From NCBI GenBank assembly GCA_035566895.1, contig DATMQA010000088.1:1-64000 (forward strand): a stretch of 64,000 nt of DNA. The letters run 5' to 3'. The position numbers and the translations under genes were made by a program. Of the stretch, positions 1 through 64,000 are shown in pieces. Below the pieces are notes generated by a model. The model was not told the origin of the DNA, searched no databases, and saw nothing but the letters and a program-made list of their open reading frames with translations. The DNA comes from Candidatus Binatia bacterium. Its GTDB lineage: Bacteria > Verrucomicrobiota > Verrucomicrobiia > Limisphaerales > UBA8199. Each line of letters starts with the position of its first letter. The first letter of the stretch is position 1.

Positions 1-561
1 ATGGACCTATCCAACGCACAAGCCGCCCGTGCGGCCAGCACCGCCACTGGTTCCAATTGGTTTTGGGGAACGACACATTCTCGACAGGTCGCGTTCATGC
101 ACGGATTCTACACCCCCCTGCAAGAAACTGGGTTGCGCCCGAATGATCTTGGACAGCGAGGATTCAATTGTGTCGTTACACTATCTTGCCGCACGGTGGC
201 CGACTGGTGCATAGCCCCGGCGGCCGGCGGGGCGCGATGTTTATAGTAGCGCTCGCTGGAACCACGCACTAAGCCGCAGCGGGGCGTGATGTTCCGAACG
301 ACGGCGTTCCAAGCTCTTTGCGCACCTCCATTTACTCCTTTGGAGGCGGCGGAAACCCCAGCCCATATTTCTTCCCAAGCTCAATCACCCGCGGGATGCC
401 CCAACGGCCGAAGCTCGCTTCTGGCTGGCGGGTAAAACTATAGTTTGATCCGTTCAACGTGTGGGAAAGTTGTCCCAATTGCCTCATTGCTACGAATTGC
501 ATGATCAAGTTTTTGCCGAAACCCTGTAACATTTTTCGGGTTTTGCTTCTGAGGAAGGTGT

Positions 562-3201
562 ATGAATGGACCCGGACCTGATCCCAAAATGGAAAGCAAA
601 TGTCCCCAATGCGGTGCGTCGCTGCCGGCCGGGGCGCTGGAGGGGCTTTGTCCCGCCTGCCTCCTCAAGCAAGGCGCCGCCGCGGAAACGGCCACCCAGC
701 CGGAAGTCGCGCCATTTCAGCCACCCAGCGTCGAGGAAATGGCGCGGATGTTTCCCCAACTCGAAATTCAGGCCTTCATCGGCAAAGGCGGCATGGGGGC
801 CGTTTACAAGGCCAGGCAGCCGGCACTGGATCGCCTGGTGGCGCTAAAAATTCTCCCGCCACAAGTGGCCAGCGGACCCGGCTTTGCCGAACGTTTCAAC
901 CGCGAAGCCCGGGCGCTCGCCAAGCTGAGTCATCCCAACATAGTCGCCGTCCATGAATTCGGCCAGGTAAACGGGCTGCCGTTCTTTATCATGGAATTCG
1001 TCGACGGGCTGAACCTTCGGCAGTTGGAGCGCGCGGGAAAATTGTCACCTCGCGAGGCCTTGCAGATCGTCCCGCAGATTTGCGAGGCGCTGGAATTCGC
1101 CCACGACGAAGGCATCGTGCACCGGGATATCAAGCCGGAGAACATCCTGTTGGACAAAAAGGGCCGGGTAAAGATCGCCGACTTCGGCATCGCAAAGATC
1201 ATGGGTGCCGAACCCGAAATCGGCCTCACCGAAACCCGGGGAGTCATCGGCACCCCGCAATATATGGCGCCCGAGCAAGTCGAGAAGCCGGAGACAGTGG
1301 ACCATCGCGCGGACATTTTTTCTTTGGGGGTGGTTTTTTATGAGATGCTCACCGGTGAACTGCCGCTGGGGAAGTTCGCTCCGCCCTCAAGCAAAGTGAA
1401 CGTGGACGTCCGATTGGATGACGTGGTGCTTCGCGCCCTGGAAAAGGAACCTGAACGCCGCTACCAATACGCGAGCCAGGTGAAGACCGCGGTGGACACC
1501 ATCGCCAGCACCACCCCGCCGCCGCCACCACCGGATGCCCAGGCCCTGGCCCGGGAAATCCTGGCCCGGGATTACGTGTTGGACATCGGGAGTTGCCTGC
1601 GCCGAAGCTGGGCGCTGGTGCGAAGCGAGTTTTGGCCGATAGTCGGCGTCAGTGCGCTCATGTTGCTGCTGGTGCAGGCCGCCAGCTCCACTGCGGTGGG
1701 TATCGTCGCCGTCGGCCCGCTGATGGGTGGTTTGTGGCTTTACCTCGTGAACCGGGCGCGCGGCGAGCCTGCCGGGCTGGACACCGCCTTCTCCGGATTC
1801 CGCATCGCCTTTGTGAACTTATTCCTGGCCGGCTTCGTCAGGTTTGTGCTGACGTTGCTCGGCTTTATCTGCCTGATTTTGCCCGGGCTTTATCTCGCCG
1901 TGGCGTGGATGTTCGCGCTGTTGCTGGTCATCGACCTGCGGCTCGATTTCTGGCCGGCCATGGAGTTAAGCCGCAAGGTCGTGACCCGTCATTGGTGGAA
2001 GCTCTTCGGGTTCTGGCTCGTGCTGTTGGTGATAAACGCCGCCGGAGCCCTCGCTTGCGGAATTGGACTATTCTTTACCGCTCCCATCGCCCTCGCGGCC
2101 ACGGTGTTCGCCTACGAAGACATCTTTGGCTCCGCCCGACGAAAGGCGCCTGAACTTTCTGCTCGCGTGGGTCCGTCCGGCACTGCGGTGCTGGCAACCG
2201 CGCCGGCGAAGGGCTCTTTACCCGGCGGCGTGGCCTGGAAGCCGCTCGTGGCCGGCCTAGCCGCCGTCGTATTCCTTCTTATCTTGGCTGTGGCGTTATT
2301 CGCTCACAGAGCGCAGAGAATTGCCGAGGCTGAGGCATGGAGCGCTCAGCAGGCGGCAGCCTGGGAAGCCGAAGCAAGACCAAACTTTGCCTTCGGCCCG
2401 GTGACCGAGCGCGTATTCGAGTTCAGCGATCCCAATCACCGGGCCTTGAATTTGGCTTCCGGCAACTTCGTGGCCTCGACGCCCGAGCATCCGCTGGATT
2501 TCAGCCTGGGTGGGAGCAACTCTTTGAGGGAAGCCGGCGTGGACCTGTATCTCAGCGACGCGGCGCTGAACGCTTTTGTTAACAAAACGGGACGTGATGA
2601 GACCGAGGTTCCCCGGCTCGACGTGCTGGATCGCCGGGCGTTTAGCCCTGCGCTTTCCGATGACGGCGGTGGACCGATGAACGATATCACCAGCGCCCAG
2701 AATGGCACCCTCGACCGGCTGATAGAACGTCGTGAGATGTTGGAGCAGACCGACGACAGCCTCGCCGGCAGCAACGTGTTCAGGCTGGTTACGCGCGACG
2801 GCACCGAGAGCCTGGTGCAGCTCAGCGGCCTCACCGACGAACCGCGCGGCGTAAGGGTTCGCTACAGACTGCTAAAAGAAACCTCAGCTTCCGGGGAAGG
2901 GCGCAACCTTTCGCTTCAAAGTCTGACCGAGCGGCGGGACGCTGCGGAGAGGATCGGTAATAACGCGGAACGGGACCGGGCGTTTGCCAGACTGGCCGGC
3001 GATTCCGCCCGGGCGGGAAAGGTGGAGCTGGTGCGCAAATCGCTTGAAGGGATCATCGATAATAACATGCGCGACCAGGCGGCGTTGGATGCAGTGCGCC
3101 TGCTGGCGGGGCGCCGGCTCCGGAAGCAGGCCATACCGATCGCCGAAAGCATCATCGGCAGTGAACTCCGCGATCGGGCATTCTCCGAATTGGCTCGGTA
3201 A
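562..3201 (+). CDS. Membrane-anchored Ser/Thr protein kinase with N-terminal zinc-ribbon, multi-TM segment and C-terminal periplasmic/extracytoplasmic domain
   Basis: ATG at 562 preceded by GAGGAAGG RBS. Cys4 ribbon (CPQCGASL...CPACL). Hanks kinase motifs HRDIKPENILLD, DFGIAK, GTPQYMAPE. About four hydrophobic helices at aa 350-520. Strong GC3 bias. Confidence 0.9.
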   Translation: MNGPGPDPKMESKCPQCGASLPAGALEGLCPACLLKQGAAAETATQPEVAPFQPPSVEEMARMFPQLEIQAFIGKGGMGAVYKARQPALDRLVALKILPPQVASGPGFAERFNREARALAKLSHPNIVAVHEFGQVNGLPFFIMEFVDGLNLRQLERAGKLSPREALQIVPQICEALEFAHDEGIVHRDIKPENILLDKKGRVKIADFGIAKIMGAEPEIGLTETRGVIGTPQYMAPEQVEKPETVDHRADIFSLGVVFYEMLTGELPLGKFAPPSSKVNVDVRLDDVVLRALEKEPERRYQYASQVKTAVDTIASTTPPPPPPDAQALAREILARDYVLDIGSCLRRSWALVRSEFWPIVGVSALMLLLVQAASSTAVGIVAVGPLMGGLWLYLVNRARGEPAGLDTAFSGFRIAFVNLFLAGFVRFVLTLLGFICLILPGLYLAVAWMFALLLVIDLRLDFWPAMELSRKVVTRHWWKLFGFWLVLLVINAAGALACGIGLFFTAPIALAATVFAYEDIFGSARRKAPELSARVGPSGTAVLATAPAKGSLPGGVAWKPLVAGLAAVVFLLILAVALFAHRAQRIAEAEAWSAQQAAAWEAEARPNFAFGPVTERVFEFSDPNHRALNLASGNFVASTPEHPLDFSLGGSNSLREAGVDLYLSDAALNAFVNKTGRDETEVPRLDVLDRRAFSPALSDDGGGPMNDITSAQNGTLDRLIERREMLEQTDDSLAGSNVFRLVTRDGTESLVQLSGLTDEPRGVRVRYRLLKETSASGEGRNLSLQSLTERRDAAERIGNNAERDRAFARLAGDSARAGKVELVRKSLEGIIDNNMRDQAALDAVRLLAGRRLRKQAIPIAESIIGSELRDRAFSELAR

Positions 3202-3222
3202 AGAGTTGCAAAACTAAATGAC

Positions 3223-3972
3223 TTGAGCACCGAAAACCCAACTGCAGCCACCGGCGCGCCGCGCGACGTCTTCGCCACCACTCATTGGACGGTGGTGCTG
3301 GCCGCCGGTCGCGGCAGGTCGCCCGAGGCTGAAGTTGCTCTGGAGGAATTGTGCCGGACGTATTGGTTCCCGCTCTACGTTTACGTTCGACGCCAAACGC
3401 CCACGCGCGAAGATGCGGAAGACCTGACCCAGGCGTTCTTTGCCCGCTTCCTGGAAAAGAATTACCTCGAAAAACTCACCAGCCAAAAAGGGAAATTCCG
3501 CGCTTTTCTCCTGGCCGCGCTGAAGCATTTTCTGGCCAATGAGTGGGACCGCGCCAGCAGGCAGAAGCGCGGAGGCGGTGTGGCGCCTCTCTCACTGGAT
3601 TGGCAGGACGCTGACGCGCGCTATCAAATTGAGCCGGCCGATAATCTGAGTCCCGACAAACTCTATGATCGCGCCTGGGCGGTGACCCTGCTGGAAAGGG
3701 TGCTGGCTCGCCTGCGCGATGAGAATGCGGCGGAAGACAAGGCGAGGTGCTTCAAACAATTGAAAGCGTTCCTGATGGTTGGCACGAACGCTATCCCCTA
3801 CGGCGAAGCCGCCGGCAGACTCAACTTAAGCGAAGGCGCGGTGCGGGTCGCCGTTCATCGCCTGCGGCGGCGCTACCGGGAGCTGCTCCGTGAGGAAATC
3901 GGCCAAACCCTCTCCGACGCCGCTGAAATCGCCGAGGAGATGCGGACCCTCTTTAGCGCCTTCGCCAATTGA
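3223..3972 (+). CDS. ECF-type RNA polymerase sigma factor (STK-associated Planctomycetes/Verrucomicrobia type)
   Basis: TTG start 22 nt after the kinase stop. N-terminal 'TTHWTVVLAA' motif. Sigma-70 region 2 (YWFPLYVYVRR) and region 4 (LNLSEGAVRVAVHRLRRRYRELL). Confidence 0.85.
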   Translation: MSTENPTAATGAPRDVFATTHWTVVLAAGRGRSPEAEVALEELCRTYWFPLYVYVRRQTPTREDAEDLTQAFFARFLEKNYLEKLTSQKGKFRAFLLAALKHFLANEWDRASRQKRGGGVAPLSLDWQDADARYQIEPADNLSPDKLYDRAWAVTLLERVLARLRDENAAEDKARCFKQLKAFLMVGTNAIPYGEAAGRLNLSEGAVRVAVHRLRRRYRELLREEIGQTLSDAAEIAEEMRTLFSAFAN

Positions 3973-4159
3973 GAAACCGCCGGCGGTCTCCTTCCACGCC
4001 TGGGGAATGGCGACCCTGCAGAAGTGTGCAGCAAACGCGCAGTTCATATCTGCTTCGAAATGAGCTATTAACCCCGGCAGACAATCCTTGGCTAATTCAT
4101 CTGCGTGAGCCTTTATGAGCGCAGATTAGCTCTGTAGCCGTTATTAGCGCTTCAACTGT

Positions 4160-4678
4160 TCAACAGAAACCTTGAAATCCGAGCAAAGCAGGAGCGGGGT
4201 GGGTCAGCCAATCGCCGGTTGGCCGGTAATCAAGCGCGGCAAGGTCATTCTCATCCTGCAGGCGATGGATGTGGTCCAGTTGCTCGTGAGTCAATCCCTG
4301 GCGGTAATCGGACCACCAGTTAAACCAACGCCAGAAAAATCGTGAGAACCCGGATTCGGGGGTAAAGGGAAGGACAATGTCGAAGCGTTCGGTCGCTTGG
4401 GCCAGGGCCGAGAGTTGCGCGAAGAGGCGGTTGCGCCTCTCCCCATGCAGTGATGCGTTTTTTCCGCTGGATGCGCCCGCCCATTCCGCGTCTTTGACAA
4501 GCGCAACCACATGTCGGCAGGCTGAAAAAATGTATATTTCCGGGGCATGAACCAGGAATTCTGTGTCGAATTCCTGCATCACGTTCAGCTCGAGTTTAGC
4601 TTCGGACATAAACAAGCCTTGCCTCAAAAAAAGGCAGTTCTTGGTGGCCGCATAGTCCGTGCCATACTGAGGTACCAA
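4160..4678 (-). CDS. Hypothetical protein (start uncertain; internal M at 4609 possible)
   Basis: 172-aa ORF in an otherwise gene-free gap. No recognisable motif. Moderate GC3. Confidence 0.4.
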   Translation of the reverse strand: MVPQYGTDYAATKNCLFLRQGLFMSEAKLELNVMQEFDTEFLVHAPEIYIFSACRHVVALVKDAEWAGASSGKNASLHGERRNRLFAQLSALAQATERFDIVLPFTPESGFSRFFWRWFNWWSDYRQGLTHEQLDHIHRLQDENDLAALDYRPTGDWLTHPAPALLGFQGFC

Positions 4679-4787
4679 GTGCCGGTGACGCCGGCTAACG
4701 GCCAGGCATTCTACCGCCTGTCCGTTCGCTAACTAGCCGTATGCGAACCGCAGCGCAAATGCTATCTTCCGTCACGAAAAAACGCTG

Positions 4788-6788
4788 ATGAAGAACAGGT
4801 CGTTTCTTGGCCCAGCTCTGGCGGTGCTGTGCCTCCTCGCCGGTCCAGGACGGGAGGTTCAAGCCGCGCCGGCTCCCAGCGACCAGGCGGCGCAACCCGG
4901 GACCTTCTTCAAAAGCTCCAAGCCATACACGCGCTGGTGGTGGTTCGCCTCCGAGATCAGGAAAGAAGACCTCGACGCGCAGTTGGAATGGCTAAAGGAT
5001 AACAATTTCGGCGGCGTCGAGATTGCCTGGCTCTACCCGCCTCGGCCCAAGGTCTGGGCCAAGCTGTTCAGCCAGTTGAGTCCCGAGGAAAAGCAGCGCC
5101 GGACCCAGGCCGCCAAGTGGCTCAGCCCCGAGTGGTCGGCGCTCGTCGCCTACGCCAAACAGAAGGCCGACAGCCTGGGACTCGGCTGCGACTTCACCTT
5201 CGGCAGCGGGTGGCCATTTGGCGATACCGGCGTCACGAAAGACGAATCGGTGCAAATATACGGCAAGCCGGACTTTGAACAACGCATCGAAAGGATCTCC
5301 TGGGAGCTGCCCGCCAAACCGCTCGTCTTGAACCATCTCGACCATCGGGCCTTCGCGCACTATGCCCAGCGGATTGGCCAAGCGCTGGCCCCTGCCCTGG
5401 CGGGCTCGCGCAGCGGCCTGTTCTGCGACTCGTGGGAGGTCGAGACGCACGGCTTGTGGACGCGCGGCTTCGGCGAGGCGTTCAAAAAGAAATTCGGCTA
5501 CCATGTGGAGCCCTTCATGAGCCGCCTCTACGACCGCGATAGCGGCGACGTCCGCTACGACTACATGAAGCTGCTGTCGGATTACGTCATCGAGGAGTTC
5601 TACCAGCCCTTCGCGCGGACCAGCCACGAGCTAGGGGCGTTCTCTCGCGTGCAAGCCCACGGTTCGCCGACCGACCTCATCAGGGCCTATGCCTTGTTTG
5701 ACGTGCCGGAAACCGAGGCGATGCTTTTCGAGCCGCCGTTCGGCAGGATCGCGGCCTCGGCCGCCGCCCTGGCCTCGCGCAGGGAAGTCAGCGCGGAGAC
5801 GTTTACCTGCTTGTACGGATACGCCCGCGAGCACCACGAGGAAGAACAGACGGCCGACCTCAAGCTCGTCGCCGACGCCATGTTCGCCAACGGGGTGAAT
5901 CAAATCGTCTGGCATGGCACGCCGCTTAGCTACAAGGACGCCGGGCACGACAGCGAATTCTACGCCACCGTGCATGTCGGGCGCGAAGGCGCGCTGGCCA
6001 AGGACCTGGCGGCCTTCAACGCCTACATGGAAAAGGTCTCCGAGTTCATGAAGCGGGGCAGGACCTTCTCGGATATCGCGGTGTACCTGCCGTTGGAGGA
6101 TTCCTGGGTGACGGGGGAATATCCGAAAGGACTGCAAATACCCTGGGGCGCATCGGATGCCTTCGAACTGCGCGACGCCCGCTTTCCGGACGAGTTGAGG
6201 GGGTATCATCCGTTGTGGATCAACCATGAGTTTTTGAAACGCGGGGCGATGGAGGGCCGCCGCCTGCGCGTCGCAGACCTGACTTTTTCGATGCTCTATG
6301 TGGATGCTTCCTATCTGGACCTGGAAACGCTCGGCACCATCTTGCAGGTTGCCAAGGCGGGACTGCCGCTCTGTCTGAAGTGCGCACCGAAACAGGCCGG
6401 CCGCATCAAGTCAAATGCGTTCGCTGCACAGCTCAAGAAGCTTCGCTCACTTGCGAACGTCTCTTCCGACCTCGGAACGGTCGTCGCCAGCAAGCCGCTG
6501 GTTGCCGGCGAGGATCTCCCGGATTACTGGGCCCGGGTGGATAAGGGCGAGGTTATCATCTTTTTTGCCCACCCGATGACGCGAGACCTCCGGCTGCCCC
6601 TGCGCTTCGGACAGTCGTTCACAGACCAGGAGCTGACGCGCGATGTGACCCTGGCGGCCGCCGGACGCTCGCTGCCGCTCAAGCTGGTATTCAAGCCGTA
6701 CCAATCGCTCTTACTTAAGCTGGATAAAGGGGGGCGTGCCGAGTTCCAGGACATCCCGTACCAACCTCCACCGGCAGTGCCTTATTGA
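4788..6788 (+). CDS. Secreted putative glycoside hydrolase (signal peptide; GH106/alpha-L-rhamnosidase-like N-terminal 'YTRWWW...GGVEI' signature)
   Basis: Signal peptide MKNRSFLGPALAVLCLLAGPGREVQA. 666-aa ORF with strong GC3 bias. Family assignment is by memory of the RWWW motif only. Confidence 0.6.
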   Translation: MKNRSFLGPALAVLCLLAGPGREVQAAPAPSDQAAQPGTFFKSSKPYTRWWWFASEIRKEDLDAQLEWLKDNNFGGVEIAWLYPPRPKVWAKLFSQLSPEEKQRRTQAAKWLSPEWSALVAYAKQKADSLGLGCDFTFGSGWPFGDTGVTKDESVQIYGKPDFEQRIERISWELPAKPLVLNHLDHRAFAHYAQRIGQALAPALAGSRSGLFCDSWEVETHGLWTRGFGEAFKKKFGYHVEPFMSRLYDRDSGDVRYDYMKLLSDYVIEEFYQPFARTSHELGAFSRVQAHGSPTDLIRAYALFDVPETEAMLFEPPFGRIAASAAALASRREVSAETFTCLYGYAREHHEEEQTADLKLVADAMFANGVNQIVWHGTPLSYKDAGHDSEFYATVHVGREGALAKDLAAFNAYMEKVSEFMKRGRTFSDIAVYLPLEDSWVTGEYPKGLQIPWGASDAFELRDARFPDELRGYHPLWINHEFLKRGAMEGRRLRVADLTFSMLYVDASYLDLETLGTILQVAKAGLPLCLKCAPKQAGRIKSNAFAAQLKKLRSLANVSSDLGTVVASKPLVAGEDLPDYWARVDKGEVIIFFAHPMTRDLRLPLRFGQSFTDQELTRDVTLAAAGRSLPLKLVFKPYQSLLLKLDKGGRAEFQDIPYQPPPAVPY

Positions 6789-7130
6789 GCCTGCCTTTCC
6801 TAAGCTGACATTAGCCGGGGAGCCGGGTGGGGTAAGGGTGCCTTGGCAAAGCCGGTAAGCCAAGCAGTGAGAGTTGACAAAGCTACCGCTGCCAGACGAG
6901 CGCCGACACGGCGGGGGACCTGAAAGAGAATTGGGTGGATGAGATCACAGATAGTCGAGGTGTTTATGCCGATCCGTTTGGCCAAGGCGGTGTGCTGCTA
7001 GGTTACTGGGTCGGCGTTCCGCCATTTCGCCATTATGGGAACAAATGCAGATTAGCAGATCCCCTTGTATTTTCAACTCCGATGCTGCCTGCCCCCCGAT
7101 GGTGGCGACTTTACGTCCGGTGCTTTTCGC

Positions 7131-8753
7131 TTAGGGCACTCGCAGCGTATAAAACTGCCGCAGGCTCGTTCCGATGGCGTTCGTGAAGGAGAATTTGCCG
7201 TTGGTGTCAAAACTCCCGTTCGTCAACACCACCCAGTTGGTGCGCGGCAATAGCAGGTTCGTCGAGATCAACACGCGATACGTGCCGCCCGGACCGCTGT
7301 TGTTCGTCCCGCTCAAGATAAAAGTTCCGCCGCTCACCGCAACGCGCTGGATCGTCGGCGCCGACAAAATGGAGGTGAAGGTAAACCTGTCCGCCGCTGT
7401 CAGGGCCGAGGTTCCATAACCAAAAATGGGCGCGTTGACATTGGCGTTGGGATTGCTGCTGATGTTGTCCACTTCGTTAGTGCCCGATTGAACCTTCACA
7501 TCCACCGTCCCGGAACCGCTGGGAATTGTCACCGAGATCTGGGTGTCGCCGAGCACGTTGACCGAGCCGGCGGCCGTGCTGCCAAAGAGCACCGACAGGC
7601 GCCCCGCCGCGCCCGAGAAGTTCTGGCCCTGAACGGTGAGAGCGCTGCCGAGCGGACCGTTGGCTGCGCTCAAGCCGGTCACGATGGGCATGAGGTTGAC
7701 AACGTCGAAATTGGTGGCCTGCAACTGCCTGATACCATTGAGGACATCGGTCATGTCCCAGGTGAGGCTGATGCCGTTGGTGGCGTTCACCGAGGCGGAC
7801 GCGCCCGTGACATACATGGCACTGCCGACATCCGCGAGGATGAGGCCGTATTGCTGCATGGCCCGGGCAAGGCTCTGAGACTGAGGACCCATCGTGCTGA
7901 TCAAAGCGTTGACGGCCGGCGTGTTCTTCAGGCGCAATCGGCCGCCAAAAGGCAAATTGGTGGCGCCCTGCGAAGTCGAAACTATGTGCGAGCCGGGAAA
8001 AACGTATTGTGGGTTAATATCGCCGGCCGGCAAGGTCATGCGCAGGGCGTGGTTGATGGCGCCCTGGCCTCCCTGCGCCACAGTCAACCCCTCATCGGGC
8101 CGGGCCAGTCCGGCCAGGATCGACAGTCCCGCGGCGTCCGCGGACGTCTCGCCGAGAGTGCGGAAGCTGTTCGCGTTAAAGTTCCAGACGGTTTCCTGGG
8201 CTGCGTGCCACTTGCCGTCCGTATGAGGAAGTTCAACGCCGCTCGTATTGGGAAACAAGGTCGTGTCGGATGGACGGGTCACCCCATACAGCTCAAAGCC
8301 GATGTTGTTGTCCTCGTCCCAAACGATCAGATGCGAGTCGCCGCGTTGACCCGTGTTGTAACCGCCCCCGTTGGGATTTGGTCCGTTTTGGTAATCGCCT
8401 TCAATTACGGCATTCGCCGGAATCGGCACCCCGACGATGTCACTTTCACCGGGATAATTGTCGATGATGACATTGATCTTCGTAGTGCTGTTGCCGTGGA
8501 CCACGTTGAAGGGAATCCCGTACAAGGGGCTGGCCCCATTGGAAGCACTATCCGCGCCCCAATCGGGGTGGATATGGATCGAGGAGCCGATGTGGGCGAT
8601 GATAGCTGCCGAATTCGTCGCCACTGGCGCGTTGCTGATGTCCTGGTTCCAGGGATAGTTCGTTGGATAGAGCTGGTTCCCAAGCAACGAAGCCAGTCCC
8701 GAGTGGACGGGCGTCAGCGCTGCACCTGTCGCCAAGGCCATCAGGCGCTTCAT
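7131..8753 (-). CDS. Secreted protein with IPT/TIG-like Ig domains and C-terminal '...FYTLRVP' sorting-like domain
   Basis: Start chosen at the internal ATG giving signal peptide MKRLMALATGAALTPVHSGLAS. 'LTVQGQNFSGAAGRLSVLFGSTAAGSVNVLGDTQISVTIPSGSG' IPT-like segment. C-terminal domain shared with two other proteins in the window. Confidence 0.75.
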   Translation of the reverse strand: MKRLMALATGAALTPVHSGLASLLGNQLYPTNYPWNQDISNAPVATNSAAIIAHIGSSIHIHPDWGADSASNGASPLYGIPFNVVHGNSTTKINVIIDNYPGESDIVGVPIPANAVIEGDYQNGPNPNGGGYNTGQRGDSHLIVWDEDNNIGFELYGVTRPSDTTLFPNTSGVELPHTDGKWHAAQETVWNFNANSFRTLGETSADAAGLSILAGLARPDEGLTVAQGGQGAINHALRMTLPAGDINPQYVFPGSHIVSTSQGATNLPFGGRLRLKNTPAVNALISTMGPQSQSLARAMQQYGLILADVGSAMYVTGASASVNATNGISLTWDMTDVLNGIRQLQATNFDVVNLMPIVTGLSAANGPLGSALTVQGQNFSGAAGRLSVLFGSTAAGSVNVLGDTQISVTIPSGSGTVDVKVQSGTNEVDNISSNPNANVNAPIFGYGTSALTAADRFTFTSILSAPTIQRVAVSGGTFILSGTNNSGPGGTYRVLISTNLLLPRTNWVVLTNGSFDTNGKFSFTNAIGTSLRQFYTLRVP

Positions 8754-8933
8754 ACGGCGTCTTTCTCGTCGCATTTTTCTCGAAACGTTGTGCCGGCATT
8801 GAAGCCCCCCAAGCACACGAAAGGGGACCGGCGCTCACACTCCGGGGCCGGCAGACGATTTCCCAAATGATACTCCCAAGGTGCAGGCTCATCCAATGAA
8901 ATTCTACGCAATACTGACTTCAGGGCGGTCAGG

Positions 8934-10373
8934 TCAATGGTCCAGGTTCCGTTGCCCCGCGGTTCTTTCCAATTTCTCAAGCCTTAACCTCAAGGCTTCA
9001 ATCTCGGCGTCCTTGGTTTTCACTTGCGCTTCGAGTTTTTGATTCAGTCCCTGAATGGCGGTCAGAGCGACGCCGCCTTCATCGACAATGCCGATGGTCG
9101 TGTCGCTGGCACCGAGACCAAAGGTTGCTTTGAAATCCTGCGCGGTCGGGCCGAGATGGCGGATATTTGGGACCTCGTTGGTGAAACGCCAGCTTTGGAT
9201 CGGCAACGCGACCAGCCTCGCCAGAATATCCTCCGGATTGACCCCGAGGAATCCGGTCTTGATGTTGCGGTCCGAACCGAGGGACGAGGAAATTATTAAA
9301 GTGTTGCCGTTGGTGCCGATGGTGACGCCGGTGCCGGCTGCTAGAATGACTCGGTCGCTTAATCCGTTGAGACTGGTCACAGCCTGGCCCGGTGAAAGGT
9401 CGGCCACGACACCGGCCGAGTAGGCGTAAAGCGCCTGGGGCGTCGGCGTGATGGGCAACGGCGGGGTGAGCGGAGTGAAACTGTTACCGTTGGGTGGCAT
9501 GACCGACATACTCAGCCAAAGCGGGTTGCCCATAAAAATGGTGGGGTTGAACGGCAACGGTGTGGTGAAAAGACCATTGACCACTTTCACCGCCTGGGTG
9601 ACCAACAAGCTTACGGGCAGGCCGTTGCTCCCGTCCAGCAGTTGGAAGGTAAAGTTGTACAGGCCGTTGCTCGGCGGCAACATGGGAATCGAATTGCAAG
9701 AGATGTTGCCCTGGAAACTCGGAAACGGCACTGGGACCGAATACGGAAGCTGGACGGGGTAGGCCCAATCCGGCGGCATGTCCGGCACGATGGCGGGAAC
9801 ATTGACGAGGGTCTCGTGGGCCTGGTTATTGCCATCCGTCCAGTCGTCGATGATGGTCAAGGTACCATTTTTTGGCTGTGTGTCCGAAAGCATTCCAAAG
9901 GTCGTGGCCGTCTTTCCGGGGGAAAGACAACCGGCACCAAACAGAAAAGTGACATCGCCCAGCGGCGTCAGTGTGCCCGAAGACACGTTGACAGTGCCGG
10001 TTCCATTGGTGAGCACGAGCACATCGTAGGTGCAGCTCAGCGGCCGGCTGAAATGGATCAAGAGTTTGACACAATGATTGGCCGCCACGGACATGCCGCT
10101 CAAGTCCAGGGAATAAACGTAAAAGACGTGGTCTTCCAAACGGACATTGTCAGCCTTATAGGACGCGACGCTGGTGACGACGCCGATTCCGGAAACCCCA
10201 GTCAACGTAAAGCTGTTGCTGGTGGTTAGGGGAGCTGGAACCAGCAGTGAATCGTCCCAGCATGGGCCGCCGGGAATGATGAGGGTCACATCGCCGACGG
10301 TCAACGAGCTGTTGGCACGCGTGGACGCAGCCACGCACGCGACGAGAAGAATTTGAACCAGGTATTTATTCAT
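8934..10373 (-). CDS. Secreted fibre-like protein with C-terminal intramolecular chaperone (peptidase S74 / tail-fibre chaperone-like) domain
   Basis: Start at internal ATG (10373) giving signal peptide MNKYLVQILLVACVAASTRA. C-terminus 'SDRNIKTGF...IRHLGPTAQDFKATFGLGASDTTIGIVDEGGVALTAIQGLNQKLEAQ...' followed by a coiled coil. Confidence 0.8.
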   Translation of the reverse strand: MNKYLVQILLVACVAASTRANSSLTVGDVTLIIPGGPCWDDSLLVPAPLTTSNSFTLTGVSGIGVVTSVASYKADNVRLEDHVFYVYSLDLSGMSVAANHCVKLLIHFSRPLSCTYDVLVLTNGTGTVNVSSGTLTPLGDVTFLFGAGCLSPGKTATTFGMLSDTQPKNGTLTIIDDWTDGNNQAHETLVNVPAIVPDMPPDWAYPVQLPYSVPVPFPSFQGNISCNSIPMLPPSNGLYNFTFQLLDGSNGLPVSLLVTQAVKVVNGLFTTPLPFNPTIFMGNPLWLSMSVMPPNGNSFTPLTPPLPITPTPQALYAYSAGVVADLSPGQAVTSLNGLSDRVILAAGTGVTIGTNGNTLIISSSLGSDRNIKTGFLGVNPEDILARLVALPIQSWRFTNEVPNIRHLGPTAQDFKATFGLGASDTTIGIVDEGGVALTAIQGLNQKLEAQVKTKDAEIEALRLRLEKLERTAGQRNLDH

Positions 10374-10411
10374 TGCTAAGTCCTTTCTCCAGGGAAGTTG
10401 TTCGTCACCGG

Positions 10412-10936
10412 CTAATGCCCGATGGTGGACGGGCCAAAAACCGATGTGATGGTCATCGGCTTTAAAATCGTCATGGTTTCGGTCGAATCGCTGGGTTGCA
10501 CACTGGCATTGAGGGCGATGGTGCCGCCGCTGGCCACGGCGCTCACGCCATTGGCCAGGGTGTTGTAGGGCTGGGAGTAGGTGCCAAAATAGAAGCCGAA
10601 GGGGCTGGAGTAATTGAAATCTACCCACACGGGGCCATAGAAGGTAACCGGGTCCGAAGAGATGCCATTGGCGATAACCCGCAGCGCGAACGTGCCCGGT
10701 GCATTGAAGACATTTGAGGGGATGGTCACCTCAGTGGTGACCATCCGCCCGCCGGTTTGCACGCTGGTAATGCTCCAATTGTAGGTGGTCCCGCAGGAAA
10801 CATTCCCCCCGCCGTCGGTGAAGGTGACAATGGGAAAGTTGCTGTCCATCTGAGCGTCGTCGCGGTAAGCGGCGCCAGAGCTGCAACCTTGTGCACAACT
10901 GCCGATTTTACCGGAGTTTTGCATGGGAGGTTTCAT
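10412..10936 (-). CDS. Hypothetical protein carrying conserved N-terminal 'MKPPMQNSGKIGSCAQGCSSG' leader (no classical signal peptide)
   Basis: ATG start. The first ~60 nt are ~85% identical to the start of the 11439..13811 gene, and the differences are synonymous. Confidence 0.7.
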   Translation of the reverse strand: MKPPMQNSGKIGSCAQGCSSGAAYRDDAQMDSNFPIVTFTDGGGNVSCGTTYNWSITSVQTGGRMVTTEVTIPSNVFNAPGTFALRVIANGISSDPVTFYGPVWVDFNYSSPFGFYFGTYSQPYNTLANGVSAVASGGTIALNASVQPSDSTETMTILKPMTITSVFGPSTIGH

Positions 10937-10976
10937 TGTTTGTTTGCCTTTCTCTTGGACGGTGCTCCGCTATTCC

Positions 10977-11426
10977 TCACGGGTTCATCAGCCGGAAAAA
11001 CCATTTGCCCGCTGGTTGAGTGAGGGTCAGATAATTCGTTCCGTTGCTGTTGGTGACGCCGCTGCTGGCCGACCAGCCGGCGGCTGCGGTAACGCTGCTG
11101 TTCTGCTGCAAGCTCCAGCTCGCAACGGCTTGCCAGTAGACCGTCACCGAATTGGTGCCTCGGCTGATGTAAAGGAGCGGCGCGCCCGGCGTTTGCACCG
11201 GCGCAATCAACGCCCAAAATCCGCCCGTGACTGAATAAGAGCCACCGGTCATCGGCCCGCCGGCATCGTGTTGGCCGATGGTGCCGCTGACCGCGTACGT
11301 TCCGCCGGTGCTGTTCATGCCACCGCCACCGGAGACTTTGTACCAGTCAATGCTGTAGCTTTGGGCGGTCGCGCGAAGGCACAGGGTAAAAGGCAAAAGG
11401 CACAAAAGAATGAGTTTGTATTTCAT
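10977..11426 (-). CDS. Small secreted protein ('SIDWYKVSGGGG...' N-domain plus shared C-terminal '...WFFRLMNP' domain)
   Basis: Signal peptide MKYKLILLCLLPFTLCLRATAQS. 12-bp gap to the upstream gene. Confidence 0.75.
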   Translation of the reverse strand: MKYKLILLCLLPFTLCLRATAQSYSIDWYKVSGGGGMNSTGGTYAVSGTIGQHDAGGPMTGGSYSVTGGFWALIAPVQTPGAPLLYISRGTNSVTVYWQAVASWSLQQNSSVTAAAGWSASSGVTNSNGTNYLTLTQPAGKWFFRLMNP

Positions 11427-11438
11427 GGTTATGCTCCT

Positions 11439-13811
11439 TCAATTTGACTTTTGGTTGCGAATGATGTTTTCCAGTGATACGAGTCGTTGTTGCAACGCCG
11501 CGTTTTCCGCGTCGCGGCGTTTCAATTCCTCCCTGAGCCTGGTGTTTTCGGAATCCACTTTCTGGTTCAACCCCTGAATCGCCGCCAGCGCTACACCTTC
11601 CTCGTCCACCGTGGCAATATGTTTATCGTCCAGGCCGACATTGAACGCCGCATAAAAGTCCTGCGCCATCGGGCCGAGATGGGGTGTGGCCAAATCGTTG
11701 GTATAATGCCAGCGCGTGATGGGCATCGCGGCCACCCGCTCCAAAACGGTCTTCGTATCCACCGGCTCGAACCCCGCCTTGACGTTCCGATCGCTGCTGC
11801 TGACAAAGGTGCCGCGCACCGTCAGGCCGGCACTGTCCAATAACAGCATGGTTGCGCCGATGGACCCGCTGTAGATGACAAAATTCGTCGTGGTCGCCCC
11901 CACATCCCATCGTTTGTTTGCATTCCCTCCAACCGTAAAGCGCAGTCGCGAAAAATCCGACGCGGTTTGCTGATCCAATTGCGCCTGTGGGAAGGAGTTG
12001 CCGCCGCTGCTGGTGACGTGCAGTTGCGCCTGCGGGTGATTCGTACCAATGCCGACACCGCCGCCGGCGTAAACCAGGAACTGGTTGGGTGCGCTCGAAC
12101 TGAAAGGGTACACTTCGCCATCCGACCAGATAAAGCAATCGTCATTCAGAGCCTGAGCGCCATTACCTGCCGCAAAGGAAGCAGCACCTTTGGCAACATT
12201 ACCCGCGCCGCCTGGCACCACCGCAGAAGCGCCGCTGGCAGTGTTGCCGTAGCCGCCGCCCACGGTCCCCTGTTGGCTGCTGGCGGTATTGTTATAGCCG
12301 CCGCTGACTGTCGAGTAATCCCCGCTGGCGGTGTTTTGGGTGCCCCCTCCCACCGTCGAGTAGCCGTAGCCCGTTCCGCTGGCCGTGTTGTAACTCCCCC
12401 CGCCCACGGTCGAGAAGCCAGAGGTTGGGATGCTGGAAGTGTTGTAGTAGCCTCCGGCCACGGTAGAGGCTTGGCCAATGGCGGCGTTGTGGTATCCACC
12501 GGCGACAGTTGCCATCACACCACTAGCGGTATTTTGAGCGCCACCGCCCACCGTGGTGTCATTGAGCGAGGCGGTGTTGCCAAACCCGCCCGCTACCGTC
12601 GCGTAGCTGAAACTGGCGGTGTTGCCGTAGCCTCCTCCCACCGTGGTGAAGCCGTAATGCCCCCCGCTGGCGGTGTTGCCAAGGCCGCCGCTAACCACAG
12701 ATGCATCGCCGCTGGCTACGTTCCCGGCGAAAATCCCGGCGCCATAACCGCCACCCCCGACGAACGAGCCGGAGCCGGTCGCAGAGTTCGAAACCCCGCC
12801 GCCCACCGTCGAATAACCGAGCAATGGCGTCGTGTAATAGTTATCCGAGCCGCTGGCAAGGTTGCCGGAGCCGCCGCCCACCGTCCCAAAGTCCGCGACT
12901 ACACTGTTGGTGCCGGGGCTGCCGAAATAATTGTTGGCACCGCCGCCGGCAATAGTCGCGCCATACACGCCCGCACCTACGGAATTGACCGCGGCACCAC
13001 CCGCCACGTTGACGATGCCTGAGTGGTTTGCATCATTGGCCGTCGGCTCCAGCCGCAAGGCACGGGTGCCGTTGATGTGCAATTCCAACGGTTGATAGTC
13101 CGTCGTGCCGACAAAGTTGCCATTGGTTGCGCTGGTGCCGGCGTTGCCGGCAATTTGCCAGGCGTTGCCCAACGCCGCCGCCGGCACGGTTCCGGTCGTC
13201 AATTGCGACGCGTTCAAGCCGGTCAACCCGCCGCCGTTGCCATTGAAACTGTCGCCTGGATTGGTCAGGTTGACCGCGCCGCCGTAGGTGCCACTGAGGC
13301 TCGCCGCCGGAATGGTCCCGCTTAGTCCCGCCGCGCTGGCGCCTTCGGCGAAAATGGCATAAGGCGTCGGCGTCAACTGCTGGCGCGGACTCAAGACCTT
13401 GAACGCTCCGACGTTGTTGGTCCGGACGGCGATTTGCAGCCAATAGGTGGTGCCGTCAAACACGCCGCCATAATCCAGCGTGATGGTAAACAGGCCGTTG
13501 CTCACCGCCACGGCCGCATTGGTAATCGGCCCGGCAAAAACAGTGCTGCCGGTACTAGTGAGATAAAGGCCAACGCGAATGTCGTAAAGGCCGTTGGCGG
13601 GATTGCCGCCGTCGTTTAGCTCGCCTTGATAGGTGAACGCAGTGCCCTGGGCTCGGACGGTTGAGGGTTGGCCAAAGAGCGTTGAGATTAACGCCACCGC
13701 CAGGACCGCACAGCGGGGAACGCCGCCGAACCGCCCGCCAGAGCTGCAACATTGCGCACCACCGCCGATTTTACCTGAATTTTGCATGGGAGTAACAACC
13801 ATGGGTTTCAT
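11439..13811 (-). CDS. Large secreted fibre/adhesin-like protein: conserved 'MKPMVVTPMQNSGKIGGGAQCCSSG' leader plus signal-like h-region, ~20 YadA-head-like Gly-rich repeats, C-terminal intramolecular chaperone (S74-like) domain
   Basis: Start placed at the internal ATG 13811. Repeats 'STVGGGxxNTASG'. C-terminus 'SDRNVKAGFEPVD...HLGPMAQDFYAAFNVGLDDKHIATVDEEGVALAAIQGLNQKV' followed by a coiled coil. Confidence 0.8.
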   Translation of the reverse strand: MKPMVVTPMQNSGKIGGGAQCCSSGGRFGGVPRCAVLAVALISTLFGQPSTVRAQGTAFTYQGELNDGGNPANGLYDIRVGLYLTSTGSTVFAGPITNAAVAVSNGLFTITLDYGGVFDGTTYWLQIAVRTNNVGAFKVLSPRQQLTPTPYAIFAEGASAAGLSGTIPAASLSGTYGGAVNLTNPGDSFNGNGGGLTGLNASQLTTGTVPAAALGNAWQIAGNAGTSATNGNFVGTTDYQPLELHINGTRALRLEPTANDANHSGIVNVAGGAAVNSVGAGVYGATIAGGGANNYFGSPGTNSVVADFGTVGGGSGNLASGSDNYYTTPLLGYSTVGGGVSNSATGSGSFVGGGGYGAGIFAGNVASGDASVVSGGLGNTASGGHYGFTTVGGGYGNTASFSYATVAGGFGNTASLNDTTVGGGAQNTASGVMATVAGGYHNAAIGQASTVAGGYYNTSSIPTSGFSTVGGGSYNTASGTGYGYSTVGGGTQNTASGDYSTVSGGYNNTASSQQGTVGGGYGNTASGASAVVPGGAGNVAKGAASFAAGNGAQALNDDCFIWSDGEVYPFSSSAPNQFLVYAGGGVGIGTNHPQAQLHVTSSGGNSFPQAQLDQQTASDFSRLRFTVGGNANKRWDVGATTTNFVIYSGSIGATMLLLDSAGLTVRGTFVSSSDRNVKAGFEPVDTKTVLERVAAMPITRWHYTNDLATPHLGPMAQDFYAAFNVGLDDKHIATVDEEGVALAAIQGLNQKVDSENTRLREELKRRDAENAALQQRLVSLENIIRNQKSN

Positions 13812-13964
13812 AGCGTTCACTCTGTCCTCAGTGCGTTGTTTCGCGGGAAAAAATATCAGCCCTCGGAAGTATTTTTGGAGGTTGAAACCAGGCCCCCTGG
13901 TATTGCCGCCCCGAAGGCGAACTCTCATCAACACCGTGGCTTCTCCGCGCTGCGGAATTCCGTG

Positions 13965-16900
13965 CTACGGCTCTGCGGTGATGGCCACGAGGAAGGGCTG
14001 GCCTCGAGTCGGTTTGTCCGACACAAAGTCGAACTGGCGTATGGGCACGTTTGGGAAGGGGTTTTCCCAGATAGTTTTGAACAGGCGGATGGCGTGGCCA
14101 CCGCGCCGGGCTGCTGGATTACTGCCGGCCCAGGCCAGGACGAAGCTCATGGGTTGCTCGTTGGGTTGAGTCCACCAATCGGCCATGTCTTTGCCGGTGA
14201 CGATCGGCAGTTCGACCTGGCGGCCATCGGCATAATGGAAGATGTAACTGCCAAGTTCGTCACCCGGACGGGCGCCGGCAGCGAGGATAGCGGCGTGCAG
14301 GAAATGCAGGTGCCGGCACTGCCGGCGGATCGGAATGTCCAGCACGTGGCTGGGATATGCCAGGCCGTTGGGGGCGCTCACCCCGATCTGGATCAGGCCG
14401 CGAACATCAAACTCAACCCCGCCGAATTTCTGCACGCCTCGCCGTAGTTCAGACAAGTTATTTTCCGCCGCTTTTGCGCTATGCCAGCTCTCGGTCAGCG
14501 GCGCGTTGTAATAGTCGGTCAGGTCGATCAAATTTGCGGCGGTGTCTGGGTCGCGGGGCGGAATGGTTTGTGCCAGTTCTTCCTTGCTGAAGGGACCTGC
14601 ATCCAGTTGCAGTACTGCCGGCCCGGTGGGCGGAGCATCGTCGGCGGCAGGAAACGGCGGGAGGCCCCAGTCCAGGTTCAACTTCATGAGTTCTTCCCCA
14701 ATGAAGCGCAAATCCCAAACATCGACCTGGCCGCTCCACTCGAAGGCGGCGAGCTTGGCGCCATCGGGACTGAAGCTGAGGCAACCGACGTGCGCGACCG
14801 TGGGCACTCGCAAAGTGGCCACCGGCTCACAGGTTGGGACCTTGAGAAGTTGAATCTCATAGGTCGCATGAACTGCCGCGAGCAGGCGGCCATCGGGGCT
14901 GAACGCCAGCGGATTGATTTCGGAGACCCGGTCGCCAGCCACGGATTGCGGCGAGGCTTCCCACGAGCCGGTTCTCCAAAGCTTCAACACAGTCATGTCG
15001 GCGGCGGCCAGCCAATGGCCATCAGGACTGAAGGCAACAAAAGCTGTGCCCCTGGCGGGCAGGCTGCGGATGAGTTGGCCGGTCGATACGTCGTACACCT
15101 TGACGCCTGTGCCCTTCCAGGTGCCGGTGGCAGCCCAGCGGCCGCCGGGATCAAAGGCGACGAATTGAGCGCCCGGATGGCCGCGCAGCTTGAGTATATT
15201 GGTCGGATTGTCCAAGTCCAACAGCAGTGGCTCATCCGTAACTTCCCTCGAAGCGAGGATCTTTTTGCCGTCGCGATCCAGCGCTGAGTAGCGAAACAGT
15301 TGATGGGCCATCAGGATTTGCGGGGCTCCGACGCGGAGGAACGAGCCGCGGGCCGTGGACTGGACCTCAAGGGGCCACCGGTAAAGGCCATCCGAAGTGC
15401 TCCCCAGAATGCCCAGCCCGCCATAGGTTTGAAAATGCGCCGAGCGGCAGGTGGCGGTGGGGATCAGACCGATTTGCTTGCCGGCGATCAGATCCCAGAA
15501 CCCTATCCCGCTGACCGTGCTGACGGCCACGAGGCGCCCATCTGGAGAGAAGTCCGCGCTCCACGGCCTGGGAGTTTCCGCAGGGCCAACGAGCCGCCGA
15601 TAACCGGTGCTATGAGCCACTTCGAGCAGCTTCGTGGTTTCACCTTCAACTGCGCACGCCAGTGTCCGGTCATCCGGACTGAAATGGAGTTCCGCGTCTT
15701 GGCTCTCGTACTCCACCAATTGCCGGCCCCTCGCGACATCCCACAGGCGCAGCGTATTGTCCCAACTCCCGCTGGCCAGCAAGTCGCCCTGCTGCGAAAA
15801 GGCTAGGGCCGTCAACCGCGCCTCATGGCCTGCCAGGCGAGCCTGCAGGCGCCCGGTCTGCGCCTCCCAAACCTCAATCTGGCCATCGAGTCGGCCGGTT
15901 GCCAGCAGAGCCCCATCGTGGCTCCAGGCCAGGAAACTCAGCTTGCCTGGCGATAGCAGGCTGGTGATGAGCTGGCCAGAGGCCAACTCCCAGATCCGCA
16001 CCGTCGAGCCGCCAAACTCCAGACCCGCCAGCCGCGTGCCGTCGGGGCTGACCCGCAGCAGACCGAGCTTGCCCTCGACGCGTAACCGCTTCAGGTCTTT
16101 CCCCGACTCAATCTCCTTAACCGAGACAGTGTCATCCGGATTGATGACCAATATCTCCTGGCCGTCGGGACTGAAATCCGGGTAGGCGCTACTGGCGAGG
16201 TCGAGCGCCAAGGCACCGCGACGGGTGAGGTCCCAAACCCGGCAACGCCACCCTCCGTTGGTGGTCAGGCAGGAAGCGGCCAGATAGCGACTGCGGGGGT
16301 CAAACCGGCGGACGATGAGCCCATTGGCAATATCACTGACGTCTTTCACGGGCAGGAAGTTTACCTCCTGGTCGTCCGCGACGCGCCGCACACTGAAGCC
16401 GGAGAGAGTTCGGTAAGCGTACAATTCGAAGGCGGTATCGAAGCACACGTTTTGAGCAGCCCAATGCGAAGGAAACCGCCAGCGCTTTTCTTCGCGCAAA
16501 TCCGGCAAGCCGAAGGCCGCGACGGCCGCCTCACTCAGGTCGGTCGAACGGTGAATCACTGCTGCCTTGCTGAGCGCTTCGAGACTTTCGAAACGTTGGC
16601 CGGCACGGCCGCTGAACTGCTTGGCGCGCGCTTCGCCCAGCAGAGCGTTGTAAAGGTGCTCTTCGGCTGCCGCCCGCTGTTTGGCTTCGCCGGTTCGAGC
16701 TCGCTCGGCCTCCTCACGCAGGCGGCCTTGTGCTCGCTCGGCCCGCCGCGCCCGGATCGCCTCCCAAGTACTCCCCGTCGTTCCCAGGACCAGCGCCAGG
16801 ACCACGGCGCCGGCGGCCGCAAAAGCAAGTTTGTTCCGGCGAACAAGTTTCTGGAATCGATACAGGTTGCTTGGGGGGCGGGCCACCACGGGTTCACTCT

Positions 16901-18188
16901 TCAAATGCCGCTGCAGGTCCATGGCCAGACCATTGGCGGTTTCATAACGCCGCGTCCGGTCCTTTTCCAGGCACTTCATCACGATCCAGTCCAGGTCCCC
17001 GCGGAGAACATTGATCAGCTCCTTCTTCTCGAGCAGCCGACGCGAGGACGCTCCACTCACCTCGGCTGTTTGGTTTTCGTTCTGTGGCCAGCCCCTCCCT
17101 AATCGGGCGGGCGTCTCGCCCGCGGAGGACTGCAGGCCAGAGGCCGGCGCCACTGATGCAGCGCTTAAGCCATTGGGCTCCGGCTTTGGACCGCGCTTTT
17201 CCCGCTTCGCGGGTTCCGCCCGTGCAAGTTCCAGGGTAAGCCGGGTGGAAGGGCGGAGCGGTTCTTTCTCTCGTATCGTTCGTCGCATCTCATCCAGCCC
17301 GGCCGACAAGAGTTCTTTCGCGTCAAACGGGGTCGTGCCGGTGAGTAATTCGTAGAGCAACACTCCGAGCGAGTAGATATCGGTACGGGTATCCACGTCC
17401 AGTCCCCTCAGTTCGGCCTGTTCCGGGCTCATATAGGCCGGAGTCCCGACGAACTGCTCGAACGACGTGAAGAGTGTTTGATCCGTCAATCGCCCCTCCG
17501 TGGCCTTGGCAATCCCAAAATCGATCACCTTGGGCATGGGCAGGCCGTCGTGAGCGGTCACCAGGACATTCGAGGGCTTGATATCGCGATGAATGATGCC
17601 TTTTTGGTGGGCATGCTGAATCGCCCGGCAGGCCTGCATGAACAGGTGAATCCGTTCCGCGGTCGAAAGATCATTCTCCTCGCAATAGTCGGTTATCTTG
17701 ACCCCCCGCACCAGTTCCATGACAAAGTAAGGCCGTCCGGTGTGGGTCGTGCCGGCGTCGAGAACCTTGGCGATGTTCGGATGGTCCATCAGGGCCAGCG
17801 CTTGGCGTTCCGCTTCGAACCTGGCTACCACCTTCTTGGTGTCCATGCCCAGCTTGATGACCTTGAGCGCCACCCGGCGACGCACAGGCTGCTCCTGTTC
17901 GGCCATATAAACCACACCACAGCCGCCTTCGCCAATTTGCTGGAGCAGTTTGTAATGGCCGATGCGGTCACCTGGCTTTTCTGCAATCAGGCCCCCGACC
18001 GCTTCCTGGCGAGGTTGTTCGGGCAGAATACCTTCACCTGTCTCATGGGCCTGGAGCAAGGCGCGCACGCGCGCCAGCAGGGCGGAGTCCTGGCCGCAAG
18101 CTCCCACCAGAAAGGCCGCGCGTTCATCGGGGCGAAACTCGATGGCCCGACTGAACAGGGCTTCCAGCCGCTCGATATTCGTACTCAT
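13965..18188 (-). CDS. Ser/Thr protein kinase with transmembrane segment and C-terminal WD40 beta-propeller repeats
   Basis: Start at ATG 18188 (MSTNIERLEALF). Kinase motifs HRDIKPSNVLV, DFGIAK, GTPAYMSPE. TM helix LAFAAAGAVVLALVLG. More than 10 WD40-like repeats (LASGSWDNTLRLWD, ...). Lies immediately downstream of an ECF sigma gene. Confidence 0.9.
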   Translation of the reverse strand: MSTNIERLEALFSRAIEFRPDERAAFLVGACGQDSALLARVRALLQAHETGEGILPEQPRQEAVGGLIAEKPGDRIGHYKLLQQIGEGGCGVVYMAEQEQPVRRRVALKVIKLGMDTKKVVARFEAERQALALMDHPNIAKVLDAGTTHTGRPYFVMELVRGVKITDYCEENDLSTAERIHLFMQACRAIQHAHQKGIIHRDIKPSNVLVTAHDGLPMPKVIDFGIAKATEGRLTDQTLFTSFEQFVGTPAYMSPEQAELRGLDVDTRTDIYSLGVLLYELLTGTTPFDAKELLSAGLDEMRRTIREKEPLRPSTRLTLELARAEPAKREKRGPKPEPNGLSAASVAPASGLQSSAGETPARLGRGWPQNENQTAEVSGASSRRLLEKKELINVLRGDLDWIVMKCLEKDRTRRYETANGLAMDLQRHLKSEPVVARPPSNLYRFQKLVRRNKLAFAAAGAVVLALVLGTTGSTWEAIRARRAERAQGRLREEAERARTGEAKQRAAAEEHLYNALLGEARAKQFSGRAGQRFESLEALSKAAVIHRSTDLSEAAVAAFGLPDLREEKRWRFPSHWAAQNVCFDTAFELYAYRTLSGFSVRRVADDQEVNFLPVKDVSDIANGLIVRRFDPRSRYLAASCLTTNGGWRCRVWDLTRRGALALDLASSAYPDFSPDGQEILVINPDDTVSVKEIESGKDLKRLRVEGKLGLLRVSPDGTRLAGLEFGGSTVRIWELASGQLITSLLSPGKLSFLAWSHDGALLATGRLDGQIEVWEAQTGRLQARLAGHEARLTALAFSQQGDLLASGSWDNTLRLWDVARGRQLVEYESQDAELHFSPDDRTLACAVEGETTKLLEVAHSTGYRRLVGPAETPRPWSADFSPDGRLVAVSTVSGIGFWDLIAGKQIGLIPTATCRSAHFQTYGGLGILGSTSDGLYRWPLEVQSTARGSFLRVGAPQILMAHQLFRYSALDRDGKKILASREVTDEPLLLDLDNPTNILKLRGHPGAQFVAFDPGGRWAATGTWKGTGVKVYDVSTGQLIRSLPARGTAFVAFSPDGHWLAAADMTVLKLWRTGSWEASPQSVAGDRVSEINPLAFSPDGRLLAAVHATYEIQLLKVPTCEPVATLRVPTVAHVGCLSFSPDGAKLAAFEWSGQVDVWDLRFIGEELMKLNLDWGLPPFPAADDAPPTGPAVLQLDAGPFSKEELAQTIPPRDPDTAANLIDLTDYYNAPLTESWHSAKAAENNLSELRRGVQKFGGVEFDVRGLIQIGVSAPNGLAYPSHVLDIPIRRQCRHLHFLHAAILAAGARPGDELGSYIFHYADGRQVELPIVTGKDMADWWTQPNEQPMSFVLAWAGSNPAARRGGHAIRLFKTIWENPFPNVPIRQFDFVSDKPTRGQPFLVAITAEP

Positions 18189-18278
18189 TGCTCGCTCGCC
18201 GCTCTCGTGGAGTAGTGCGCTTTTGAGAAGCAAAACGTCTCAGCCGAACCGCAAAAAACCTGTCCGCCCGCGAGAAAT

Positions 18279-18848
18279 TCAGCCACCGGTCTGCAATTCT
18301 GCCATCAGCCAGGCCCGGGCGAAGGCCCAATGCCGATTTGCCGTCGCCGGGGCAATCCCCAGAGCCTCAGCGGCTTCGGCAATGCTCAGGCCGGTGAAAA
18401 AGCGCAGCTTGACCAGTTGGGCCCGCTGCGGAGCTTCGGCCTCCAGCTTCTCCAACGCCTCGTTGACCCGCAGCAGCAGGTCGTCATCGGTGGTGATGGC
18501 GACGTCTAACTGGCTTAGATCAATCCGGACCAGGCCATGGCCGTGGCGCTCCCGGTGGCGCTTGCGAGCGCGGTCGATGAGGATGCGTCGCATGGCCTCG
18601 GCGGCGGCGCCAAAGAAATGGCCTCGGCCATTCCAATGTTCGTTGCCCGAGCCAACCAGCCGGAGCCACGCCTCGTGGACCAATGCTGTCGGCTGCAGGG
18701 TCTGGCCGGGAGCCTCCTGGGCCAGCTTCGCCGCCGCCAAGTGGCGGAGCTCCTTGTAAACCAACGGCAGCAACCTCTCCGCCGCCCGCTCATCGCCGGC
18801 GCCGGCAGCCTCAAGGACTTGTGTAACTTTTTCCGGAGCGGAGTCCAT
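18279..18848 (-). CDS. ECF-type RNA polymerase sigma factor (STK-associated)
   Basis: 189 aa. Region 2 'LLPLVYKELRHLAAAKL', region 4 'LVKLRFFTGLSIAEAAEALGIAPATANRHWAFARAWL'. 90 bp upstream of the kinase gene on the same strand. Confidence 0.9.
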   Translation of the reverse strand: MDSAPEKVTQVLEAAGAGDERAAERLLPLVYKELRHLAAAKLAQEAPGQTLQPTALVHEAWLRLVGSGNEHWNGRGHFFGAAAEAMRRILIDRARKRHRERHGHGLVRIDLSQLDVAITTDDDLLLRVNEALEKLEAEAPQRAQLVKLRFFTGLSIAEAAEALGIAPATANRHWAFARAWLMAELQTGG

Positions 18849-19057
18849 GCATAGTTCACCAACGGTTGACGGCTACTCAACGCCAGGGAACACTAATACA
18901 AATATTAGGACACAACCCGTTAGAACACAACCCTTTCGGCGGCAGAAACCTCGGCGCGCATGTCTGATTTTTGAGCTTGCCGACGGCGTAACGCGGATTT
19001 GCATTGGCGTGCTCTGGAGGCTGCGCGAGTGAAGCGCCGGAGGTCAACGCGGTTAAG

Positions 19058-20227
19058 TCAAGCGGCGGTGGGCGGGACGGTCCAGAGGGGCGCGCCGACG
19101 TCCTTTTCGGCTGCGGGGCCGGAGATATAAGGGGACACAAGTCCCGGCAACACTTGAACGTCGAAGATTTCCTCGACCCCTGCGCGGAACTCCAGATGGG
19201 CGGCGATAGCTCCGGTCCGCAAATCGACCACCCAAAGCCCGCAGCGCAGCTTGTCGCGCTCGGCCACGATGGGGACTCCGTCGAGCGTCGGCCGGGCCTT
19301 TGAGAGACCGACAAAGGCATACCCGCCATGAAGGGCCAGGCCGCGTGCAACGCCCGGCACGGCGACCACAGTGGTGACCTGGCCGGTCCGGGGGTCGGCC
19401 ACGGCCAAGTGACCCTGGCCGGTGTGGAGAAAAAAGATTTGGTTGCCTTCCACCCGTGGGGAGTGAGGGAGGGACAGCCCGCGGGCCACCACGCGGCCGC
19501 TGGGGACCTCGATGAGACAGCCGCCGTTGCCCTTGACAGCGCGCCAGCCGGAGGGCGCGTCGGTTTCCGCCAGGGCGGTGACGTAGCGGGGTTGCCCGTT
19601 GATCACGGCTAGACCGTTCAGATGGCAGCGGTCTTCGGGCCGCAGGGCGGATATGAACGGCGGCCGCCAGCGCGGCGCGAAACTGTAATGTGGATGCAGC
19701 GCGGACAGGCAGGAGAAGAGCGTATTGACGAGCCAGAACTCGCTGCTCCCGGCGCGCGCCCCGCCCCCAGCCCCCTCGACCCAGGCTGCTTCGTGCGCCT
19801 GGATGTCATCGGTGAAGTGGGAGGTGCGCGCCAGAAAACAGGCGTCGTGTTGTCCCGGGTGCTGCAACTTGGCGGCGACATCCGGCACGTTCCGCAGGAA
19901 CCACACTTCCTTGCGCGTGCAGACGGCGATGGTTCCGTGCCTGACGGCGATGCCCATGGCGCGCTCGAATTGGTTAAACGTCAGCGTGAGCCGGCCTTTC
20001 CGGGCCGACACAACCACCAGGTGGCCGGTCTGGTAGGTGGAGATCAGGACCGACAGACGCCGTTGCGTGAGGAGCGCGGGGAGACTGTCCGAGTGGGAAC
20101 AGCGGATGTCGCGATATTCCTGGACCGGTTCAGAAGCTTGAGCGGTCACGGGCGCTCCTGGTTGAATCGGCCAACTCGTTCCGGTGCTGAATTGAACTAA
20201 ACACTCCCCGGGGTCGGGTGTTTCCAT
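19058..20227 (-). CDS. Conserved hypothetical protein (TIGR03032-like, predicted beta-propeller fold)
   Basis: 389-aa ORF with strong GC3 bias. Family assignment is by recollection only. Confidence 0.55.
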   Translation of the reverse strand: METPDPGECLVQFSTGTSWPIQPGAPVTAQASEPVQEYRDIRCSHSDSLPALLTQRRLSVLISTYQTGHLVVVSARKGRLTLTFNQFERAMGIAVRHGTIAVCTRKEVWFLRNVPDVAAKLQHPGQHDACFLARTSHFTDDIQAHEAAWVEGAGGGARAGSSEFWLVNTLFSCLSALHPHYSFAPRWRPPFISALRPEDRCHLNGLAVINGQPRYVTALAETDAPSGWRAVKGNGGCLIEVPSGRVVARGLSLPHSPRVEGNQIFFLHTGQGHLAVADPRTGQVTTVVAVPGVARGLALHGGYAFVGLSKARPTLDGVPIVAERDKLRCGLWVVDLRTGAIAAHLEFRAGVEEIFDVQVLPGLVSPYISGPAAEKDVGAPLWTVPPTAA

Positions 20228-21549
20228 GGCGTGCGATACGTGCGTGCCAGCCGGCCATTGGCTTCGTCGTCGCCCGCAATTTTTCCCGCCTCAGCGTCCC
20301 AGCGCAAACTGCGGCCTAACTCCATGGAAACGTTGGCGAGGATGCAGCAAGCGGTTGAGATATAGCCTTCTTCAATATCCGCAACCGGGCGTTGGCCGGA
20401 TTTGCGGGCCTGGACAAAGTTCAAGAGGTTCCGCCGGTTTGCCGGCGCGGCAAACAACTCGGTTTCTTTGTGCTCGACGTCTTCCGGATATTTCTCGCGT
20501 TCCTCCACCGCTTTGACCCTCTCGGGCGAGCCGCCATCGTTTGGAATGTAGTCGTACGACCAGACACTGAGCTTCAAAGTGCCTTTCTCCCCGTAGTAGG
20601 TCACCCCCCAGGGGTAGTCCGGTTCCGGGTTCCGGCCCCAATTGCGCTGGTTCCAAACGACCTGGACATCGCCATAATCGAAAAGCGCCGTCTGCGTGTC
20701 GTGCACGTTCAGGCTCGAGTGGCGGTCCCGCATCAAAATGCCGCCGGTCGAAGAAATGCTCCTGGGCCAGCGGAGCTCGAGGAACATTCGCGTCACATCG
20801 AACAGGTGAACGCCCAGGTCACCGGTTTGGCCGTTGCTGAATTCGCGCGCATCACGCCAACTGCGTGGATGGATGCCCGGGTTGTAATCACGCCACGTCG
20901 CCGGCCCGACATACATCTCCCAATCCAGCGTGGAGGGAGGCGCGGTCGGCGCGGGGAAACTTTTTCTGCCGCCGTAATAGCTGTGGATATCCACATAGGC
21001 GATCTTTCCGAGTTTGCCGCTCTTGATGTAGCGATCTCGCGCTTCAAGAATATGGGGAGTGCTGCGCCGTTCCAATCCCACCTGGACTGTGCGGTTATAT
21101 TTTCGCGCCGCGGCAACCATCGCCTGGCCTTCGACGACGTCATAGCTGATCGGCTTTTGGACATAGACATCCGCTCCCGCCTTGACGGCATCGATCATCG
21201 GCAGGCAATGCCAGTGGTCGGGCGTGCCGATCAGCACGATTTCCGGCCGCTGGTCCGCCAGCAATTTGCGGTAGTCGCCAAACACCGGTGGCTTCTTTTT
21301 GGATGGTTGGCGCCTGGCGACCAACTCCGCCGCGGCTTCCACCATTTTACGGTCCACATCGCACAGGCCGACGACTTCGATTGGCGCAACCTGGATTAGA
21401 TGAAACAGATCGGTCTTTCCATACCACCCACAGCCGATCAGTGCGACGCGCAAAGGCTTTTCCTCCTCGGCGGCGAAGAGGCTTGTTTTCGCCGCCGCCA
21501 AAGCCAGCGCCCCGGCTCCGCTTGTTTTCAAGAAACTCCGTCTGGTCAT
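20197..21549 (-). CDS. Gfo/Idh/MocA family oxidoreductase with TAT signal
   Basis: MTRRSFLKTSGAGALALAAA twin-arginine signal. Rossmann motif 'LRVALIGCGWYG'. Confidence 0.9.
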   Translation of the reverse strand: MTRRSFLKTSGAGALALAAAKTSLFAAEEEKPLRVALIGCGWYGKTDLFHLIQVAPIEVVGLCDVDRKMVEAAAELVARRQPSKKKPPVFGDYRKLLADQRPEIVLIGTPDHWHCLPMIDAVKAGADVYVQKPISYDVVEGQAMVAAARKYNRTVQVGLERRSTPHILEARDRYIKSGKLGKIAYVDIHSYYGGRKSFPAPTAPPSTLDWEMYVGPATWRDYNPGIHPRSWRDAREFSNGQTGDLGVHLFDVTRMFLELRWPRSISSTGGILMRDRHSSLNVHDTQTALFDYGDVQVVWNQRNWGRNPEPDYPWGVTYYGEKGTLKLSVWSYDYIPNDGGSPERVKAVEEREKYPEDVEHKETELFAAPANRRNLLNFVQARKSGQRPVADIEEGYISTACCILANVSMELGRSLRWDAEAGKIAGDDEANGRLARTYRTPWKHPTPGSV

Positions 21550-21699
21550 GTGTCAGCTCTTTCGTTTTGTTTTCGCAATGTTCGCTCCGAGACGGTCTCC
21601 CGGCAACGCCAAATGCGCATCGGGCGAGAAGGGATTCGGGTGTCACGTGGTCAGAGTGAAATGGCATGGAAACATCTCCCGAAAAAAAATTTAGTGTTA

Positions 21700-22215
21700 A
21701 GAAATGTTAAGGAGTGTTAAGAAGTGCTAAGGCCGCGATAGCGGGATGGGGTGGACGGGGCGGCGGCGAGGAGCGGGAAGGTGGCACGGGGAGCTGGGCT
21801 TCATGTTTGCTTGTACGGTTTTCTGTTTTCCGGGCCGCTCGCTGTTGGCGACAGTGGCCTCTACTATGTATTGTGCGACAAAGGTTGTCTGACGGCGGAC
21901 ATGTTTGCTGGTACGAATTTCTGTTTTCGGGGCCGGCCGCAGTTGGCGACACTGCCCTCTACTATATATGGCGCGACGAAAGTAGTCTGACGGCGGACAT
22001 CGGAGCGCCAAGATTGTAGCAGCCGACGCCAGGAGGCTTTGATCTCTCGGCCAATGGACAAAGGATCAGAGCCTCCTGGCGTCTGGCTGCTACGGCAGGG
22101 GGTTAGTTGGCTTTTCCTTCCGGCAGGCGGAGCAGCGGACGAGTGGACTTGGTGAACGCGGAACCGCACCGGACCGAGGCGCGGCAAGGAGATGTGGGGC
22201 CGGTGTGGCGCAGGA
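21700..22215. repeat. Copy A of a ~0.5 kb segmental direct repeat (contains two ~100-bp tandem units at about 21795-22003 and an 80-nt hairpin at 22010-22095)
   Basis: Long blocks are near-identical to 23025-23693 (read by eye). Contains an internal tandem duplication of a ~100-bp unit. Confidence 0.8.
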
Positions 22216-22413
22216 GATCGAGGATCCGGAAGTGAAGATGAGTGTGTGGCGGCGCCGCCGAGCCTCCAAAATTGCCGGGGCCAGCAATGCGGCGGATCGA
22301 CGCGAGCTGCGGGAACACACCGATCTTCCCTTAACTGCGTTGGGCTCCGGCAGCGATTACGCGAGTTTTTTGGATTTCCTGGGCATCCCCTGCGTGAGCC
22401 TCGATTTCGCTGA

Positions 22414-23007
22414 CGAGAGCAACGATGCGGCAGCTCGTGGGCCACAGGTGATGAGTATGTCGGTGCCCTAGGCGACGGGAAGACCAACGGCTATACGAAC
22501 GCCTGGGAGATGGTCGTAGCCAGCGGTGTCACGGCGGTTGCGGCCGGGAGCCGCCATAGTCTGTTCCTCGAATCCGACGGCAGCCTCTGGGGCATGGGCG
22601 ACGGTACCACCACGGACCGGCTCACTCCGGAGCAGATTCTGTCGAGCGGCGTGGTCGCGGTCGCGGCCGGGCATGGGCACAGTCTTTTCCTCAAGTCTGA
22701 CGGCAGCCTTTGGGGGATGGGCGAAAACGGGTTCGGTCAGTTGGGCGACGGCACGTACACGAGCCGTCCGACACCGGTAACGATTGTCCCGCCGCCGCCG
22801 CCCACGATCACTAGCATTAGCCTGGCGGGGACGAATATGGTCATCGTGTGGCCGGCGAACCAGTGCGGTTTCACGTTGCAATGCGCCTCGAATCTGGAGC
22901 CGCAGGTAACTTGGAGCAACGTTTCCGCTGGAGTGGTCGTCAGCAACCAATACGTAGTGACCAATTCCATCTCCGTCCCGCGGATGTTCTATCGGCTGGC
23001 CGAATAG
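22414..23007 (+). pseudogene. RCC1-repeat (regulator of chromosome condensation-like) gene fragment with shared C-terminal '...RMFYRLAE' domain; no in-frame ATG before 22510
   Basis: Frame opens after the TGA at 22411. RCC1 blades 'YVGALGDG...SRHSLFLESDGSLWGMGDG...GHGHSLFLKSDGSLWGMGENGFGQLGDG'. The first ATG (22510) lies inside a repeat blade. Confidence 0.55.
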
Positions 23008-23024
23008 CTGGGAAAAAATTAGTG

Positions 23025-23693
23025 TCAAAAAAGCTTAGAAACCGCTAAAAAGGTTAAAGCTGATGGCGGCTTAATGGATGGGGGCGGCGGCGGGCAGAGC
23101 GGCGAGGCTGCGGCGAGGGAGTGTGGGTGCCCGGGGTGGTATGGAGGGTTGGGCTTTCATCTTTGCTGATACGAATTTCTATCTTCGGGGCTGGCCGCGG
23201 TTGGCGACACTGCCCTCTACTTTATATGGCGCGACGATAGTAGTCTGACGGCGGACAGGGCCGCCGGGATGATATTATCTGCCCAGACTGGAGCACGTTT
23301 TTTATCAGGCCGACGCGGTGGTGCATTGGGAGATGAGCGTTGCTCACCGCGATACCGGCTGGCTCACGCGGACGTTTCATTGCCCTTTTCGTGAGATATG
23401 GTGCACACGGGCGCGCGCTGCACGAAGAGCAAGGACCCGGCCGCATCAATGGTGCGGCGTCCGATCAAAAGGACCATCGAAGCGCCAAGATCGTAGCAGC
23501 CGACGCCAGGAGGCTCTGATCATTTGTTCGATTGACCGAGAGATCAGAGCCTCCTGGCGTCGGCTGCGACGGGAGGGGGGTGGTTGGCTTTTCCTTCCGG
23601 CAGACGGAGCAGGAGGCGAGTGGACCTGGTGAACGCGGAACCGGACCGGGCCGAGGTGCGGCAAGGAGATGTGGGGCCGGGGTGGTTACCGGA
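23025..23693. repeat. Copy B of the segmental direct repeat (one ~100-bp unit, a ~210-bp unique insert, and a perfect-stem hairpin at 23493-23570); it ends exactly at the ggt stop codon
   Basis: Matches 21700-22215. The hairpin GTAGCAGCCGACGCCAGGAGGCTCTGATC-N20-GATCAGAGCCTCCTGGCGTCGGCTGCGAC has a 23-bp perfect core. Confidence 0.8.
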
Positions 23694-25418
23694 TTACCAG
23701 GCGAGCGCAGCACCGTTCGCGCGCGGATCGGCTGCGCTGAGAAAGCCGTGGCCGTCGGGCGCGAGGCCGACTGCTTGCGTCGCCCCAAACCATTTGATCG
23801 GGCGCACGATGTGACCGCGTGTCGCGAGGTCGAACTGGACCGCGGGATTCAGTGCCTCCTCGACCTTCAGTTCGTCCGGCCTCCATTGGTGATGAAATTT
23901 CGGCTGGTTGATCGCGGTCTGAGCATCCATACCCAAATCCAAAACATTGACGATGCTCAACAGCGTTTGACTGATGATGGTAGGGCCGCCCGCCGCACCG
24001 AGCGCCAGGATGGGTTGCCGACCCTTCAGGACGATGGTCGGACTCATGCTGGAGAGCGGACGTTTCCCAGGCGCGATCGCGTTAGCTTCACCGCCAACCA
24101 GGCCAAAGTAATTGGGGACCCCCGGTTGAGCGGAGAAGTCATCCATCTGGTTGTTCATGACGACGCCCGTGCCGGGAATGACGACCTTGGACCCAAAATG
24201 AGTGTTGATGGTGGTGGTCAGCGCTACCCAAGTTCCTCCCGCATCCACGGTTGACAGATGTGTAGTGTGTTTTGAAAACAGGTCGATTTCGGAATCGGAG
24301 GGTGTGCCGTGGCCGTGCACCGGCGTCGCGTGCTTCAAATCGATTCTCGCGGCGCGAGCGCGGGCGTAATCCTTGCTCATGAGACCACGCGGCACTTTGA
24401 CAAAATCCGGATCGCCCAGCCAAAAGGCGCGGTCGGCAAACACCAGCTTCATCGATTCGGCGATGAAGTGGTCTCGGTCGGCCTCCGTGAAGTTCGAAAT
24501 ATTGTGACTTTCCAGCATGTTCAGCGCTTCAAGGATATGGACCCCGCCGGAACTGGGCGGCGGAAACGAAATCACCGTGTAGCCACGATACACGGTGGAG
24601 ACCGGCGCACGCAGCACCGGACGATAACCCTTGAGGTCCGCAGTGGTAACCAGGCCATGATTCTCCTTCATCCACTTTTCCACCGCTTGAGCAAACGGCC
24701 CATCGTAAAACCATTCCAGGCCGTGTTCCGCGATAGCGCGATAGGTTCGCGCGAGGTCGGTTTGCCGCAGGATTTCGCCTTCTCCCCATGGAGTGCCATC
24801 GGGCTTGACAAAAACGGCTCGGGCAGCGGGATACTTCGCCAGGTCGGCGGCGTTTTCTCGAAGGTGCGTGGCGTATTGCTTGTCGATCCGAAAACCCGTC
24901 TCGGCCATTTCAGCGGCAGCCAGAAGATGTTCCTTGAGCGGGATTTTGCCCCAGGATTTCACGGCCAGAGCATACGCGGCCAAGGCGCCAGGCGTAGCGA
25001 TGGCCAACGCACCAGTTTCGCTAAGGCCCGGAATAACTTTGCGTTTGTGCAGCAGGCTTCGTTTGCTCAGATACATGTCGTGCGTGGCGGCAGCGGGGGA
25101 GGTCTCGCGACCATCAACGCAGACGATCTCGCCGCTGGCAAGGCGGACGAGAATGAAACAGCCGCCGCCGATACCTGAATTGTATCCGTTAACGACACCG
25201 AGCGTCAGGGCGGCGGCAATTGCGGCATCGACCGCGTTGCCCCCCTTCTTCATGGCGTCAATGCCGGCCTGGCTGGCAATGCCGTCCACCGTAGCCACCG
25301 CGCCGTGAGGACCTACGGCTGGTTGAGCAGGGGCGCAGAAGGAAAACAAGACTACCAGGACCGCGAGCTCGCGCAGATGTCTGACCGTGCGGGTCATATG
25401 GATTCCATTTGTTTTCAT
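23694..25418 (-). CDS. ggt: Gamma-glutamyltranspeptidase (secreted)
   Basis: The GGT family is conserved throughout (GGGCFILVRL, ...TTHLSTVDAGGTWVALTTTINTHFGS autocatalytic Thr region). Signal peptide present. Alternative start at 25397. Confidence 0.9.
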   Translation of the reverse strand: MKTNGIHMTRTVRHLRELAVLVVLFSFCAPAQPAVGPHGAVATVDGIASQAGIDAMKKGGNAVDAAIAAALTLGVVNGYNSGIGGGCFILVRLASGEIVCVDGRETSPAAATHDMYLSKRSLLHKRKVIPGLSETGALAIATPGALAAYALAVKSWGKIPLKEHLLAAAEMAETGFRIDKQYATHLRENAADLAKYPAARAVFVKPDGTPWGEGEILRQTDLARTYRAIAEHGLEWFYDGPFAQAVEKWMKENHGLVTTADLKGYRPVLRAPVSTVYRGYTVISFPPPSSGGVHILEALNMLESHNISNFTEADRDHFIAESMKLVFADRAFWLGDPDFVKVPRGLMSKDYARARAARIDLKHATPVHGHGTPSDSEIDLFSKHTTHLSTVDAGGTWVALTTTINTHFGSKVVIPGTGVVMNNQMDDFSAQPGVPNYFGLVGGEANAIAPGKRPLSSMSPTIVLKGRQPILALGAAGGPTIISQTLLSIVNVLDLGMDAQTAINQPKFHHQWRPDELKVEEALNPAVQFDLATRGHIVRPIKWFGATQAVGLAPDGHGFLSAADPRANGAALAW

Positions 25419-25620
25419 TCCGGTCCTCTCATTCGAGGAGTTGGGTCTCCTAATCGCAGGCGAGATAAAGCGTTGCGGTTCTCGGACATCAACGACTCCT
25501 ATCAGTTCAGCCGGCCCCAGAAAAGGAATTTACCGGTGTGCCGGTTTCGTAGGTATGGGAGTTCTTCCCGCCCGCGATTCTCCATCCCGTGAGCTCGTTT
25601 CATCGTGGCTTCAGTTCACC

Positions 25621-25697
25621 TTGGTCCCAATGGCGCGTCCGGCAGGACTTGAACCTGCAACCTTCTGATCCGAAGTCAGAAGCTCTATCCAATTGAG
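25621..25697 (-). tRNA. tRNA-Arg (anticodon TCG)
   Basis: Reverse complement GCGTCCGTAGCTCAATTGGATAGAGCTTCTGACTTCGGATCAGAAGGTTGCAGGTTCAAGTCCTGCCGGACGCGCCA folds as a cloverleaf with anticodon loop CTTCGGA. CCA is encoded. Confidence 0.9.
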
Positions 25698-26178
25698 CTA
25701 CGGACGCACGATTGTCGTTGAATGCTACGCTATCCTGACCAAGCACGAAGTCAACGCTGCATCGTTTCGGAGGCGTGACCAGTGACAAGTGGCGAGTGAG
25801 AGGCTTCTCGCTCGCGCGGTGCTTCTCCCTAAGTGCCTCGCGCCGGGAAGGTTGTACCTGGCTTTCTTGACAACCCGGCGAGTTATGGGATTGGTGGTAC
25901 AGCAGTTGAAGCAGCCTAAGTTGGCTTTCCTTCCTGAAGGCCAATGCGGGGGACCCAAAGTCCTCGAACAGGTGTTTGGGGAAGGGGCGAAAGGCCGCGG
26001 GTAACCGCGGTTAAGGTCACTTCCTGGACCGAGCCCGTCAGCTAACCTCGCCGGCAATGGGAAGGGCGATCCTCTAGGGTCCCGCTCGGGCGGGTTCCCA
26101 CGTTCACCCAGTCAAGAAAGCGCGCTGCGCCTTGCGCGGCGATACCGCAGCGGTGTGCAGCCACATCGGAGAATCGGT

Positions 26179-28026
26179 ATGAATACAATGATTCTATTTG
26201 GAACACTCGGGCCCGTGGAACTCGGGCTGGCGGTAATCGTGATGCTGGGTTTGCTATCGATCGGACCGCTGGTGCTCGGCGCGGTATTAATCCGCGAGCG
26301 CCAGGTCGGGATCGTGGTGAAGAAGTTTGGCGGCCGGGGGTTACCGCCGGGGCGATTGGTTGCCCTGGCCGGCGAATCCGGCTACCAGGCCGACACCCTC
26401 GCGCCGGGCCTGCACTTCGGATATTTCCGGTGGCAATACCGGATTCTGAAGATGCCGGTGACGGTCGTGTCGCAAGGCGAGATCGCGCTGGTGGTGGCCG
26501 CTGATGGGGCTTCGATTCCATCGGAACGCATCCTGGGCAAAGTGGTCGATTGCGACAACTTCCAGGACGCGCGGAAGTTCCTGGTCAACGGCGGCGAGAA
26601 AGGGCGCCAATTGGGCGTCCTCACCGCGGGCACGTACCGGATCAACCGGGCGTTGTTCACGGTGATCACCTCGGACACGGCGCAGGACCACGGCATGCTG
26701 GGCTCGCAACTGCGGTTGCACCAGATCGAGCCGGACATGGTGGGGATTGTGACCGCCATGGACGGCCAGCCGATTGAGGCCGGCGAAATCGCAGGGCCGG
26801 TGATTGCCGGCCACCAAAACTTCCAGAACACGCAAGCGTTTCTGGACGGCGGCGGCCGGCGCGGATTGCAGGACCAAATCCTGTTGTCCGGCACCTGGAA
26901 CCTCAATCCGTGGTTCGTGCAGGTCGAGCAGGTGCCGATGGTGCAGATCCCGATCGGCTACGTCGGCGTCGTCATCTCGTATGTGGGCAAAGCCCACGTC
27001 GATGTGAGCGGCATCGAGTTCAAGCACGGCGACCTGGTCGAGACCGGCCACAAAGGTGTGTGGGTGACCCCGCTTTACCCGGGGAAGCATCCGATCAACA
27101 CCCGCGTGATGAAAGTCGAGCTGGTACCGACGACCAACATCGTGCTCAACTGGGCGGCCCGCACCGAGACGCATAAGTACGACGAGAAACTCTCGTCCAT
27201 CACGGTGCGGTCGAAGGACGGGTTCGCCTTCAGCCTGGACGTGTCGCAGATCATCCACGTCGGCGCGTTGGACGCGCCGAAGGTGATCTCGCGCGTCGGC
27301 TCGATGCAAAACCTGGTCGATCACGTCTTGCAGCCGATTGTGGGAAATTACTTCCGCAATTCGGCGCAGGACTACACGGTGCTCGACTTCCTCGGGGCGC
27401 GCAGCCAGCGCCAGGTGGAAGCGGCCGAGCACATCCGGGCGGCGTTGTCCGCCTATGATGTGCAGGCCATCGACACGCTGATCGGCGACATCAATCCGCC
27501 GGCGCAACTGATGCAAACGCAGACGGACCGGAAAATCGCCGAAGAACAGCGCAAAACCTACGAGGTACAGGAAGCGGCGCAGGTGCAGCGCCAGCAACTC
27601 GTGCGACAGACCTCGCTGGCGGATATCCAGCATGAGGTGGTCGGCGCCGAGCAAGGCGTGAGCATCGCCGAACTGCACGCGAACGCGCAGGTGAAACAGG
27701 CGACCGGTGAAGCCGAGTCAGTGCGCTTACGGGCGCACGGCGAGGCGGAGGCCATTCGGGCCACCGGCCAGGCCAAGGCCGAGGCCTACCGGGCCGGCGT
27801 TGAAGCGCTGGGCCCGCAGGCCTACACGACGATGCAGCTCATGCAAATCGTCGGCGACCGACAGGTACGGATCGTGCCGGACGTTGCCGTCAACGGCGCC
27901 AACGCGAGTCCTGGTCTCGTGGACGGGCTGCTCGGACTGATGGTCCGCAGCCAGGCCAACGGGGAAGGGCGCAGCGCGAAGGCCGAAGTGCCAGGCGCCG
28001 AAGCGGTGCTGCCGCGCGCGAACTAA
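26179..28026 (+). CDS. Flotillin / SPFH (band-7) domain membrane protein (YqiK-like)
   Basis: N-terminal TM helix, SPFH core, and a long Ala/Glu/Gln-rich coiled coil (EAEAIRATGQAKAEAYRAGVEALG). Confidence 0.85.
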   Translation: MNTMILFGTLGPVELGLAVIVMLGLLSIGPLVLGAVLIRERQVGIVVKKFGGRGLPPGRLVALAGESGYQADTLAPGLHFGYFRWQYRILKMPVTVVSQGEIALVVAADGASIPSERILGKVVDCDNFQDARKFLVNGGEKGRQLGVLTAGTYRINRALFTVITSDTAQDHGMLGSQLRLHQIEPDMVGIVTAMDGQPIEAGEIAGPVIAGHQNFQNTQAFLDGGGRRGLQDQILLSGTWNLNPWFVQVEQVPMVQIPIGYVGVVISYVGKAHVDVSGIEFKHGDLVETGHKGVWVTPLYPGKHPINTRVMKVELVPTTNIVLNWAARTETHKYDEKLSSITVRSKDGFAFSLDVSQIIHVGALDAPKVISRVGSMQNLVDHVLQPIVGNYFRNSAQDYTVLDFLGARSQRQVEAAEHIRAALSAYDVQAIDTLIGDINPPAQLMQTQTDRKIAEEQRKTYEVQEAAQVQRQQLVRQTSLADIQHEVVGAEQGVSIAELHANAQVKQATGEAESVRLRAHGEAEAIRATGQAKAEAYRAGVEALGPQAYTTMQLMQIVGDRQVRIVPDVAVNGANASPGLVDGLLGLMVRSQANGEGRSAKAEVPGAEAVLPRAN

Positions 28027-28091
28027 GCCAGGAGCCGGGGACATTGGGGAAGAACAAGTGGAGTGCGTCCGAAAGGGCGCACTCCATCGTT

Positions 28092-29225
28092 TTATTTCGA
28101 CTGCTTCAACAGCTTCGCCAGATGCTTCTTCCAGACGGCGGCGAGCGTGTGGGTTCCGTGGCCGCGGGTTCGGTCGCTCATCGGCATGACGAGCGCCTGC
28201 CCCTTGGGCACGCGTTTGATCTCGCGTTGGAGGATGCCCAGCTCAGGCGGATTGATGAGGTCGTCCGCAAAATTGATCGCGAGCAATGGAGCTTTGATTT
28301 GTTGGAGGCCGGGGCCGGGATCATAATCGTGTGAAGCTTCAAGCGCGTAGAGCACGTCATTGGCATCGTGGGTTTTCAGTGTGCTGGCGACGCTGGCATC
28401 CAACAGCTTATCAGCCTGTTCCAGTGTCGGGGCCTCCTTCTGCCGCTGGACCGGGTTGTTTCCCATGAAATAGAGGACCTCCGCTGCAACGCCCAGGCCA
28501 TGAGGCTGGGTTTGGTATTCGCCGTTCTGCCAACCGGGATCGGTGCGGATGGCATCGATGATCATGCGGCGCCAGACGCGGTTGCGGCCAGAGATCTGGG
28601 TCGGGAAGCTGGCCAGAGGCAGCAGAGCGTCCATGAAGTCCGGGTGCGTTTCGCCCCAAAGCCAGGTGTGCATGCCGCCCATCGAGGTGCCCATCACGAG
28701 CCGCAAGTGATTTACTTTCAACCCTTCGGTAACCAGCCGGTACTGCGCCTCGATCATATCGCGGTAACCGTAATGTGGAAACCGCGCGTGTAGTCCGTCG
28801 CTGGGTTTGGTGGATTGCCCGTGGCCGATGCCGTCCGGGAGAATGATGTAGTAACGGGTCGCGTCCAGGATTTGGCCTGGGCTGAAAAGTTCGCCGGCGA
28901 ACTCGCGCCGGATGAAGTTGCCGCCGTTGCCGGTGGTGCCGTGCAGGACGAGGATCGCGTTCCGGACGAGACCCTGCGCGTCGCGCTGCGGCGTTCCCAC
29001 CGTGCGATAGTGGATGCGCAGTTCGGGCAAATTTTCACCGGAACGAAAATGGAAATCGCGGATGAGATAATCGCCGGCCTGCGGCGCCGGATAATCGGCG
29101 GCGGAAAGGAGGCTGATTGGGGAAAGGAGCAGGAGGAGAAAGGAGCCAGCGAGCCGAGCTGTTATGCGGCACGAATTGTTCGGGTGCATGGGGGAAACCA
29201 TAGATTGGCGCTTGTAGCTTGCCAA
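28092..29225 (-). CDS. Secreted alpha/beta-hydrolase (homoserine O-acetyltransferase-like fold)
   Basis: Signal peptide. Nucleophile elbow 'GTSMGGM'. MetX-like overall pattern. Start codon is uncertain. Confidence 0.75.
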   Translation of the reverse strand: MASYKRQSMVSPMHPNNSCRITARLAGSFLLLLLSPISLLSAADYPAPQAGDYLIRDFHFRSGENLPELRIHYRTVGTPQRDAQGLVRNAILVLHGTTGNGGNFIRREFAGELFSPGQILDATRYYIILPDGIGHGQSTKPSDGLHARFPHYGYRDMIEAQYRLVTEGLKVNHLRLVMGTSMGGMHTWLWGETHPDFMDALLPLASFPTQISGRNRVWRRMIIDAIRTDPGWQNGEYQTQPHGLGVAAEVLYFMGNNPVQRQKEAPTLEQADKLLDASVASTLKTHDANDVLYALEASHDYDPGPGLQQIKAPLLAINFADDLINPPELGILQREIKRVPKGQALVMPMSDRTRGHGTHTLAAVWKKHLAKLLKQSK

Positions 29226-29236
29226 TGCGGATCGGA

Positions 29237-29294
29237 GTAGTAATCAGTAATCAGTAATCAGCAATCAGTAGTCACTAATCAGTAGTCAGTAATG
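29237..29294. repeat. Heptanucleotide tandem repeat (GTAATCA)x8 with point variants
   Basis: gtagtaatcagtaatcagtaatcagcaatcagtagtcactaatcagtagtcagtaatga; lies immediately upstream (promoter side) of the 28092..29225 gene. Confidence 0.85.
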
Positions 29295-29331
29295 ATTGAC
29301 CAGTGCTCGCGGGTGAGCGGGGAGGCTTAAC

Positions 29332-30015
29332 CTATTTAATGCTTCCGACGAGCGCGGCGCGGTCGCGCAACTCGGCCAACCCCGCTTCGAGTTCGGCGCG
29401 CGGCAAGTTGCCGGCCGCAAGGCTCGAGTCACTTTGCCCCTGAAGCCGCCGATAGAACGAGAGGCCGAAATCCACCAGGCCCGGATGCCCAGGCTCGGCT
29501 TCCAGCATCCCAAAGAGCGCGTCCTCCGCTTTGGCGAATTGCCCGGTGCGCTCATAATGCTGCATCAGCAGTCCATGTGTCGGGAGCGGTAGCGGCGCCT
29601 CGCCCAAAGACGCTACGAAGCTTTCGACTTTGGGGACGAAATCCGGAAAATCGGAAACCTCGCCCTGGGCAAGGATATTGAGCAAGAGATTCAGCCCTTT
29701 CAAGTAGCAAGCGCGGCTTTCGTGCTCTCGGTTTTGTGCGGCGGCGATATCGCCGGCCTCTTTGAGCAAGGTGGTGAGCAGGAGCGTTTTTTGCCGTACC
29801 GCCTGTGTGGGTTCGCCCTGGATAAGCCTGGCCAGAAGTTCCGTCTCGCTGAGTTGGACCACTGCCTTGGCTCCCTGGCCCATCAGCCGCTGAAATTCCT
29901 CATCCACCGTCCCGGCCGCCTCTTGCCAGTGCTGGCCTTGCTTGAGCGATTTGATGCGGGATAGCGCCTGGAAAAACTCTTCGATCATCCGCAGGATGTA
30001 ATCGCGCCGAATCAT
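29332..30015 (-). CDS. Hypothetical helical protein
   Basis: 227-aa ORF with ATG start and good GC3 bias. No recognised motif. Confidence 0.6.
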   Translation of the reverse strand: MIRRDYILRMIEEFFQALSRIKSLKQGQHWQEAAGTVDEEFQRLMGQGAKAVVQLSETELLARLIQGEPTQAVRQKTLLLTTLLKEAGDIAAAQNREHESRACYLKGLNLLLNILAQGEVSDFPDFVPKVESFVASLGEAPLPLPTHGLLMQHYERTGQFAKAEDALFGMLEAEPGHPGLVDFGLSFYRRLQGQSDSSLAAGNLPRAELEAGLAELRDRAALVGSIK

Positions 30016-30037
30016 GGTAAATCCACCGCTCCAGCCA

Positions 30038-30135
30038 AAGAGTTAAATGGGTCAAAAGAGTTAACTGAGTTAAATGAGGGACACGGCTTTTGAGAACCCA
30101 CAAGAAATTTGCGCATGCTGCGCAAACTTTGAAGG
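30038..30135. repeat. Intergenic element, copy A: 9-10-bp GAGTTAAAT/GTTAAAAGG-type tandem units plus conserved tail containing palindrome TTTGCGCA-TGC-TGCGCAAA
   Basis: Shares unit and tail with 31166-31250 and 31993-32105. Confidence 0.75.
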
Positions 30136-30175
30136 AAGCAGTACGAAGAACGGCTGACGAGAAAGCGAAATTCCT

Positions 30176-31075
30176 TCATCGGTGCCCGCCGCCGTGTCCA
30201 CCACCGAATCCGCCGCCCCTGGCACCACCGCTGAATCCGCCTCTGAATCCGCCACCGAAACTCCGAGTGCCGCCGAAGGCGCTGCTGCGGGTGGCCATCA
30301 TGCCTGGGCGGCTGCCGAAACTGCGGGCCGGAGCGAACGGGGCGGAAGACCTGGCGGCGAAGGAGGTTCGAGGAAACCCTCCGAAAGGACGCGAGGCGAA
30401 CCGCTGGTTTGGACCACCAAAGCGGTGGTGGAAATCAAAATCGCGATCAAAACGGCGGCGGCCGAAATCGAAATCACGGAAATGCCGATGTCCGAAGAAG
30501 TCGAAGCTGGCAAAGAAAGGCGAGTAGAATCCCCACGGGTAGCCGTAATTGTACCACCAGTAGCTGGAGTAGTAAGGATAAGCGTATGGATAGGCCGGGT
30601 ATCCGTAATCTACATACCCAGGCTCGATGCCATAATCATAGGGGTAAGCGGGGGCTTGAGGGTAAGCGTAATTGGGAGTTTGGGGATAAGGATAAACCGG
30701 GGCGGTCGGAACGCCGTTACCCTGACCGGCTCGCACCTCACCGCCGCGCTGCAACATGGCGGCCAGGACATCATCAGGAACACCCCGCTCTTTCAGCGCG
30801 ATAATTTCCGAGGCGGTCGGATTATAGGCGACGGTCGAGTTTTTGATGTAGGCCTTGATGACGTCGGTGCCTACCCTGGCGTCCACCATCTTCAGAATCT
30901 CGGCGGCTCCTGGGGAATACCTGACCGTAGAGACAGTTGGTGTGGTGGTTTGGGCGGCCGGCGCGTCTACCGTTGTCAATGCGCCAGCCGGCAGCACGAA
31001 CGTCGCGCCTGTAAACACCCCAAAGGTCATCAACCCTCCGGCCAAGCGCCCCTTCATTCGCTTCAAGATTCTCAT
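30176..31075 (-). CDS. Secreted low-complexity protein (two ~30-aa 'EIIALKERGVPDDVLAAMLQ'-like modules, then Tyr/Pro-rich and Gly/Arg/Phe-rich tail)
   Basis: Signal peptide. Strong GC3 bias despite low complexity. Confidence 0.7.
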   Translation of the reverse strand: MRILKRMKGRLAGGLMTFGVFTGATFVLPAGALTTVDAPAAQTTTPTVSTVRYSPGAAEILKMVDARVGTDVIKAYIKNSTVAYNPTASEIIALKERGVPDDVLAAMLQRGGEVRAGQGNGVPTAPVYPYPQTPNYAYPQAPAYPYDYGIEPGYVDYGYPAYPYAYPYYSSYWWYNYGYPWGFYSPFFASFDFFGHRHFRDFDFGRRRFDRDFDFHHRFGGPNQRFASRPFGGFPRTSFAARSSAPFAPARSFGSRPGMMATRSSAFGGTRSFGGGFRGGFSGGARGGGFGGGHGGGHR

Positions 31076-31165
31076 AGCGGCTCCTGGTTAAACTGTACGG
31101 AGTACCATTGTCCTTTTGCGCCAGTTGTCAAGTGCTGGGTGGCTCCGGAGCTGACGCTGCAACCA

Positions 31166-31250
31166 ATGAGTTAAATGGGCTAACTGAGTTAAATGAGGAA
31201 CACGGCACCGGCCCGTTTGCGGATGTTGCTGCGCCCGCAGGGCGCTCTTC
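31166..31250. repeat. Intergenic element, copy B (GAGTTAAATGGGCTAACTGAGTTAAATGAGGAACACGGC...)
   Basis: About 90% identical to copy A over the array. Overlaps the annotated 5' end of ORF 31193..31957, so the true start is probably downstream. Confidence 0.7.
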
Positions 31251-31957
31251 GGCGTTGCGCGAGGGGTGAAAACCGGATTATTAGGGCACGAGTGAATTAC
31301 ACGATACGCGGCGCTGACGGGACCCCGAAGCTCGAGACCGACTGGCACGACCCATTCTGGAGCCAGGCCGAAACCCTGGAGATAAGCCACTTTCTCCCCG
31401 AAAGCAGCTCGCATCATCCGCGGACTCAGGTGCGCCTGCTGTATGACGAACGCGGCATACGCGGCATTTTCCAGGTTCACGATCAGTATGTGCGGTGCGT
31501 GCGAACCAATTACTTCGACGAAGTGTGGAAGGACAGTTGCGTGGAGTTTTTTGCCGAGCCGCAGCCTGACCGCGGCTATTTCAATTTCGAGTTCAACTGC
31601 GGCGGGGCGTTTCTCTGCTGTCACATCCTCGACCCGGAGCGGGTGCCCGGCGGATTCAGAGAATTCACCAAAGTGCCGGCCAGCCTTGGCGGACAGATCA
31701 AGGTCTGCTCCTCACTTCCCAGCCGCATCGAGGCGGAAATCGCAGATCCCGTGGTGTGGACGCTGCGTTTTTCCATACCTTTCGCGTTCTTCGAACACTA
31801 CCTCGGTCCACTGGGGGACACAAAGGGTCAGGTCTGGCGCGGGAATTTCTTCAAATGTGCCGAGGAGATTTCACATCCTCATTGGGCGGCCTGGGCGCCA
31901 GTGGACAAATTCGATTTCCATCGGCCCGAGTGCTTCGGGACGCTGCGGTTTGTTTAA
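31193..31957 (+). CDS. Hypothetical protein (possibly carbohydrate-binding/DOMON-like; true start likely near 31290, GTG)
   Basis: Good coding signal from about 31290 onward (WHDPFWSQAETLEISHF...). The upstream 30 codons overlap a repeat element. Confidence 0.55.
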   Translation: MRNTAPARLRMLLRPQGALRRCARGENRIIRARVNYTIRGADGTPKLETDWHDPFWSQAETLEISHFLPESSSHHPRTQVRLLYDERGIRGIFQVHDQYVRCVRTNYFDEVWKDSCVEFFAEPQPDRGYFNFEFNCGGAFLCCHILDPERVPGGFREFTKVPASLGGQIKVCSSLPSRIEAEIADPVVWTLRFSIPFAFFEHYLGPLGDTKGQVWRGNFFKCAEEISHPHWAAWAPVDKFDFHRPECFGTLRFV

Positions 31958-31992
31958 CCACGGATGAACACAGCGCGGCAAAGCCGCAACCA

Positions 31993-32105
31993 AAGAGTTA
32001 AAAAGGTTAAAAAGGTTAGAAAAGTTAAATGGGTTAAAAGAGTTAGATCCGGGACGCACGTTTGCGCACGCACAAGAAGTTTGATAAAGCTGCGCAAACT
32101 AAAAG
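31993..32105. repeat. Intergenic element, copy C (AGTTAAAAAGGTTAAAAAGGTTAGAAAAGTTAAATGGGTTAAAAGAGTTAGATCC plus tail with TTTGCGCA...TGCGCAAACT)
   Basis: Same unit and tail as copies A and B. Confidence 0.75.
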
Positions 32106-32169
32106 TGACGCAGAAGCGCTTTTCTGCCTTTTTGATTCTCCTATCTCCCGTCTCTCGAGATTCGGCCTG

Positions 32170-32913
32170 CTACTTGCTCGCATCCGGGGCGGGCGCCTGC
32201 TTTTGCTGGACCGGCCACTCGAAGCTGAGTTTGACCGGGTCGCCGGTACTGAGTAAACCGATTAACACTGGCGCTTCCACTTTGAAGTCGCTCATCTTGA
32301 GAGTAATGGAACCCGAAATCTTGAGCTTTTTATCCCCCAGGGGCAATACGTTGACCGGCATGGAAATGGAATTGGTGACGCCAGCGACGGCCAATTCGCC
32401 TTTGGAATCGAACACATAAGGCAGGTCTTTGCTCCGGGGCGACTCTTTGAGCACGAGCTCGATTGAGTGATAGGTGATGCGCGGGTTGGCAGCGCTTTTC
32501 ATCTTGTCATACATCACCTCGTCCATCTTGTCGCTGTAATGGGAGCCGTCTTTTTCAACGCTCTTGAGCCCCCGCACGGGAATGTAAGCTTTCACTTCGG
32601 CCTGGACTTTGCCGGGCGTGGCTGCCTGGCCGGGTTCGGTGGGAAAACCGGGCCCGACTTCGATGGACCCGCCGATGATATGGCCCTCGACCTGCCAATC
32701 GTGAATGGTAGAAGTGCCTTCGATGCGCACCTTCATGTCCGGACCCGACTTTGCATCGAAACGCGTTAAGCCAGCCGCGACGACGGGTGGAGGATTGGTT
32801 TTTTCAAGGTCGGCCAGCGAAGGCTCCTCGTGCTTCGGAGGTTTCGCGCAACCCGCCGCAAGTGCCAGTACGAAGATGGCCATGGCTGCCCTGCCGACCC
32901 TCTGAAATTCCAT
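32170..32913 (-). CDS. YceI-like family lipoprotein (paralog 1)
   Basis: Start at ATG 32913 (MEFQRVGRAAMAIFVLALAAGC lipobox). YceI-like beta-barrel pattern. About 85% identical to the adjacent paralog. Confidence 0.8.
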   Translation of the reverse strand: MEFQRVGRAAMAIFVLALAAGCAKPPKHEEPSLADLEKTNPPPVVAAGLTRFDAKSGPDMKVRIEGTSTIHDWQVEGHIIGGSIEVGPGFPTEPGQAATPGKVQAEVKAYIPVRGLKSVEKDGSHYSDKMDEVMYDKMKSAANPRITYHSIELVLKESPRSKDLPYVFDSKGELAVAGVTNSISMPVNVLPLGDKKLKISGSITLKMSDFKVEAPVLIGLLSTGDPVKLSFEWPVQQKQAPAPDASK

Positions 32914-32990
32914 AGTCACAATCTGGATTTGCGCGAAGCGGGGAGGGCATCTCGGTCCGCGGCCCGCCGTGAGAGGTCTGACCTCGGGCT

Positions 32991-33668
32991 TTATTTGCTG
33001 GCGTCCGCGGCAGGCGCCTGCTTCTGCTGGACCGGCCACTCGAAGCTGAGTTTGACGGGGTCGCCGGTGCTCAAAATTCCGATCAGCACGGGCGCTTCCA
33101 CCTTGAAATCGCTCATCTTGAGAGTAGTGGAACCGGAAATCTTCAGCTTTTTATCCCCCAGGGGCAATACGTTGACCGGCATGGAAATGGTATTGGTGAC
33201 TCCGGCTACGGCCAGTTCGCCCTTGGAATCAAACACGTAAGGCAGATCCTTGCTCTTCGGCGCCTCTTTAAGCACAAGTTCGGTCGAATGATAAGTGATG
33301 CGCGGGTTGGCAGCGCTTTTCATCTTGTCGTACATCACCTCGTCCATCTTGTCGCTGTAATGGGAGCCGTCTTTTTCGACGCTCTTGAGCACCCGCACCG
33401 GAATGTAGGCCTTTACTTCGGCCTGGACCTTGCCGGGCGTGACGGTCTGGCCCGGCTCCGTGGGAAAACCCGGCCCCACTTCGATGGACCCGCCGATGAT
33501 GTGGCCCTCGACCTGCCAATCGTGAATGGTAGAAGTGCCTTCGATGCGCACCTTCATGTCCGGACCCGACTTCGCGTCGAAACGTGTCGTCGGCTCGGCG
33601 GCCCGCGACAGAGAGGCCAGGGCAAGACCCAGGACGATTTGGCCAGCGAGTAAATTTCGTGTTTTCAT
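32991..33668 (-). CDS. YceI-like family protein (paralog 2, signal peptide)
   Basis: MKTRNLLAGQIVLGLALASLSRA signal peptide. Tandem duplicate of 32170..32913. Confidence 0.8.
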   Translation of the reverse strand: MKTRNLLAGQIVLGLALASLSRAAEPTTRFDAKSGPDMKVRIEGTSTIHDWQVEGHIIGGSIEVGPGFPTEPGQTVTPGKVQAEVKAYIPVRVLKSVEKDGSHYSDKMDEVMYDKMKSAANPRITYHSTELVLKEAPKSKDLPYVFDSKGELAVAGVTNTISMPVNVLPLGDKKLKISGSTTLKMSDFKVEAPVLIGILSTGDPVKLSFEWPVQQKQAPAADASK

Positions 33669-33755
33669 ATTCCTAATTTTCGAGTTGCGCAGCCGCTTGA
33701 GCTGCAATTTTGATTTTTAGACCCAACCGCCAGAAAGATGCGATCCGAATTTCGC

Positions 33756-35126
33756 TTACGAATTCAAGGCAAACAGCTCTGGCTGGATGAGCACCCGTTG
33801 ATGACTCATCACCGCTTCGTTGGCTTTGATGGCAACCACTGTGGCCCGATAGGCATCCAGGTAGCTGCACATGTGCCGTTTCGGCACGTTCTTGCTGAGA
33901 TATTCGAGCAAACCCTTGACGTCATCAGCGCCGTTCAAATCGACATAATCCTGTGTGTTGCCGGCGATGTCTGCGGCGGTGAGAACGAAGTTTTCCAAGG
34001 CATGGTCCAGAGGAGTCCTTTCCAGCGCTTTTTTGGCCTCAGGGCTGTCGTTCACCACGGCTTTGCTGGCGTCGGCGAGCAGCGCAATGCCCGTATCTTT
34101 GTAGAAGGTCTCTTTGCGAGCATAGACTTCCCAGCCCAGCAGCGGCGAATTGACTTCTTTGAACATCCAGGCCTTGCTGTCGCGGAGCATCACCGCCGCG
34201 TTGTTGCCGTAAAACATCTCGTACTCGCTATCGAAGGAATTGGCCAGCGTCGCGTCGTAGATCATATTGACGCCGCCGGGGAACTCCAGCACCACCTGGA
34301 TCGTATCGGGCACTTCCCGCCCATCGTCTCGGTGGACAAGGAGCGACCCAAACCCAGTGACCGCCACCGGCTGCCCATTCAAAAACCAACAGGCCTGGTC
34401 CAGCGGATGGCACCCAATCTCGCCGACCAGTCCGAGCGAAATTGACTTATCCAGCCGCCAGTTGAGCTCTTTCTCGCGTTCGGGGTTCGGGGACTGCGAG
34501 CGCCAGGTCTGGAACTTGTGCCACTGCGCGCGCGCCATGACGGTGGTTCCCAGGCAGCCCGAGCGGATGAACGGCAGCAGGAAAGGCCGCTCCGGGTCCG
34601 AGCGCGTCTGGAGTCCCGCTTGAAACAACTGGGTTTTGGGCGCGGCGTGCGCTGCCGAGGCAATCGCTTTCGCATCTTCGATGGTGTTGGCCAGCGGCGC
34701 TTCGCAATAGACATGTTTGCCCGCCTTGAGCGCCTCGATAACAATATCCTTGTGCTTATGTGTCGGAGTGGCGATGACCACGGCCTTGATATCCTTGTTC
34801 TCCAGTATCGTCTTGTAATCAGGAGTCTGGGCTGCCCCGGGCGCCGTCGAGGCGCAACGGCGGAGCGAGGCTGGGTAGGTGTCGCAAATGGCGGCGATGT
34901 CCGCCTGCGGTATCTTGGTCAAACTGGTGAGCAGTTCCCGGCCCCAGGCGCCGAGGCCAATGACGGCGACTTTGGTTTTCGCCCCGGAGTAGGCCGTTTT
35001 CACCGGCTCGGTGGTCTGGGCCAGGAGTTCGACGCCGCCGAGCATCGTCATGATGGTGGCCACTGAACCGCCCTTGAGAAAGTCCCGCCGGTTAAAATCC
35101 TGAGAAATAATTTCGCTGTCTTTCAT
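33756..35126 (-). CDS. Gfo/Idh/MocA family oxidoreductase with TAT signal
   Basis: RRDFLKGGSVATIMTMLGG TAT motif. 'KVAVIGLGAWGRE' Rossmann motif. Confidence 0.9.
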   Translation of the reverse strand: MKDSEIISQDFNRRDFLKGGSVATIMTMLGGVELLAQTTEPVKTAYSGAKTKVAVIGLGAWGRELLTSLTKIPQADIAAICDTYPASLRRCASTAPGAAQTPDYKTILENKDIKAVVIATPTHKHKDIVIEALKAGKHVYCEAPLANTIEDAKAIASAAHAAPKTQLFQAGLQTRSDPERPFLLPFIRSGCLGTTVMARAQWHKFQTWRSQSPNPEREKELNWRLDKSISLGLVGEIGCHPLDQACWFLNGQPVAVTGFGSLLVHRDDGREVPDTIQVVLEFPGGVNMIYDATLANSFDSEYEMFYGNNAAVMLRDSKAWMFKEVNSPLLGWEVYARKETFYKDTGIALLADASKAVVNDSPEAKKALERTPLDHALENFVLTAADIAGNTQDYVDLNGADDVKGLLEYLSKNVPKRHMCSYLDAYRATVVAIKANEAVMSHQRVLIQPELFALNS

Positions 35127-35220
35127 GTCGGTCTCTAAAAGTCGGAAGCATACGGCATCGGTTACGTGTTAGACGAATAAAATCATCCCAGCCATGTCGT
35201 CTAAATTACCGACAGGCGGA

Positions 35221-36120
35221 CTACTCGACCTTTTGCGGCTTGGCATTCCACGATTCCAGGCCCACGGCCCATTTAATGCCATTTAAGATGAGCTGTTGGT
35301 AGGCCTCGGCAACCTCTTTGGAGTTCTTCCGGTCGGTCCAGTTGGGGTCCCACACATCTTCACGATGGCCGAGTGAAGTATAGAACACGCGCCCCTTGCC
35401 GTATTCCTTGCACCAGGAAATCGGGTAGTCACCGGGAGTCTTTTCGTTGGGATGCTTGTCGAGGGTCAGCAGGCCGTGGACTTTGGAGCGGTCGAAGCCA
35501 TTGAAAATGTAAATTTCATCGAAGACCTTCCAGTCTGCGGGCAGCTGCTTGCAAGCGGGGCATCCCTGGTCCTGGTTGAGCACGTCCACCTCTACTTGCG
35601 CATGATGTTCTTTGAATTCAGCGCCGAGCATTTCCACGTAGGAGTCCAGCGGTTTGTGGCCTCGGAAGGTGTCGGTGGCGGAGTGCATGCCAACGAAACC
35701 CTTGCCCGATTTGATCCAGTCCAGGAAAGCCTGTTTGTCCGGCAACGGCAGGTCACCCGTGGTATTCGCAAAAATCACGGCATCGTAGTTTTTGAGCGCC
35801 TCGGGGCTCATCTTTTCGGCGAGGACCTGTTTGATGGCCGCATCCACTTTCGCCGTGTCCGGTTTGCCGTCGTCACCTTTGTATTCAGCGTCCTTGGGCT
35901 CGACCCGGGCGTACTCGACAGTGAAGGCGCCGCTCTTCTCGCCTAACTCAGCGATGATTTTCTCGGCGGTGGGAATCGAGCTGTGGCGGAAACCTTTGGT
36001 AACGGTCACCACCAACACCTTTTTGGGCGCAGCCTGGGCCGAGGGCACGGCACTTAACGCGCAGACAAACAAACCTGTGCAGAGCAGGCTTGCTGATAGG
36101 GAGAGACTCATATTTTTCAT
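35221..36120 (-). CDS. ThuA-like (type-1 glutamine amidotransferase-like) secreted protein
   Basis: Signal peptide. 'VLVVTVTKGFRHSSIP', 'GFVGMHSATDTF', 'VFYTSLGHRED' ThuA signature. Confidence 0.8.
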   Translation of the reverse strand: MKNMSLSLSASLLCTGLFVCALSAVPSAQAAPKKVLVVTVTKGFRHSSIPTAEKIIAELGEKSGAFTVEYARVEPKDAEYKGDDGKPDTAKVDAAIKQVLAEKMSPEALKNYDAVIFANTTGDLPLPDKQAFLDWIKSGKGFVGMHSATDTFRGHKPLDSYVEMLGAEFKEHHAQVEVDVLNQDQGCPACKQLPADWKVFDEIYIFNGFDRSKVHGLLTLDKHPNEKTPGDYPISWCKEYGKGRVFYTSLGHREDVWDPNWTDRKNSKEVAEAYQQLILNGIKWAVGLESWNAKPQKVE

Positions 36121-36365
36121 AAGCTTAATTGGCCAATCAAGGGGCGGTTTCGCAAATCATCAGACTTGCGCACCCGCGATAAAATTCATTTTTGGCCCGC
36201 AGGTCAATCTTAAATAGACCACAGAAAGGCCGTAGAAGTCACAAAACAACCAAGTTTCCCTTTTTTGTGTCCCTTTTTTGTTGCTCTTTGCGCCTCTTTG
36301 TGGCCAATTCAACCCGGCCTCGTTTTATATTGCCACTTTGCCGCGTCCGGCTATTAATAACTCCC

Positions 36366-37088
36366 ATGCAAATCCGCTGCCCAATCAGATTATTCGGACC
36401 TTTTACCGCAATCCTGCTCGCGGCCTCCGCGGCTCCAGCCGCTGCCCCCAATCAACTCACCGACCAGGAGCAAGCCGCCGGATGGAAGCTGCTTTTCGAC
36501 GGCAAAGACACCGCGGGCTGGCGCACCTTCAAGAAGGAAACCTTCCCGAAGAAGGGTTGGGTGGTCGAGGATGGCTGGCTGCATTGCCTGGGCAGCGGCG
36601 GCGGCGACATCATTACCGACGTCGAATTCGACGACTTCGAATTACAATGGGAATGGAAGCAGGCACCTGCCGGCAACAGCGGTGTGAAATATTTCATCAC
36701 CGAGACGCGCAACTCCGCCATCGGTCACGAGTACCAGATGATCGACGAAGCCCTCGAGCCGGACGCCAAATTGGCGGATGGCAAACGCGTCAGCGCCTCG
36801 TTTTATGACGTGCTCAAGCCGACGAAGGTGGCGACGAAGCCGCCGGGGGAGCTTAATCAGTCACGCATCGTGGTGAAAGGCAATCTCGTCGAGCACTGGC
36901 TTAATGGCGAGAAGGTGCTCGAGTACGAATGCGGCAGCGAGGCGCTCAAGGCGGCCGTCGCCGAGAGCAAATTCAAAACCACGGCCGGCTTTGGCGATAA
37001 AATCAAAGGCCACATCCTGCTTCAAGATCATCACAGCGAGGTTTGGTTCCGCAACGTGAAGCTTCGCCCGCTCAACCTCCATTCTTAA
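36366..37088 (+). CDS. DUF1080 (3-keto-disaccharide hydrolase-like) domain secreted protein
   Basis: Signal peptide. 'GWKLLFDGKDTAGWR...GWVVEDGWLH...EFQWEWK...HILLQDHHSEVWFRNVKLRPL'. Confidence 0.8.
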   Translation: MQIRCPIRLFGPFTAILLAASAAPAAAPNQLTDQEQAAGWKLLFDGKDTAGWRTFKKETFPKKGWVVEDGWLHCLGSGGGDIITDVEFDDFELQWEWKQAPAGNSGVKYFITETRNSAIGHEYQMIDEALEPDAKLADGKRVSASFYDVLKPTKVATKPPGELNQSRIVVKGNLVEHWLNGEKVLEYECGSEALKAAVAESKFKTTAGFGDKIKGHILLQDHHSEVWFRNVKLRPLNLHS

Positions 37089-37198
37089 AACGTCCGGGCT
37101 CTTTGAGTTCCCTTGTGGGTGCTTTTGTGGCGAATCGAATCCGCGCAAAACCAAGCCATCCAATTCCGCTCTAAGTTCCGCCACGGAAAGAACCGAAC

Positions 37199-38191
37199 AT
37201 GAAAGCCGCATTCATCAACCAAACCGGGACTCCCGAAGTGATCACCTATGGCGAGCTGCCCACCCCCAAACCATCCCGCAGGCAATGCCTGATCAAAGTC
37301 GGCGCCGTCGATGTGAACCCCATCGATACCTATATTCGCAGCGGAGCCATTCCGGCTAAATTGTCGTTCCCCTTTATCCTCGGGCGCGACCTGGCGGGAA
37401 CCGTGGTCGAGGTGGGCGCCAGCGTGAAGAGCTTCAAACCGGGCGACCGCGTTTGGGCCACCAGCCAGGGCGCCGATGGGCGCCCGGGCACCTTCGCCGA
37501 ATTCGCCGCCGTGGACCAGCGCTGGCTCCATCTCACGCCCGCCGGGGTGAGCGACGAAGACATCGTGGCCCTCTCCCTGGTCGGGATTACCGCCCAGCTT
37601 GGCCTGGTGCGCAGCGCCAACTTGAAAACAGGCGAGGTCCTGTTCGTTAACGGCGGCTCCGGCGGTGTCGGCTCCAGCGTAGTCCAAATGGCGAAAATCC
37701 TCGGCGCGCGCGTTATCACCACTGCCGGCACCGATGAAAAGGTCAAAATCTGCCGCGACCTGGGCGCCGACCTCGCCCTTAACTATAAAACTCAGGATGT
37801 GGACGCTGCCGTCAAGCAGTTCGCCCCTGAAGGCGTAAACGTCTGGTGGGAGACCCTGCGCGAGCCCAACTTCGAACGCACGCTCCCCCTGCTGGCATTG
37901 CGCGGCCGGATGATCGTTATGGCTGGGCGCGACGCCCGGCCGGTGTTCCCGGTCGGCCCGTTCTATGTGAAGGACTGCTCGCTTCATGGTTTCGCCATGT
38001 TTAACGCGACCGCTCGCGAGCAGCGCTCCGCAGCCAACTCGATCAATCGCTGGCTCGCCGAAGGCAAACTCAAGCCGCGCATCGATCGCGTCCTGCCGCT
38101 CTCGCAGGCTGCCGAAGCCCACCGCCTCCAGGAGCAGAGCACGGTTCACGGCTCCAGCGCCCTGGCGGGCAAGCTTGTCTTGAAACCGTGA
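37199..38191 (+). CDS. Zinc-type/quinone oxidoreductase (MDR superfamily NADPH:quinone reductase)
   Basis: 'GAVDVNPIDT', 'VNGGSGGVGSSVVQMAK' NAD(P)-binding motif. Confidence 0.85.
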   Translation: MKAAFINQTGTPEVITYGELPTPKPSRRQCLIKVGAVDVNPIDTYIRSGAIPAKLSFPFILGRDLAGTVVEVGASVKSFKPGDRVWATSQGADGRPGTFAEFAAVDQRWLHLTPAGVSDEDIVALSLVGITAQLGLVRSANLKTGEVLFVNGGSGGVGSSVVQMAKILGARVITTAGTDEKVKICRDLGADLALNYKTQDVDAAVKQFAPEGVNVWWETLREPNFERTLPLLALRGRMIVMAGRDARPVFPVGPFYVKDCSLHGFAMFNATAREQRSAANSINRWLAEGKLKPRIDRVLPLSQAAEAHRLQEQSTVHGSSALAGKLVLKP

Positions 38192-38224
38192 AGCATACAT
38201 CGATACGCCGGCCTGCGGACTGAC

Positions 38225-38347
38225 GCGCGAAGCGTTTGGAGTGCGTGCGCTCTGCGCCGCTTTGTTATGTTCGAGCTGAGTGGTTACATTTAGCTGCTCG
38301 AGAGTCCGAGAACGGCGCAGAGCGCACGCACTCCAAACGCTTCGCGC
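38225..38347. repeat. Perfect 35-bp inverted repeat (stem) with 53-nt loop, followed by T-rich tract
   Basis: Left arm GCGCGAAGCGTTTGGAGTGCGTGCGCTCTGCGCCG (38225-38259). Exact reverse complement at 38313-38347. Confidence 0.9.
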
Positions 38348-38425
38348 CTCTCGTTCAATGATTTTGCGCTTTTTTCTGTAACAATTGCCCCCTCTCCTGC
38401 GTATTACCTGCAGGGTCATCGTGTT

Positions 38426-39652
38426 ATGCTGAATGTTAATCAACCTTTGCCCGGCCTGCCACGCCGTACCTTCCTCAAAGGCGTGGCGGCCAGTGCCGGC
38501 GCTCTCGCGCTCGGCGGCCCAAGCTTGCTGGCCCAGCCCTTGCCCGGCAAGACCCTTCCGGCGAAACCCCCGTATCGCGGCCCAAAGGTCATTATCGTCC
38601 GCTTCGGTGGCGGAGCGCGCCGGCGGGAAACAATTGACCCGCAGACTACCTGCGCGCCGTTTCTCTGCCGCGATTTTGCCAAACGCGGCACGCTGTTTAC
38701 GAAAATGGAGATCGACTCCTTCACGCCCACCGTCGGCGTCGATACCAGTCATGGCCAAGGCACGCTCTACATCATCACTGGCAAATACGAAAAGTATAAG
38801 GACATCACCGAAAAATTCCTCTCGGAACGATTCGCGTCGAAAGCGCCGACCATTTTCGAGTATCTCCGCAAGTCCTATAACGTGCCAGAGAGCCAGACCC
38901 TCATCATCAACAGCGAAGACCGCACCAACGAGGAGTTTTACACCTTCAGCAACCATCATCTCTACGGCATCAATTACCGCTCGAACACGTTGAGCCTTTA
39001 CCGCTACAAAACCTACCTGCTGCGCCGCGCCATCCAGGCCGGCAAATGGAGCGGTAAAGAACTCGAAAAGCAGCAAAAGCAATTGGCCAAACTCGAAGCG
39101 GTCGATTACCGCAACGCCGAACCCAACGGCCAGGGACCCGAGTTAGTGCGCTTCTGGGACCGGTGGCGCGAGTATTACGGCGAAACCGGCCTCGTCAACC
39201 CGCGCGGCGACCGATTGCTCACCGAGCTTGCTATCCGGTCGCTCAAGGACTTGCGGCCCCAATTGCTCATGGTCAATTACCAGGACTGCGACTACGTCCA
39301 CTGGGGCAACCTCACGCATTACACCCGTGCCCTTACGATCATCGATGACGGTTTGAAGCAGCTCGTCGCTGCCGTCGAAGCCGATCCCGAATATCGCGAC
39401 AACACCGTCTTTGTCGTCGTGCCCGATTGTGGACGTGACAACAATCCGCTGGCCGATGTGCCCTGCCAGCACCATTTCGGCTCGCGCTCGTCGCATGAGA
39501 TTTTCGCGCTGCTGGTCGGCGCAGGCGTGCGGCGCGGGCTGGTGGTCGATAACGCCACCGACCAAATCAGCATCGCCGGCACCATCGGCCACCTGATGGG
39601 CTTCAAAGCCGAGCACGCCGAAACCCGCGTCCTGGAAGAGGCGATCGCTTAG
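38426..39652 (+). CDS. TAT-secreted hypothetical protein (possibly sulfatase/phosphatase-like or DUF1501-like)
   Basis: RRTFLKGVAASAGALALG twin-arginine signal. 408 aa with good coding bias. Function not assignable. Confidence 0.65.
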   Translation: MLNVNQPLPGLPRRTFLKGVAASAGALALGGPSLLAQPLPGKTLPAKPPYRGPKVIIVRFGGGARRRETIDPQTTCAPFLCRDFAKRGTLFTKMEIDSFTPTVGVDTSHGQGTLYIITGKYEKYKDITEKFLSERFASKAPTIFEYLRKSYNVPESQTLIINSEDRTNEEFYTFSNHHLYGINYRSNTLSLYRYKTYLLRRAIQAGKWSGKELEKQQKQLAKLEAVDYRNAEPNGQGPELVRFWDRWREYYGETGLVNPRGDRLLTELAIRSLKDLRPQLLMVNYQDCDYVHWGNLTHYTRALTIIDDGLKQLVAAVEADPEYRDNTVFVVVPDCGRDNNPLADVPCQHHFGSRSSHEIFALLVGAGVRRGLVVDNATDQISIAGTIGHLMGFKAEHAETRVLEEAIA

Positions 39653-39678
39653 GGCGGATGATGGATGGTGGATGATGG

Positions 39679-41112
39679 ATGATGAACACGGGCAATAACA
39701 TTGATTCCTCTGCACTCCCTCTCGATGCCGCGGCTGCACCTATCGACTCCTTGTCGCCCGCCATCGAGCCTCCATCATCCATCATCTACCATCCACCATC
39801 CTCCGCCGCTCTGCGGCGGCTCCGTCGCGCGTTGCTCTTCCCGGTAAAACTCTTTTGGGGAATGATCTTCTGCCAGGGATTGCTCGGAAGCATTTTCGTG
39901 GTCGGCTGGAGCTACCGCCTGGCGCAACGATTCGCCCTGAAATACTGGTGGTCGCACAGTTCACGCGCGCAGCCGAACACCACGTTCGCCGATTTTCTGG
40001 CCGGCAGCGAGCGGACCAGAGACCACCGCCACTGGCCTAATTGGTTCCTCCAGCAGGATTTCGCCGAGGCGCTCCGCCGGCAGCCTGGCGTGAGCGCGGG
40101 AAGGTATGTTTTTTCAGTGGTACGGGCGTTTACCCACGGCCTGTGGTTGAATTTCTGGATGGGGTTGCGCGCCATCGCCAATACCTGGGCGCTGACGCTA
40201 CCTGCCTGTATTTTCTGGTGGTTCGGCTGGTATGACGGCTGGAACAATTCGTTTAACAAAGGCTACGAGCAGGCCGCAGTGGGCCCGCTGGTTTCTTTGC
40301 TGGGCATCCTGTTGTTCATCGCGGCTATGTTTTATGTCCCGCTCGCCCAAGCCCGCCAGGCCGTCACCGGCGATTGGCGCGCGTTCTTTGAGTTCCGGCT
40401 GGTCTGGAATTTAGCGCGCTTGCGCTGGGTCTCGTGCGTGGGCTTGGCGCTGCTTTATTCTCTGCTGGCGCTTCCGCTCAATATCCTGAAAACCTCGCCC
40501 ATGTTCTGGATGCAAAAACATCCGGAGCTGGTTTATGTTTCCGACGCGCTGCTTCTCAAGATGCTCAACGACTATTTCTTTTGGTGCGCCCTGCTGATGT
40601 TGCCGGCCTATGTGCTGCTGCGTGTGCTCGCGGCCCGGGTTTATGCCTCAGCCATAATGGCCTCGGTCCAATCCGGCAATATTCAGCCCGCCGCGCTCGC
40701 CGTTTATGAACGCGAAACCCTCGACCGTCTGGGACTCCTGGAGACCCGCCCGTCTCGCGAACGCCACGTCTTCGTCCGCTTTCTGGCCTGGACCGGCACG
40801 CGGGTGGGACGCGTGCTCGGCGGCGCGGCGCTGTTCTTTACCTGGTTCGGCTTTGTTGCCCAGATTTACATCGCCGAGTTCTTCAATTACCACGGCGGCC
40901 TAGGCTGGCTGAACCAGCCGCTCGTCCAGCTCCCCTGGTTCCATTACTTGCCGTCGCGGTTGAAAACCCCGCTGGGAGAGGTTTTCTTCGTGCTCCTGGC
41001 CTGGTTCGTTGCCTTGCTGATCTGGTCGGTTTTAAGCACGATTGCCAGAAGCACGAGCAGGCAGGCCAGCACACCGCCGCCAACGAACAGCTTGAACCAG
41101 AGGTCGGTCTGA
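39679..41112 (+). CDS. Polytopic membrane protein of unknown function (low-complexity N-terminus; start uncertain)
   Basis: About 10 hydrophobic helices. The N-terminal 40 codons overlap an imperfect inverted repeat of GATGATGG motifs. Confidence 0.65.
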   Translation: MMNTGNNIDSSALPLDAAAAPIDSLSPAIEPPSSIIYHPPSSAALRRLRRALLFPVKLFWGMIFCQGLLGSIFVVGWSYRLAQRFALKYWWSHSSRAQPNTTFADFLAGSERTRDHRHWPNWFLQQDFAEALRRQPGVSAGRYVFSVVRAFTHGLWLNFWMGLRAIANTWALTLPACIFWWFGWYDGWNNSFNKGYEQAAVGPLVSLLGILLFIAAMFYVPLAQARQAVTGDWRAFFEFRLVWNLARLRWVSCVGLALLYSLLALPLNILKTSPMFWMQKHPELVYVSDALLLKMLNDYFFWCALLMLPAYVLLRVLAARVYASAIMASVQSGNIQPAALAVYERETLDRLGLLETRPSRERHVFVRFLAWTGTRVGRVLGGAALFFTWFGFVAQIYIAEFFNYHGGLGWLNQPLVQLPWFHYLPSRLKTPLGEVFFVLLAWFVALLIWSVLSTIARSTSRQASTPPPTNSLNQRSV

Positions 41113-41197
41113 CGCTGAATGCGCCGGACCTCGGTCGCAGACGTGCGCGCCTCGGGGTCTTCCGCAAACTCCGCGCTCCCATCGGTGAACATCATGC

Positions 41198-42820
41198 TTA
41201 GAAGCCCGTTGCGATGCCGGCTGGACCGGAGTTTCCGCCGCGGTTATTACCCGTCGTCGGGTTTCCACTGGTGCTGTTCTGCTGCTGAGTTTGGCGCACA
41301 GTCAGCGGGTTGTTGTCCCCCAGCAATGAGTTTCGGCTGCTCGTGCTGGAGCTGGCGGCGGTGTTACGATGGAATAGGTCCTGCAGCATCTGGTTAATAT
41401 CCTGCGGCTCGGCATTCCGCAGCTCATACACCTGTACCAATTCCTTGCGGGCCGCGCTGGCATCGAGTTGCTCGATGAGCTGCGCGATTTGCGGCATCCA
41501 CGTCGTCGCTGCGCTGACCAATAGCGACGAGGTGCGCGCATCTGCCACCGCCAGCACCCGGCCCTTCTTCTTCGCCCGCTCGCTGCTGCCAGTTTGGTTG
41601 CCGGTGTTGTTCCCTCCATCAAAAACCGGTGGCGGAGGGAAACCACCAACCCGGAACTCCGCCTGGTTCTGTTCCGACCCGCTCTTGGAATCGTCGGGGA
41701 AGAGCTGGGCGAGTTGGCCGGCCAATTCCCTCGGGTCGGCATTGAGCAGGTGGAAGACGCGCAGTTCGGTGATGTCGGTGACCGGCTGATCGATTTGTTG
41801 GACAATGTTGGCGGTCGTGTCCATCAGGGCGGCCGGCGAACTGACGATCAGGGAGTTGGAGGTCTCATCCGCCACAGCGACCACTTTGGCCGCGGCGGCG
41901 TTGCCGCCAGTGCCCGAACTCGAACTCCCCTGCGGCTCCACAAATCCCGGCGGACCGAAACCGCCCGGACCCGGTCCGGGCCCATTGAAGAGTTGGGCAC
42001 GCTGGTTCGCGTTCTGGCTGGAGCCCTGCGACGAAAAGAGCTGCTGGAGCACCGTGGCCAACTGTTTGGCATCCGCATAATGCAGCGGGAAAACCTTGAG
42101 CGTGGACACCTTCGCGATGGAAGTATCCAGCGCGCTGACGATCTTAAGGACCCGCCGGATATCCCGCTTGGTGGCCACCAGCAGCAGGGTATTGGCGCTT
42201 TCGTTGACTGAGAGCGTGGCGGTCGCCGGCAGCAACGGTTGCAGATTATTGACTAACTGGCCGGCATTGGCATAGCGCACCGGAATGAGTTGAGTGACGG
42301 TTTCATCCGACTTGGCCACGGTCTCCGGGTCGTTGCCGGTAACTATCTCCAGGTCCGAGGTCCTGGCATTTTCCTGTCGCACGATGCTCAGAATCCGCCC
42401 GTCTCGAATCACCGCATACCCGTTTTTTTTGAGCGCCGAGTTGAGTAAGTCCACGGCCTCGTCCTTGCTCACGGGCGTTGTGCTCCAGACATCGAGCGTA
42501 CCGCGCACCTCGGTCTCCTGGTTGATGACGAACCCAGCCGCATCGCTCAGATAGTCCAGGACCAGGCTTAATGGTGCCCCACGGAAGCTCAGGCGCAGGC
42601 TGTTGGTGGCGCCGGCGCCCTTCGTGGGAACTGCCAACGGATGCGTGTCGGCCGGTAGTAGGGGCTCACCTGACGCAGGCAGACGAGTCGCTCGCGTGAC
42701 GCTCGCAACTTCGGCTGCAGCCGCCGCCGCTCGTTCCAATTGTGGTGCCGGCTCGGCTCCCAATGCCAGGCCCGTTCCCGTGAAAATTGCCAGTATACTC
42801 ACTCCCCAATTTGTTTTCAT
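41198..42820 (-). CDS. Secreted protein with five tandem secretin-N (NolW/GspD N-domain-like) modules, a Gly/Pro-rich linker and no secretin beta-barrel
   Basis: Start at ATG 42820 (signal MKTNWGVSILAIFTGTGLALG). Repeated 'xxLxVxxLxxAxAxxLxxxLxxLF' modules (e.g. STLKVFPLHYADAKQLATVLQQLF). Confidence 0.75.
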   Translation of the reverse strand: MKTNWGVSILAIFTGTGLALGAEPAPQLERAAAAAAEVASVTRATRLPASGEPLLPADTHPLAVPTKGAGATNSLRLSFRGAPLSLVLDYLSDAAGFVINQETEVRGTLDVWSTTPVSKDEAVDLLNSALKKNGYAVIRDGRILSIVRQENARTSDLEIVTGNDPETVAKSDETVTQLIPVRYANAGQLVNNLQPLLPATATLSVNESANTLLLVATKRDIRRVLKIVSALDTSIAKVSTLKVFPLHYADAKQLATVLQQLFSSQGSSQNANQRAQLFNGPGPGPGGFGPPGFVEPQGSSSSGTGGNAAAAKVVAVADETSNSLIVSSPAALMDTTANIVQQIDQPVTDITELRVFHLLNADPRELAGQLAQLFPDDSKSGSEQNQAEFRVGGFPPPPVFDGGNNTGNQTGSSERAKKKGRVLAVADARTSSLLVSAATTWMPQIAQLIEQLDASAARKELVQVYELRNAEPQDINQMLQDLFHRNTAASSSTSSRNSLLGDNNPLTVRQTQQQNSTSGNPTTGNNRGGNSGPAGIATGF

Positions 42821-42982
42821 GGGCTCAACCTGGCCCAACTCACCTTAAAACAACGTGAAGGGAAGCCGGTTTGCGAAGCTCATTCTTCATCGCCTCTTAA
42901 GGTCCCTCCTGCCACGATAGTACATGGCGAATTGCATTGATTACTGTGCGATTTACCGCCATCTAGAATTGAGGCAAGACCG

Positions 42983-43642
42983 ATGCGCGTGCTTGTGGTT
43001 GAAGACGAACCGGACCTGCTAGCCAGCCTATTGCGGGCCGTGCGCGAGGATGGTTATGCCGCCGATGGCGCGGCCGACGGCGAGGAGGGCCTGTACAAAG
43101 CCGAGAACTACGATTACGACGCCATCGTTCTGGACATCATGCTGCCGGGGCTCGATGGCTGGGAAGTCTTGCGCCGCTTGCGCAAAACCAAGAAAACCGC
43201 GGTGCTGATGCTGACCGCCCGCGATGCCGTGCGTGACCGGGTCCGGGGACTGGACACCGGTGCTGATGATTACGTGCTCAAGCCTTTCGACCTCGACGAG
43301 CTTCTGGCGCGGCTGCGCGCGCTCATCCGCCGCTCGGCCAACCAGCCTCAAGCCCGCCTGGAGATTGGCGATATCCTCATTGATACAGCCGGAAGGACGG
43401 TTTGCCGTCAGGGCGAGCCGGTTTCCCTGACCGCGCGAGAATACGCCCTGGTGGAATTCCTCGCCCTGCACCGTGGCAAAGTGGTCACCCGCACGACGCT
43501 CTACGAACACCTCTTCGATGAAAATGACTCGACGCTCTCCAACCTCCTCGACGTGCATGTCTCCAATATCCGCAAGAAACTCGGCCACGACTTTATCACC
43601 ACGCGGCGGGGACATGGCTACAGCATCGAGAAAACGCAATGA
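42983..43642 (+). CDS. OmpR-family two-component response regulator
   Basis: Receiver domain (VLVVEDEPDL...DAIVLDIMLPGLDGWEV...LMLTARD) plus winged-helix C-terminus (GHGYSIEK). Confidence 0.9.
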   Translation: MRVLVVEDEPDLLASLLRAVREDGYAADGAADGEEGLYKAENYDYDAIVLDIMLPGLDGWEVLRRLRKTKKTAVLMLTARDAVRDRVRGLDTGADDYVLKPFDLDELLARLRALIRRSANQPQARLEIGDILIDTAGRTVCRQGEPVSLTAREYALVEFLALHRGKVVTRTTLYEHLFDENDSTLSNLLDVHVSNIRKKLGHDFITTRRGHGYSIEKTQ

Positions 43643-45138
43643 TCTTTAACTCTATCCGCTGGCGCCTGCAGGCCTGGCACGGCCTGATTCTGGTCCTGGT
43701 GCTCGCCGGCTTCGGCCTCAGCGCCTATCATGTCACTCGTGACAACCAGTTGCGCCGTGTAGATCAGGAACTGGACCAGCGGCTGGGAGCCCTGTTTCGG
43801 CCGCCTCCCCCACAGGACCCGGGCTCGTCTCCGGAGCATCATCATCGAGAGGCGCGCTTCGACCCCTCGGAGTTCACGGTCAGAATTCGTGAAGCTATCC
43901 AGCGCGCCGTTCAGCAAGCTGGCGCGGCGGATGCCAGTCAAACCAACGCTTGCTATTACGTCTTATGGCAGGCGGACGGCTCGGTCCTGGCCAACTCTAC
44001 TGCGAACCCCCAAGCCATCCCGTTGCCCGAACGCATCGAACCCGCTGCTCCGCCGGAAAGTCAGGGCCGGGAACCGTCGGGCCGCCCGTCCGCCGAACCC
44101 CGCCCCGGACCGCGAATGTTTCAAGGAGCCGCCCGCACTCGCGAGGAGCAGCGTGAGCTCTTCCGTTTCCTGCCGCATGGCGAGTGCATCCTTGTCGGAC
44201 GCTCCCTGGCGCCGGAGTTGGCGGCGATGCACCGCCTGGGCTTTTGGCTGGTCGTCGCCGGCACGGCCGTGCTGCTGTTGGGCCTGGCGGGCGGATGGTG
44301 GCTGGCCTCGCGTGCGATCCGCCCGATTGAGGACATCAGCGCTACGGCCATGAAGATCGCCGCCGGCGACCTCTCCCAACGCATTAACGCGGCCGATACC
44401 GACAGTGAGTTCGGCCGGCTGACCGCGGTGCTCAACTCCACCTTCGCCCGGCTCGAGGCGGCCTTCGCGCATCAGTCCCGGTTTACCTCTGATGCCTCCC
44501 ACGAGCTGCGCACTCCCCTCTCAGTTATTCTTTCTGAAACCCAAAGCTCCCTCTCCCGCGAGCGCAGCGCCCCGGAATATCGCCAGGCCCTCGAAGCCTG
44601 CCGCCGCGCCGCTCAGCGCATGCGCACGCTGGCCGAATCCCTCCTTGAATTGGCCCGGTTGGATGCAGGACAGGAGCCGATGAAACGCGAACCGTTCGAC
44701 CTGGCCCGGGTCGCGCGTGAAGCCGTTGAACTGCTGCGGCCGCTCGCAACGGAACGCAGCGTCGAGGTTCGTTGCGAACTCAGTCCCTTGGAATGCCTCG
44801 GCGATGCGGAACGCATCAGCCAGGTCGCCACCAACCTCCTCACCAACGCCATTCATTTCAATCGTACCCAGGGGGAAGTCCGAATTGCCACCCTCGCTGA
44901 GAATGGCACAGCAGTTCTCACCGTGACCGATACCGGCGAGGGCATTTCCACCGAGGATCTGCCGCACATCTTCGAGCGTTTTTATCGCGCCGATAAATCC
45001 CGCTCCCGCGCCCAGGGCCGGGCTGGTCTGGGGCTGGCCATCTCCAAAGCTATTGTTGATGCCCACGGCGGGGCCCTCGAAGTCTCCAGTCAACCCGGCG
45101 CCGGCAGTACCTTCCGCCTCACCCTGCCGCTCAAGTAA
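43639..45138 (+). CDS. Sensor histidine kinase (TM, HAMP, HisKA H-box 'SHELRTPL', HATPase 'DTGEGIS...GLGLAI')
   Basis: Overlaps the response-regulator stop by 4 nt; classical operon arrangement. Confidence 0.9.
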   Translation: MIFNSIRWRLQAWHGLILVLVLAGFGLSAYHVTRDNQLRRVDQELDQRLGALFRPPPPQDPGSSPEHHHREARFDPSEFTVRIREAIQRAVQQAGAADASQTNACYYVLWQADGSVLANSTANPQAIPLPERIEPAAPPESQGREPSGRPSAEPRPGPRMFQGAARTREEQRELFRFLPHGECILVGRSLAPELAAMHRLGFWLVVAGTAVLLLGLAGGWWLASRAIRPIEDISATAMKIAAGDLSQRINAADTDSEFGRLTAVLNSTFARLEAAFAHQSRFTSDASHELRTPLSVILSETQSSLSRERSAPEYRQALEACRRAAQRMRTLAESLLELARLDAGQEPMKREPFDLARVAREAVELLRPLATERSVEVRCELSPLECLGDAERISQVATNLLTNAIHFNRTQGEVRIATLAENGTAVLTVTDTGEGISTEDLPHIFERFYRADKSRSRAQGRAGLGLAISKAIVDAHGGALEVSSQPGAGSTFRLTLPLK

Positions 45139-45174
45139 AGTTGTCGTTTGTTGCACCACTCACGAAGGCGTTCT

Positions 45175-45201
45175 CCCTCTCCCCTTCATAAGGGGAGAGG
45201 G
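45175..45201 (+). terminator. REP-like perfect hairpin CCCTCTCCCCTT-CAT-AAGGGGAGAGGG downstream of the histidine kinase
   Basis: 12-bp perfect stem with 3-nt loop, 37 nt after the stop codon. A widely dispersed motif type that, translated, gives the well-known spurious '...LSPYEGERE' peptide. Confidence 0.45.
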
Positions 45202-45302
45202 TTGGGGTGAGGGGTAGCTTGCTTTTCTCTCGCCGCGGAGAAAATGATGCGTCTTGAATCACCCGGCCGGATTCCCCACACTCATCCGAGCCTGCACCGC
45301 CG

Positions 45303-45653
45303 ATGCCACGCCCGAACGACAGTCCGAACGAGCTTCCCGACTTCCGAGTAGTCCTCCGTAATGCCCAAGGGAAGTATGTGGCGAGCGACGCCCACGGAGT
45401 GTTTTTTACCGAAGATCGCCACGCCGCCATCGTGCTCAGTTACCGCGCGGAACGTGTCCCGGAACAAATCGAGGCGATTCGGAACAACCACGGCTTCACC
45501 CTGACAGCGGACCCGGTGCCCCTCGAGGAAATCTATGAAACCTGCGATCGGTGCAAGGACTTCTTCATGCCCTTCATGACGTTTTTTGACGGCAAGCGCT
45601 TCCTTTGTGCCGATTGCCGCAAGCCCGACCCCACCCGCTCTGCCCGCGCCTGA
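45303..45653 (+). CDS. Small hypothetical protein with C-terminal CxxC...CxxC zinc-ribbon
   Basis: 116 aa with good GC3 bias. 'CDRCKDFFMPFMTFFDGKRFLCADC'. Confidence 0.5.
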   Translation: MPRPNDSPNELPDFRVVLRNAQGKYVASDAHGVFFTEDRHAAIVLSYRAERVPEQIEAIRNNHGFTLTADPVPLEEIYETCDRCKDFFMPFMTFFDGKRFLCADCRKPDPTRSARA

Positions 45654-45661
45654 ACCGCAAA

Positions 45662-46471
45662 TCAAAAATTCCTCGCCGCGAGCACTTCTCTAGCCGGCTT
45701 CCGGTCCCCCGTGCAACTAATCCGCCTCGGTCCGTCCAAAAAACGCAGTTTGAAGCCGAGCTTCTCGTAAAGCGTCAGAATCCGCTCCGTGGCCTGGTTG
45801 GACAAGATCACCGGCCCTTTATGTCGCGCCAGCCATTCCGCCGCCCGCACCTGGTCCTCCCAACCGAATGGTTCCTTCGCGTACCGAGTGAATTCCACGT
45901 CGAACGGCGGGTCGGCATAAATAAAATCGTCCGCTTCCAACCGCGTGTTCTCAAAATCGACACTCGTGAACTCCCAATTCGAAAATACCTGTTGGTAAGC
46001 GCTGAAATCCCGAATGTAGTTGATGCTCTTGTAACGCCCAAAAGGCACATTGAATTCGCCGCTGGCGTTGAACCGGCACAGACCGTTGAAACAGGTCCGA
46101 TTCAGGTAATAAAACAGCGCTGCCGCCTCCGCGCAATCAGCCTTGCCTTCGCGCAGCAGTTCATTGAACCGCTTTCGATGCGCATAATAGAGCTCCCGAT
46201 CATTCTCCATCCAGAGCGTGATCTGCATTCCTCGCTTCAGCCACCCGTAGAAGTGCATAACGTGCGGATTAGCATCATTGAGCAAGGCGCGTTCGGGGAC
46301 CAGGCCGAGCGTGATCGCCAATGCGCCGCAAAACGGCTCAACTAGGCGGCGCTCCGAGAATGGCTGCCAGAGCGGTATAAGCTGTGGCACCAGCCAGCGC
46401 TTTCCGCCCGCCCATTTCAGAGGCGGCGAAAGCGGGACGGCCAACGGCAATGGGGTTTCGGTTTCGGACAC
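45662..46471 (-). CDS. DNA N6-adenine methyltransferase, D12 class (Dam-like), apparently stand-alone
   Basis: 'LKWAGGKRWL' motif, 'EPFCGALAI' (FxGxG-like motif I), 'YADPPFDVEF' (DPPF catalytic motif IV). Confidence 0.85.
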   Translation of the reverse strand: MSETETPLPLAVPLSPPLKWAGGKRWLVPQLIPLWQPFSERRLVEPFCGALAITLGLVPERALLNDANPHVMHFYGWLKRGMQITLWMENDRELYYAHRKRFNELLREGKADCAEAAALFYYLNRTCFNGLCRFNASGEFNVPFGRYKSINYIRDFSAYQQVFSNWEFTSVDFENTRLEADDFIYADPPFDVEFTRYAKEPFGWEDQVRAAEWLARHKGPVILSNQATERILTLYEKLGFKLRFLDGPRRISCTGDRKPAREVLAARNF

Positions 46472-46595
46472 ACCGGGATCATTCTCGGCCTCAATCGCGA
46501 ACGCAACGCTGAAATAGTGGAACGCTGCTTCACGTCACTCGCGCACTCCATAGACGGACTTTCCCCAATTTAATTTGGGCGCGATTTCGATACGA

Positions 46596-47015
46596 TCAGA
46601 TGTAATACATCTTTTCCTTGGCCGAGCTTTCGTCCAACAGCTTCTGAAAGGTGATCTCGTCCGCGGCGGCTTCGACTGCTTGTTGCAAACGTTTCCAAGC
46701 CCGGTGCAATTCGGGTGGGCAATCCGAATCGCTAAGCGCCGGGGTGTCGAACACCGTTCCATCCACCGCGCGGAGTACGTCACCCAGCGAGATTTCTGCC
46801 GGCGGCCGGGCCAGGAGATAGCCTCCCTCCTTCCCGCGCACGCTGCGAGCGATACCTTGCGACTTCAATTCGATGAGAATCTGCACCAGATAATTGGCCG
46901 GCACCCCTTGCTCCTCGGCCAGGTCCTCGACCCGAAGGGCGACACCGTTTGGATGATGCCGCGCCAGGCCAAGCACCGCGCGCGCGGCATAATCGCTTTT
47001 AACGGAAAGCTTCAC
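46596..47015 (-). CDS. Rrf2 family transcriptional regulator
   Basis: 'MKLSVKSDYAARAVLGLARH...', wHTH, and a C-terminal Cys (possible Fe-S ligand region). Confidence 0.85.
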   Translation of the reverse strand: MKLSVKSDYAARAVLGLARHHPNGVALRVEDLAEEQGVPANYLVQILIELKSQGIARSVRGKEGGYLLARPPAEISLGDVLRAVDGTVFDTPALSDSDCPPELHRAWKRLQQAVEAAADEITFQKLLDESSAKEKMYYI

Positions 47016-47278
47016 TTTCTCAAACTAGCGGAAACGACAAGGCGGTGCAATGACCAGAATCGACACGATGGAATACCGTGTTAAAATTGCTCTAATCAAT
47101 ACTTAAAGATGCCAGAAAATTTGAGCCTCCTTGCGTCGGCTGCTACGATGGGAATGATTCCTTGCGCGCTCTTAGACCTGGGGCGTGCATGAGAACCGCG
47201 TGGATGATGCGTGAAACCACTCGAATAATTTCACGCATCACGCATCACTCATCACCACCCCATCACGCATCAGTACCG

Positions 47279-48430
47279 TCACTTGAGCCGCTCTTCCATC
47301 CACGCCAGCGTCTTGGCCCACATCTCGGGCGTATAAACGTGACCCAAACCAGGGTAAATGATGCTCTGAAAATCACTCTCCTTCCCATAGATCCCATAGA
47401 CCGGGCGCACTGCTGTTTCAATCGCGTGAATCCCATCCTCCGGCGAACCGTTGTCCTGGTCGCCAGTTTGGAACAACACCGGGCGGGGTGCCGCCAAGGC
47501 GACGACGGCTTCGGTATCGAAATGATTCAACAGGCCCGGTACGAAATAGTAGATGCCATGCGCCTTGAGCTCCTCGTGCTGAATCAGGTTCTGGTAGCGT
47601 GTCACGCAGGCAATAGCGACACCGGTCTTGAGCCGGTCGTCCAGCGCCATCAGCCACCAGGTGCGCGTCGCCCCCATGCTGATGCCGGTAACCCCGAGAC
47701 GGGTTGCATCCACTTCCGGGCGGGATGCCAGGTAATCCAGCCCCATCAAATCATCCCGCAAAATCATCCCCCACAGCGTGCGGCCGACCCACAAGTTAAA
47801 CTTGCTGGCGGTCAGCTCGCCGTTGCTCCCTTTCTCTTCCGGACCGCCGGGGCCTCGACCATTGCGCTCGCCGAAGCAATAGGCATCAATCCCCAACACC
47901 ACAAATCCGCGTTTGGCTAATGCGGGCCCGGGAGGTTCTGGCGTATGCCGTGCCTGGAACAATTCCTCTTTGCCAATCTCATACTCGCCGCCATGCCAGT
48001 GGCAATACAGGATCGCCGGCGCTTTTCCGGAAAGGTTTTCGGGCAACAGGAGATAGCCCGCCACCGTCGCACCCGCGCCGTTATCGAATTGGAATTTCTC
48101 GACCTTGCAGCCGTCCCGAGTTTCCCGGGAAAGGATCGCGATCTCAGGTAATTTGGGTCGCGGTGGAAGTTTGCCGAGCAACTGCCAAAGCTGCGCCCGC
48201 ACTTCTTTTCGCTGGCGTTCCCAGGCGCTTTTGGAACCGGGCGCCTTAAAATCTGGCGCCAGCGCGGAACTTGCGAGCCACCGGGCGGCGTCGCTTTGAT
48301 TGGTCTGAGCCATCGCGGCACTCAAAGTCAGGTTAACTGCCGCCCAGAGGGCTGCGAGGCTAAAGCGGAAGGTGCAAGGTCGAAGATGCAAGATGGTCCG
48401 AACGGATGTGTTCCATCTCCCATCTTCCAT
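47279..48430 (-). CDS. Secreted alpha/beta-hydrolase (acetyl-xylan-esterase / dienelactone-hydrolase-like)
   Basis: Start at ATG 48430 with signal-like segment. 'GISMGA' nucleophile elbow. 'LYCHWHGG' motif. Confidence 0.8.
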   Translation of the reverse strand: MEDGRWNTSVRTILHLRPCTFRFSLAALWAAVNLTLSAAMAQTNQSDAARWLASSALAPDFKAPGSKSAWERQRKEVRAQLWQLLGKLPPRPKLPEIAILSRETRDGCKVEKFQFDNGAGATVAGYLLLPENLSGKAPAILYCHWHGGEYEIGKEELFQARHTPEPPGPALAKRGFVVLGIDAYCFGERNGRGPGGPEEKGSNGELTASKFNLWVGRTLWGMILRDDLMGLDYLASRPEVDATRLGVTGISMGATRTWWLMALDDRLKTGVAIACVTRYQNLIQHEELKAHGIYYFVPGLLNHFDTEAVVALAAPRPVLFQTGDQDNGSPEDGIHAIETAVRPVYGIYGKESDFQSIIYPGLGHVYTPEMWAKTLAWMEERLK

Positions 48431-48440
48431 CTTCTTTCTC

Positions 48441-49022
48441 CTACTTGACGCCGCCTTTCTGGATTTCAGCAGAGATGGCCTTGACATCGTCCGCAATGGC
48501 GACTGCCTTAAGGCGGTTCAATCCGTTCTCCTGAAAGATCGCCTGCACATCCGCAAAGATGCCATCGAGTTTCGCCTGCGGATACTTGCCCGGATTAAGC
48601 ACCGCATCGAGTTCCTGCACCAAACGCGCGCGGCTTGTCGCCGGCAACGGCTTTTCAGCGAATGCAGCGCTGAGGTCGTCGGCCAGCTTGGCGGCGGCAG
48701 CCGGGGAAGGCTTCGCCCCCTGCGCGGCGGCGAGCAATTCATTCGCAAGCTGCTGCTTCTGCGCTTCGGTTGCCGGCGAACCAGTTCCAATAACGGCCAG
48801 GTCGGTCTGGAATTTCGTAAGCGCGGGCGAGAGCCTTGGCGGTGGTGGAGTCGTGGCTCCCGGAGTGGGAGTGCCGGGTTGCGTCGGCGGAGCCACACCC
48901 TGCCGCACGTTGTTTTGGTTGCTCAATTCCTTGGCCCGCTGCTTGATGATGGCGTCCTGGCCGGCAACCGGGCCGGCCGCCACCAGTACGACGGCGCCGA
49001 TGAATCCAAACGTTGCGTTCAT
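48441..49022 (-). CDS. Secreted hypothetical protein (Pro/Ala-rich linker; helical)
   Basis: Start at ATG 49022 (MNATFGFIGAVVLVAAGPVAG). Lies downstream of the Mla-like operon on the same strand. Confidence 0.6.
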   Translation of the reverse strand: MNATFGFIGAVVLVAAGPVAGQDAIIKQRAKELSNQNNVRQGVAPPTQPGTPTPGATTPPPPRLSPALTKFQTDLAVIGTGSPATEAQKQQLANELLAAAQGAKPSPAAAAKLADDLSAAFAEKPLPATSRARLVQELDAVLNPGKYPQAKLDGIFADVQAIFQENGLNRLKAVAIADDVKAISAEIQKGGVK

Positions 49023-49097
49023 AGGAGGGTGAATATTGTAGATTTGCTCTAAAAACAGACTGCACCGCGCGGTTTGCAATGTCAATGGCGCGCCTTG

Positions 49098-50375
49098 TTA
49101 CTCGCGCTTCTCCTTCGGCGAACGGAGCCGCTCCGATGGGGCCGCCGGCGGCGCGTTGGTTTTTTTGGTTTTAAACGCGGAGCGAAGCAGCCAGTGGTGT
49201 TTGAGCCCCTGCACGAATGTGTCGGCGTCAATGATAGTTTTGGAAATAGCGCTCAGGAGATTGGTGTTGGTTTCGACCTGTTGGTTCAGATTGCTGGTGA
49301 TGCCGGCTAGATTGTCGAGCGACCGGCTCAGATTCTCGACCAGCGCCGTGAGGTTGGTATTCGCATTTGTCAAAGTGATGCTGGCGTTGCCGAGGGTGGT
49401 CTCGAGTTGGCGGTTGAGGTTGGTGGGCAGCAGCCATTCGCCCAACGCGCCAGGATGGTCCAATTGGGCGGTAGCGGCCGCAAGGTTACTGACCGCGGGT
49501 CGAGCGTTGACCGCGACCACGTTGAGATTTGAGGTCAGCATGGTGCTGTTGGAAAGCAGGGTGGTCAATTGGTTGGTCAGATTGAGAATATTGGGCAGCG
49601 CGGCTTCCACCTGTCCGACTACCTTTTCCAGGCGTTCGGTCACCGCAGCGGATTCCTCGACCGGCAGCCAATAGGGTTTGGTGCTCTTTGTGTAGGGGTC
49701 GTAACGGGCTCGCTTCCGATGCCAAATGCCGGTGATTGAACTTCCGGTGACCCGGCTATCCAGGACGGAGATGTTGGAATAACCGGCAGCGGCGATCACG
49801 TCGAGATTTGTCAGGGGCGTCAGCGCTTTGACTACCAGGTTGGTTCGTGTCCGATCAAAAACATCCTGCGCGAGTTCCCATTTGGGCAGGTCGGCCAACA
49901 GCTTCGCCTCAGCGAGCGGGACGTTCGTCCGCAAGGGAAAAAAGACGTAGGCCGGGTAGCCGCCGGTGCCCTTCGTTACCTCCACGACCCGTTTGCCGAG
50001 GAAGTCCGCCGTTGCGACTTTCGCATGCGAGCCGTCGGTCCACATGTACTCGTAATTGGGCCATTTCAGTTCGAACTGGACGTAAACATTGTAGATGAAT
50101 TGTTCGGCCGGCATCGGTTTAATGTCCGTAATTCGGCCCGCTTCAAAACCCATCAGCATGACCGGATCGCCTACTTTGAGGCCAGTTGCCCGGTCGGTAA
50201 AAGTGAAATACGGGGCCTTGGTCAGGAACCATCCCTTGCGCTCTGCGGTGGTATAGACGTAGTAAAAAAAGCCGAACCCCAGCAGCCCCATGGCGACAAT
50301 AACGAACCAGCCGACGGCTCGTTCCATCCGGCTGAGGCGGGTGCGCAATTGCGGAGTTAAATCTTGCAGTGCCAT
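49098..50375 (-). CDS. MCE/MlaD-family substrate-binding protein with long C-terminal Asn/Leu-rich helical extension
   Basis: N-terminal TM helix. MCE domain (KGWFLTKAPYFTFTDRATGLKVGDPVMLMGFEAGRITDI). Confidence 0.8.
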   Translation of the reverse strand: MALQDLTPQLRTRLSRMERAVGWFVIVAMGLLGFGFFYYVYTTAERKGWFLTKAPYFTFTDRATGLKVGDPVMLMGFEAGRITDIKPMPAEQFIYNVYVQFELKWPNYEYMWTDGSHAKVATADFLGKRVVEVTKGTGGYPAYVFFPLRTNVPLAEAKLLADLPKWELAQDVFDRTRTNLVVKALTPLTNLDVIAAAGYSNISVLDSRVTGSSITGIWHRKRARYDPYTKSTKPYWLPVEESAAVTERLEKVVGQVEAALPNILNLTNQLTTLLSNSTMLTSNLNVVAVNARPAVSNLAAATAQLDHPGALGEWLLPTNLNRQLETTLGNASITLTNANTNLTALVENLSRSLDNLAGITSNLNQQVETNTNLLSAISKTIIDADTFVQGLKHHWLLRSAFKTKKTNAPPAAPSERLRSPKEKRE

Positions 50376-51169
50376 TATTCCATTTTTGTTTGCTCGACGG
50401 TCAACAACTCCTGGACCAATTCACCGCTGGCCGCCTCGAGTTGTTCCCAGTTGCCCAGCAGCGTCCAACGACGATCTTTTAACACCGCGAATTGATGCGC
50501 GCGGCCTTTCCAGGGCCGCAAATCGGCTGTCGTCAGCACCAGCGTGACCGGCCGCCCGCCCATCAAGCCGTGCCCCTTGGACAATTGTCCCAGGAACCCC
50601 AGCCACCATTGCATGTGCCGCAGGTCCAGCCCGCCTAGCGGATTATCCACCAGCAGCACCTCCGGCTTGAGCATCAGCGCGCGAGCCATGCCTACCCGCT
50701 TTTGCCAGTTTCGCCCCAGAGCGCCCGGGGTGCTGTCGGCCCAGGGCATCAGGTCCATCGCCTCGAGGACGGCCCGCACCTCAGGCTCAGCTTGGGCTTG
50801 CGTCAGGTTCCGGTGATAGCGCAACGGCAACGCAACATTCTCGCGAACCGTCAAATGATTAAACAACTGGCCTCCGTCGAATACCAGTCCCAACCGCAAG
50901 CGCACTTGCAGGCGCGCATCATCGAAAATCGGCATCTCCTCGCCAAAAAGCCGGTAGCGTCCACGCAGCGGCGGAATGACCCCGCCGGTCATCATCAGGA
51001 AGTCGCTCTTACCCGAGCCTTGCAATCCTCCGATCACCCAATAGGCCCCGGCCTGGACGGTCCAGTTGATGTCCTCCGCTACCACTGTCTCAGGATCCTG
51101 CATCGAGCTGACCGCCACCCGTTCCATTCTGATGACCGTGACCTCCGGTTTGGCGGCGGGCTGTTCCAT
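50375..51169 (-). CDS. ABC transporter ATP-binding protein (MlaF-like)
   Basis: Walker A 'GGLQGSGKS'. Signature/Walker B region (LLVDNPLGGLD). Confidence 0.85.
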   Translation of the reverse strand: MEQPAAKPEVTVIRMERVAVSSMQDPETVVAEDINWTVQAGAYWVIGGLQGSGKSDFLMMTGGVIPPLRGRYRLFGEEMPIFDDARLQVRLRLGLVFDGGQLFNHLTVRENVALPLRYHRNLTQAQAEPEVRAVLEAMDLMPWADSTPGALGRNWQKRVGMARALMLKPEVLLVDNPLGGLDLRHMQWWLGFLGQLSKGHGLMGGRPVTLVLTTADLRPWKGRAHQFAVLKDRRWTLLGNWEQLEAASGELVQELLTVEQTKME

Positions 51170-51172
51170 TCC

Positions 51173-52030
51173 CTAGGCCAGGTAGAGGATAATGAAGATC
51201 GCGTCGATCAAAACGCAAACGATGATGCTTTGTGCCACCGCGCGCACCGTCGCATAGGACACCTCCTCCAGGCGCAAGGGCTGTGCCAGCCCGTGATAGC
51301 ACGTCACAATGGCGACGATGAACCCGAACAAAAGGGTCTTGAGCGCCAGCAACGCAAAATCCAACCCGCTCAATGCCCCGGTGAGCTGATGGAAATAATC
51401 GGATGGCCGGAGCGGTACATCCTGCAGAAAGGCCCATAAGTAACCGCTAAAAACCGCTCCGAGGACCAAATACACCGTCAACGAGAAAACCCCGAGCGTC
51501 AGGCCCAGCACCCGTGGCATCACCATGTAATGAACCGGGTCGATGCCCAGCGCTTCCAGCGCCTCGACTTCCCCCATCGCCCGGGCTGTGCCTAATTCGA
51601 TCACGTTGGCGGTGCCGATGCGGGCCAGCACGAGCAACACCGCTAGCAGCGGACCTAGCTCGCGCACCACCACAATCACCATGATCGTCCCAAGATAATT
51701 AATCGCTCCTACGCGCGTCAGCCAGGAGACCGTCTGCCCGATGACCAGCAGGCCCAGCGCGGCCGCAATGAACAAAAACATCGGCAGCAACCGCAGCCCG
51801 GCGCGAGCAATCTCGTGATAAATCAACGGCCACACGACGTGCCGGGCCTCGCGAAATTTTCTCAGTATGACTCCCAGCGTAATCAGGGCAAACGCTCCCA
51901 ACCCGTGCAGCGTCAGCAGGAATCGAAAAAACTTCCGCGCCAGGTAATGCGCCAGAGATTGGGGCAGAGGCATGCGCAACAGCAAGCGAACTCGAGGTGA
52001 ATCCAAAGTGCTCGCATGGCCTTTTTGCAC
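51173..52030 (-). CDS. ABC transporter permease (MlaE-like)
   Basis: MlaE family pattern with five TM helices. Immediately upstream of the ATPase gene. Confidence 0.85.
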   Translation of the reverse strand: MQKGHASTLDSPRVRLLLRMPLPQSLAHYLARKFFRFLLTLHGLGAFALITLGVILRKFREARHVVWPLIYHEIARAGLRLLPMFLFIAAALGLLVIGQTVSWLTRVGAINYLGTIMVIVVVRELGPLLAVLLVLARIGTANVIELGTARAMGEVEALEALGIDPVHYMVMPRVLGLTLGVFSLTVYLVLGAVFSGYLWAFLQDVPLRPSDYFHQLTGALSGLDFALLALKTLLFGFIVAIVTCYHGLAQPLRLEEVSYATVRAVAQSIIVCVLIDAIFIILYLA

Positions 52031-52160
52031 TCGGGCAACATAATTTCCCTGGCATCACGGGTCAAGCTCACTGAGGCCCCATATCGGTTGCTGAAGTTAT
52101 GTCAATTTGCTTTTCCCGGTGCCAGGGCTCGCTGTAAAGTGGGCGTGCACGGAATTTGTG

Positions 52161-52694
52161 ATGAACAACGTTGTCTATTTCGACTTGGAAACCAAGAAGT
52201 CCGCCAAGGAAGTCGGCGGTTGGGACAAGATTAGTCGGATGGGCATGAGCGTAGGAGTCACCTACAGCACCGCCCGGGCCGGGTACCGAATTTACGGCGA
52301 GCCGGACGTGAATGAATTGCTCACGGAATTGCAGCGGGCGGATTTGGTCGTGGGCTTCAACAATCTGCGGTTCGATTATGAGGTGCTACACGGCTACACC
52401 GCTTATGACCTGCGCCAGTTGCCCACCCTGGACATGCTGATTGAGTTGCAAAACAAACTGCAACACCGGCTTTCACTTGATTCGATTGCCACCGCAACTT
52501 TCGGTGTCGAAAAGACCGCCGAGGGGATGCAGGCCATCCAGTGGTTCAAGGAAGGCCGCTTGCTCGAGATTGCCGAATACTGCTGCTACGATGTAAAAAT
52601 CACCCGCCTGGTTCACGAATACGGCGCACAGAACCGCCAACTGCATTACCACAATCGGTTCGGGAAAAAACTTAGCGTGCCCGTGAGCTGGTAA
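52161..52694 (+). CDS. RNase H-like fold 3'-5' exonuclease domain protein (YprB-like)
   Basis: Start at ATG 52161. 'VVYFDLETKK' (Exo I), 'VVGFNNLRFDYEVL' (Exo II), 'YCCYDVKITRLV' (Exo III). Confidence 0.75.
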   Translation: MNNVVYFDLETKKSAKEVGGWDKISRMGMSVGVTYSTARAGYRIYGEPDVNELLTELQRADLVVGFNNLRFDYEVLHGYTAYDLRQLPTLDMLIELQNKLQHRLSLDSIATATFGVEKTAEGMQAIQWFKEGRLLEIAEYCCYDVKITRLVHEYGAQNRQLHYHNRFGKKLSVPVSW

Positions 52695-52711
52695 GTTCAG
52701 GGAGGGCTTCG

Positions 52712-54184
52712 CTAGGAACCTCGTTTCGCGCCGGGGTCCATTTTCACGGCCTCCGGAGACGCGCCTCCTTTGAACGACAAGGCCACGGCGGCTTTGGTTA
52801 GATCCCCGCCGTCAATTTTGATGCCCCCGCTGCCGGCTCCTTCCACTTGCAGGAAGACCGCCGCCCCCGCAAGCACTCGCGCGCCGGTCAACAGCACGTC
52901 GCGCGCGTCGATGAAACGCAGCAGCGACTCGGCCTCCGGATGTCCTTGCGCGCTCAACCCGTTGATGGCGGCATCACTGACGTGGTCCAACACTACCGCG
53001 GGCCGCAAATCCGGATTGGCCATCTCGAAGCGCACGTTCTGCAGCGTTAGGCCGTGCACGTTGCGCGCGAACAGGGCGTAAGCGGGCGGCACGCCGATGG
53101 CGTAATACTCCCCGGCAATTTTCGGCACGTCCCTCACGGCGCCCTGCTCGGTTGTGCCGCCGCCGGGGAAGGTGACATGTGACATTGTTCATCACCAGAT
53201 CCGAGAAGGAAATGTTCTCGAACCGTGAGCGGGACCGCACCGCATTTTGATCGGGCAACCATAGGTTCCATAGATGAGGCAATTCGAGACGGTAATGTTC
53301 TCGGCCTCGCCCCCGCCGAAACGGAAGACCGACCAGCGCGTCGTGAACGAGCAATTGGTTACCGTGACAAACTTGCAACTGCCGAACAGCGCGCACGCGT
53401 CGTCCTGGCACTCCACATCGCAATTGCTGACATGGACGTATTGGCTGCTGATGAAATGAAACCCGTCGTTGTTGTGGTTGACCCGGTTGTGAATGTGGAT
53501 GCCTTCCAGCTTCACATATTTGCTTTGGATAATCCGGACCGAGTGAAACGCGCTCTCCGTCAGAAAAATGTCACGCACGGTGAGGTTCTGGCATTGATGG
53601 AACAGCAGGTGATACGGACGGTGGCTGCCCCCGATGCCGGCGGGAGGTGGCGCACCGCGGGCAGGGCTGCGAAATTGCGCGCCCTGGCCGTCAATTGTTC
53701 CAGGCCCCTCGATGACGACATTCTGGAGGCCGACACCGAAGATCAAACCGACGTTCAAACCGACGTTCCCGTCCTCCAGCGTCGAGTCTCCGTGAAGCGG
53801 GATGGCCTCGGCCGCATGGTACTGGTTCCCATCAGCGCTGCCCAACAGCTTGCCCTGCGCCGCAAGGTGCAGTTTGATATTGCTCTTCATCTCGATCGTG
53901 CCGATGACAAACACGCCGGCGGGCACAAGAACCGTCCCGCCCTGGTCCTGGTGGCAGGCATCAATCGCGGCCTGAACGGCGGCTGTGTCCAGCGAGCAAA
54001 TCTGGAACAGGACGTGCGAGAGGCTTATCGTCTGGGGGCCAATTCCTACTTCACCAAGCCCAGTGCCTTGAACGACCTGATGGACATGCTCCGCGTTACG
54101 TATGAATACTGGTCGCGGTGCGAGTGTCCTCCCGTGCCATGCTGTTGAGCTGCCGAAAAAACCTTCGGCGTCGTCCGGGATCAC
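52712..54184 (-). pseudogene. Glycoside hydrolase family 28 (polygalacturonase-like), frameshifted near 53186-53192 and lacking a signal peptide
   Basis: N-part ORF 53192..54184 has GH28 motifs 'QDQGGTVLVPAGVF', 'NNDGFHFISS', 'CQDDACALFGS'. The C-terminal continuation is in another frame (52712..53185). The first ~65 codons are antisense to a receiver-gene fragment. Confidence 0.65.
53990..54148 (+). pseudogene. C-terminal fragment of a response-regulator receiver gene ('...EQDVREAYRLGANSYFTKPSALNDLMDMLRVTYEYWSRCECPPVPCC*')
   Basis: Matches the C-terminus of the intact receiver at 60483..61022 (ISRAYKLGANSYVTKPSSF...FW). No receiver N-terminus upstream. Confidence 0.5.
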
Positions 54185-54486
54185 TTTTCATTCGCCGATA
54201 GGATCAACACGATATATGCCGTGCGTGTCAGCATTTATCCTGCGGCGGTTGCTCCTTGGCGACAAGACAAATCCTTTTCAACCCTCGCCTCGCCCTCGCA
54301 TAACACAGACCCAGCGCATGATCTAGGTGGAAAAACTCACCGGCAAGCTTTCGGCTGCGGAAATGGCACGCAATGACTCCCAAGGCCGGGAGCAGCGGGC
54401 GGAGTTAACAGTGCAATAGTGAAAAAAGAAGCCATAGGCAGCACCGTTGCCTACGGCCTGGGGTTGTGCGTTCCAGCCGGTTGATA

Positions 54487-55032
54487 CTACTTGCCGCAGC
54501 CGGTGGGGTGGATTTGGAGATTGCCACTGCTGATGGCCACCGGGTCAATATCGCTCGGATTGGCCGGGTCGGTGCTGATGAGCTGCAGCGTTGCGCCGGT
54601 GGTGCAGTCAACGACATTGAGGTAAAGGCGATCTTTGCCAGCACCGGGCTCGCCGTGGTCCTCCGCATGGCCGATAAAGCAGACGGGCCGGGGGGCCGAG
54701 GGGTTGCCGTCGCTGCCGGAGAGTGTTCCGGTGCCGTCGAAATCGATGGTATTAACCTTGACCCTGGGGGCTTTGTCGGGCGAGCCGCTGCACCCGATGA
54801 CAGTGATCTGCTGGCCTTTGAAATGCAGGTGATGCACGTGGTCAACCGCGTGCCAGTTACCACCCCCTGCGGCGGTGGGACTGCAGCCCGGATTGACCAC
54901 GCCCCCGAAGCTGAAGTCTGGCATGCCTTTGGTCTTGCCAATGGTTCCGCCCCCTGTGAGCCAGCACCCCCCTTGAGCGGGAGGCGATGTGCAGAAGGCA
55001 CCACTCAGGGTGAATGCGCCGAAAACGGGCAT
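54487..55032 (-). CDS. Secreted hypothetical protein (Cys/His-containing; signal peptide MPVFGAFTLSGAFCTSPPAQG)
   Basis: Very strong C-ending GC3 bias; preferred over the overlapping + strand ORF 54466..55095. Confidence 0.7.
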   Translation of the reverse strand: MPVFGAFTLSGAFCTSPPAQGGCWLTGGGTIGKTKGMPDFSFGGVVNPGCSPTAAGGGNWHAVDHVHHLHFKGQQITVIGCSGSPDKAPRVKVNTIDFDGTGTLSGSDGNPSAPRPVCFIGHAEDHGEPGAGKDRLYLNVVDCTTGATLQLISTDPANPSDIDPVAISSGNLQIHPTGCGK

Positions 55033-55102
55033 TCTCCTTGGCAGGGGGGTTTACCCCATACCGAAAATCCGCTCTCTGCCCCATGGTTAAGATAGTCGCC
55101 GT

Positions 55103-55175
55103 ATGCCCGATCAGGCACTGTTACTGGTCGTCGAGGACTCTGAGAACGATGCGCTTTTGCTTCGCCGCGCCTGCC
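55103..55175 (+). pseudogene. N-terminal fragment of a response-regulator receiver gene ('MPDQALLLVVEDSENDALLLRRA', then no receiver homology)
   Basis: Matches beta1-alpha1 of the receiver 60483..61022 (QALLLLVEDSEDDVALLRCA). The ORF continues as low-complexity sequence. Confidence 0.45.
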
Positions 55176-55554
55176 TCAGGGCCAGAGCCGCTGGTCGATT
55201 CGATGCCCGGTTCGCTCGATTCTGCGTCGAAAAGTCGCTTAGAGCGTGTCTTAAAATTGGGGCCGCGTTGTTCTGCCCGGAAAACCGCTCAACTTTCCGC
55301 CTCCTCACGTCGGCGGCTACAATTTCCAAACACGCTCTTAAACACGCTTTGCGCTTCAAAAAACACGCTCTCTCGCTCTCGTGACGTTCGTGCGCGTGAG
55401 ACTTGATAGCTTTATGATAGACTTTCGCGCATCTTTTCAGAACAGAACAAGAGCGACTAACAGAGCATAACGGCGCACTACGCAAAAAGATCGCAATGCG
55501 AGCATAGCTCAGTAAATACGAGTGAAAAACGCTCTTCTCTCAGCAGTTTTGGAG

Positions 55555-55640
55555 TGGTGGTAGGTGATGGATTCGAACCATCGAAGGCGTGAGCCAGCAG
55601 ATTTACAGTCTGCCCCCGTTGGCCACTTGGGTAACCTACC
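55555..55640 (-). tRNA. tRNA-Tyr (anticodon GTA), type II long variable arm
   Basis: Reverse complement GGTAGGTTACCCAAGTGGCCAACGGGGGCAGACTGTAAATCTGCTGGCTCACGCCTTCGATGGTTCGAATCCATCACCTACCACCA. Anticodon loop CTGTAAA. T-loop TTCGAAT. Confidence 0.9.
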
Positions 55641-55995
55641 GCCGGGTAGTGGATAGTTGCCAGTGGATAGTGAGCAGCCGGAGTTCTCCAGCCTGACGCG
55701 ACCATCAAAGACAACCAGCGCGAGCGGTGAATTTAGCCGAAGCGGTGGGCTTGTCAATGCGGGGGTATCACACTAAACTAGCGGTCAGTCGTGGACGAGG
55801 CGCATGGCGGCTCTCATTGGCACCCCACTTTAGTGGGGTGTCAGAGCCGGGCTGGCCAAGGGAACCGTTTCAACGGTTTCTCGCGGCGCCGCTAAACCGT
55901 TGAAACGGTTTCGCTGACCTCCGCCGATGCGATACACCCCGCTGAAGCGGGGTGTTAATGAGAGTGGGACGGTGAGTCCAGGCCAGGTCTTTTTT

Positions 55996-57336
55996 ATGTT
56001 CGATTCGTTAAGCGGCAAGCTGCAGAACGCCTTTCGCAACCTGCGGGGGCTGGGGAAGATCTCCGAGGGCAACGTCGGGGAGGCGTTGCGCGAAGTGCGC
56101 CTGGCGTTGCTGGAGGCGGACGTCAATTTCAAGGTGGCGCGGGATTTCATCGAACGGGTCAAAAGCAAGTCGCTCGGGCAGGAGGTCGTCCAGAGCATTC
56201 AACCGGGGCAACAGATCGTCAAAATCATCCATGATGAGCTGGTGGATTTGCTGGGGTCGGCCAACGCCGGCTTGCAGTTGAGCGGCAACCCGAGCTGCGT
56301 GCTGATGGTGGGGCTGCATGGGTCGGGCAAGACGACGTCGAGCGGCAAGCTGGGGCGGTTGCTGTTGAAGCAGGGGCGCACGCCGCTGCTGGTGGCGGCG
56401 GACGTGTATCGGCCGGCGGCCATGGACCAGCTCGAAACTCTCGGCAAGCAGGTTGATTTGCCGGTATATGTCCATCGCGGCGCAACCGACGTGCTCAAGA
56501 TTGCGCGCGAGGCGCTTGAGTTTGCGCGGGCGAACAATCGCAACACGCTGATTTTCGACACGGCGGGCCGGCTGCAGATCGATGAACCGCTGGTGCAGGA
56601 GCTGGTGCGCCTGCGCGACCTGATCAAACCGCAGGAAACGCTGCTGGTGCTGGACGCGGCGACGGGCCAGGAAGCGGTGAATGTGGCGACGCATTTTGAC
56701 CAGGCGCTAAACATCACGGGCTCGATTTTGACCAGGCTCGATGGCGACGCGCGCGGCGGGGCGGCGCTGAGCATGAAGGCGGTGACGGGCAAGCCGATCA
56801 AGTTTGCCGGCATCGGCGAAAAGCTGGAGGATTTCGAGCCGTTTCATCCGGAGCGGATGGCGTCGCGCATTCTGGGGATGGGCGACGTGGTGAGCCTGGT
56901 GGAGAAGGCGGCCGAGGCGGTGGACCTGGACGAGGCGAAGCGGCTGGAAGAGAAGATGCGCAAGGGGCAGTTTTCGCTGGAGGATTTCCTGGACCAATTG
57001 CGCCAGATGAAAAAGCTGGGGTCGTTGGAATCAATTGTGGGGATGCTGCCAGGCGGGGCCGAGGTGATCAAAAACAACGACTTGAACAAGCAGGAGAAGG
57101 AATTCCGCCACATGGAGGCGATGATTTGCGGGATGACGTTTCAGGAGCGAAAGAATCCGCACATGCTGAACGCAAAGCGGCGCCAGCGGATTGCCAAGGG
57201 CAGCGGGGTGACGGTGACGGAGCTGAACACGATGCTCAACAAATTTGCCCAGATGCAGCAGATGATGAAGAAGATGGGCAAGTTCCAGAAGATGATGGCC
57301 AAGATGGGGGGCGGGGCGGCGGGGCTGCTGAGGTAA
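55996..57336 (+). CDS. ffh: Signal recognition particle protein Ffh
   Basis: N-domain and G-domain ('GLHGSGKTTSSGKLG', 'DTAGRLQIDE') plus Met-rich M-domain ('MLNKFAQMQQMMKKMGKFQKMMAKMGG'). Confidence 0.95.
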   Translation: MFDSLSGKLQNAFRNLRGLGKISEGNVGEALREVRLALLEADVNFKVARDFIERVKSKSLGQEVVQSIQPGQQIVKIIHDELVDLLGSANAGLQLSGNPSCVLMVGLHGSGKTTSSGKLGRLLLKQGRTPLLVAADVYRPAAMDQLETLGKQVDLPVYVHRGATDVLKIAREALEFARANNRNTLIFDTAGRLQIDEPLVQELVRLRDLIKPQETLLVLDAATGQEAVNVATHFDQALNITGSILTRLDGDARGGAALSMKAVTGKPIKFAGIGEKLEDFEPFHPERMASRILGMGDVVSLVEKAAEAVDLDEAKRLEEKMRKGQFSLEDFLDQLRQMKKLGSLESIVGMLPGGAEVIKNNDLNKQEKEFRHMEAMICGMTFQERKNPHMLNAKRRQRIAKGSGVTVTELNTMLNKFAQMQQMMKKMGKFQKMMAKMGGGAAGLLR

Positions 57337-57348
57337 GAAGAGTTCTGA

Positions 57349-58224
57349 CTACACCTTTCGCTCGGCAAGGACAGCGACGCCGAGCGGAGCCAACGCGACC
57401 TCCGTTACTCGTTCTTGCCCGGTAACCAGCTCGTTCATGGGATGGGGGAGCGGAACATCGTGCTGGGTCTCAGTCAGATTCAGGAGGAAGTAATAAATCG
57501 CGTCGGCCGTTTCGCGGGTAGTGACTTCGACGCCCCTCGGTGCATCGAGGAGCGGAACCAGCCGGCCGGCCGCAGCAGCCTCGCGCGCCAGGGTTTCGTA
57601 AAATCCAACGTCAGCCGAATCCGTTCCCGCATAAAAGACGAAGCCGCGTTCGTGCCGATGGCGAGTCACGGCAGGGTTTCCGGCCATGCTGCCGCCGCGA
57701 AAGGTCGCGATGGGTTCTGCGCCGTCGAGGCGGAGGCCCTCCAACATGGTTCGCGGCGCGAAAACAGTCTCGCTGCCGGAGAAGACGATGCCTAAAGCGG
57801 CATTGAGTTTGGGATCGAGCATCCCCGCGGCCAGGTTTTCCTCCTTGGAAAGCTCGGAGACCGCGGTTACGCCGGCCATGGCAGCGAAAGGACCCGGTGG
57901 AAGCACCCGGCGCATGCTGTTGTCCGGGTTTTGCGTGCCGGCGTGGAAATTCAGGACCAGGATGCCGCCAGCGGCCACATAGGCCCGCAGCCGGGACACA
58001 GTCGCATCATCGACGAGGCGCAAATTGGGCGCAAAGATCAGTTTGTAAGCGGAGAGCGGGGCGGTGGGGGGCACTACATCGACGTTGCGCTGCAGGACTC
58101 TGATCCCGCGATAATTGCGCTCTCCGTCGGCATCGTAATTTCGGCCGCTGCCCCAAAAGCCTTGCGACCATTCATTGGCATAATCATCTGGCGGAAATCG
58201 CTCTCCCATTGCGCTTCGTCCCAC
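57349..58224 (-). CDS. Beta-galactosidase (GH42-type) trimerisation-like domain protein; probably a remnant. The TAT-signal/'YYPE' N-terminal piece is in a different frame at 58224..58436
   Basis: 'AGGILVLNFHAGTQ' GATase1-like trimerisation-domain pattern. The upstream ORF 58224..58436 'MEITRRDFLKLSSLASVGLSLPLVA...WDHYFLGSSYYPE' ends in a stop overlapping this start. No TIM-barrel catalytic domain between them. Confidence 0.55.
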   Translation of the reverse strand: MGRSAMGERFPPDDYANEWSQGFWGSGRNYDADGERNYRGIRVLQRNVDVVPPTAPLSAYKLIFAPNLRLVDDATVSRLRAYVAAGGILVLNFHAGTQNPDNSMRRVLPPGPFAAMAGVTAVSELSKEENLAAGMLDPKLNAALGIVFSGSETVFAPRTMLEGLRLDGAEPIATFRGGSMAGNPAVTRHRHERGFVFYAGTDSADVGFYETLAREAAAAGRLVPLLDAPRGVEVTTRETADAIYYFLLNLTETQHDVPLPHPMNELVTGQERVTEVALAPLGVAVLAERKV

Positions 58225-58471
58225 TATTCGGGGTAATAGGAGGAGCCAAGAAAATAATGGTCCCAGGCGCGGGTGGGGTGATTGGTGCCAGGGGCAGCCG
58301 GCACGGTCCGGCAGGCGACCAGCGGGAGAGAGAGACCGACGGAGGCCAGGCTGCTCAGTTTAAGAAAATCACGGCGGGTAATTTCCATAGGTGGACTCAC
58401 TCGCAAGGCATAAACGAAACCGAACGGATGGCGCAAGCCGTTATCCGATTAATCATTCAGCAACGCTCGCC

Positions 58472-60274
58472 CTACCGACCGGGTTCGGCGAGAGGAACAC
58501 CGCCGGCGCTGCACTCGCCCGGGCCGCGGCCTTCGAGCGAGAAGGGCACTTGGGCGTCCCAATCGAAGTAAAAGCTTTGGTCCGCGGTGAGCGCCGGGAC
58601 AGGACGATAGCGGACCGCGAGTTCTTCAGCCGTTTTGCGCCCGCCGTTGTCGATGAAGCGGTGGAAATCGGGCGCTTCGGCCGACTGCAGAAAAGCGGCG
58701 AGAAAATCCTGAAGGAACGCCGGAACATTTTTCGCCGGGAGGGTGTCTGCGCCGGCGCCAAATCGAGTTAGGCCTTCGGCTACTCGCCCACCCAGCAGGA
58801 CGGAGTAATGGGGAACCAGGCGGCCCTCGACGCGCCGTGCCGCGCCGTGCAAGCCGATGTCCGCCACCGGGTGGCGCCCGCAGGAATTGGGACAGCCGCT
58901 GATCTGGATTTTGAGGTCACCGAGCTTTTTCAAGTCCAGGTTGCTGGCCTCCAGACTGGCGGTTATCGCTTTGGCCAGACCGCGTGACAGGCAGATACCC
59001 AAACGGCAGGTGGATGCGCCGGCGCAAGCGACCAGGTTGCGCAGAACGGATGGGCGCGGCTCCGCTAACTCAAGGGGTTTGAGTTTTTGATGAAGCGCGG
59101 CCAATTCCGACTCCGCGATCCATCGCAGCGCGAGATTCTGAGATTGAGTGGCGCACAACAGCCGGTCTCCATGCGCGGCGACGACGTCCGCCAAGGCCGC
59201 CATTTTGCCGGCCTCGATATCGCCCAGCGGCAGTGGCAGCTCCACGATAAAGAATCCCGGATGCTTTTGCGGTCGGACATGGCATTGCCGCCAGATTGAG
59301 AACTCAGGGAGCACCGGAGCCTGGAGCGTGCCGGCCTGGCCCGCTGCCTTTAGGTTCCGCGGCCCTGAGGCGCCGGCGCTTTGACTATTGCCAGGATATG
59401 CCCGGGTCTGGAGCGGCGCAAGGTTCATGGCGCGCAGCCCGGCCAGTTGATTCTGGTAAAGTTCGACAAAGGTGATGAAGCCGATGCGTTCGACGAGGAA
59501 TCGGAGCCGGGCGAGGTGCTTGTTTTTGCGCTCCCCGTGTTGGTTGAAAACGCGTTTGACCGCCTCGGCGACGAGAAAGGCCTCCGCCGCCGGCACGAAA
59601 TCGTGGAGCAAAACGGCCACGCGGCTTTTCGCGCCCATGCCGCCGGCGACATATACCGCGAAGCCATCACCGCCGTCTTTGCGGCGCGTGATGAAGCCCA
59701 GGTCCTGCACCGTCACGCCGGCGCAATCGGAAGCGCAACCGGAGAAGGCGATTTTATATTTGCGCGGAAGCTGGAACGAAACCGGGTCGGCGATGAGGCG
59801 TTCGGTCAAAGCAACTGCGAAGGGGGCGACGTCGAACAGTTCTCGCGGGCACACGCCGCAATCGGGGCAGGCGGTAATGTTCCGCACGGTGTTGCCGCCG
59901 CCGCCTTTGGTGGCGAGGCCCGCCCCACGCAGCGACTCGAGGGCCGGATGAATGGCGTCGAGGGGAACGCGATGCACCTGGAGTTCCTGGCGCGTCGTCA
60001 CGTGGAGAATGCCGTTGCCAAACGATTTTGAAACGTGGGCCAGGCGCCGCAATTGAGCGGGCAGCACTCCGCCCGCGGGACAGCGCACTCGCAACATGTA
60101 AGTGCCCGACTCCCGCTGCTCATAAACGCCCATGGGCACACGGAAGGCGCGGAATTCTTCCACGGACATGGTCCCGGCCTTAAACCGCTCGACGTTAGCC
60201 TTGAACTCAGCCAGGTCGTTGGCCAGGCAGGAGGGAATTTGGAAGGCCCAACGGGGCATCGCGGAAATTCGCAT
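58472..60274 (-). CDS. Ferredoxin-dependent sulfite/nitrite reductase (siroheme + 4Fe-4S)
   Basis: Two NIR_SIR ferredoxin-like halves. 'CPNSCGRHPVADIGL' and 'ACPDCGVCP' Cys clusters. Confidence 0.9.
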   Translation of the reverse strand: MRISAMPRWAFQIPSCLANDLAEFKANVERFKAGTMSVEEFRAFRVPMGVYEQRESGTYMLRVRCPAGGVLPAQLRRLAHVSKSFGNGILHVTTRQELQVHRVPLDAIHPALESLRGAGLATKGGGGNTVRNITACPDCGVCPRELFDVAPFAVALTERLIADPVSFQLPRKYKIAFSGCASDCAGVTVQDLGFITRRKDGGDGFAVYVAGGMGAKSRVAVLLHDFVPAAEAFLVAEAVKRVFNQHGERKNKHLARLRFLVERIGFITFVELYQNQLAGLRAMNLAPLQTRAYPGNSQSAGASGPRNLKAAGQAGTLQAPVLPEFSIWRQCHVRPQKHPGFFIVELPLPLGDIEAGKMAALADVVAAHGDRLLCATQSQNLALRWIAESELAALHQKLKPLELAEPRPSVLRNLVACAGASTCRLGICLSRGLAKAITASLEASNLDLKKLGDLKIQISGCPNSCGRHPVADIGLHGAARRVEGRLVPHYSVLLGGRVAEGLTRFGAGADTLPAKNVPAFLQDFLAAFLQSAEAPDFHRFIDNGGRKTAEELAVRYRPVPALTADQSFYFDWDAQVPFSLEGRGPGECSAGGVPLAEPGR

Positions 60275-60482
60275 ACCTTAATACCGCCTTGCGCGCCGCT
60301 TTTGTAAAGGGAATCCGCGCGTCCTGCCAATTTATAAGCGGCTTTTGCCAAAATTGGTAAACCCGCCTGCGCTTGCGGTGACTACTGGTGGCGACGGAGC
60401 CAGACGGACGCGGTAACAAGCGGGCCAGTTGGCGGCGGGGTTTTGGCGAGCGGAATCAGTTACCTGAGGTGACCGCTGCCGG

Positions 60483-61022
60483 CTAACTCTCGGGGTGCGC
60501 TTTGGCGAGCGCATCCTCTGCCTGGCGGGGAGCCGGCGCGGGGCGGGATGCCTCGGGAGCCTGGCTCAACCGCAACCAAAAGTCGCTGATGGCCTGGCTG
60601 ACTTCGGCTAACCGAGCGAAGGAGCTGGGTTTGGTGACGTAGGAATTGGCCCCGAGTTTATAGGCACGGCTAATGTCCTCGGCCGCGCCCGAAGCGGTGA
60701 GCACGACGACGCGCAAGCTCTTAAAGGTGGGCTGGGAGCGAATCCATTGGAGCACCTCGAACCCATCCATCATCCCAGGCATTCTGAGGTCGAGGAGCAC
60801 CAGGGCGGGGAGGGGAAACTCGGCGCGGTTGGCGTAGGGGCCGAACCCACTAAGGTAGGCGACGGCTTCTCCGCCGCTTCTGACCACCTGAAGAGGGTTG
60901 GTGATATTAGCCTGGTCGAAGGCACAGCGAAGCAGGGCCACGTCATCCTCGGAGTCCTCGACAAGGAGAAGGAGAGCTTGAGCGCGCATATCGGCGTGAA
61001 ATGATTCGGCAAGATGCGTCAC
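60483..61022 (-). CDS. Single-domain response regulator (receiver only)
   Basis: 'LLLVEDSEDD', 'LVLLDLRMPGMMDGFEVL', 'VVVLTAS', 'KLGANSYVTKP'. Confidence 0.85.
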   Translation of the reverse strand: MTHLAESFHADMRAQALLLLVEDSEDDVALLRCAFDQANITNPLQVVRSGGEAVAYLSGFGPYANRAEFPLPALVLLDLRMPGMMDGFEVLQWIRSQPTFKSLRVVVLTASGAAEDISRAYKLGANSYVTKPSSFARLAEVSQAISDFWLRLSQAPEASRPAPAPRQAEDALAKAHPES

Positions 61023-61082
61023 GCAGGAGGTTGGGGCTATGGGGTGTCCGCCCCAGCGCCGCGCGCTTGGGGGCGGCGGAAG

Positions 61083-61232
61083 GCTTAAAAAGGTTAAAAG
61101 GGTTAAAAAGGTTACAAGGTTACAAGAGTTAAAAGAGTTAGAAGGGTTAAACGGGTTAAGAAGGTCAAAGAGGTTACGAGGGTTACAAAGTTACAAGGTT
61201 ACGAGGGTTACAAAGTTACAAGGTTACAAGGG
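61083..61232. repeat. Long tandem array (about 17 units) of 9-bp GGTTA(A/C)AAG-type repeats (same unit family as the 30038/31166/31993 elements)
   Basis: aggcttaaaaaggttaaaagggttaaaaaggttacaaggttacaagagttaaaagagttagaagggttaaacgggttaagaaggtcaaagaggttacgagggttacaaagttacaaggttacgagggttacaaagttacaaggttacaagggtt. Confidence 0.85.
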
Positions 61233-61376
61233 TTCCCTTGGGAAGGGGGAGTCACCAATCGGTCCTTCACCCCATTGAGCAAACCACCCCAAGCGCTCCA
61301 TGTTAGGTTCGGGGGGGCGAGCCTCTGGTTCGTCCCGGCGCGCCAAAAGCCGGAATTAATTACAGTGGACTGGAGG

Positions 61377-61679
61377 TCAGGCCGCTTCGCGGACCATGTC
61401 CATGCTGCCGAATGGATTGGGGACGCGCACGGTGCATTCAGGGTCGTCGAACCATTCACCATCCACGATGAAGCGGTAGGTGTGTTTGCCTGGGCGCAGT
61501 TGGATCGAGGTTGTCCAAATGCCGTCCTTGTCCTTGCGCATCAGGATGCTGTGCTTGCGCCATTCGGTAAAGTCGCCAGCCAGGAGAACGCTGATGGCGT
61601 TGGGAGCAAAAAAGCGAAAAGTTTGGTTCCGGGAAGTTGAGGTTGGTTTGGTCATAAGCATGAAATTTTTCTCGAACAT
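61377..61679 (-). CDS. Glycogen-binding (CBM48 / AMPK-beta GBD-like) domain protein
   Basis: 'FRFFAPNAISVLLAGDFTEW...GIWTTSIQLRPGKHTYRFIVDGEWFDDP'. Confidence 0.7.
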   Translation of the reverse strand: MFEKNFMLMTKPTSTSRNQTFRFFAPNAISVLLAGDFTEWRKHSILMRKDKDGIWTTSIQLRPGKHTYRFIVDGEWFDDPECTVRVPNPFGSMDMVREAA

Positions 61680-61751
61680 CGCCTAGGGCATTTTTGGAGT
61701 CAACGGTAGGCATATACCCCAGGACAATTCCTCGGGAGTTTTGGCTATTTC

Positions 61752-61950
61752 AAGCAGCCCGGCATGGGCGGACACGCGCACCGCGACCAGTATTCATAAG
61801 TGCCGCGCAGGATCTCCATCAGGTCGTTCAACGCAGTGGGCTTGGTGAAGTAGGAATTGGCGCCCAGGCGATAAGCCTCGCACACATCTCTTTCCAGGTT
61901 TAGGATCGTCCTCAATCAGGAGCATGCTCAACCGTCCCAACTTCATCACC
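61752..61950 (-). pseudogene. Internally deleted response-regulator receiver remnant (beta1 'MLLIEDDPKPGKR' joined by a frameshift to alpha5 '...EAYRLGANSYFTKPTALNDLMEILRGTYEYWSRCACPPMPGCLK*')
   Basis: Both ends match the receiver family at 60483..61022 and the fragment at 53990..54148. The middle ~90 residues are absent. Confidence 0.5.
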
Positions 61951-62145
61951 CAATATACCACCAATTTCTGACGGGGCACGCTGGTGCTTGTTCTCCCGAC
62001 GGCTGCACTACAAGGCGGGCGGATGTCGGCACGGTCCTGGTGCCATTGCCCCGGCTCGTGGGTGGCTAGTGGCGCAATCGCATCCGAACGTCCTGTTCGG
62101 GATCGTATGAATTGACCTGACGGGGAGGGGGGGCATAATGGTTCC

Positions 62146-63990
62146 ATGTCCCTGCTAAGAAGCGCCGAGGCATGGCTGCCGCGCCTGCGGCGATTGATTT
62201 GTGCGTTTGCGGTTGCGGGCGCCGCGGTGTTTGGCGGGGGTTTTCCGTTTCGAGCAGAGGGGGTGGAGTATCTCATTGATGTTTGGGACACGGAGAAAGG
62301 TTTGCCCAACAGCTCGGTAACGGCGATCGCCCAAACGCCCGATGGTTATCTATGGGTGGGAACGTATAACGGGCTGGCGCGATTCGACGGGGTGCGATTT
62401 ACCACTTTCAACGCGCCCGAGTTAGGGCACGCGCGGACGCAGGACCTTTTCGTCGACAACAATGGGACGCTATGGATCAACACCTACCGCGGCGGGCTGA
62501 CGTCGTATCGCAACGGGGTGTTTCGGCGCGAATGGCCTGAACGGGGCGAGTTCGACAGCCACACGATATTGGCGGCCTCGTCCTCAAACGAGGTGGTGTT
62601 TGTTACGCAGGCGGGCGAGGTGCTGCGCCGGCAGGGCGCGGCGGCGGACAGGAACGCGGCCTGGAGCAGGGTGACGCCGCCGGGGGGAGCGCGCCTGCTT
62701 TACGGTTGCGCGGATGGCCAGGGGACGCTGTGGTTCATGACGCGCGAGGGCCGGCTGATGAAAGAGACCGGCGGGGAGTTCAAGGAAGTGGCGGAGTCGT
62801 GCGGCCTGGCGGGAAGGGTGCTGGCACTGGCGGCCGATGCGAAGGGAAAAGTCTGGACGGGCACCGACCGCGAGGTGGCGGTGTGGGAAGGCGGTGAGTT
62901 CCGGCCTTTGAACGACACGAACAGCGAGCCGGCCCTGGATGCACAATTTGTATTGCCGACTCGCGACGGGGGTTTGTGGGTGCTGGCGGACGGGCGCTTG
63001 CGCAAACGGATGGGCCGGCAATGGGCCGGGGAAGCAAAGGAGTGGCGGGGGTTGCTGGGGCGAGCTTCGGGCCGGGCGATGGGGATGCACGAGGATCGGG
63101 AAGGCGGGGTTTGGTTCAACCATTACGGCAACGGCCTGTTCCATGTGACCCCCGACGGGCAGTTTCAGCGGTTCACGACCGATGAAGGATTGCCGGGGGA
63201 CCGGGTGTGGGCGTGGTTCGAGGATGCCGAAGGGAACCTGTGGGTAGGGGTCGAGCGAGGCGGGTTGGTGCGGCTGCGCGAGAAGCGGTTTCAGGTGATC
63301 GGGCCGGGGGAGGGACTGCCGGCGCGAGCGGCGCAATCGGTTTGCGAGGATGAAAGCGGAGCGATGTGGTTCGGGACGGCAGGAGGGGGTTTGTGCCGCT
63401 GGAAAAGCGGGGGCCTGGAGAGCTTTCCCGTCGGCACGGATGCTTCGGGCAATTTTGTGTTCTCAGTTTTTCCGTCGCGAGCCCAGGGGTTGTGGTTGAG
63501 CGCAGCGGCGGGTGAGGACCTGTTCATTTTCAAGGGGGGACAAGTTCGGCGAGCGCCCTGGCAGGTTCATGGCATCAAAGCCATCCTGGAAGATCGAGGC
63601 GGGCGCGTGTGGATGGGAACCAAAAGCGGCCTGAGCTGGTACACGCCGGAGCGGCGGGGGAGCTTCGGCGCGCGGGACGGCCTGACGGTCTCGGCGGTGC
63701 GCGCGCTGGCCGAGGGCGCGAACGGCAGCATTTGGTGCGGCAATGATGAGGGCAGTTTGTATCGATGCCAGGCGGAGCGGTTGACGGCGTTTCGTCCGGC
63801 AGATGCGCTGGCGGACCAGCCGATTTGGTCGTTGCTGGCGGATGCCGAGGGGACGGTCTGGGCGGGAACCTTCCAGGGAGGATTGCTGCGGTTCAAAGAG
63901 GGGAGCTTCAAGCGGGTGACGACGGAGCAAGGACTGCCCAGCGATGTTATCTGCGAGATCCTGGAGGACGGGAAGGGCCAGCTCTGGCTC
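62146..63990 (+). CDS. Two-component-regulator propeller (Y_Y_Y-type ligand-binding sensor) domain protein, probably a hybrid sensor kinase; 3' end runs off the window
   Basis: ATG 62146. Signal/TM 'LICAFAVAGAAVFGG'. Repeated 'GLPxxxVxxIxQDxxGxLWIGTxxGL' blades to the end of the window. The frame is open through 63990. Not in the ORF track because it has no stop. Confidence 0.8.
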
Positions 63991-64000
63991 GGGACTTATC

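Follow-up and report, generated by a model that had tools for sequence, protein, structure and literature searches.

We begin with a tandem repeat array near 61 kb of the window, which is the whole 64,000-nucleotide stretch of contig DATMQA010000088.1 analysed here. Combining the layout of the array with a survey of the same repeat in other genomes, we read it as a solitary, strongly expanded arm of an intergenic repeat that is dispersed through the Verrucomicrobiota, a reading that we hold at just short of even confidence. We are confident of its observed part: the array belongs to this repeat family, follows its arm architecture, lies between genes and carries an internal duplication, the spacer that holds it is longer in a sister assembly, and orthologues of the adjoining receiver gene are without it. 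The family, with the core GTTA(A/C)AA, appears to be undescribed so far; no account of it was found in the literature by sequence string or by topic.

The array consists of 17 contiguous head-to-tail units at 61084-61231 on the plus strand when the units are anchored on their core, in agreement with the original prediction of about 17 units at this place. Each unit is a core GTTA(A/C)AA followed by one or two purines, the purine-rich strand is the plus strand, and the period is 8-9 bp with a mean of 8.7 bp (successive periods 9,9,9,8,9,9,9,9,9,9,9,8,8,9,8,8). TRF gives a period of 9 with 16.8 copies and also reports periods of 18, 25 and 62. A two-unit pattern has 11 matches in the window where 0.84 are expected, a number that none of the shuffles reached, and the window has 4 chains of three or more GTTA spaced 8-10 bp apart, where shuffled sequence gives 0.1. 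A contig from an independent Logan assembly (SRR7101595, hereafter L001) matches the locus with 100% identity over 2803 nt and reaches into the array, which is therefore no artefact of the assembly of a single data set. The promoter and terminator scan around the array returned nothing.

The end of the array that faces the receiver gene is formed by an outer, canonical-like arm (61084..61127, plus strand; CTTAAAAAG GTTAAAAGG GTTAAAAAG GTTACAAG GTTACAAGA); compared with the consensus of 84 arms of the family, it has its A-type units first and its C-type units next, as the consensus does. Five more degenerate units follow under the same anchoring (61128..61172, plus strand; GTTAAAAGA GTTAGAAGG GTTAAACGG GTTAAGAAG GTCAAAGAG) and look like older copies. 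After these comes a perfect tandem duplication (61173..61222, plus strand) of a 25-bp block of three units, GTTACGAGG GTTACAAA GTTACAAG, with the letters GTTACGAGGGTTACAAAGTTACAAG; it is seen both as the TRF period of 25 and as identical 25-mers at 61173-61197 and 61198-61222, and it is the youngest part of the array. One last unit, GTTACAAGG (61223..61231, plus strand), closes the inner end. In its layout the array has two features of a VNTR or minisatellite: tandem units, 17 in number, and an internal higher-order duplication, the perfect 25-bp block in two copies. It is bracketed by an inverted repeat, the left arm of which (61026..61046) is part of the CACCCCATAGCC motif, while the right arm (61268..61288, CACCCCATTGAGC...) repeats the start of the receiver-type upstream block in the opposite orientation.

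As originally described, the array lies between a response-regulator gene (Pfam Response_reg, 60483..61022, minus strand) and a CBM48 gene (Pfam CBM_48/AMPK1_CBM, 61377..61679, minus strand). The former encodes a stand-alone receiver, with PF00072 at residues 19-140 of 179 aa as its sole Pfam match and no DNA-binding output domain by Pfam. Its true start is probably the ATG at 60989, giving 168 aa as in NCBI HWX20247.1, and the array lies about 95 nt upstream of this ATG; a JGI record starts the receiver at a GTG, written as V. Between the receiver start and the array sits a promoter-like block (60990..61075, minus strand) with the layout GGGGC-N4-CACCCCATAGCC ... GTGACGCA-N2-TTGC ... N19 ... 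ATG, which is conserved in the receiver family. A receiver orthologue (L141, 75% identity) and a paralogue (L139) keep the upstream block and have no array; at a further receiver locus (L140) the sequence ends 18 nt upstream of the block. On its other side the array is downstream of the CBM48 gene, whose stop codon is 145 nt from the inner end. A metagenome scan with the CBM48 protein found just distant homologues (at most 50% identity), none with an array. The other neighbours are a sulfite/nitrite reductase gene and a GH42 fragment. The open reading frame that encodes 'KKVKKV' (61039-61278, plus strand) is present, has no Pfam match and is spurious, as originally described.

At least six arrays of the same unit are found on the contig, all intergenic, with a count of seven in about 69 kb, and such arrays recur in dozens of Verrucomicrobiota genomes. 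A 0.5-kb non-coding block is present in two copies, each of which begins with an array: the first with four 10-bp GTTAAG-type units (21696..21732, plus strand), the second with a degenerate array (23024..23059, plus strand) that lies between convergent genes. The array E30 with its conserved tail (30042..30077, plus strand) lies upstream of a minus-strand DUF6483 gene at a distance of 26 nt; E31 (31170..31196, plus strand), a near copy of E30, overlaps the start of a CBM9 gene; and E32, with six units and the tail (31997..32050, plus strand), is again between convergent genes. The proposed kinship of the 61-kb array with these 30-32 kb elements is borne out by blastn, with 84-86% identity to 31992-32047, E32 being the nearest relative of its outer part, and the conserved tail is indeed missing at 61 kb. 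Throughout the window, the 10.4 kb of non-coding DNA holds 24 unit matches and the 53.6 kb of coding DNA 19. Intergenic units in this genome are distributed 23 to 1 between the strands, opposite-strand units being essentially absent, and the purine strand is on the plus strand in all seven contig arrays; several of these stem from local duplications, and with about four independent events the strand bias of the contig arrays is not significant. The sibling arrays adjoin unrelated genes with metabolic roles. Other short tandem arrays of unrelated sequence are also present in the genome, for example (AGTAATC)x8 at 29239.

This distribution bears on the suggestion, made in the original prediction, that the array resembles iterons and is linked to the neighbouring receiver. 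It would then be an iteron set at a replication origin, or an operator of the adjoining response regulator. Iterons are about 17-22 bp long, helically phased and placed beside an initiator gene and DnaA boxes, with one locus per replicon. The array shares with them direct tandem repeats in an AT-rich island of non-coding DNA, and a receiver gene does adjoin it, but the other features of iterons are not seen here. The units are 8-9 bp and not about 20 bp, there are many arrays per contig and genome at many intergenic sites instead of one or a few per replicon, and Pfam finds no rep, dnaA or par gene among the neighbours of the array or of its siblings. As for an operator, the receiver has no DNA-binding domain, its orthologue and paralogue are without arrays, and other arrays stand beside unrelated genes. 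The plasmid check gave no blastn match, a negative weakened by the BLAST low-complexity filter, which may mask the query. We regard both forms of the idea as largely refuted and would give them hardly any credence.

The repeat family was surveyed by a scan over one genome per species with the exact pattern GTTAAAARRGTTAAAARRGTTA, for which, by our own composition estimate, well below one match is expected by chance in GC-rich genomes. The pattern is found at no fewer than 114 loci, 44 of them from named Verrucomicrobiota. The canonical arm has four units and about 33 bp, GTTAAAA-RR GTTAAAA-RR GTTACA(A/T)-N GTTA(A/C)AA; among 84 arms the identity of the unit depends on its position (A-type, A-type, GTTACA, A/C-type), with periods of 9, 9 and 8. 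Nearly all arms (88 of 93) are intergenic, and the GTTAAAA end is always toward the gene boundary, be it a start or a stop codon. The outer ends are 0-20 nt from stop codons, and in 19 of the 32 upstream regions holding a unit the outer end is 5-8 nt from the start codon. An arm is usually opposite an inverted arm, such that the ends read GTTAAAA...TTTTAAC, across a spacer that varies from 10 to 69 nt and is unrelated in sequence between elements; in the relatives each element presents both strands. At eight orthologous Udaeobacter-like loci one arm is identical despite diverging coding flanks, a conservation that is biased because the loci were fetched by the exact pattern. Since the arrays of the present genome are one-armed and their orientation to genes varies, the architecture seen in the Chthoniobacterales may not transfer to them directly.

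Several side observations belong here. In Udaeobacter-like genomes the arms occupy entire intergenic spacers, and arms before start codons are without a Shine-Dalgarno sequence. Judged by eye, none of the sigma-70, sigma-54, ECF and Bacteroidetes -33/-7 promoter layouts is consistent with the arms at start codons: units 1 and 3 are offset by 18 bp, leaving a spacer of 15 bp, only about half of the arms contain TAnnnT, and GG-N10-GC is absent. We discount likenesses to BoxA, the T7 epsilon enhancer, PUF elements, the LytTR 9-mer and the 16S 3' region as chance effects of low complexity. Look-alikes of the arms are seen in Chitinophagaceae, and a viral scan gave 59 matches, all in IMG/VR viral contigs and many in giant-virus bins, which we judge probably uninformative.

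The inverted arm pairs could also be read as structural elements akin to REP/BIME sequences. The pairs would form RNA hairpins or DNA cruciforms that terminate transcription, stabilise mRNA or are cut by RNase III, and the 61-kb array would be a half without a hairpin or a function of its own. Paired arms do form imperfect stems of 25-35 bp with energies of -12 to -39 kcal/mol, and they fill the spacers between co-directional and between convergent genes. REPs are likewise intergenic, present in many copies and often paired (PMC3733652). The REP/BIME elements of Proteobacteria are also short, with variable linkers between inverted partners and hundreds of copies, and have been proposed to act at the ends of transcripts and to bind proteins. 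However, a REP unit is in itself palindromic, 20-40 bp long and tagged with GTAG or CGTC, whereas the arms are tagless, non-palindromic direct arrays, and their pairs show no element-specific complementarity: the value is 15.4 for real pairs and 16.5 for chimeric ones (mean z -0.24, p 0.23), no better within an element than between unrelated elements. In addition, stability is not biased toward the sense strand, the elements show no avoidance of divergent gene pairs, opposite-strand partners are nearly absent in the present genome (23 units against 1), and the 61-kb array is less structured than its shuffled versions on both strands (z +2.2 and +3.0). A search of the window and four typical loci against Rfam 15 gave no match at the gathering score, the single hit having a chance-level E of 6.6. 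We consider this structural reading unlikely. As the pairs are no more complementary than unrelated arms, it is the sequence of the unit that is conserved and not a hairpin, with the proviso that the shared cores let any G-arm pair with any T-arm, which leaves room in the chimera test for a role of imperfect hairpins. Taken at the level of sequence, these results point to a specific factor as the putative reader of the arms.

The most likely reader of this kind may be a protein whose copies bind next to one another on duplex DNA, a mechanism that we infer only tentatively and hold at clearly less than even confidence. A centre-to-centre spacing of 8-9 bp is tight for most DNA-binding domains. 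Ribbon-helix-helix proteins bind side by side on 7-8-bp sub-sites, direct or inverted and variable in copy number, with one small dimer per unit, cooperative contacts and successive sites that rotate round the helix; their arrays include the omega heptads of pSM19035, the ParG boxes and the 8-bp metboxes of MetJ. The present family resembles them in its contiguous sub-sites of 7-9 bp in direct and inverted orientation. The difference is that ribbon-helix-helix arrays are operators or centromeres, present at one or a few loci beside the gene of their binder, while the arms here are dispersed over the chromosome and no candidate gene for a binder was found next to them; beside the long arrays in other genomes, too, no recurrent DNA-binding gene was found.

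We turn to the length of the array, which is probably variable. JGI contig 3300050821 encodes receiver, CBM48 and sulfite-reductase proteins identical to those of the window, and the flanking gaps of 466 and 208 nt are the same, but the gap between CBM48 and receiver is 379 nt against 354 nt here, longer by exactly 25 nt or one three-unit block, a difference read from gene coordinates alone in a setting where short-read assemblers can miscount tandem blocks. This agrees with the unit-number variation that had been expected, and the likely place of the difference is the duplication at 61173..61222, within which the Logan contig also ends. A separate expansion at the inner end, again by a three-unit block, is seen at L087.

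The array might also be a functionless, AT-rich and slippage-prone minisatellite, whose likeness to the family comes from copying, through mobility or gene conversion, and not from selection. The perfect 25-bp duplication next to degenerate older units, the length difference between assemblies, the receiver orthologue without an array and the unrelated short tandem arrays of the genome all fit such an account. It does not explain why the order and spacing of the four-unit arm are fixed over many species and loci, why an arm is kept at the orthologous site in eight species, or why the outer end falls precisely at start and stop codons in compact genomes; moreover, the non-conserved spacers and the lack of target-site duplications make whole-element copy-and-paste unlikely. 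We regard a functionless minisatellite as doubtful, though not negligible. Variable repeats with comparable behaviour are known elsewhere. The TTTTGAT heptads of the Vibrio cholerae ctxAB promoter are (bioRxiv 10.1101/2021.05.14.444153) an AT-rich tandem array of short units upstream of a promoter, with a copy number that depends on the strain and tunes expression via recruited regulators; that array is a single locus with 3-8 copies of a 7-bp unit and known binders, while here there are 17 units of a genome-wide repeat that is also found at stop codons. Pneumococcal BOX elements (PMC3049150) and mycobacterial MIRU-VNTR are similarly dispersed between genes, with an internal module amplified variably by locus or strain, but their modules are 40-100 bp instead of 8-9 bp, and the sequence and host phylum are unrelated.

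The position of the array, past a stop codon and ahead of the promoter-like block, permits yet another function, that of a rut-like insulator in which read-through RNA from CBM48, carrying the pyrimidine-rich strand of the array, loads Rho and is terminated before the receiver promoter. A rut site is a stretch of 80 nt or more of RNA that is neither translated nor structured and in which C is far commoner than G. The minus strand of the array has this composition and structure: about 150 nt are untranslated, and the RNA is essentially unstructured (MFE -6.3 kcal/mol, centroid unpaired, z +3.0) and contains 41% U, 28% C, 22% A and 8% G, with a C/G ratio of 3.5 and 25 YC dimers. About half of the siblings (23.0 kb, 32.0 kb, L001), however, show the G/A-rich strand to the transcript of the upstream gene, and this mixed orientation means that orientation is not tied to transcription; the relatives, with both strands in each element, argue the same way. 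We give Rho loading a low probability, and note that it is compatible with the array being an expanded arm.

It is also conceivable that the arms are left over from mobile DNA or are recombination sites, either MITE-like terminal inverted repeats with transposase sites or arrays of Xer/IntI-type half-sites. The relatives do have inverted 33-bp arms with internal sub-repeats, the core of the unit resembles tyrosine-recombinase core sites (GTTRRRY, and GTTAAAT of the XerD arm), and in L049 an 8-unit array is directly upstream of an XerC/D-like gene, although this adjacency is a single case. The inverted arms that a MITE would have as its termini are seen at the Chthoniobacterales loci and not at the 61-kb array or elsewhere in this genome. 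No direct repeats of the kind left by target-site duplication surround the 23 elements inspected, the segments inside the elements differ in length and are unrelated, and no transposase lies between distant arms. The order of an integron attC site, R''(RYYYAAC)-L''...L'-R'(GTTRRRY), is the inverse of the GTTRRRR...YYYYAAC found here with four units per arm at 9, 9 and 8 bp, and in place of promoterless cassettes, which attC sites accompany, one finds housekeeping genes beside the arms, in every orientation. Such an origin seems very improbable.

Returning to the expanded arm, we can outline how the array would have arisen and what it may do. The arm beside the promoter block of the receiver would have gained blocks of one and three units at the inner end, through slippage during replication or through unequal exchange, and the outcome would be a minisatellite whose length differs between cells. 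Each unit would be one sub-site in a row, occupied side by side on the duplex by copies of a sequence-specific protein that may mark or insulate gene boundaries. A change in the length of the array would then alter the loading of this factor, together with the distance and helical phasing of the upstream DNA relative to the receiver promoter; the expansion as such is perhaps nearly neutral.

The array alone is a modest finding: in an uncultured soil bacterium, a signalling gene has what is probably a hypervariable minisatellite upstream of it. The repeat family is of more interest. For annotation, the family would serve as a marker against spurious 'KKVKKV' ORF calls. In the widest interpretation, which we consider speculative and rather improbable, the four-unit GTTAAAA/GTTACAA arms would be a phylum-wide gene-boundary element of the Verrucomicrobiota on whose 8-9-bp sub-sites an abundant protein polymerises, with the 17-unit array as a contingency-like expansion of one such element, tuning the receiver gene. 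In this interpretation the arms, which cap start and stop codons in compact genomes, would insulate transcription or mark boundaries. The family suggests that abundant soil bacteria employ an unrecognised cis-signal at gene boundaries, and the reader of the arms, once known, would inform how transcription units are delimited in the Verrucomicrobiota.

The long tandem array that the original prediction placed between a response-regulator gene and a CBM48 gene is confirmed: 17 units, all head-to-tail, form a pure array at 61084-61231 of the + strand. On this strand, units 1 to 5 read CTTAAAAAG GTTAAAAGG GTTAAAAAG GTTACAAG GTTACAAGA, units 6 to 10 read GTTAAAAGA GTTAGAAGG GTTAAACGG GTTAAGAAG GTCAAAGAG, and units 11 to 17 read GTTACGAGG GTTACAAA GTTACAAG GTTACGAGG GTTACAAA GTTACAAG GTTACAAGG. 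TRF describes the array with a period of 9 and 16.8 copies (higher-order periods 18, 25 and 62), and the mean unit period is 8.7 bp. The two-unit pattern has 11 matches in the window versus 0.84 expected, and chains of at least three GTTA at 8-10 bp spacing number 4 in the window versus 0.1 in shuffles. Against a genomic G+C content of about 60%, the array is conspicuous as an AT-rich island. An independent assembly (Logan SRR7101595) is 100% identical across 2803 nt, reaching into the array. The + strand ORF at 61039-61278 ('...KKVKRVKKVTRLQ...') has no Pfam match and is a product of the repeat, a spurious ORF as was anticipated.

Sibling arrays of the GTTA unit are found in the window at 21696-21732, 23024-23059, 30042-30077, 31170-31196 and 31997-32050, with a further one just past the window end, seen in the Logan contig. 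All GTTA-unit arrays of the contig are intergenic, and the intergenic DNA of the window contains GTTA[AC]A 23 times on the + strand and once on the - strand. This shared strand is not significant, since several arrays belong to local duplications and only about four independent events are represented: the arrays at 21.7 and 23.0 kb each head one copy of a duplicated 0.5-kb block, and those at 30.0, 31.2 and 32.0 kb are copies of one another. The genes beside them encode a GFO/IDH/MocA oxidoreductase, an RCC1-repeat protein, a gamma-glutamyltranspeptidase, DUF6483, CBM9 and YceI-like proteins; no replicative or mobile genes are found among these neighbours. The purine strand is sense to the flanking genes in some cases and antisense in others.

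Several other features lie around these arrays. In the duplicated non-coding block (21780-22208 and 23135-23685, 87-92% identity), a GTTA-type array comes first, together with a G-rich stretch; within the block are a tandem repeat of 98 bp (21802-22000) and a roughly 78-bp palindrome (22016-22093; 23492-23571). The block may serve as an sRNA or a regulatory module. The 30.0- and 32.0-kb arrays have a common tail (30078-30140; 32050-32110), the start of which is also present at 31197-31206; it reads GGGAC.C...CACAAGAARTTTG-N5-GCTGCGCAAACT, with the internal inverted repeat TTTGCGCA/TGCGCAAA. The window also contains an intergenic (AGTAATC) array of about 8 copies, unrelated to the GTTA unit, between the alpha/beta-hydrolase and DUF6483 genes (29239-29293), two YceI-like lipoprotein genes duplicated in tandem (32171-32763 and 32992-33584, 89.7% identity over 593 nt), a c-di-AMP (ydaO/yuaA) riboswitch (25903-26071, 57 bits) upstream of a gene starting near 26005, tRNAs at 25634-25707 and 55558-55640, and long imperfect palindromes (self-inverted matches, 75-77% identity) at 38222-38350 and 55811-55964, the latter immediately upstream of ffh.

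We turn to the family in other genomes, scanned in one genome per species with the pattern GTTAAAARRGTTAAAARRGTTA, which gives at least 114 loci. Among the matches listed, 44 are named Verrucomicrobiota (Chthoniobacterales, Ca. Udaeobacter, 'Spartobacteria', Verrucomicrobiae, Limisphaerales) and many of the others are Bacteroidota, chiefly Chitinophagaceae; the rest, found in AT-rich genomes, resemble chance matches or coding repeats. The listed Verrucomicrobiota loci contain 84 arms, that is, short runs of head-to-tail units (four units in 46, three in 31), with unit periods of 9, 9 and 8. Unit identity varies with position in the arm: GTTAAAA occupies unit 1 in 66 of 84 arms and unit 2 in 57 of 84, GTTACA(A/T) occupies unit 3 in 58 of 84, and unit 4 is GTTAAAA or GTTACAA. 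The arms are usually paired and inverted, their inner ends opposed across a spacer of 10-69 nt that is unrelated in sequence. The outer GTTAAAA end faces a gene in every case, whether the neighbours are oriented --, ++, -+ or +-. It lies 0-20 nt from stop codons; in 19 of 32 unit-holding upstream regions its distance to the start codon is 5-8 nt, with no intervening Shine-Dalgarno. In compact genomes one element can take up the whole intergenic spacer. MAGs of Udaeobacter/Chthoniobacterales (L003, L011, L045, L046, L090, L095, L096, L108, L114 and others) place 33-bp arms 5-8 nt before start codons, in one case just 1 nt, and 0-3 nt past many stop codons. In one orthologous spacer of eight Udaeobacter-like MAGs the start-proximal arm is identical in seven while the coding flanks have diverged; the identity includes 12 nt beyond the search pattern, and this retention is biased by retrieval with the exact pattern. 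JBLMXD010000095.1, binned as Alphaproteobacteria, shares this orthologous spacer and arm with seven Udaeobacter-like MAGs, and its binning is probably an error. The source MAG is itself labelled 'Candidatus Binatia bacterium' at NCBI (HWX20247.1, on a 68,102-nt contig), and this label may be wrong, as both the repeat family and several of the receiver homologues that carry a name belong to Verrucomicrobiota.

Long arrays are rare in other genomes. Examples are L049, L078 and L091, with 8-9 perfect GTTAAAAGG units; the 8-unit array of L049 (1490-1566) is immediately upstream of a XerC/D-like tyrosine recombinase gene, a single case. Another locus, L087, has a canonical arm followed by inner-end expansion of a duplicated three-unit block, and resembles the 61-kb array. 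In the latter, units 1-5, on the left, resemble a canonical arm with an added A-type unit, and this left end faces the receiver gene in the orientation of start-proximal arms elsewhere; units 6-10 are degenerate, and units 11-16 comprise GTTACGAGGGTTACAAAGTTACAAG twice over, with no difference between the copies. We compare the window with a sister contig (JGI metagenome 3300050821, 144,296 nt), reading gaps from gene coordinates. The CBM48 and sulfite-reductase-like proteins are identical in the two, as is the receiver save for V/M at the GTG start. The HK-CBM48 gap (466 nt) and the receiver-reductase gap (208 nt) are also the same, whereas the CBM48-receiver gap is 379 nt in the JGI contig versus 354 nt in the window. 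The additional 25 nt equals exactly one three-unit block in length, although an assembler miscount is possible. The Logan contig stops within the 25-bp duplication, a place where a looping de Bruijn graph is expected to break off. Together, these observations indicate that the array grew at its inner end by slippage or unequal exchange, and its length is probably polymorphic.

The array lies between two - strand genes: the stand-alone receiver (60483-61022; Response_reg is its sole Pfam match) on the left and a CBM48/AMPK1_CBM gene (61377-61679, Pfam), whose 3' end faces it, on the right. We align the upstream region of the receiver with those of two orthologues (L140 and L141; 70% and 75% identity) and a same-population paralogue (L139). 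All four have the block GGGGC-N4-CACCCCAT(A)GCC ... GTGAC.CA..TTGC ... about 19 nt ... ATG (window 60990-61075, - strand; L139:2900-3030; L140:1-90; L141:560-640), with a GGGGC-N4-CCCC hairpin and ATAGCC preceding the last motif; it fits neither the sigma-70 nor the sigma-54 consensus. Its conservation implies that the true receiver start is probably the ATG at 60989, matching HWX20247.1 (168 aa). The array starts about 10 nt upstream of the block (about -95 to -243 relative to the ATG). L141 and L139 carry the block with no array upstream (L140 ends 18 nt upstream of the block), so the array is a lineage-specific addition outside the promoter-like region. The reading of the array as an operator of the neighbouring response regulator is not supported: the receiver lacks an output domain, and array and receiver do not co-occur at orthologous loci. 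A 21-nt inverted repeat flanks the array (61026-61046 / 61268-61288), its right arm being a second copy of the CACCCCAT(A/T)G motif in opposite orientation. Right of the CBM48 gene, a receiver-domain remnant (61750-61901) has 85.6% identity, inverted, to 53998-54148, a segment of an intact gene (53.2-54.2 kb).

Is it the structure or the sequence that is conserved? Paired arms can fold as long imperfect hairpins, with cores paired and linkers bulged. When each left arm is aligned with the reverse-complemented right arm of its own element and with those of 18 unrelated elements, real pairs score 15.4 and chimeras 16.5 (mean z -0.24, Wilcoxon p 0.23). A sense-strand stability advantage is not consistently found in co-directional elements, and on either strand the 61-kb array shows less structure than dinucleotide shuffles (z +2.2, +3.0). 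These three tests argue against pairing as the conserved feature; the conserved property is therefore unit sequence, order and spacing, the pattern expected if a trans-acting factor reads the motif. The arms share their sub-site geometry, 6-7 recognised bp per 8-9 bp in direct and inverted arrays, with the sites of ribbon-helix-helix proteins such as omega heptads, ParG boxes or metboxes. A putative protein of this kind would bind the units on duplex DNA; a mean period of 8.7 bp on a 10.5-bp helix would rotate successive sites by about -62 degrees, which is consistent with a protein that wraps the DNA as a filament rather than with a planar bend or with iterons on one face. Additional units would increase the amount of factor loaded, and a change in array length would displace upstream DNA with respect to the promoter block of the receiver. 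Transcription out of the CBM48 gene would read the array as an untranslated, unstructured RNA of about 150 nt (U 41%, C 28%, A 22%, G 8%; C/G 3.5), with the features usual for Rho loading. In about half of the sibling arrays the orientation to transcription is reversed, so Rho loading is not a general role of the family.

Among known systems, the iteron set to which the original prediction likened the array finds no support (8-9-bp units of the wrong length, no initiator, many loci). Strict REP/BIME is rejected, as the units are not palindromes and have no GTAG/CGTC tag, and so is a MITE: the elements have no target-site duplications, their interior is not conserved, and no transposase lies between distant arms. 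The unit resembles Xer/IntI core sites (GTTRRRY); attC is rejected, with the arm order inverse and the context not cassette-like. There is no Rfam match, and no prior description of the GTTA(A/C)AA family is found in the searchable literature, the coverage of which is incomplete. The closest behaviour is that of a dispersed REP-like family with ribbon-helix-helix operator geometry in its arms and module amplification like that of BOX or MIRU repeats; the nearest single-locus analogue is the ctxAB TTTTGAT heptads, likewise AT-rich, variable in copy number and located upstream of a promoter. The 61-kb array is an expanded, probably unstable representative of an intergenic repeat family of Verrucomicrobiota that appears to be undescribed.
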